In this document: piece by piece, positions 1 through 11,322 of the stretch
How the letters are laid out: each line of letters starts with the position of its first letter
Numbering within the stretch: position 1 is the first letter of the stretch
Assembly (NCBI GenBank): GCA_964492665.1
Contig: CAZBLA010000022.1
Coordinates: 1-11,322, forward strand
DNA: 11,322 nt
Origin: Candidatus Micrarchaeota archaeon
Lineage (GTDB): Archaea > Micrarchaeota > Micrarchaeia > Micrarchaeales > Micrarchaeaceae
Direction of reading: 5' to 3'
Made by a program: the position numbers and the translations under genes
Notes under the pieces: generated by a model
Databases searched by the model: none
What the model saw: the letters and a program-made list of their open reading frames with translations, nothing else
Told to the model about the DNA's origin: nothing

Positions 1-121
1 AGGAAGCCTTTGCCCTCAAAGTACGTTCTGAAGCCGGCATCCGCTGAACGCAATTGGCTGCACGCCGTACTTGTTAAAAAACTAAAGAATTATAGGATTT
101 GTATATGAAAGGTTGTATGCT

Positions 122-415
122 ATGTTGATTGCAAGGGTTGTAGGTTTAGTCGTTTCGACAATAAAACATAAGGCATTAATAGGCAGCAAATTACTGGTTG
201 TTCGAGAAACAGATGCCAATGGTAAACCTACCGGTATGCCCAGAGTTGCTATTGATGTAGTCGATGCCGGTGAGGGTGATTTAGTTTTGGTAGTTGAAGG
301 CTCTGCTGCACGCCAGACTAATTTCACTCGCGGCCAACCCGTTGATAGCCTTATTGTGGGTATTATCGAAACTATACAGCTCAATAGAGAGATAACATTC
401 CGTAAAGGAGTGTAA
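122..415 (+). CDS. eutN: BMC vertex (pentamer) protein, EutN/PduN/CcmL family. ORF track starts at TTG 113; ATG at 122 is more likely.
   Basis: Translation from the ATG at 122 is MLIARVVGLVVSTIKHKALIGSKLLVV...GEGDLVLVVEGSAARQ. This matches the canonical N-terminus and core of EutN/PduN/CcmL (for example CcmL MQIAKVRGTVVSTQK). The length is about 97 aa, typical of BMC-P. An AAAGG motif sits about 9 nt upstream of ATG 122. The TTG at 113 would add 3 residues. Confidence 0.85.
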   Translation: MLIARVVGLVVSTIKHKALIGSKLLVVRETDANGKPTGMPRVAIDVVDAGEGDLVLVVEGSAARQTNFTRGQPVDSLIVGIIETIQLNREITFRKGV

Positions 416-434
416 TTGTGGCAGTTGTAAATAT

Positions 435-1910
435 ATGAGCTATAATACTCATGAAATGCTAAGCGTTGGTATTGATGTGGGTACAACCACAACACAAGTT
501 GTCTTTTCTAAATTGACTATATCCGGAGCCGCACAAACAGGATTTCCTCTTGGCAAATTACCATTGAATCACTATAGACTAACTAATATAATTGATAAAA
601 AGATTATCTACCGAAGCAAGGTGCACTTTACTCCTTTAATCGGGGCAGAAGAAATTAACGCCGTTGCTTTGAAAAAAATTATTCGGCAAGAATATTTAAA
701 TGCAGGCATTGCACCTGATCAGGTAGAGACGGGAGCTGTTATTATTACAGGCGAAACTGCTAAAAAACTTAATGCAGATGCGGTCTTGGATGCTATTTCT
801 ACTTTAGCAGGTGATTTTGTAGTCACGGTAGCTGGTCCTCATTTAGAAGCCATGATATCAGGGTTAGGTTCAGGTGCAGCTGCTTTTTCAAGTGATCATT
901 ATACTACTGCTACCTGTGTAGATATAGGCGGAGGTTCAGCCAATGTTTCCATATTTCGCCAAGGTGGAATGGTAGCAACGGCAGCTATGAACTATGGAGG
1001 TCGCATTATGACAATCAATCAGCGTACTGCTGAAATTGAAAATATTTCCGATCCGGCTAAAACCATTGTCAATTATCTTGGATTACCTTTAGTGGTCGGT
1101 AGCAAAATAAATTTAGATCAATTGCGGTCTTTTACGGAATGTATGGCTGACTTAACAGTTGACTTGATTGAAGGGAAAGTTACGCCTCTATCTGATCAGC
1201 TGATGTTAACCGACCCTTTGCCGATTTCCGGTAAAGGGAGCAAACTCTTTCTGTCGGGAGGTGTTGGATACTGTTTTTATGAGCCAATACCTATTAATTC
1301 TATCAGCGATGCGACTGTTTATGGTGATGTAGGACCGCTATTAGCTGAGTCACTTCGTTTGAACTCAATCATCAAGAGTTATGATATTGAACGTCCAAGT
1401 GAAACCATGCAGGCTACGGTAATGGGAGCTAATTCTCAAACGGTAACTTTAAGTGGTAATACCATATGGGCTGAAAAAAATATTTTACCGATTAGAAATG
1501 TGCCAGTTTTACGTCTTCACTTGCCTGCCACTCTACCATCTCGGCATCAGGTAAAAAAAGCTGCGCAGGATGCGGCCGCTTTATGGGATGTTGCTTTGAA
1601 TGATAATAAATTTGCAATAGCCTTAAATTTACCTGAAGGCCTTAATTATACGTCTATTTGTGAGCTGGCAAACGGTTTGGCGGATTTCGCACTACTGCAT
1701 CTTTTGGGTGGCCAGCCGATGGTTGTTATCATTAATAGTGATTATGCGCGTGTGCTTGGTCAGACAATACATGGAGTGATGCCTAATCTGTCTTTAGTAA
1801 TTATAGATCAAGTTGATTTGAAGGAAGGTGACTATATTGACATTGGACGACCTATATTAGATGGAACGATGGTACCTTTAGCTATAAAAACATTGGTATT
1901 TTACCATTGA
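435..1910 (+). CDS. eutA: Ethanolamine ammonia-lyase reactivating factor EutA
   Basis: N-terminus MSYNTHEMLSVGIDVGTTTTQVVFSKL aligns with the enterobacterial EutA start (MNTRQLLSVGIDLGTTTTQVIFSRL). The 491-aa length and the two actin-like ATPase folds (GIDVGTTTT, VDIGGGSANV) fit EutA. It lies immediately upstream of eutBC. Confidence 0.9.
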   Translation: MSYNTHEMLSVGIDVGTTTTQVVFSKLTISGAAQTGFPLGKLPLNHYRLTNIIDKKIIYRSKVHFTPLIGAEEINAVALKKIIRQEYLNAGIAPDQVETGAVIITGETAKKLNADAVLDAISTLAGDFVVTVAGPHLEAMISGLGSGAAAFSSDHYTTATCVDIGGGSANVSIFRQGGMVATAAMNYGGRIMTINQRTAEIENISDPAKTIVNYLGLPLVVGSKINLDQLRSFTECMADLTVDLIEGKVTPLSDQLMLTDPLPISGKGSKLFLSGGVGYCFYEPIPINSISDATVYGDVGPLLAESLRLNSIIKSYDIERPSETMQATVMGANSQTVTLSGNTIWAEKNILPIRNVPVLRLHLPATLPSRHQVKKAAQDAAALWDVALNDNKFAIALNLPEGLNYTSICELANGLADFALLHLLGGQPMVVIINSDYARVLGQTIHGVMPNLSLVIIDQVDLKEGDYIDIGRPILDGTMVPLAIKTLVFYH

Positions 1911-1947
1911 ACTCTTATATAGATCATTCTACAGTCGGTATTAATTC

Positions 1948-1975
1948 TTGTTTTATTTTTAGCATGCTATATAAT
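1948..1975 (+). promoter_or_regulatory. Candidate sigma-70-type internal promoter in the 143-nt eutA-eutB gap
   Basis: TTGTTT (1948-1953) is followed by TGcTATATAAT (1965-1975), an extended -10-like element. A strong SD (GGGGGAGGAGAAAGGGG) precedes the eutB ATG. The call is by eye only, in AT-rich DNA. Confidence 0.25.
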
Positions 1976-2053
1976 ATAGAAACACTTATTTTTGTGTCAT
2001 TTTCAAATAATGAAAAAGTGTTGAATTTATGGGGGAGGAGAAAGGGGTAATTT

Positions 2054-3421
2054 ATGCTGTTGCGGACTAGGCTTTTTGGCAAAATGTATGAATTCCGAGA
2101 TATTAGAGAGCTTATGAGTAAGGCTAATGAGCCAAAATCCGGTGATGAATTGGCCGGCATTGCTGCTGTATCTGATGCGGAGAGAGTGGCAGCCAAATAT
2201 GTTTTGTCTGAAGTTACTTTAGGAGTTTTAAGGGACAACCCTGCCGTATCATACGAAAAAGACGATGTCACGCGTGTTATTGATGATGCAGTTAACGAAA
2301 CTATATATAACGAAATTAAAAGTTGGACGGTTGGAAGTTTTAGAGAATGGATACTTTCCGATCAAACCACACCTGCCATGATTAGACGAATCAGCAATGG
2401 TATCACAGGGGAAATAATATCGGCAGTCACAAAGTTGATGTCTAACCTCGACCTAATTTACGGAGCTATCAGAATTAGAGTTTCGTCGCATTGTGTTAAT
2501 ACCTCTGGCCTGCCCGGAACATTAGCAAGCCGTTTGCAGCCGAATCATCCCACCGATAGTATTGAGGGCATCCGGGCTGAAATCTACGAGGGACTTTCTT
2601 ATGGAGCAGGTGATAGTGTTATAGGCATTAATCCTGCCAATGATAGCTTGGCAAGTGTTATGAAACTGCTTGATATGACTTATAATGTTATTCAAACATG
2701 GGGAATCCCTACCCAGAACTGTGTATTAGCTCATGTAACTACACAAATGAAAGCTATGGAATCAGGGGCACCTGTAGGCTTAGTTTTTCAAAGTTTGGCC
2801 GGATCGCAAAAGGCAAATGAAAGCTTTGGTATTGATGTCGGTATGATGGACGAAGCATATAAGATGGCGCGGAAATATTGCTGGCCGGAAGGCCCTAACT
2901 ATATGTATTTTGAAACCGGTGAAGGATCAGCTTTGTCGGCCAATGCAAACAATGGCTGGGACCAACTCACTCTAGAAGCCAGAATCTATATGTTAGCTAA
3001 GCGCTGGAAACCTTATCAGGTGAATTCAGTTGTTGGTTTCATTGGTCCTGAGTACCTGTATGATGCCGTTCAAATTATACGTGCCGGTTTAGAAGATCAC
3101 TTCATGGGTAAATTAGCTGGTATCCCTATGGGTTGCGATGCTTGCTACACCAATCATGCTCGTACTAACCAAAATGATATTGAAAACTTGGCCGTATTGC
3201 TCTCTGCCGCCGGCTGCAACTATTTTATGGCCGTACCTATGGGTGATGATATAATGTTGGCTTATCAATGTACAAGCTACCATGATACACCATCGTTGCG
3301 TCAAACATTGAATTTGAAACCATTGCCCGAATTTGAGTTATGGCTGGAAGAGTTAGGACTTATAAAAAATGGCGTACTGACCGAAAAAGCAGGCGATCCA
3401 TCATTTTTCCTGAGTAAATAG
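2054..3421 (+). CDS. eutB: Ethanolamine ammonia-lyase large (heavy) subunit EutB
   Basis: At 455 aa it is near-collinear with enterobacterial EutB (453 aa). MLLRTRLFGKMYEFRDIRELMSKANEPKSGDELAGIAAVS matches MKLKTTLFGNVYQFKDVKEVLAKANELRSGDVLAGVAAAS. A strong SD lies upstream. Confidence 0.95.
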   Translation: MLLRTRLFGKMYEFRDIRELMSKANEPKSGDELAGIAAVSDAERVAAKYVLSEVTLGVLRDNPAVSYEKDDVTRVIDDAVNETIYNEIKSWTVGSFREWILSDQTTPAMIRRISNGITGEIISAVTKLMSNLDLIYGAIRIRVSSHCVNTSGLPGTLASRLQPNHPTDSIEGIRAEIYEGLSYGAGDSVIGINPANDSLASVMKLLDMTYNVIQTWGIPTQNCVLAHVTTQMKAMESGAPVGLVFQSLAGSQKANESFGIDVGMMDEAYKMARKYCWPEGPNYMYFETGEGSALSANANNGWDQLTLEARIYMLAKRWKPYQVNSVVGFIGPEYLYDAVQIIRAGLEDHFMGKLAGIPMGCDACYTNHARTNQNDIENLAVLLSAAGCNYFMAVPMGDDIMLAYQCTSYHDTPSLRQTLNLKPLPEFELWLEELGLIKNGVLTEKAGDPSFFLSK

Positions 3422-3501
3422 AATGACGCGGAGTTTCAATTTTCAGTACAATACAGCTTCATCCGCAAAAAAGGTTCCTAATTTAGCTGAAAAGGATAGT
3501 A

Positions 3502-4413
3502 ATGATTGAAAAAAATGATATTCTCAGTATTGTACAAACAGTCTTAGATGAAATCGATAAACAGCGCAGCGAAGACATATATGATCAGCCTGAGACTTCC
3601 GTGGCCACAGATTATGATAGTAAGGCAGAGGCATTTAAAATTGACCTTCCAGATCCTACCGTTCCTGAATCGCGTCATGCTTCGGGTATAGATCATCCGC
3701 CTAATCCTGAAGGCTTGCAGGCATTAATGGCATCAACTCCATATCGTATCGGAGTGGGAAGGGCTGGGCCTCGCCCTCGCACTGCTGCTATGCTGCTATT
3801 CAGGGCTGATCATGCGGTCACCCAGGATGCACTGATGCATATAGTTGATTCACAAATGCTAACGAAGTTAGGACTATTTTCGGTTAAAAGCCAGGCTAGC
3901 ATAAGTCGTAAGGAATACTTAAAAAGACCTGACTTAGGACGTAAGTTAACTGATGAGGCTAAGCGCATAATTAATGAACGGTGTATAAAAAAACCCGATG
4001 TACAAATTTTTGTCGGTGACGGGCTGAGCGGAGCCGCAATTGACAGTAACCTTCCCAAGATTATGCCTGTTATGGAACAGGGATTCAAAACAGCCGGATT
4101 ATCAATGGGAACGCCATTCTTCGTTAAGAATGCTCGGGTGGGCTTATTAAATGATGTTAACAGTATAATTGATGCCAAAGTATGTGTTATACTTATAGGC
4201 GAGAGACCTGGTCTTGCTCGGGCTGAAAGTATGAGTATTTACATGGGATATCATCCTCAGCCGAACTCAACTGACGCCGATCGCAATGTTATTTGTAATA
4301 TTTATGAAGGTGGATTCAATCCCTTAGAAGCAGGAGCATCTGCGGTTCGACTTGCACAGAGAATGATTGAGTCTCATACAAGCGGAGTTGAATTGAAAGC
4401 AGAGGGCAAATAA
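3502..4413 (+). CDS. eutC: Ethanolamine ammonia-lyase small (light) subunit EutC, with an N-terminal encapsulation-peptide-like helix
   Basis: At 303 aa its position and size fit EutC. The core motif RIGVGRAGPRPRT is present. The N-terminal amphipathic helix MIEKNDILSIVQTVLDEI is followed by an acidic/proline-rich linker, as in EutC N-terminal targeting peptides. An AAAGGA SD lies 8 nt upstream. Confidence 0.9.
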   Translation: MIEKNDILSIVQTVLDEIDKQRSEDIYDQPETSVATDYDSKAEAFKIDLPDPTVPESRHASGIDHPPNPEGLQALMASTPYRIGVGRAGPRPRTAAMLLFRADHAVTQDALMHIVDSQMLTKLGLFSVKSQASISRKEYLKRPDLGRKLTDEAKRIINERCIKKPDVQIFVGDGLSGAAIDSNLPKIMPVMEQGFKTAGLSMGTPFFVKNARVGLLNDVNSIIDAKVCVILIGERPGLARAESMSIYMGYHPQPNSTDADRNVICNIYEGGFNPLEAGASAVRLAQRMIESHTSGVELKAEGK

Positions 4414-4430
4414 AATGGAGTGGAATTAGT

Positions 4431-5087
4431 ATGTCAGTAATGGATCCGATTGTTCCAAAAATATTATCTGTTAGAATTATCCCCAATGTAAACCGCGGTT
4501 TTGCCGAAAAATTAAATTTGCGGTCTAACCAAAGAAGCTTAGGGTTGATAACCTGTAATATTGATGACTCTCTTTATGTGGCACTTGATGAAGGCACTAA
4601 AATGGCAGATGTAGAAGTGGTTTATGCTAAATCTTTCTATGCTGGATCGACTAATGCTTCGGGCCCATTATCCGGCGAAATAATCGGTATTTTTGCGGGA
4701 CCCAATCCGGTTGAAGTAGAATCCGCATTAAATGCTACCATTAGTTATTGCGAGAATGAAGCATGGTTCTATTCTGCTGATGATGATGGCAAAGATGTAT
4801 TTTTTCCACATAATATTTCTAGCACCGGCTCTTATCTTTCCAAAGTGGCCGGTATTTCTATAGGTGAGCCATTAGCATATCTCGTTGCTTGTCCGTTGGA
4901 AGCTACTTATGGAATTGACAAGGCATTAAAAGCTGCCGATGTTAAAATAATGGTTTGGTGGGAGCCTCCGTCGGAAACTAACTTCTCGGGTGGATTATTT
5001 TCAGGTACGCAAAGTGATTGTAAGGCAGCTTGCGCTGCTTTCAGCGAAGCCGTTCTGGAAGTTGTTAGTAATCCTATAAAGTTGTAG
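4431..5087 (+). CDS. eutL: BMC shell protein EutL (tandem permuted BMC domains, pseudohexameric trimer)
   Basis: The 218-aa product matches enterobacterial EutL (219 aa) along its whole length. Shared stretches include RSLGLI, EVVYA+S.YAG, TGSYLS..AGI..G.P.AYLVA.PLEATYGID.ALK.ADV and SETN.S...L.G.Q..CKAAC.AF.-AVLE. An SD GGAGTGG lies upstream. Confidence 0.9.
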   Translation: MSVMDPIVPKILSVRIIPNVNRGFAEKLNLRSNQRSLGLITCNIDDSLYVALDEGTKMADVEVVYAKSFYAGSTNASGPLSGEIIGIFAGPNPVEVESALNATISYCENEAWFYSADDDGKDVFFPHNISSTGSYLSKVAGISIGEPLAYLVACPLEATYGIDKALKAADVKIMVWWEPPSETNFSGGLFSGTQSDCKAACAAFSEAVLEVVSNPIKL

Positions 5088-5111
5088 AGTATTTTTAAGA
5101 AGGAGCTTGAT

Positions 5112-6644
5112 ATGGATAATAACTATGATTTAGATTTGCAGTCGATTCAGGAAGCACGTCGGCTATCCGAAGCTTGTTATAAAGCTCAGCAGCAATTTAT
5201 TGCTTTTAACCAAGAACAGGTTGATAATGTATGCGCTGCCATGGCCGATGCTGCCTATAATGAGTCAAGACGGTTAGGGGAAATGGCTAAGGATGAAACC
5301 GGATACGGTATTGCCCTGCATAAGATGTTGAAGAATCAGCTGGGAAGCCGCAATTTATGGGAATCAATCAAGGATATCAAAACTGTTGGCATTATACGAG
5401 AAGATCGGGTAAAACATATAGTAGAGATCGGATGGCCAATGGGAGTTGTGGCAGCACTTACACCAAGTACTAATCCTACATCTACCACAATGTATAAAAT
5501 TTTGATTTCGGTTAAGAGTCGTAACGGTATTGTTGTAGCTCCGCACCCAGCGGCATATCATTGTTCTCTTGAAACGGCTAAAATTATGTCTAAAGCAGGA
5601 GAGGCTGCAGGCATGCCGCATGGTCTGGTTAGTTGCATGTCAAAGGTTTCACTTGCAGGCACACAGGAACTAATAGGGCATCGAAGGATATCGGTTATTC
5701 TCGCAACAGGTGGTTCAGCAATGGTTAGAGCTGCGCACAGTGTTGGCAAACCGGCCTACGGGGTGGGGCCAGGCAATGCACCCTGCTATGTGGATGGAAG
5801 CGCCGATATCAAGAAGGCTGCCCATGATATTGTTTCCAGCAAGGCTTTTGATAATTCACTTATCTGTGCCACGGAACAATCCATAGTAGTAGATAAGCTT
5901 ATAGCCTCCAAATTACGGTCAGAGATGGAACATATAGGAGCTTATTTTGTAAATCTAAAGCAAAAAACTGCTTTAGCCAATGTTCTTTTTTCACCAAAAG
6001 GAGTTATAAATCGATATAGTGTAGGACAGACTCCTGAATCTCTATCTCAAATGGCTGATATTCAGGTACCTGCCGGTACTCGTATTTTGGTTGTTCCATT
6101 AAACAAAGTAGGTAAAGAGGAGCCACTCTCGCGTGAAAAATTAACTACTGTGCTGGGATGGTATGAAGTTGACGGTTGGGAATCAGGTATAGAATGCTGT
6201 ATGAAACTGGTTAACTTTGGCGGCCGAGGTCATACCATGATTATTCATGCAACTGATAAGAATATAATTATGAATTTCGGTTTAAAAATACCGGTGTTCC
6301 GCATTTTAGTTAACACAATGGGTTCCTTGGGCGCAGTTGGAGGCACAACAAGCCTTTCACCTTCATTAACACTGGGTTCAGGGGGAATCGGTCATTCGAT
6401 AACCGGCGATAATATTACAACAACGCACTTATTGAACATTAAGCGAATTGCTTATGAAACAAAGGCACCACCCAAATTAGCCGTTATAGATACAAAACCT
6501 CAAACGAATTCCTCTAATGATACTTTTAGTGGTGATGGTAACCTAAATATAGAACAGATCAAAGTTGTTGTCAAAGCTGTGGTTGAGGAAGTGCTCCGCA
6601 GAAAAGCTAATATCAATTCTATAAAGAGGAGTGATAATAAATGA
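5112..6644 (+). CDS. eutE: CoA-acylating acetaldehyde dehydrogenase EutE/PduP family, with a C-terminal extension carrying an encapsulation-peptide-like helix
   Basis: The aldehyde dehydrogenase core is present ([21 protein letters not shown]...[19 protein letters not shown]). At 510 aa it is about 40 aa longer than EutE. The N-terminus begins directly in the catalytic core (..[19 protein letters not shown] aligns to the post-EP region of PduP/EutE). The C-terminal tail ...[33 protein letters not shown] resembles the EutE N-terminal EP (DIEQVVKAVLLKM). An AAGGAG SD lies upstream. Confidence 0.85.
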
Positions 6645-6832
6645 ACGCATCTGAAAAGGTCAACCTTGATAACGCTTTATCCGGACATAATAAGGTGAAT
6701 GAGACAAGGCCTAATCGTAAAAAAGTTGAAGCCAAATCTGATGCAACGGCTATGCATAAAAGAGCGGAGGAGAATCAGCTTGAGAAACCAAGCGAGTATG
6801 CTAAAAAATATACGAAACAGAAGGAGGAATAC

Positions 6833-7138
6833 ATGGATATTCAAATGATTGCACTGGGAATGATTGAAACGAAAGGATTAGTTGCTGCTATTGAGGCTTC
6901 CGATGCCATGGTAAAATCAGCGAACGTACGTTTAATTGGCAGTGAGTATACCGGAGGTGGTTATGTAACTGTTATGGTAAGGGGCGATGTAGGCGCAGTC
7001 AAGGCTGCCACAGATGCCGGAGCTGCAGCAGCTAAACGCGTAGGCGAACTGGTTTCAGTTCATGTTATACCACGCCCTCATTCTGACGTGGAGATGATAT
7101 TACCTCATAAAACCAAAGGAAGTTATGATGAGCATTAA
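6833..7138 (+). CDS. eutM: BMC-H hexameric shell protein (EutM/PduA type). Short form from ATG 6833; an in-frame upstream start at 6641 would add a 64-aa charged N-terminal extension.
   Basis: [87 protein letters not shown] is a near-canonical PF00936 BMC domain (EutM: [79 protein letters not shown]). A strong SD AAGGAGGA lies 6 nt upstream of ATG 6833. The frame stays open back to ATG 6641, which overlaps the eutE stop as ATGA and has its own SD AAGAGGAG. Confidence 0.85.
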
Positions 7139-7168
7139 TCAGAAGGTTAAAGCCTAAAGATAATAATT

Positions 7169-7723
7169 ATGAGGCGCTTTTTCTCAGCAGCGGATATACG
7201 TAGTTTGGCAGAAAAAGATGGATGCCGATATTTGCTGCTTGCTTCTACTGATATAATTACTCCTGAAGCTTTAGATATAGCCCATGAAGTAGGTATTCAA
7301 ATTCATAGGAAGGGGGATATACCTGGCTGTGTTTCGCTGCCACCCTTAATAGGTCGGAGTACAGCTCCGGGTACACCTATTATTTTAATTAAATCAAATT
7401 CTATCCGCCTAAAGCCTTTTGCCTACGATGTGGGTCATCCGGAGATGAACATACAACTGTCTGATATAATTACTGCGGCTAACAGATCACCAATGGCAGC
7501 TGGATTTATGACGTGGAATAAAGGATTCTTTCCCTGGACTCTTGATTACTATGAAATTGACCTGGTTATTGATGGTCAACTTGAAATACGGACCGAAGGC
7601 CGAAATATTATAGGCAATAAGGGGGATGTGATCTATATCCCTAAAGGAAATAGTATTTTTTTTGGTTCACCAAGCTATGCTAAAACTTTCTATGTTACCT
7701 TTCCAGCTGAATGGGAATCCTGA
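7169..7723 (+). CDS. eutQ: EutQ-like protein: N-terminal EutQ-type module, linker, and a C-terminal cupin domain (EutQ family acetate kinase / BMC-associated cupin)
   Basis: The C-terminal roughly 90 aa (MTWNKGFFPWTLDYYEIDLVIDGQLEI...GDVIYIPKGNSIFFGSPSYAKTFYVTFPAEW) has the cupin signature typical of EutQ. The N-terminal FSAADIRSLAEKDG....DIITPEALDIAHEVGIQI resembles the start of Salmonella EutQ, as recalled (..LITANDIRAAHARGEQ...IITPEAREVAELLGFTI). The SD is weak (AAAGA). The gene lies between eutM and eutJ. Confidence 0.7.
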   Translation: MRRFFSAADIRSLAEKDGCRYLLLASTDIITPEALDIAHEVGIQIHRKGDIPGCVSLPPLIGRSTAPGTPIILIKSNSIRLKPFAYDVGHPEMNIQLSDIITAANRSPMAAGFMTWNKGFFPWTLDYYEIDLVIDGQLEIRTEGRNIIGNKGDVIYIPKGNSIFFGSPSYAKTFYVTFPAEWES

Positions 7724-7737
7724 AGATGATTATAGTT

Positions 7738-7767
7738 TTGGTTAGTATTTAAAAAGCTGTATATAAT
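7738..7767 (+). promoter_or_regulatory. Candidate sigma-70-type promoter in the 146-nt eutQ-eutJ gap
   Basis: TTGGTT (7738-7743), an 18-nt spacer, then TATAAT (7762-7767). The call is by eye only. It would drive eutJ and the downstream genes. Confidence 0.3.
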
Positions 7768-7869
7768 GTTAATACATAAGCAGTAGACAGCTATTGAATA
7801 TTTTGAATCGCCGCAATGATGTTTGTGCTATACGATAAACTTATCACGCGGTTATTATTATGAGTAAGT

Positions 7870-8805
7870 ATGAATCCGAAACTTAATGCATTATTGGCAA
7901 AGGTCGCGGCAGTTATGCATAATGACCATGATAATATTTCTATGCCTCAGCAGCTATCCGATAATTCTAACTATTGCGACAGTAAAATTTTAACCAACCC
8001 TCTTGCATTGTACAGCCGTGGCTTATCCTCTGACAAGCTTCAAAACCGAGTTCATGTTGGCATTGATATAGGAACGGCATATACCGTTTTAATTGTACTT
8101 GATGAGCGTATGCAACCTATGACCGGCGAATACCGTTTTGCTCAGTTTGTACGTGATGGTTTAGTGGTCGATTCACAAAAAGCAATAAGCATGGTGCAGA
8201 AACTAAAACATATAGCCGAAAATAGATTGGGTTTTAAGCTTAGTTCGGCTGCTACCGCTTATCCTCCCGGCGTATTGTTGACTGAAATCAAAGCTAAACA
8301 ATATGTTGTAAATTGTGCAGGTTTTGAATGCGATCAGTCCATTAATGAGCCTACAGCGGCTAACCTCGTATTACAAATAAAAAATGGGGCAATAGTTGAT
8401 ATTGGAGGAGGTACTACCGGTATTGCTGTTGTCAATGATGGACATGTTGTGTATACTGCAGATGAGCCTACGGGAGGTACGCATTTTTCTTTGGTTATTG
8501 CCGGAGCATTGAACATAGAGTTTGAAAAAGCAGAGCTTCTAAAAAAAGATCCAAAACAGCATAGCAAGATTTATCCTCTTGTGAAGCCGGTAATGGAAAA
8601 GATAGGTACTATCGTTGCAAACCACTTATTGGACCAAGATGTTAGTACCATATATTTGGTAGGTGGTACATCTTGTTTCATTGGCATAGGTAAAGTGATC
8701 CAGAAGGTAACAGGCATAACGACTATTATACCCGCTTATCCATTGTTTATTACACCATTAGGTGTAGCAATGTTTAATGCAAATAATGATAAAGCATCCT
8801 ATTAG
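7870..8805 (+). CDS. eutJ: EutJ, actin/Hsp70-fold chaperone-like protein of the EUT microcompartment. The start is uncertain (alternative in-frame ATGs at 7915 and 7942).
   Basis: VHVGIDIGTAYTVLIVLD, INEPTAANL, VVDIGGGTTGIAVV, ADEPTGGTHFSL and IYLVGGTSC match EutJ motifs (E. coli: LGVDLGTCDVV, LDEPTAVA, VVDIGGGTTGIAIV, ADEATGGHHISL, LWLAGGSC). The 311-aa ORF is about 30 aa longer at the N-terminus than typical EutJ. The N-terminus MNPKLNALLAKVAAVM is an amphipathic helix. Confidence 0.85.
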   Translation: MNPKLNALLAKVAAVMHNDHDNISMPQQLSDNSNYCDSKILTNPLALYSRGLSSDKLQNRVHVGIDIGTAYTVLIVLDERMQPMTGEYRFAQFVRDGLVVDSQKAISMVQKLKHIAENRLGFKLSSAATAYPPGVLLTEIKAKQYVVNCAGFECDQSINEPTAANLVLQIKNGAIVDIGGGTTGIAVVNDGHVVYTADEPTGGTHFSLVIAGALNIEFEKAELLKKDPKQHSKIYPLVKPVMEKIGTIVANHLLDQDVSTIYLVGGTSCFIGIGKVIQKVTGITTIIPAYPLFITPLGVAMFNANNDKASY

Positions 8806-8988
8806 ACATAAGATTAAAGTTACATTAAAATTATGAGGATCAAGCGATATGATAACTTGAGCCGCCAGCTGCATTACTGAATTTGAACAAAATTGTACAT
8901 GAAGGAATACGGCTAATTTAGTGTAGCAATAGTACATATTGCGAGCAAAGAGTAGATATATAAATTATTATCAAGAGGAGGAATATAT

Positions 8989-9621
8989 ATGGTTAATAAT
9001 TCACACCCTTTTCAATTACGGGCATATTGCTATTTAGATCGAACCCAGCCGCAGTATTCTTCTTTCATAGGGACCGTTACCCAAGGTGATTTACTAGTAC
9101 AGGGTATGGCCTCTCTATACATAGAAGTTGCCCCCGGCAGTGATGTTTTTAATTTAGTAGATATTGCTTTAAAGGCCACTGAGGCTAGACCAGGTGCTCA
9201 GATTGTTGAGCGTGAGTTCGGCATGTTTGAAGTTCACTCACAATCACAGGAAGCTGTGCTGGAAACCGGGCGTACTGTGCTGAATCGCCTTCAATTAAAA
9301 GAAACAGATAGGGTAAAACCTAAAGTCACTTCAGCTCAATTTATAACTAACGTTGACCCCTACCAAGCTCAACTACTTAATCGTTTTCGTAGAGGAAGCA
9401 TGCTGCTTGCAAGTGATACTCTTTTAGTTCTTGAAATAGCTCCTGCAGCTTATATAAACCTTGCTGCGAATGAGGCTGAAAAAAGGGCAAATATCAAATT
9501 GATTCATGTTTCCGGTGTAGGTCGTTACGGCCGAATGTGGCTGGGTGGGACGGAGTCTGAAATGTCCACAGCTAAAGCGGCAGCTATAGCAGCAATTGGA
9601 AATATCGAAGGAAAGGAATAA
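8989..9621 (+). CDS. Divergent tandem BMC-domain-like protein (putative BMC-T shell or shell-associated protein), 210 aa
   Basis: Two repeats of about 90 aa each align by eye to the canonical BMC-H pattern ([30 protein letters not shown]...GGG....[15 protein letters not shown]). Repeat 1 is LYIEVAPGSDVFNLVDIALKATEARPGAQIV....GMFEVHSQSQEAVLETGRTVL. Repeat 2 is VLEIAPAAYINLAANEAEKRANIKLIHVSGVGRYGRMWLGGTESEMSTAKAAAIAAIG. The second repeat appears to lack the final beta-strand. No PduL motifs (RHIHLS) are present. A strong SD AAGAGGAGG lies 6 nt upstream. The call rests on motif similarity only. Confidence 0.45.
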   Translation: MVNNSHPFQLRAYCYLDRTQPQYSSFIGTVTQGDLLVQGMASLYIEVAPGSDVFNLVDIALKATEARPGAQIVEREFGMFEVHSQSQEAVLETGRTVLNRLQLKETDRVKPKVTSAQFITNVDPYQAQLLNRFRRGSMLLASDTLLVLEIAPAAYINLAANEAEKRANIKLIHVSGVGRYGRMWLGGTESEMSTAKAAAIAAIGNIEGKE

Positions 9622-9701
9622 TAAGTCCAAATATACCGTATCACAACTATTATTCAATGACGATAACAATATAATTATAATTTAAAAAAGGAGAATATAC
9701 C

Positions 9702-10160
9702 ATGAAAACATTTTATACTGAACAAGATATCAGTAATATGCATTCAAAAGGTATGGTTGAAATAGAGATAGATGATGATACGGTACTAACAGATATAGCT
9801 CGAGAGAAAGCCATTGCTGTAGGATTGCACATTAACCAGGTTAAGAGGATATGCGATCATGGAAAAAAGCTTGAGACAGATATATCTCCTACTTGTATTG
9901 CCAATAAAACACTATCACTGCCTCATGATTCTACTATCTCTTCCTACAATGAATCAATGTTATCACCTGTATCTTTATCGGATCGTAATGTCCTGGATTC
10001 AAAACTAATTAACGGTATTAAATCCGCTGTTATTGCTAAACTTGGCAATGATATTGCAATGGACAATGGCCTTTTAGAACAGATAATTTCTACTGTCCTA
10101 TTACTTTTCAATTCTAAGTCTCAATCTAATCAATTAATAGACTTTTTGCAAAACTCTTGA
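9702..10160 (+). CDS. Hypothetical BMC-associated protein: EutQ-N-terminal-like module, Ser-rich linker and two encapsulation-peptide-like amphipathic helices; no catalytic domain recognized
   Basis: A strong SD AAAAAGGAGA lies 7 nt upstream. Residues 3-45 (TFYTEQDISNMHSKGMVEIEIDDDTVLTDIAREKAIAVGLHI) align with the N-terminus of the eutQ product in this same window (FFSAADIRSLAEKDGCRYLLLASTDIITPEALDIAHEVGIQI). Residues 98-115 (LDSKLINGIKSAVIAKLG) and 123-136 (GLLEQIISTVLLLF) resemble BMC encapsulation peptides (compare EutE DIEQVVKAVLLKM). It is the last gene of the co-directional cluster. Confidence 0.6.
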   Translation: MKTFYTEQDISNMHSKGMVEIEIDDDTVLTDIAREKAIAVGLHINQVKRICDHGKKLETDISPTCIANKTLSLPHDSTISSYNESMLSPVSLSDRNVLDSKLINGIKSAVIAKLGNDIAMDNGLLEQIISTVLLLFNSKSQSNQLIDFLQNS

Positions 10161-10396
10161 AAAGAATATATCATACGATGATAATTGGAGAGCCTGAAAT
10201 TATCTCGAATGATTTCTATGAAGCAACAATAAAGAGGATAGAAAGCACATAACAAGGCGTTTAACCTTAACCATTATTCCGCTGTGCTCCATAGCGGCAG
10301 ATAAACTTGGTTGTCCCGACTTCGCCCATGTATTTGAATAAACCCTTATTCTGCGGGCTTTCTTCTTTTAAGTTAGGCACTGCAAATCTTATAAAC

Positions 10397-10440
10397 GGAT
10401 CTACGGAGAGGGACATCCATTAACCTGTAGATCTTTCTAA
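10397..10440. terminator. Hairpin plus a short T-tract in the convergent intergenic region; possible intrinsic terminator serving either strand
   Basis: The inverted repeat gGATCTAC (10397-10404) / GTAGATCt (10427-10434) forms a 7-8 bp stem with a 22-nt loop. It is followed by TTTCT on the plus strand. On the minus strand the same hairpin is followed by CGUUUAUAAGAUU. The stem is weak and the signal ambiguous. Confidence 0.25.
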
Positions 10441-10533
10441 TATCAACAGAGGCAGCAGCTGAGGGTGGAATGAATCTGTCTTTGCTTAGATGGTGAACTA
10501 TTAAGAGAGAAGAGGCTTTATCAACAGCCTGTA

Positions 10534-10851
10534 TTATCTTGAACCCTTGCAAAACTCAACATTTTGCTTTTCAACATATTCGTCGGAAGGGTCAAGTTTT
10601 TCATCTATTTTATAGAGATAAACCAGCACCCTTGCTATAGCTTGGTATAAATCGGGTGGTATTTGGATATTCACATCAAGTTTGACAAGTTCTTCGACAA
10701 GGGCACTGTTTTCTATTACAGGTATATTATTCTCTCTCGCTACGGCTCTAATTCTTTGAGCTGCTTGTCCTGAGCCGGCTGCGACAAGCTTTGGAGCATC
10801 CATACTTTTTTTGTATAGAAGTGCGGCTGCTTTTTTATCCTTTATAAGCAA
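10534..10851 (-). CDS. Small FlhB C-terminal-domain-like protein (YlqH/FhlB-domain family, type III export-apparatus switch protein paralog); apparent TTG start
   Basis: KKAAALLYKKSMDAPKLVAAGSGQAAQRIRAVARENNIPVIENSALVEELVKLDVNIQIPPDLYQAIARVLVYLYKI matches the FlhB cytoplasmic C-terminal fragment pattern (AVAL+YD....APKVVAKG.G..A..I...A.E..IP+.E...L...L......IP..LY.AVA.IL.FVY). There is no in-frame ATG; the first codon is TTG at 10851. It overlaps the upstream ORF by 17 nt. Confidence 0.65.
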   Translation of the reverse strand: MLIKDKKAAALLYKKSMDAPKLVAAGSGQAAQRIRAVARENNIPVIENSALVEELVKLDVNIQIPPDLYQAIARVLVYLYKIDEKLDPSDEYVEKQNVEFCKGSR

Positions 10852-11245
10852 AATTTCCCAGCCCTCTCAACGTAATTGATAATACAAACCCGCTGTCTTT
10901 TGTTTTATTGCCATTGGTAAGTACTGCAGGAATATCTCGTGTAAACATCGAAAGATCTACCCCCCAGCATGATTGTTTTATAACCAGATCAAATTGATTG
11001 TTTGAAAAAAAACGGTTCATTATATCGTAGTCGTTTGTAGTTGACATGCTAAATGATTTTGATATCGGCAAAGCAAGTTCCGTATTTATCTGTTCCGATT
11101 GTTTTTCAAAATTGCTGTCTTTGCTGAGTTCATAGCCTATCTTTGCCGTAACTTTACCGATATATGATATATCACTGCTGAGATCGACAAGTTGATGTTT
11201 GTAATAATCATAATGCAGCCTAAGATTATAGTTGATTTTACTCAT
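10835..11245 (-). CDS. Hypothetical protein (136 aa), upstream partner of the FlhB-C-like gene; function unknown
   Basis: It is an open frame in an AT-rich context. It is translationally coupled at both ends: TGAATG with an upstream partial ORF, and a 17-nt overlap with the downstream gene. It has no obvious SD and I recognized no family motif. Confidence 0.4.
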   Translation of the reverse strand: MSKINYNLRLHYDYYKHQLVDLSSDISYIGKVTAKIGYELSKDSNFEKQSEQINTELALPISKSFSMSTTNDYDIMNRFFSNNQFDLVIKQSCWGVDLSMFTRDIPAVLTNGNKTKDSGFVLSITLRGLGNFAYKG

Positions 11246-11322
11246 ATTCAGTTCAAAATCAATAAAGATAGGTTCGAGCGGCTTTTGATGGCGGAATAAC
11301 CTATCAATATCATAAGGCTGGG
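11246..11322 (-). CDS. Possible 3' end of an upstream minus-strand gene (partial, runs off the window)
   Basis: It is open from the window edge in frame ...PSLMILIGYSAIKSRSNLSLLILN*. The TGA stop abuts the ATG of the 136-aa ORF. Only 25 codons are visible. Confidence 0.2.

Follow-up and report, generated by a model that had tools for sequence, protein, structure and literature searches.

A predicted C-terminal encapsulation peptide on the AdhE-like aldehyde dehydrogenase of an EUT3-type ethanolamine-utilisation cluster

The last approximately 50 residues of the acetylating acetaldehyde dehydrogenase AldDh, encoded in an ethanolamine-utilisation microcompartment cluster, very probably form a C-terminal encapsulation peptide (EP) module, consisting of a variable and probably disordered linker (residues 461-479) and a helix with one hydrophobic face (residues 480-498). 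The tail stands out beyond chance by its conservation and its genomic context, not by its hydrophobic moment. A C-terminal EP at this position represents the norm of the clade to which the enzyme belongs and is already known from published work. By analogy with N-terminal EPs and with CcmN, AldDh would most likely function as encapsulated cargo.

The gene cluster and the placement of AldDh

The window, i.e., the whole stretch of 11,322 nucleotides that was analysed, carries an ethanolamine-utilisation microcompartment (BMC) cluster whose genes, between positions 113 and 10160, are all encoded on the + strand. The cluster comprises genes for a BMC-P (EutN/CcmL) shell pentamer (113..415; PF03319, E = 5.4e-27), EutA (435-1910), EutB (2054-3421), EutC (3502-4413), an EutL-type BMC-T(sp) shell protein (4431..5087; PF00936), AldDh (5112..6644; 510 aa, best NCBIfam match TIGR02518), a BMC-H (EutM-like) shell hexamer (6641..7138; NF012018 EutM, 139.8 bits; PF00936 on residues 71-146), EutQ (7169-7723), EutJ (7870-8805), a CcmP/CsoS1D-like BMC-T(dp) shell protein (8989..9621; NF053796, 252.6 bits; orthologues with PF27545 CsoS1D_N) and a conserved ORF of 152 aa (9702-10160). 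The AldDh gene is thus located between eutL and the BMC-H gene. The start of the latter is ambiguous: the long ORF opens at 6641 and would add a long, basic stretch at the N-terminus, and the BMC domain runs from M65 (6833). The 152-aa ORF was also considered as a homologue of the EutQ N-terminus and rejected, as it gave no BLASTP alignment with the EutQ of the window and a weak NCBIfam match (E = 5e-4). Rfam returned 0 matches in the whole window. In or near positions 6465-6644, which cover the end of the AldDh gene, there were no terminator-like sites and three promoter-like matches (1.4 +/- 1.1 expected, so that the number is not meaningful), and no minus-strand ORF of at least 60 aa was present at these positions.

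The EUT3 type has been described as a combination of EutABC with one each of BMC-H, BMC-P, BMC-T(sp) (EutL) and BMC-T(dp), the CcmP/CsoS1D-like BMC-T(dp) being its hallmark (Sutter 2021 Supplementary Data 2). Judged on the window alone, beyond which the whole locus may extend, EutABC is accompanied by one each of BMC-P, BMC-H, EutL-type BMC-T(sp) and BMC-T(dp). The nearest relative of the EUT3 AldDh has been reported to be the SPU6 AldDh (Sutter 2021), and SPU6 enzymes were also the closest to the AldDh studied here. A genome-wide search for its relatives retrieved only EUT3-like and SPU6-like loci (55-69% identity), including L046, the published SPU6 locus of Chloroflexi GWB2_54_36 (PMC11585597), the AldDh tail of which aligns with that of the window. 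The closest relative of all (L084, 85% identical protein) is encoded on a 7.3-kb contig of assembly GCA_006240935.1. The gene order of the window recurs in assemblies of Anaerolineae, Caldilineae, Desulfobacterales/Desulfosarcina and Spirochaetaceae. In its gene order, its shell set and the kinship of its AldDh to SPU6, the cluster matches the published EUT3 type.

Family models and sequence comparison place AldDh in the AdhE-like 'type I' branch of microcompartment aldehyde dehydrogenases. The best-scoring family was TIGR02518 (IPR013357, EutH_ACDH) with 549.6 bits, residues 6-493 of the protein being aligned to positions 1-486 of the 488 of the profile, so that the alignment continues through the C-terminal helix. 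Since the score lies below the curated cut-off of 620.1 bits, AldDh is best regarded as a relative of the TIGR02518 enzymes on the same branch and not as a strict EUT2 equivalog. The AdhE model reached 501.6 bits (cut-off 951), and the EutE/PduP-type model PRK15398 (IPR012408) reached 230.8 bits, which falls short of its cut-off of 403. Relatives of known structure are 5j78, 3k9d and the aldehyde-dehydrogenase domains of AdhE. The catalytic cysteine, C252, does not vary among 35 homologues; it is aligned with the cysteine of the AdhE motif ICASEQ. Thus the name EutE, which a preliminary description had given to the enzyme, does not hold: AldDh shares 31% identity with E. coli EutE and, judged by these comparisons, is not an orthologue of the Salmonella/E. 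coli enzyme with a moved EP. Annotation should keep it distinct from Salmonella EutE.

The same description had proposed that AldDh begins directly in its catalytic core and lacks an N-terminal EP, and here the alignment with E. coli EutE agrees. The two proteins are aligned with an offset of +19 residues (AldDh residue 42 corresponds to EutE residue 61), the EutE peptide MNQQDIEQVVKAVLLKM has no counterpart, and AldDh carries no N-terminal extension. An N-terminal EP that might be hidden behind an upstream start was considered as well. The eutL stop codon (5085-5087) lies in the frame of the AldDh ATG, eight codons upstream, and there is no ATG, GTG or TTG in between, which excludes such a start. 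The annotated start codon needs no correction.

Anatomy and conservation of the C-terminal tail

The AlphaFold2 model of AldDh, which was built on 35 homologues and has a mean pLDDT of 82, places the last strand of the catalytic core at residues 441-448. The alignments with the solved relatives (5j78, 3k9d, SucD and the aldehyde-dehydrogenase domains of four AdhE entries) end at AldDh residues 447-456. The tail starts with a conserved post-core segment (residues 446-460; 6447..6491, + strand), recognised by column conservation and in the AlphaFold2 model, with the family pattern xAYxxxxPPxxAMxD; residue 452 starts at nucleotide 6465. It is followed by the variable linker (residues 461-479; 6492..6548, + strand), delimited by column variability and low pLDDT, by the predicted EP helix (residues 480-498; 6549..6605, + strand), which is supported by AlphaFold2 and by conservation and has its conserved core at 483-496, and by an unconserved end (residues 499-510 and the stop codon at 6642-6644; 6606..6644, + strand), marked by gaps in relatives and by a frameshift relative to L084. 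Block means of pLDDT were 82 for residues 451-460, 41-42 for 461-480 and 75-77 for 481-500. Values fell below 50 at residues 463-478, and a helix was assigned to residues 480-508.

The model therefore bears out the earlier view of a linker followed by a helix, with low confidence at 461-480 and a helix from residue 480, and the coordinates given for the helix, residues 480-498 and nucleotides 6549-6605, were exact. The length of the extension had been underestimated: against the approximately 45 residues first proposed, about 60 lie beyond the last core strand, the first 15 of which are conserved (AYExxxPPxxAMxD). By the definition of Kinney 2012 and Aussignargues 2015, EPs are N- or C-terminal extensions on enzymes of BMC loci for which an alpha-helix of some 15-20 residues is predicted; residues 461-510 of AldDh constitute such an extension, and its helix, with the core at 483-496, falls in this range. 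The linker is rich in Asn, Ser, Thr, Asp and Gly rather than in Ala and Pro, in line with the GC content of about 40% in the window, and the C-terminal helix is rich in Val.

The last approximately 11 residues (about 500-510) are lineage-specific. A deletion of one nucleotide relative to L084 lets the AldDh ORF run past the ancestral stop codon and the spacer to a new TGA, and the read-through end overlaps both the ribosome-binding site of the ORF downstream and its ATG (ATGA). At least 96% of the relatives have gaps in columns 502-510.

The same tail architecture was found in all 120 homologues with at least 60% identity and in each of the 72 genome loci with a tail readable as far as the stop codon. 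Its order in the relatives is xAYxxxxPPxxAMxD, a variable linker, the helix motif and a short unconserved end, the family motif of the helix being [ED]-[VIL]-x-x-[IV]-V-[RK]-x-V-[ILV]-x-E-[VIL]. Column frequencies, given as the frequency of the commonest residue over 116 unique tails, were high in the post-core segment (A447 0.99, P454 0.98, P453 0.96, Y448 0.92, A457 0.89) and in the helix (V490 1.00, V487 0.98, R/K488 0.95, E493 0.91, I/V486 0.85). In the linker columns 461-480 the top residue did not exceed 0.37 and gaps were numerous, and across the relatives between 23 and 41 residues separate the PP motif from the helix core. Hence the poorly conserved linker that precedes the helix in EPs is present in AldDh.

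The AldDh gene lies beside shell genes in nearly all loci retrieved, about 70 tail-bearing ones among them, with either the EUT3 gene order or the SPU6 arrangement; the few loci without adjoining shell genes are short or truncated contigs. Distant relatives (33-57% identity), taken from representatives of 50%-identity clusters and inspected as sequences, were of four kinds: one group (485-530 aa) has a variable linker and finishes in an amphipathic helix, another (433-475 aa) stops at most about 25 residues past the HLLNIKR motif, a third consists of AdhE-type fusions of about 870 aa, and the fourth comprises longer forms with a small extra domain. All three tail-bearing distant relatives whose surroundings were inspected (P0122, P0138, P0185) adjoin BMC shell genes, whereas a BMC gene within 8 kb was found for none of three tail-less relatives (P0161, P0155, P0186). 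The tail is thus present in BMC homologues and missing in non-BMC ones, as expected of an EP, with a small negative sample (n = 3), and the structures of AdhE and SucD have no tail.

These data also bear on the idea that the tail belongs to the structure of the dehydrogenase, for example as an oligomerisation or cofactor-lid element, and has nothing to do with microcompartments. Residues 446-460 are conserved and have a pLDDT of 82, so that the beginning of the tail is probably packed against the core, and the TIGR02518 profile takes in the tail. However, the AdhE domains, SucD, 5j78 and many relatives of 433-475 aa end at most about 25 residues past HLLNIKR, the linker varies in both length and sequence, and the tail tracks the BMC context in the small sample of three relatives with and three without it. 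We therefore hold a structural role of this kind to be extremely improbable. In particular, the tail is not a conserved element of the catalytic domain, a possibility that the preliminary description had named as a test of its proposal, to judge by the four kinds of relative and by the genomic contexts sampled. An origin of the tail from the AdhE linker was rejected as well, since by eye no similarity was seen past residue ~448 in the AdhE alignments. The EP reading of the linker and helix is the one followed below.

The helix, its resemblance to other EPs and its possible partners

The hydrophobic face of the AldDh helix is formed by I483, V486, V487, V490, V491, V494 and L495 and spans about 180 degrees. 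The hydrophobic moment (muH) was 0.475 for residues 479-496, a value equalled by 6% of shuffled sequences, and 0.346 for the exact 19-mer at residues 480-498, equalled by 31%; depending on the choice of boundaries it lay between 0.35 and 0.51 and did not reach significance. In the tails of the relatives the best 14-mer had a median muH of 0.655, which exceeds the 99th percentile for 14-mers from the catalytic cores. The corresponding value for the window was 0.508, at the low end of the family because Val stands in place of small or polar residues. The helix had been called amphipathic, a property that belongs to the definition of EPs; it has a hydrophobic face, but its moment is only moderate, 6-31% of shuffles being as high. 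Since the hydrophobic-moment test falls short of significance, the case for an EP rests on conservation and context.

A close mimicry of the N-terminal EP of EutE had also been suggested. The best ungapped match of the AldDh helix to this EP (against DIEQVVKAVLLKM) has 6 of 13 residues identical and a BLOSUM62 score of 24. When the E. coli EutE EP was scored against the 10,971 13-mers of the six-frame translated window, the AldDh helix tied for the top, and the top five included this helix, the N-terminal helix of EutC (DILSIVQTVLDEI) and the C-terminus of the 152-aa ORF. The resemblance is real to this extent; the matches to 'IEQ' and 'VVKAV' are, however, three residues out of register with each other. 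As far as sequence comparison goes, a 13-residue amphipathic match cannot tell homology from convergence.

This resemblance is the main point in favour of the view that AldDh is an EutE-type enzyme whose N-terminal EP was moved to the C-terminus, an arrangement that would be unusual within EUT loci. It may also be counted in favour of this view that in EUT3 loci the motif stands on the N-terminus of EutC and on the C-terminus of AldDh, so that it works at either end. Against it stand the identity of 31% to EutE and the AdhE-like and TIGR02518 models, which score far above the EutE/PduP model, and the ambiguity of so short a match. Moreover, the tail is common to every close relative and to many relatives at 34-57% identity, which is incompatible with a lineage-specific event, and according to published surveys a whole major branch acquired its C-terminal EP independently, at its base. 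Relocation of the targeting module, as initially proposed, is thus very unlikely: the tail is carried by the whole clade (120 homologues, about 70 loci), and no relocation event took place in the lineage of the window.

EutC bears an EP-like helix at its N-terminus (residues 4-21, KNDILSIVQTVLDEIDKQ; 3511..3564, + strand), which ranked fifth among the six-frame matches to the EutE EP and represents a candidate second cargo signal with the AldDh motif. Its muH is 0.454 and is equalled by 3.6% of shuffles. In 26 non-redundant locus pairs, among them that of the window, the N-terminal helix of EutC and the C-terminal helix of AldDh have 3-8 of 13 residues in common (for example DIQAIVRAVLAEL and ELKAIVRAVIEEL). 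The mean similarity of the two motifs was 31.8 within loci and 31.2 between loci, in a comparison that is biased by the motif regex, and locus-specific co-evolution of the two helices was accordingly dismissed. The shared motif fits a common binding site or helix-helix pairing, and nothing in the comparison points to pairwise co-evolution or to recent copying. It has also to be considered whether the motifs of EutC, AldDh and the EUT1 EutE could be one portable module that recombination has carried from one protein or terminus to another, as opposed to convergence or to two independent inventions, the latter being the proposal of Sutter et al. We regard such a common origin as improbable, because a match of 13 amphipathic residues cannot separate homology from convergence.

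Under the preferred EP explanation, the linker 461-479 would serve as a flexible tether for the helix, and the hydrophobic face (I483 to L495) might bind shell tiles and/or other EP helices. BMC-H is a likely docking partner, and the N-terminus of EutC, whose motif is nearly identical, is a possible partner of the helix. In this way the acetaldehyde-consuming AldDh could be co-assembled inside the shell with the acetaldehyde-producing ethanolamine ammonia-lyase. The anatomy of the tail, its pattern of conservation, the lack of an N-terminal signal and the association of the tail with microcompartment loci are observed here; we infer that the helix forms in vivo, that it has a binding partner and that the enzyme is encapsulated.

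A refinement that is compatible with this explanation, and that we consider possible if somewhat doubtful, is that the helix acts mainly in cargo-cargo condensation and not in direct docking to the shell. The AldDh helix might, with the same degree of doubt, pair with the helices at the N-terminus of EutC and in the 152-aa ORF and thereby nucleate an enzyme core. The occurrence of the 13-residue motif on both EutC and AldDh in the 26 locus pairs, the similar helix at the end of the 152-aa ORF and the reported ability of EPs to make proteins aggregate and to drive core formation (PMC11585597, PMC4594438) are in favour of such a role, but the nearly equal similarity of the EutC and AldDh motifs within and between loci gives no indication of pairwise co-evolution.

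Comparison with known systems

The preliminary description had regarded a C-terminal EP as not the norm for EUT loci, which is contradicted by published surveys. In the AldDh of the EUT1 type the EP is N-terminal, and in the other EUT types it is C-terminal (Aussignargues 2015, PMC4594438). The type I AldDhs, which are 'dominated by EUT2' and belong to IPR013357, have a C-terminal EP, which is placed at the base of the whole major branch, and the N- and C-terminal positions have been interpreted as two independent ancient acquisitions (Sutter 2021). A C-terminal EP has also been reported for the SPU6 AldDh (PMC11585597). The prediction of N-terminal helices for Listeria EutE (PMC8547011) conflicts with the systematic surveys. 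In the literature that could be searched, no experiment on a C-terminal EP of a type I AldDh was found, and only papers on CcmN and carboxysomes were returned. The significance of the present case is small: it adds one more divergent C-terminal EP, from a low-GC sequence, on a type I AldDh in an EUT3-type locus. The AldDh tail could serve as a further C-terminal targeting tag for engineering.

The closest counterparts are the EPs of the type I BMC AldDhs (IPR013357/TIGR02518: EUT2, GRM1, GRM6, SPU6, EUT3), with which the window's AldDh shares the position of the EP, the linker-plus-helix architecture and the branch of the enzyme, its helix motif being directly alignable with the SPU6 and EUT3 orthologues. 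It differs from them in that it scores under the TIGR02518 cut-off, which fits EUT3/SPU6 as a sister group to EUT2, in its Asn/Ser/Thr-rich linker, in an unusually Val-rich and less amphipathic helix, and in the approximately 11 extra residues gained by frameshift read-through. Compared with the EUT3 loci described previously (Sutter 2021), the window has a gene order identical to that of the Anaerolineae and Desulfobacterales loci and an AldDh closest to SPU6 homologues, whereas its low GC content (about 40%) and the divergence of its AldDh, the best match of which is 69% identical among genomes and 85% among metagenomes, set it apart.

The N-terminal EPs of EUT1 EutE (MNQQDIEQVVKAVLLKM) and PduP also belong to acetylating aldehyde dehydrogenases and are likewise short helices with a hydrophobic face. 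However, the EP of the window is located at the opposite terminus and on an enzyme of a different major AldDh branch (31% identity), and it is predicted, whereas the N-terminal EPs have been experimentally tested. The EP of CcmN in beta-carboxysomes resembles the AldDh tail in being a C-terminal helix of about 17 residues that lies past a variable linker, and it recruits the shell to the cargo (PMC4594438); it differs in being carried by an unrelated protein of an anabolic compartment and in being experimentally proven, in contrast to the predicted EP of AldDh.

A possible extension of the shell hexamer

The open reading frame that follows the aldehyde dehydrogenase gene and encodes the shell hexamer BMC-H (6641-7138) may carry a Lys/Glu/Asn-rich N-terminal extension of 64 residues before the BMC domain, encoded in 6641-6832 of the window. 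Corresponding upstream stretches were found in the closest relative L084 (3822-4013), in the Anaerolineales MAG L001 (JABTUK010000002.1; 11507-11722), and in about 20 further EUT3-type loci. Across 26 non-redundant loci with an aldehyde dehydrogenase-to-BMC-H spacer of at least 150 nt, this spacer contained 38 in-frame stops in total, versus 116 and 120 in the remaining two frames. Basic patches such as KPKRTRPK and KPRRRRRTTKK occur in many of the candidate extensions, and the window has one too. Alternatively, 6641-6832 may be a spacer, with BMC-H starting at M65 (6833), ahead of which a conserved AAGGAGG was observed. Several points count against coding: where the window differs from L084, the changes are spread 23/14/21 across first to third codon positions, the short form is the one chosen by gene callers (101 aa in L001), and most SPU6-type loci have short spacers at this place.

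At the end of the stretch 6606-6644, the stop codon TGA of the aldehyde dehydrogenase shares bases with the ATG of the long BMC-H frame (ATGA). Compared with L084, the window has lost 1 nt, and this deletion gave rise to the overlap: the aldehyde dehydrogenase frame now runs on across the ancestral spacer and ribosome-binding site and is about 11 residues longer. If the long start is used, the overlap may couple the translation of cargo and shell protein.

A conserved small domain and its fusions to aldehyde dehydrogenases

Downstream of the double shell protein gene BMC-T(dp) lies a conserved ORF of 152 aa (9702-10160), which was found again behind this gene in most of the fetched EUT3 and SPU6 loci. 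The Pfam search of this ORF returned no family, and NCBIfam gave only a weak match to the N-terminus of EutQ. A match to the opening stretch of approximately 50 residues (MKTFYTEQDISNMHSKGMVEIEIDDDTVLTDIAREKAIAVGLHI) lies at the N-terminus of P0098 (E = 2e-16), a 612-aa aldehyde dehydrogenase with this domain fused in front. By eye, the same small domain ends several type I aldehyde dehydrogenases of 527-665 aa, with the C-terminal pattern ...DFVxExDVRxAxxxGxKIxIGPxTIITPxARDLA..., and it opens P0134, an aldehyde dehydrogenase with a PduL-like sequence at its C-terminus; the enzymes listed with this observation are P0123, P0125-P0127, P0135, P0137 and P0134. The 152-aa ORF itself is closed by helices resembling encapsulation peptides, of which LLEQIISTVLLLF ties for the top match to the N-terminal encapsulation peptide of E. 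coli EutE. Its product may serve as an adaptor between cargo and shell, or as a scaffold.

Neighboring and inserted genes

Directly downstream of the cluster, in opposite orientation, two minus-strand genes encode a stand-alone protein resembling the FlhB C-terminal domain (10534-10851; PF01312; TIGR00789 at 80.7 bits, below the cut-off of 117.35) and a 136-aa ORF of no family (10835-11245). Both hint at a flagellated, low-GC source organism, unlike the Anaerolineae relatives. In the otherwise syntenic EUT3 locus of L001, restriction-modification-like genes (2803-3852 and 5590-8048) stand between eutA, eutB and eutC, namely a PDDEXK_4 nuclease, an N6_N4 methyltransferase with an EcoO109I-like endonuclease, and a further methyltransferase; the same inserted genes are present in locus L002.

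Position of the encapsulation peptide in Listeria

The alignment of the Listeria PDB entry 3k9d to the aldehyde dehydrogenase of the window reaches query residue 447 only. N-terminal encapsulation helices were predicted on EutC, EutD and EutE in a study of the Listeria monocytogenes eut system (PMC8547011), whereas systematic surveys place the encapsulation peptide of the EUT2 aldehyde dehydrogenase at the C-terminus (Aussignargues 2015, PMC4594438; Sutter 2021).

Follow-up and report, generated by a model that had tools for sequence, protein, structure and literature searches.

What kind of protein is encoded at 8989..9621 (+), where a 210-codon reading frame lies at the end of an ethanolamine-utilisation gene cluster and is followed by one further small gene? 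An earlier note on this DNA, made from the letters alone, had described the product as a double-BMC-like protein of unclear class, with canonical domain topology, a 40-residue N-terminal leader and an apparently missing C-terminal strand. Profile, structure and locus comparisons indicate that the gene very probably encodes a BMC-Tdp shell protein, the current nomenclature name for the CcmP/CsoS1D class (PMC8217296), of a EUT3-type ethanolamine-utilisation microcompartment.

The gene and its neighbours

The reading frame is present in the ORF list of the window (the whole 11,322-nt stretch of DNA analysed, to which all coordinates refer) as 210 codons plus stop, on the forward strand and starting with ATG. 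The translation signal and spacing that had been reported for it were confirmed: a purine-rich, Shine-Dalgarno-like AGAGGAGG lies at 8974..8981 (+) with its GGAGG 7 nt 5' of the ATG, a strong site of the gene's own, and 183 nt separate the EutJ stop at 8805 from the ATG at 8989. This gap is AT-rich. A promoter and terminator scan of positions 8700-10600 returned promoter-like sites at 8803-8831 and 8825-8853, which match at consensus level only and are no evidence of a separate promoter in the 183-nt gap; with Rfam, zero matches at gathering thresholds were obtained for the entire window. When a large protein collection was searched with the 210-residue product, 7726 homologues were retrieved at E ≤ 0.001. 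The best 120 of these are 73-93% identical to the query, and mean column identity is 80% in the alignment of those 120 and the query (121 sequences). The gene is clearly real and strongly constrained, and its product is 100% identical to a public NCBI protein (P0121), encoded on a 12,168-bp contig.

The window begins 112 nt 5' of the first recognisable gene of the cluster, so that genes further upstream fall outside it. That first gene encodes EutN, the BMC-P pentamer protein (113..415, +; PF03319, E 5.4e-27), and is followed on the same strand by those for the reactivase EutA (435..1910; PF06277), the ethanolamine ammonia-lyase proteins EutB (2054..3421; PF06751) and EutC (3502..4413; PF05985), and EutL, a single-layer permuted trimer protein of the BMC-Tsp class (4431..5087; TIGR04502, E 7e-99). 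An EutE-like aldehyde dehydrogenase comes next (AldDh; 5112..6644, +; PF00171), with a C-terminal helix that, as read from the translation, resembles an encapsulation peptide. The EutM-type BMC-H protein occupies a mechanical ORF at 6641..7138 (+), in which PF00936 matches residues 71-146 (E 1.8e-29, 101.9 bits); its true start is likely the ATG at 6833, which stands behind AAGGAGG. EutQ (7169..7723, +; PF06249) and EutJ (7870..8805, +; matches to actin/Hsp70-like ATPases) precede the Tdp gene, and an ORF for a 152-residue protein, orf152 (9702..10160, +), lies directly 3' of it. A FlhB-C-terminal-like gene and an ORF without assigned function follow orf152 on the opposite (-) strand.

The gene order is thus EutN-A-B-C-L-E-M-Q-J-Tdp-orf152, an operon-like cluster with a single gene each for a BMC-P, a BMC-H, an EutL-type Tsp and a Tdp protein. 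The BMC catalog of 2021 describes EUT3 loci as composed of one each of BMC-H, BMC-P, EutL-type Tsp and Tdp together with EutABC, and lists them mostly in Actinobacteria, Chloroflexi and Spirochaetes (PMC8217296). The locus has this EUT3-type composition, with EutA, EutB and EutC and one gene for each of the four shell protein types. A phosphotransacylase (PTAC; PduL/Pta) and an alcohol dehydrogenase were looked for in the window and in the regions flanking three related loci (L001, L002 and L004), and neither was found.

Assignment to the CcmP/CsoS1D family

The NCBIfam model of beta-carboxysome CcmP, NF053796, matched the 210-residue protein with E 2.7e-75 and 252.6 bits, residues 9-210 aligning to model positions 4-205 of 213. 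Nine distinct matches, with E values from 6.6e-65 to 6.8e-33, were obtained among PDB sequences. CcmP of Synechococcus elongatus PCC 7942 (4HT5, 5LSR) was matched over its full length at E about 1e-64 (best 6.6e-65), with 52.5% identity across 202 residues and no gap, and the Haliangium ochraceum BMC-T proteins HO-3341 (47.3% identity) and HO-5816 were likewise matched over full length at E about 1e-54. CsoS1D followed (7DHQ and 3F56; E 1e-46 and 1e-43), and the mycobacterial RMM proteins MSM0275 (E 8.7e-41) and MSM0271 were also among the matches. Structure comparison agreed: with an AlphaFold2 (AF2) model as query, the first 33 PDB matches in Foldseek were all BMC-Tdp (E 3e-20 to 1.5e-14), followed at about 1e-5 to 1e-4 by PduB and EutL, which form permuted trimers of a single layer, with PduT at rank 46 (E 7e-4). 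On these alignments the protein belongs over its full length to the CcmP/CsoS1D class, i.e., it is a BMC-Tdp, and it is a homologue of HO-BMC-T2/T3. Its class is therefore no longer unclear, and the suggestion of an unrelated alpha/beta protein that mimics the BMC pattern is not supported. PduL, which had been set aside from the start, is ruled out, as PF06130 is absent at E ≤ 1.

The search with the general BMC domain model PF00936, which had been proposed as a check, was less informative. A partial match was obtained, confined to the second half of the protein (residues 147-205 on profile positions 4-62 of 75, ending 5 residues short of the C-terminus), and its 17.3 bits stay under the 24.5-bit gathering threshold, because the PF00936 model fits permuted domains poorly. 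Taking the lack of a significant PF00936 hit as grounds for refutation, as the earlier note had suggested, would nearly have misfired.

Relatives of known structure and function differ from the 210-residue protein in instructive ways. CcmP likewise consists of tandem permuted BMC domains and serves in the carboxysome, whereas the context here is catabolic ethanolamine use and the presumed cargo is not RuBP/3-PGA. CsoS1D and HO-BMC-T2/T3 share the fold, with an architecture of double trimers and gated pore in these relatives, and HO T2/T3 have been seen in an intact shell; at its N-terminus CsoS1D carries about 50-70 additional residues that have no counterpart here (its chain 78-278 corresponds to query residues 7-206). 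EutL and PduB (BMC-Tsp) and PduT (BMC-Ts) are also tandem BMC trimers, the first two also permuted, but they are single-layer proteins with other pore chemistry, and their similarity to the 210-residue protein is weak (fold E 1e-5 to 1e-3, TM about 0.33-0.37; EutL models E 0.02-0.04). The locus, moreover, has its own EutL.

Three other identities were weighed against a BMC-Tdp of an ethanolamine microcompartment. CcmP is the top match in both NCBIfam and the PDB, as would be expected if the protein were beta-carboxysomal CcmP itself and the locus related to carboxysomes. The score of 252.6 bits, however, falls short of the 340 bits set as equivalog cut-off for NF053796, and the protein is therefore a CcmP homologue rather than carboxysomal CcmP; the neighbours are eut genes, ccm and Rubisco genes are absent, the closest relatives reside in EUT3 and SPU6 loci, and a histidine of the CcmP ligand pocket, His18, is replaced by tyrosine. 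Locus context and the 340-bit cut-off together rule this identity out for practical purposes, with a negligible chance left to it. Nearly as improbable is a standard tandem BMC-T of the PduT kind, in which a metal cluster at the pore would serve electron transfer. Both proteins are tandem BMC of about 185-210 residues and PduT does appear as a weak fold match, but TIGR02526 (eut_PduT) gives no match to the 210-residue protein, BMC-Tdp structures score far better in Foldseek, the domain order is permuted, and conserved cysteines are absent from the pore loops: the sole cysteine conserved in at least 90% of sequences, C14, lies in the N-terminal strand. PduT-type BMC-Ts was rejected on these grounds. 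The earlier suggestion of an unusual, possibly pore-forming BMC-T thus pointed in the right direction, but the likeness to PduT did not hold. It is also very unlikely, if slightly less so, that a degenerate shell-derived protein which no longer tiles has become a cargo adaptor or lumen scaffold. The sub-threshold, one-sided PF00936 match could be read in this way, but such a match is expected with permuted domains, and the high mean column identity (80% in the 121 sequences), the retained gating residues and the full-length match to the shell-incorporated HO BMC-T2/T3 all speak against degeneracy, and with it against the degenerate shell-like cargo adaptor that had been considered. The assignment as BMC-Tdp is accordingly retained below.

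Both domains appear circularly permuted

The protein is built in tandem, as had been seen from the letters: residues 21-49 match residues 124-152 in register (hhalign, E 0.0024), and the AF2 model contains two beta-alpha-beta-beta-alpha cores. The N-terminal domain (9013..9303, +; residues about 9-105) aligns without gaps to CcmP residues 4-100. The C-terminal domain (9304..9618, +; residues 106-210) is modelled with pLDDT 73-96 and has its PF00936-like core at residues 144-204. To look for permutation in the sequence alone, a BMC-H profile was made from 59 EutM homologues and duplicated in tandem; compared with it as profiles, the two halves gave matches of only 14 columns, at E > 0.04, the profiles being too shallow (Neff about 1.3).

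In the modelled second domain a strand (residues 112-119) and a helix (124-133) precede the core, which runs as strand 144-151, helix 153-167, strands 171-177 and 180-187 and helix 189-204, after which the chain ends. A counterpart of PF00936 positions 63-75 is absent at the C-terminal side. By the AF2 model, then, the second domain is circularly permuted, a strand and a helix having moved from behind the core to its front. The C-terminal strand that had been taken as lacking sits before the domain 2 core, and the reading of both halves as canonical, non-permuted BMC-H does not survive this order of elements. EutS, a permuted single-domain protein, aligns with the model over nearly its full length (Foldseek, TMt 0.66).

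For the first domain the argument comes from CcmP and the literature rather than from the model. Residues 1-40 had pLDDT below 50 in both AF2 runs (alignments of 28 and 121 sequences), since all usable homologues are at least 73% identical. In an ungapped alignment of residues 9-40 with the N-terminus of CcmP, which is ordered, 16 of 32 positions are nevertheless identical, and CcmP and CsoS1D are described as circularly permuted tandem BMC proteins whose trimers stack pairwise into a barrel (PMC5853799, PMC8217296). What had been called a 40-residue leader would therefore be the displaced strand-helix pair of domain 1, a domain that is probably permuted in the same manner as domain 2. The combination of a weak PF00936 match, an apparent leader and an apparently absent last strand is a hallmark of permuted BMC domains and not of degeneracy. 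The main value of the present analysis lies in this corrected reading of the topology; that the protein is shell-like had been detected rightly. The 2021 BMC catalog had already reported this protein class, its presence in the rare EUT3 type of locus and its relationship to SPU6, and an identical sequence is public.

Conservation of the gate and other residues

Opening and closing of the CcmP pore depends on Glu69 and Arg70, a pair in the beta-hairpin of the N-terminal domain (PMC5853799, PMC13316943). With the offset of 5 relative to 5lsr, their counterparts in the 210-residue protein are E74 and R75 (codons GAG CGT at 9208..9213, +), which are invariant in the 121 sequences, and by alignment the Glu-Arg gating pair is kept. 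Four arginines, R11, R132, R134 and R182, are common to CcmP (R6, R127, R129 and R177) and HO-3341; by offset arithmetic they probably include the electrostatic path of CsoS1D R57, R178 and R229 discussed in PMC13316943. Two other positions differ from CcmP. The ligand-pocket residue His18 corresponds to Tyr23, a tyrosine in at least 90% of the clade, and Ser174 of the C-domain pore loop corresponds to Arg179, invariant in the clade. Because the pocket histidine is replaced, ligand control of the gate may differ from that in CcmP.

Related loci and kinship with SPU6

The locus was compared with a set of 80 related genome loci. The full gene order of the window recurs in seven of them, all from MAGs: L001 (Caldilineaceae), L002-L005 (deltaproteobacterial/Desulfobacteraceae MAGs), L027 and L079. 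Across these seven, Tdp identity to the window is 71-80% and EutB identity 75-83%. A further type of locus, comprising 43 of the set, has DERA and/or RpiB and is devoid of EutABC. One of the related loci, L036, encodes by Pfam a GntR/UTRA regulator, RpiB, DeoC, AldDh, BMC-H, Tdp, a small hypothetical protein and BMC-P, which is the SPU6 layout of PMC11585597.

In the catalog, AldDh and Tdp of EUT3 are closest to their SPU6 counterparts (PMC8217296). The window AldDh is 57-69% identical to AldDh proteins of EUT3- and SPU6-type loci, and the closest Tdp relatives come from Chloroflexota and deltaproteobacterial MAGs, where they lie in loci of the EUT3 and SPU6 types. In a rough neighbour-joining tree the window Tdp, on a rather long branch next to the EUT-context group, clusters with those of L001-L005 apart from the 43 SPU6-context sequences; the Tdp proteins of L027 and L079 branch elsewhere, so that five of the seven eut-adjoining Tdp proteins group with that of the window. 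The AldDh identities and this rough Tdp tree suggest that both window proteins stand phylogenetically beside their SPU6 counterparts, as in EUT3.

The nearest described system is accordingly the EUT3 Tdp (Tdp_ultramarine_EUT3, e.g., ANT_07270 of Anaerolinea thermophila; PMC8217296), of about 208 residues compared with 210 here, in loci that have the same shell inventory as the window and, like it, combine EutABC with an SPU6-related AldDh bearing a C-terminal extension. The genome of the window differs in base composition, having low GC (40%), and the locus has AT-rich spacers of about 180 nt, which its GC-rich relatives lack. The SPU6 Tdp proteins of Chloroflexi (PMC11585597) are 67-74% identical to the window Tdp, and SPU6 loci share with the window the local order AldDh, BMC-H, (EutJ), Tdp, small hypothetical protein as well as the absence of PTAC; they have DERA and RpiB instead of EutABC, however, and no EutL.

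A candidate gated conduit for cofactors

The solved relatives suggest how such a protein could work in the shell. Three Tdp chains would form a pseudo-hexameric trimer that tiles into a shell facet, and two trimers would meet face to face to give a barrel, as in CcmP, CsoS1D and HO T2/T3. Each end of the barrel could be open to about 13-14 Å or shut by Glu-Arg salt bridges between neighbouring chains, the whole acting as an air-lock. Bulky cofactors and products would most likely pass through this gated pore. The main candidates are CoA/acetyl-CoA and NAD+/NADH, with ATP (for EutA) and adenosylcobalamin (for EutBC) as further possibilities; ethanolamine and acetaldehyde would use the smaller pores of EutL and EutM. 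Both stacking and gating are extrapolations from relatives at 40-52% identity.

The proposed traffic follows from the content of the locus. A CoA-acylating aldehyde dehydrogenase uses CoA and NAD+ stoichiometrically, and both are far too large for hexamer pores. With PTAC and alcohol dehydrogenase absent from the cluster, CoA and NAD+ would not be recycled inside and would have to cross the shell, and the gated pore is thus most likely their route. This agrees with earlier proposals: SPU loci without PTAC typically encode a BMC-Tdp, through which exit of acetyl-CoA has been proposed (PMC11585597), and for Tdp clades outside the carboxysomes "large cofactors" have been suggested in the catalog (PMC8217296). 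A PTAC or alcohol dehydrogenase that is encoded elsewhere in the genome and yet encapsulated could weaken the argument. EUT3 shells are minimal, with one H, one P, one Tsp and one Tdp, and are for that reason convenient for testing pore traffic without internal cofactor recycling.

The double-layered arrangement has one competitor of some weight, namely that the protein belongs to the CcmP/CsoS1D family but forms a single-layer trimer like EutL and PduB, with no air-lock chamber. This is prompted by a family member, MSM0275 (5l39), whose PDB title speaks of a fused permuted hexameric protein and not of a double ring, as against MSM0271, which is titled double-ringed; stacking may consequently not hold family-wide. 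MSM0275 is a more distant match, though, and the closest solved relatives (CcmP at 52.5% and HO BMC-T2/T3 at 47% identity) show double stacking both in crystals and in the HO shell when intact. A single layer is therefore considered unlikely, though clearly less so than the three other identities discussed above, and pairwise stacking of trimers remains the preferred arrangement.

orf152 and a possible two-gene module

An orf152 homologue is encoded immediately 3' of the Tdp gene in 58 of the 80 related loci (blastp, E < 1e-3). For orf152 itself a Pfam family was not found. Its N-terminus holds a 46-residue motif with faint resemblance to the N-terminus of EutQ, which is visible at profile level only (PRK15457 of NCBIfam, E 5e-4; a purpose-built HMM, E 0.003 among 13 sequences), a direct BLASTP comparison with the EutQ of the window giving zero alignment. 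It is tempting, but at present rather doubtful, to regard Tdp and orf152 as a conserved two-gene module of EUT3 and SPU6 and, with Tyr23 and Arg179, to suppose that this Tdp lineage was retuned from sugar phosphates to CoA/NAD. orf152 might anchor cargo on the double-ring trimer or act as a regulator of it; the middle of the protein is a proline-rich linker, and its C-terminal amphipathic segment resembles an encapsulation peptide.

The gene downstream of the Tdp shell protein gene

The gene for the permuted tandem shell protein (Tdp, 8989–9621, + strand) is followed directly on the same strand by an open reading frame of 152 amino acids (orf152, 9702–10160), whose homologue adjoins the Tdp gene downstream in 58 of 80 related loci (blastp E < 1e-3). 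Homologues of orf152 occur in ethanolamine clusters of the EUT3 type and sugar-phosphate clusters of the SPU6 type alike, and no Pfam family was matched by the protein. Its N terminus carries a conserved 46-residue motif (KxFYTERDIEDM..GV..L.V.DDVVLT.LA.EKA..LG), accompanied by a proline-rich linker and, at the C terminus, by an encapsulation-peptide-like segment (DL..RI..AV.ARLG..D..LLD.II.RVL). The N terminus of EutQ bears only a faint match to the orf152 N-terminal motif, and BLASTP returned no alignment between orf152 and the EutQ of the window.

Helices resembling encapsulation peptides were also found on two enzymes of the cluster. The C-terminal ∼60 residues of the aldehyde dehydrogenase (AldDh; 5112–6644, + strand) consist of a low-complexity linker and a terminal amphipathic helix, consistent with the encapsulation peptide described at the C terminus of AldDh from SPU6-type loci (PMC11585597). 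EutC (3502–4413) possesses a similar helix, DILSIVQTVLDEIDKQ, at its N terminus, ahead of the Pfam domain that begins at residue 71.

Pocket, pore, and family assignment of Tdp

The Tdp of the window differs from CcmP, its β-carboxysome relative, at one pocket and one pore-loop position. The ligand-pocket residue His18 of CcmP is replaced by Tyr23, a tyrosine that 90% or more of the clade retains, and Ser174 on the C-domain pore loop is replaced by Arg179, which is invariant in the clade; the Haliangium ochraceum BMC-T protein HO-3341 has alanine at the latter position. These substitutions hint at a ligand or charge preference different from that of CcmP. The Pfam version applied to Tdp lacked PF27545 and yielded only a weak PF00936 match, whereas precomputed annotation assigns PF27545 to every Tdp homologue among the matches listed; newer Pfam releases thus seem to contain a dedicated model for the permuted family.

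Gene starts, spacers, and cluster content

The EutM-type BMC-H gene was called mechanically as an open reading frame of 165 amino acids (6641–7138, + strand) with a Lys/Glu-rich N-terminal extension of 64 residues. Since AAGGAGG precedes an internal ATG at 6833, with the spacing found ahead of Tdp, and this ATG leads immediately into the BMC domain, the real protein probably starts at 6833 and comprises ∼101 residues, judging from these sequence features. With a start at 6833, the AldDh gene would be followed by a spacer of ∼188 nt (6645–6832), one of two AT-rich intergenic spacers of ∼180–190 nt. The other (8806–8988) lies upstream of the Tdp gene; in a GC-rich syntenic deltaproteobacterial locus (L002), the reading frames of EutJ and Tdp overlap. 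GC content is ∼32% around 8701–9000 and 40% over the window, and promoter-like hexamers at 8803–8853 are of consensus level only.

Neither the cluster (1–10160) nor the flanks inspected at three syntenic loci (L001, L002, and L004) contain a gene for a phosphotransacylase (PduL/Pta), an alcohol dehydrogenase, or EutT. The deltaproteobacterial loci carry a TRAP transporter (DctQ/DctM) immediately upstream of EutN, and in the Caldilineaceae locus L001 an inserted gene for a PduO-type cobalamin adenosyltransferase separates EutQ from EutJ.

The eut cluster ends with orf152, and the genes beyond converge on it. They encode a 105-residue protein (10534–10851, − strand) whose match to FlhB/YscU is confined to the C-terminal part (PF01312 positions 262–334), and an overlapping 136-residue reading frame (10835–11245, − strand) of no family. 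The FlhB/YscU-like gene suggests a host that is flagellated or bears a type III secretion system.

Follow-up and report, generated by a model that had tools for sequence, protein, structure and literature searches.

A stand-alone protein family resembling the EutQ N-terminal region: candidate shell-to-cargo adaptors of EUT3 microcompartments

Described links between shell and cargo

The closest described relative of the protein reported here is enterobacterial EutQ, in particular its N-terminal region (residues 1-99 in Salmonella, approximately positions 1-105 of the NCBIfam model NF012001). In Salmonella EutQ, the H1/H2 segment (residues 9-41) binds the shell at the EutM/EutL interface, residues 42-61 form a flexible spacer, and the H3/H4 segment (residues 62-99) binds the encapsulation peptides (EPs) of EutC and EutE (Yang et al. 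2025, PMC12487888). Binding of the EutC peptide is abolished by L89A and by V93A, and molecular dynamics implicates E64 and R67 on the EutQ side and brings I6, V10, V13 and M14 of EutC into contact with EutQ (PMC12487888).

The 152-aa protein described here shares with this region an N-terminal domain corresponding to H1/H2, a flexible linker and a helix pair, arranged in identical order. It differs from enterobacterial EutQ in lacking the cupin/acetate-kinase domain, and therefore the dimerisation which that domain provides. It is also encoded by a separate gene that coexists with an EutQ devoid of H3/H4. Sequence identity is only about 25-30%, and the family to which the protein belongs resides in EUT3 and SPU6 loci, mostly of Chloroflexota, beside a gene for a double-stacking BMC-T shell protein (BMC-Tdp).

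Other non-enzymatic, partly disordered bridges between shell and cargo include CcmN, CsoS2 and PduB(1-37), discussed by Yang et al. 2025 (PMC12487888). No sequence relationship between these and the 152-aa protein was detected, and their modules and mode of cargo recognition differ; the analogy is functional only. A further point of comparison is TIGR02536 ("eut_hyp"), a family of Firmicutes EUT2 loci. Positions 162-195 of that model weakly resemble the N-terminal domain and match 8 of 40 family members (best E = 9.6e-4), but the match reaches 16.1 bits against a cutoff of 152.6, spans about 34 residues and leaves the remainder unrelated, so that the 152-aa protein is not a full-length member. 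Since Gram-positive EutQs lack the first three helices (Yang et al., PMC12487888), TIGR02536 proteins in EUT2 loci may carry a docking module.

An EUT3 locus and its final gene

The window analysed here is a stretch of 11,322 nucleotides from a Candidatus Micrarchaeota archaeon (assembly GCA_964492665.1, contig CAZBLA010000022.1), with a GC content of about 40%. It contains a single plus-strand operon that runs from EutN (113-415) through EutA (435-1910), EutB (2054-3421), EutC (3502-4413), an EutL-like BMC-T protein with PF00936 in two stretches (4431-5087), an acetylating aldehyde dehydrogenase (EutE, 5112-6644), an EutM-type BMC-H protein (6641-7138; PF00936, E = 1.8e-29; NF012018), EutQ (7169-7723), an EutJ-like protein (7870-8805) and a CcmP/CsoS1D-like BMC-Tdp (8989-9621; NF053796, E = 2.7e-75) to the 152-aa ORF (9702-10160). 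The EUT3 type is defined by EutABC, an aldehyde dehydrogenase (AldDh) and BMC-Tdp, the last of which is absent from other EUT types (Sutter et al. 2021, PMC8217296). The locus can be assigned to EUT3 because EutABC co-occur with a BMC-Tdp shell gene; AldDh is present as well, and EutL-like, EutM, EutN, EutQ and EutJ proteins are encoded in addition. No adenosyltransferase, PTAC, alcohol dehydrogenase or EutH gene was found in the window, and no Rfam family matched it.

The 152-aa ORF begins with ATG, preceded by the Shine-Dalgarno sequence AAGGAGA (9688-9694, plus strand), as read from the sequence, with 8 nt between GGAG and the start codon. This agrees with the initial annotation, which had noted a strong ribosome-binding site and had placed the gene last in its cluster. 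No plus-strand gene follows it, and the two downstream genes are convergent: a flagellar-type gene resembling the FlhB C-terminal domain (10534-10851, minus strand; TIGR00789, E = 6.6e-23) and a 136-aa ORF without a significant family match (10835-11245, minus strand), which overlap by 17 nt. A terminator scan downstream of the operon returned weak 5-bp stems at most.

Two further features of the operon deserve mention. The EutM ATG overlaps the EutE stop codon (ATGA), and a Lys/Glu-rich extension of about 68 residues (6641-6844) precedes the BMC domain of EutM. This extension has a partial counterpart in some relatives (loci L011 and L014) and is missing in others, leaving either the start codon of EutM or the role of its extension uncertain. 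The gap between EutQ and EutJ measures 146 bp in the window (7724-7869). In the related locus L002, a PduO-type cobalamin adenosyltransferase (PF01923; L002:7394-8248) lies between these two genes, and L007, L008, L010 and L012 show a gap of comparable size there.

Two enzymes of the operon carry candidate cargo peptides. EutC has an N-terminal EP (MIEKNDILSIVQTVLDEIDK; 3502-3561, plus strand), in which I6, I9, V10 and V13 (E. coli numbering) are invariant across E. coli EutC and the EUT3 EutCs aligned. The aldehyde dehydrogenase, which is of the TIGR02518/AdhE-N type, has a 22-aa EP-like helix near its C-terminus (6540-6605, plus strand), unlike Salmonella EutE, whose EP is N-terminal. A conserved C-terminal helix following a variable linker is common to the aldehyde dehydrogenases of EUT3 and SPU6, and a C-terminal EP has been predicted for SPU6 AldDh (PMC11585597). 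In one SPU6 locus (L026), EP-like helices are found on DERA and RPI, both N-terminal, and on AldDh. A C-terminal EP on the aldehyde dehydrogenases of both types fits the link between EUT3 and SPU6, whose BMC-Tdp proteins form adjacent clades (Sutter et al. 2021, PMC8217296).

Architecture and relatives of the 152-aa protein

AlphaFold2 models of the 152-aa protein were built from a 12-sequence and then a 40-sequence alignment, and both give the same picture. The N-terminal domain (residues 1-48; 9702-9845, plus strand) adopts a beta-alpha-beta-beta-alpha-beta arrangement with pLDDT values of 93-98 in the deeper alignment. It is followed by a linker (residues 49-99; 9846-9998) predicted to be disordered (pLDDT 35-57), and by two helices with pLDDT values of about 85 in the deeper alignment. 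Helix 1 comprises residues 100-114 (9999-10043; ..INGIKSAVIAKL) and helix 2 residues 122-138 (10065-10115; NGLLEQIISTVLLLF), joined by a fixed turn (LG..D). The protein ends with a tail (residues 139-152; 10116-10157) that has a mean column identity of 0.04 and resembles that of only P0014 among the close relatives aligned. In the family alignment, mean column identity is 0.65 in the N-domain, 0.16 in the linker, 0.59 in helix 1 and 0.57 in helix 2, making the C-terminal helices the second conserved block of the family.

The linker is Ser-rich, as had been claimed, with 9 serines among the 48 residues 51-98. Its sequence varies across the family and its length ranges from 8 to 55 residues among 40 homologs. 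Composition varies too: the Ser/Asn-rich style of the window protein is shared only by P0002 and P0014, and Chloroflexota relatives have Pro/Ala-rich linkers.

The initial annotation had recognised no catalytic fold, and that observation withstood each search. Pfam returned nothing at E <= 10 for the 152-aa protein and nothing for 10 diverse homologs. A profile search of PDB sequences yielded no meaningful relative (prohibitin, at E = 0.18, is noise). The predicted structure shows no globular enzyme fold over residues 50-152, only the disordered linker and two helices. The cupin barrel of the EutQ family is likewise absent, the C-terminus lying about 15 residues past helix 2.

The protein is colinear with the first part of EutQ. 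A profile of the family aligns with residues 1-107 of E. coli K-12 EutQ through N-domain, linker and both helices (hhalign E = 4.4e-6). Taken separately, the N-domain sub-profile matches EutQ 1-47 with an hhalign probability of 94.7% (E = 5.6e-8), and the helix-pair sub-profile matches H3/H4 with a probability of 73.4% (E = 3e-5, 30 columns) against an EutQ profile of low diversity. That profile is shallow because the search with the EutQ N-region yielded nearly only enterobacterial and frameshifted sequences. Helix 1 aligns with H3 (QRIREAIIAQL) and helix 2 with H4. Against E. coli EutQ alone, the helix HMM scores 3.6 bits, with its match at QRIRETIIAQL, a score equalled by 5 of 3000 shuffles. 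These alignments argue with moderate confidence for homology of the helix pair to H3/H4.

The NCBIfam EutQ model NF012001 is matched by 24 of 40 family members (best E = 4.6e-6); in the window protein the match covers model positions 1-67 only and reaches 19.8 bits against a cutoff of 193. In the hhalign register, L89 and V93 of EutQ fall on I128 and V132 of the 152-aa protein; conservation of V132 in the family alignment is 90% or more. E64 and R67 of EutQ are not conserved in the window protein; the position of R67 is occupied by G105, though the family consensus there is R.

Within the window locus, the N-domain has a second carrier. The N-terminus of the 152-aa protein had been described as a copy of the N-terminal module of the EutQ encoded in the same locus. 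The resemblance is real, since family-versus-family profiles of the N-domain and EUT3 EutQ align over 50 columns with an hhalign probability of 75% and E = 2.6e-5. "Copy", however, overstates it: identity in that alignment is 26%, and BLASTP of the 152-aa protein against the same-locus EutQ gave no alignment. In a Smith-Waterman comparison, residues 1-50 of the two proteins scored 40, with shuffles at 20.6 +/- 4.1 and 1 of 2000 reaching 40.

EutQ of the window and ten aligned orthologs consist of the N-domain (residues 1-47 in the window protein), a linker of about 23 residues and a cupin domain (PF06249, residues 85-184), with no H3/H4 pair. As EUT3 EutQ comprises only N-domain and cupin, the helix pair of the window locus is confined to the 152-aa protein. 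More generally, the helix-pair HMM matched exactly one ORF per locus, which was always the small protein and never EutQ. The N-domain HMM matched the small protein, the N-termini of EUT3 EutQs (E = 4e-7 to 1e-3) and one aldehyde dehydrogenase fusion. In this fusion, from a Deltaproteobacteria MAG (JARRNM010000206.1; L018:3596-5437), the N-domain (MKTFYTERDIENL...) and a linker of about 70 residues precede a 613-aa aldehyde dehydrogenase, which retains its C-terminal EP-like helix.

The two jobs of enterobacterial EutQ appear to be split over two EUT3 genes. EUT3 EutQ would combine the docking domain with a cupin enzyme domain, and the 152-aa protein would combine the docking domain with the sole copy of the peptide-binding helices in the locus. 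In SPU6 loci, the family protein would be the only such factor.

The family is large. An HMMER scan of 1.84 billion representative proteins returned 376 representatives (E <= 1e-3), of which 156 reach E <= 1e-10. Most are stand-alone proteins of 90-150 aa that align with the profile over its full length, accompanied by some longer members in which two or three N-domain repeats precede the helix pair. A word-indexed search with a broader alignment gave 1,712 clusters; the best 120 of these all carry the source name "hypothetical" and lack a Pfam domain.

Longer members include P0021, P0028, P0032, P0037, P0055 and P0139, with 187-255 aa and two or three tandem N-domain repeats. The first repeat is divergent in P0032, P0037, P0055 and P0139, where it takes the form "ITEAELRELWQNG...TRFTPAA.DFL". 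The C-terminal helix pair closes P0028, P0032, P0037 and P0055; P0021 has a different ending, and in P0139 nothing follows the final N-domain. Such tandem N-domains could allow multivalent shell binding. The occurrence of the N-domain on EutQ, in the L018 fusion and as two or three repeats in longer members suggests that it is a portable docking or targeting module.

Closer relatives come from EUT3 loci, almost all of them in Chloroflexota MAGs (Anaerolineae, Caldilineaceae), and those more distant relatives that were examined belong to SPU6 loci. The SPU6 gene order is GntR, RpiB, DeoC, EutN, AldDh, BMC-H, (EutJ), BMC-Tdp, family gene, EutN, EutN, and no EutQ or cupin protein is encoded in the SPU6 loci examined. 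Few microcompartment types are as widespread as SPU. An SPU6 operon studied in 2024 contains hypothetical proteins described as having neither homology to BMC-related proteins nor a Pfam assignment (PMC11585597), and these may include a family member. Among the papers searched, none mentions EutQ and SPU6 together.

In the window, the family gene lies directly 3' of a BMC-Tdp gene. The same holds for each of the 21 further EUT3 and SPU6 loci whose upstream DNA was readable, and the shortest intergenic gaps measure 8-18 nt. The upstream BMC-Tdp orthologs carry PF27545 (CsoS1D_N). When the presence of the gene was profiled across related loci, it was found at the same position in every locus examined, neither absent nor pseudogenized. 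In L004 (9260-10390), the BMC-Tdp and adaptor genes form an isolated pair beside DDE transposase and RHS-repeat genes, with no further eut gene within 10 kb on either side; this pair may be a satellite locus or a remnant. A spurious ORF at 9702-10160 was considered and rejected because both modules and the gene position are conserved across the family.

A candidate adaptor and its alternatives

The 152-aa protein is probably a stand-alone shell-to-cargo adaptor of the EUT3 microcompartment, resembling the EutQ N-terminal region. The folded 48-residue N-domain, as the counterpart of H1/H2, would dock on the shell from within, probably where BMC-H and BMC-T tiles meet, an interface for which EutM together with a BMC-T, such as the EutL-like protein, are candidate partners. 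The disordered linker would act as a tether. The C-terminal helix pair, as the counterpart of H3/H4, would capture amphipathic EPs, with the EutC N-terminus and the aldehyde dehydrogenase C-terminus as the proposed ligands. The analysis shows the architecture, homology, conservation and synteny of the protein; from homology and gene context we infer its function, including the identity of the shell partner and both binding activities, which are those of the Salmonella homolog. The earlier proposal of a non-enzymatic adaptor or organiser built from shell and cargo interaction modules gains support from the colinearity with EutQ 1-107 and from the separate match of each module. Further support comes from the Salmonella precedent, the EPs on EutC and the aldehyde dehydrogenases, the lack of the helix pair in EUT3 EutQ, the recurrence of the N-domain on other carriers and the conserved gene position. 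Points against it are the moderate strength of the helix-pair match, the loss of the E64 and R67 residues in the window protein, and a helix 2 (LLEQIISTVLLLF) that is more uniformly hydrophobic than amphipathic. What appears to be new is the occurrence of the EutQ linker function as a separate, widespread and unannotated protein family.

The C-terminal helices could themselves be EPs, as the initial annotation proposed when it described both as amphipathic and EP-like. The protein would then be a scaffold that co-aggregates with EP-bearing enzymes by helix bundling, or that inserts into shell grooves, with the N-domain as a second contact. Like the EPs of EutC, EutE, PduP and PduD, the two helices are short, hydrophobic-patterned (IKSAVIAKL, LLEQIISTVL) and borne on a poorly conserved linker. 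EPs have been reported to drive the aggregation of cargo and to bind in the grooves that separate shell tiles (PMC11585597), and EutQ H3/H4 is itself aggregation-prone (PMC12487888). Both helices are indeed predicted and conserved, but the hydrophobic moment of the pair is modest. A cargo EP is a single amphipathic helix on an enzyme, as on EutC, AldDh, DERA and RPI; the 152-aa protein has no enzyme domain, and its helices form a conserved, hairpin-like unit with a fixed turn. Because this unit aligns in register with the EP-binding H3/H4 of EutQ, the positions of L89 and V93 included, the helices are better read as EP receptors, and it is unlikely that they are EPs themselves. A role as competitor of EutQ for shell docking sites, regulating EutQ packaging, would draw on the homologous N-domains of the two proteins in the locus. 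It is very improbable: the conserved helix pair would be left unexplained, and it cannot be the general role, since the family occurs at least as often in SPU6 loci, where neither EutQ nor a cupin protein is encoded.

The strict adjacency to BMC-Tdp is not accounted for by the Salmonella model, in which the partners are EutM and EutL. The docking site could involve the BMC-Tdp tile, or the protein could have a BMC-Tdp-specific role. It might even be a dedicated partner of the upstream BMC-Tdp that helps in assembly, serves as a plug or regulates the gated pore, with cargo recruitment not its main role. The invariant gene order and short gaps point in this direction, as do the persistence of the pair in L004 and the adjacent clades of the EUT3 and SPU6 BMC-Tdp proteins. 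An interaction cannot be read from gene order by itself, however; nothing in the sequence suggests binding at a pore, and all three modules are already explained by homology to the EutQ linker region, which makes a partner role of this kind quite unlikely. A contact with BMC-Tdp is compatible with the adaptor model, as the N-domain could dock at a BMC-H/BMC-Tdp interface. The family could also be a minimal modular adaptor specific to BMC-Tdp, an idea that is speculative and, in our estimation, unlikely. The N-domain would sit on BMC-Tdp or at the BMC-H/BMC-Tdp interface, every EP-tagged enzyme would be tethered beside the large gated pore, with packaging coupled to metabolite entry and exit, and variants with two or three N-domains would cross-link tiles. 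If true, these microcompartments would be organised in a way so far described for no system, and engineering would gain a ready two-part tag system.

The adaptor reading provides a specific candidate for linking shell and cargo in EUT3 and SPU6, two types without a previously known cargo-packaging factor. It would mean that the linker function of EutQ exists in nature without an enzyme domain, on a docking domain whose apparent portability extends from EutQ to an aldehyde dehydrogenase fusion and tandem repeats. A protein of about 90-150 aa could be of use in loading engineered shells. About 1,700 clusters of proteins, "hypothetical" in all of the best 120, would gain a testable function.
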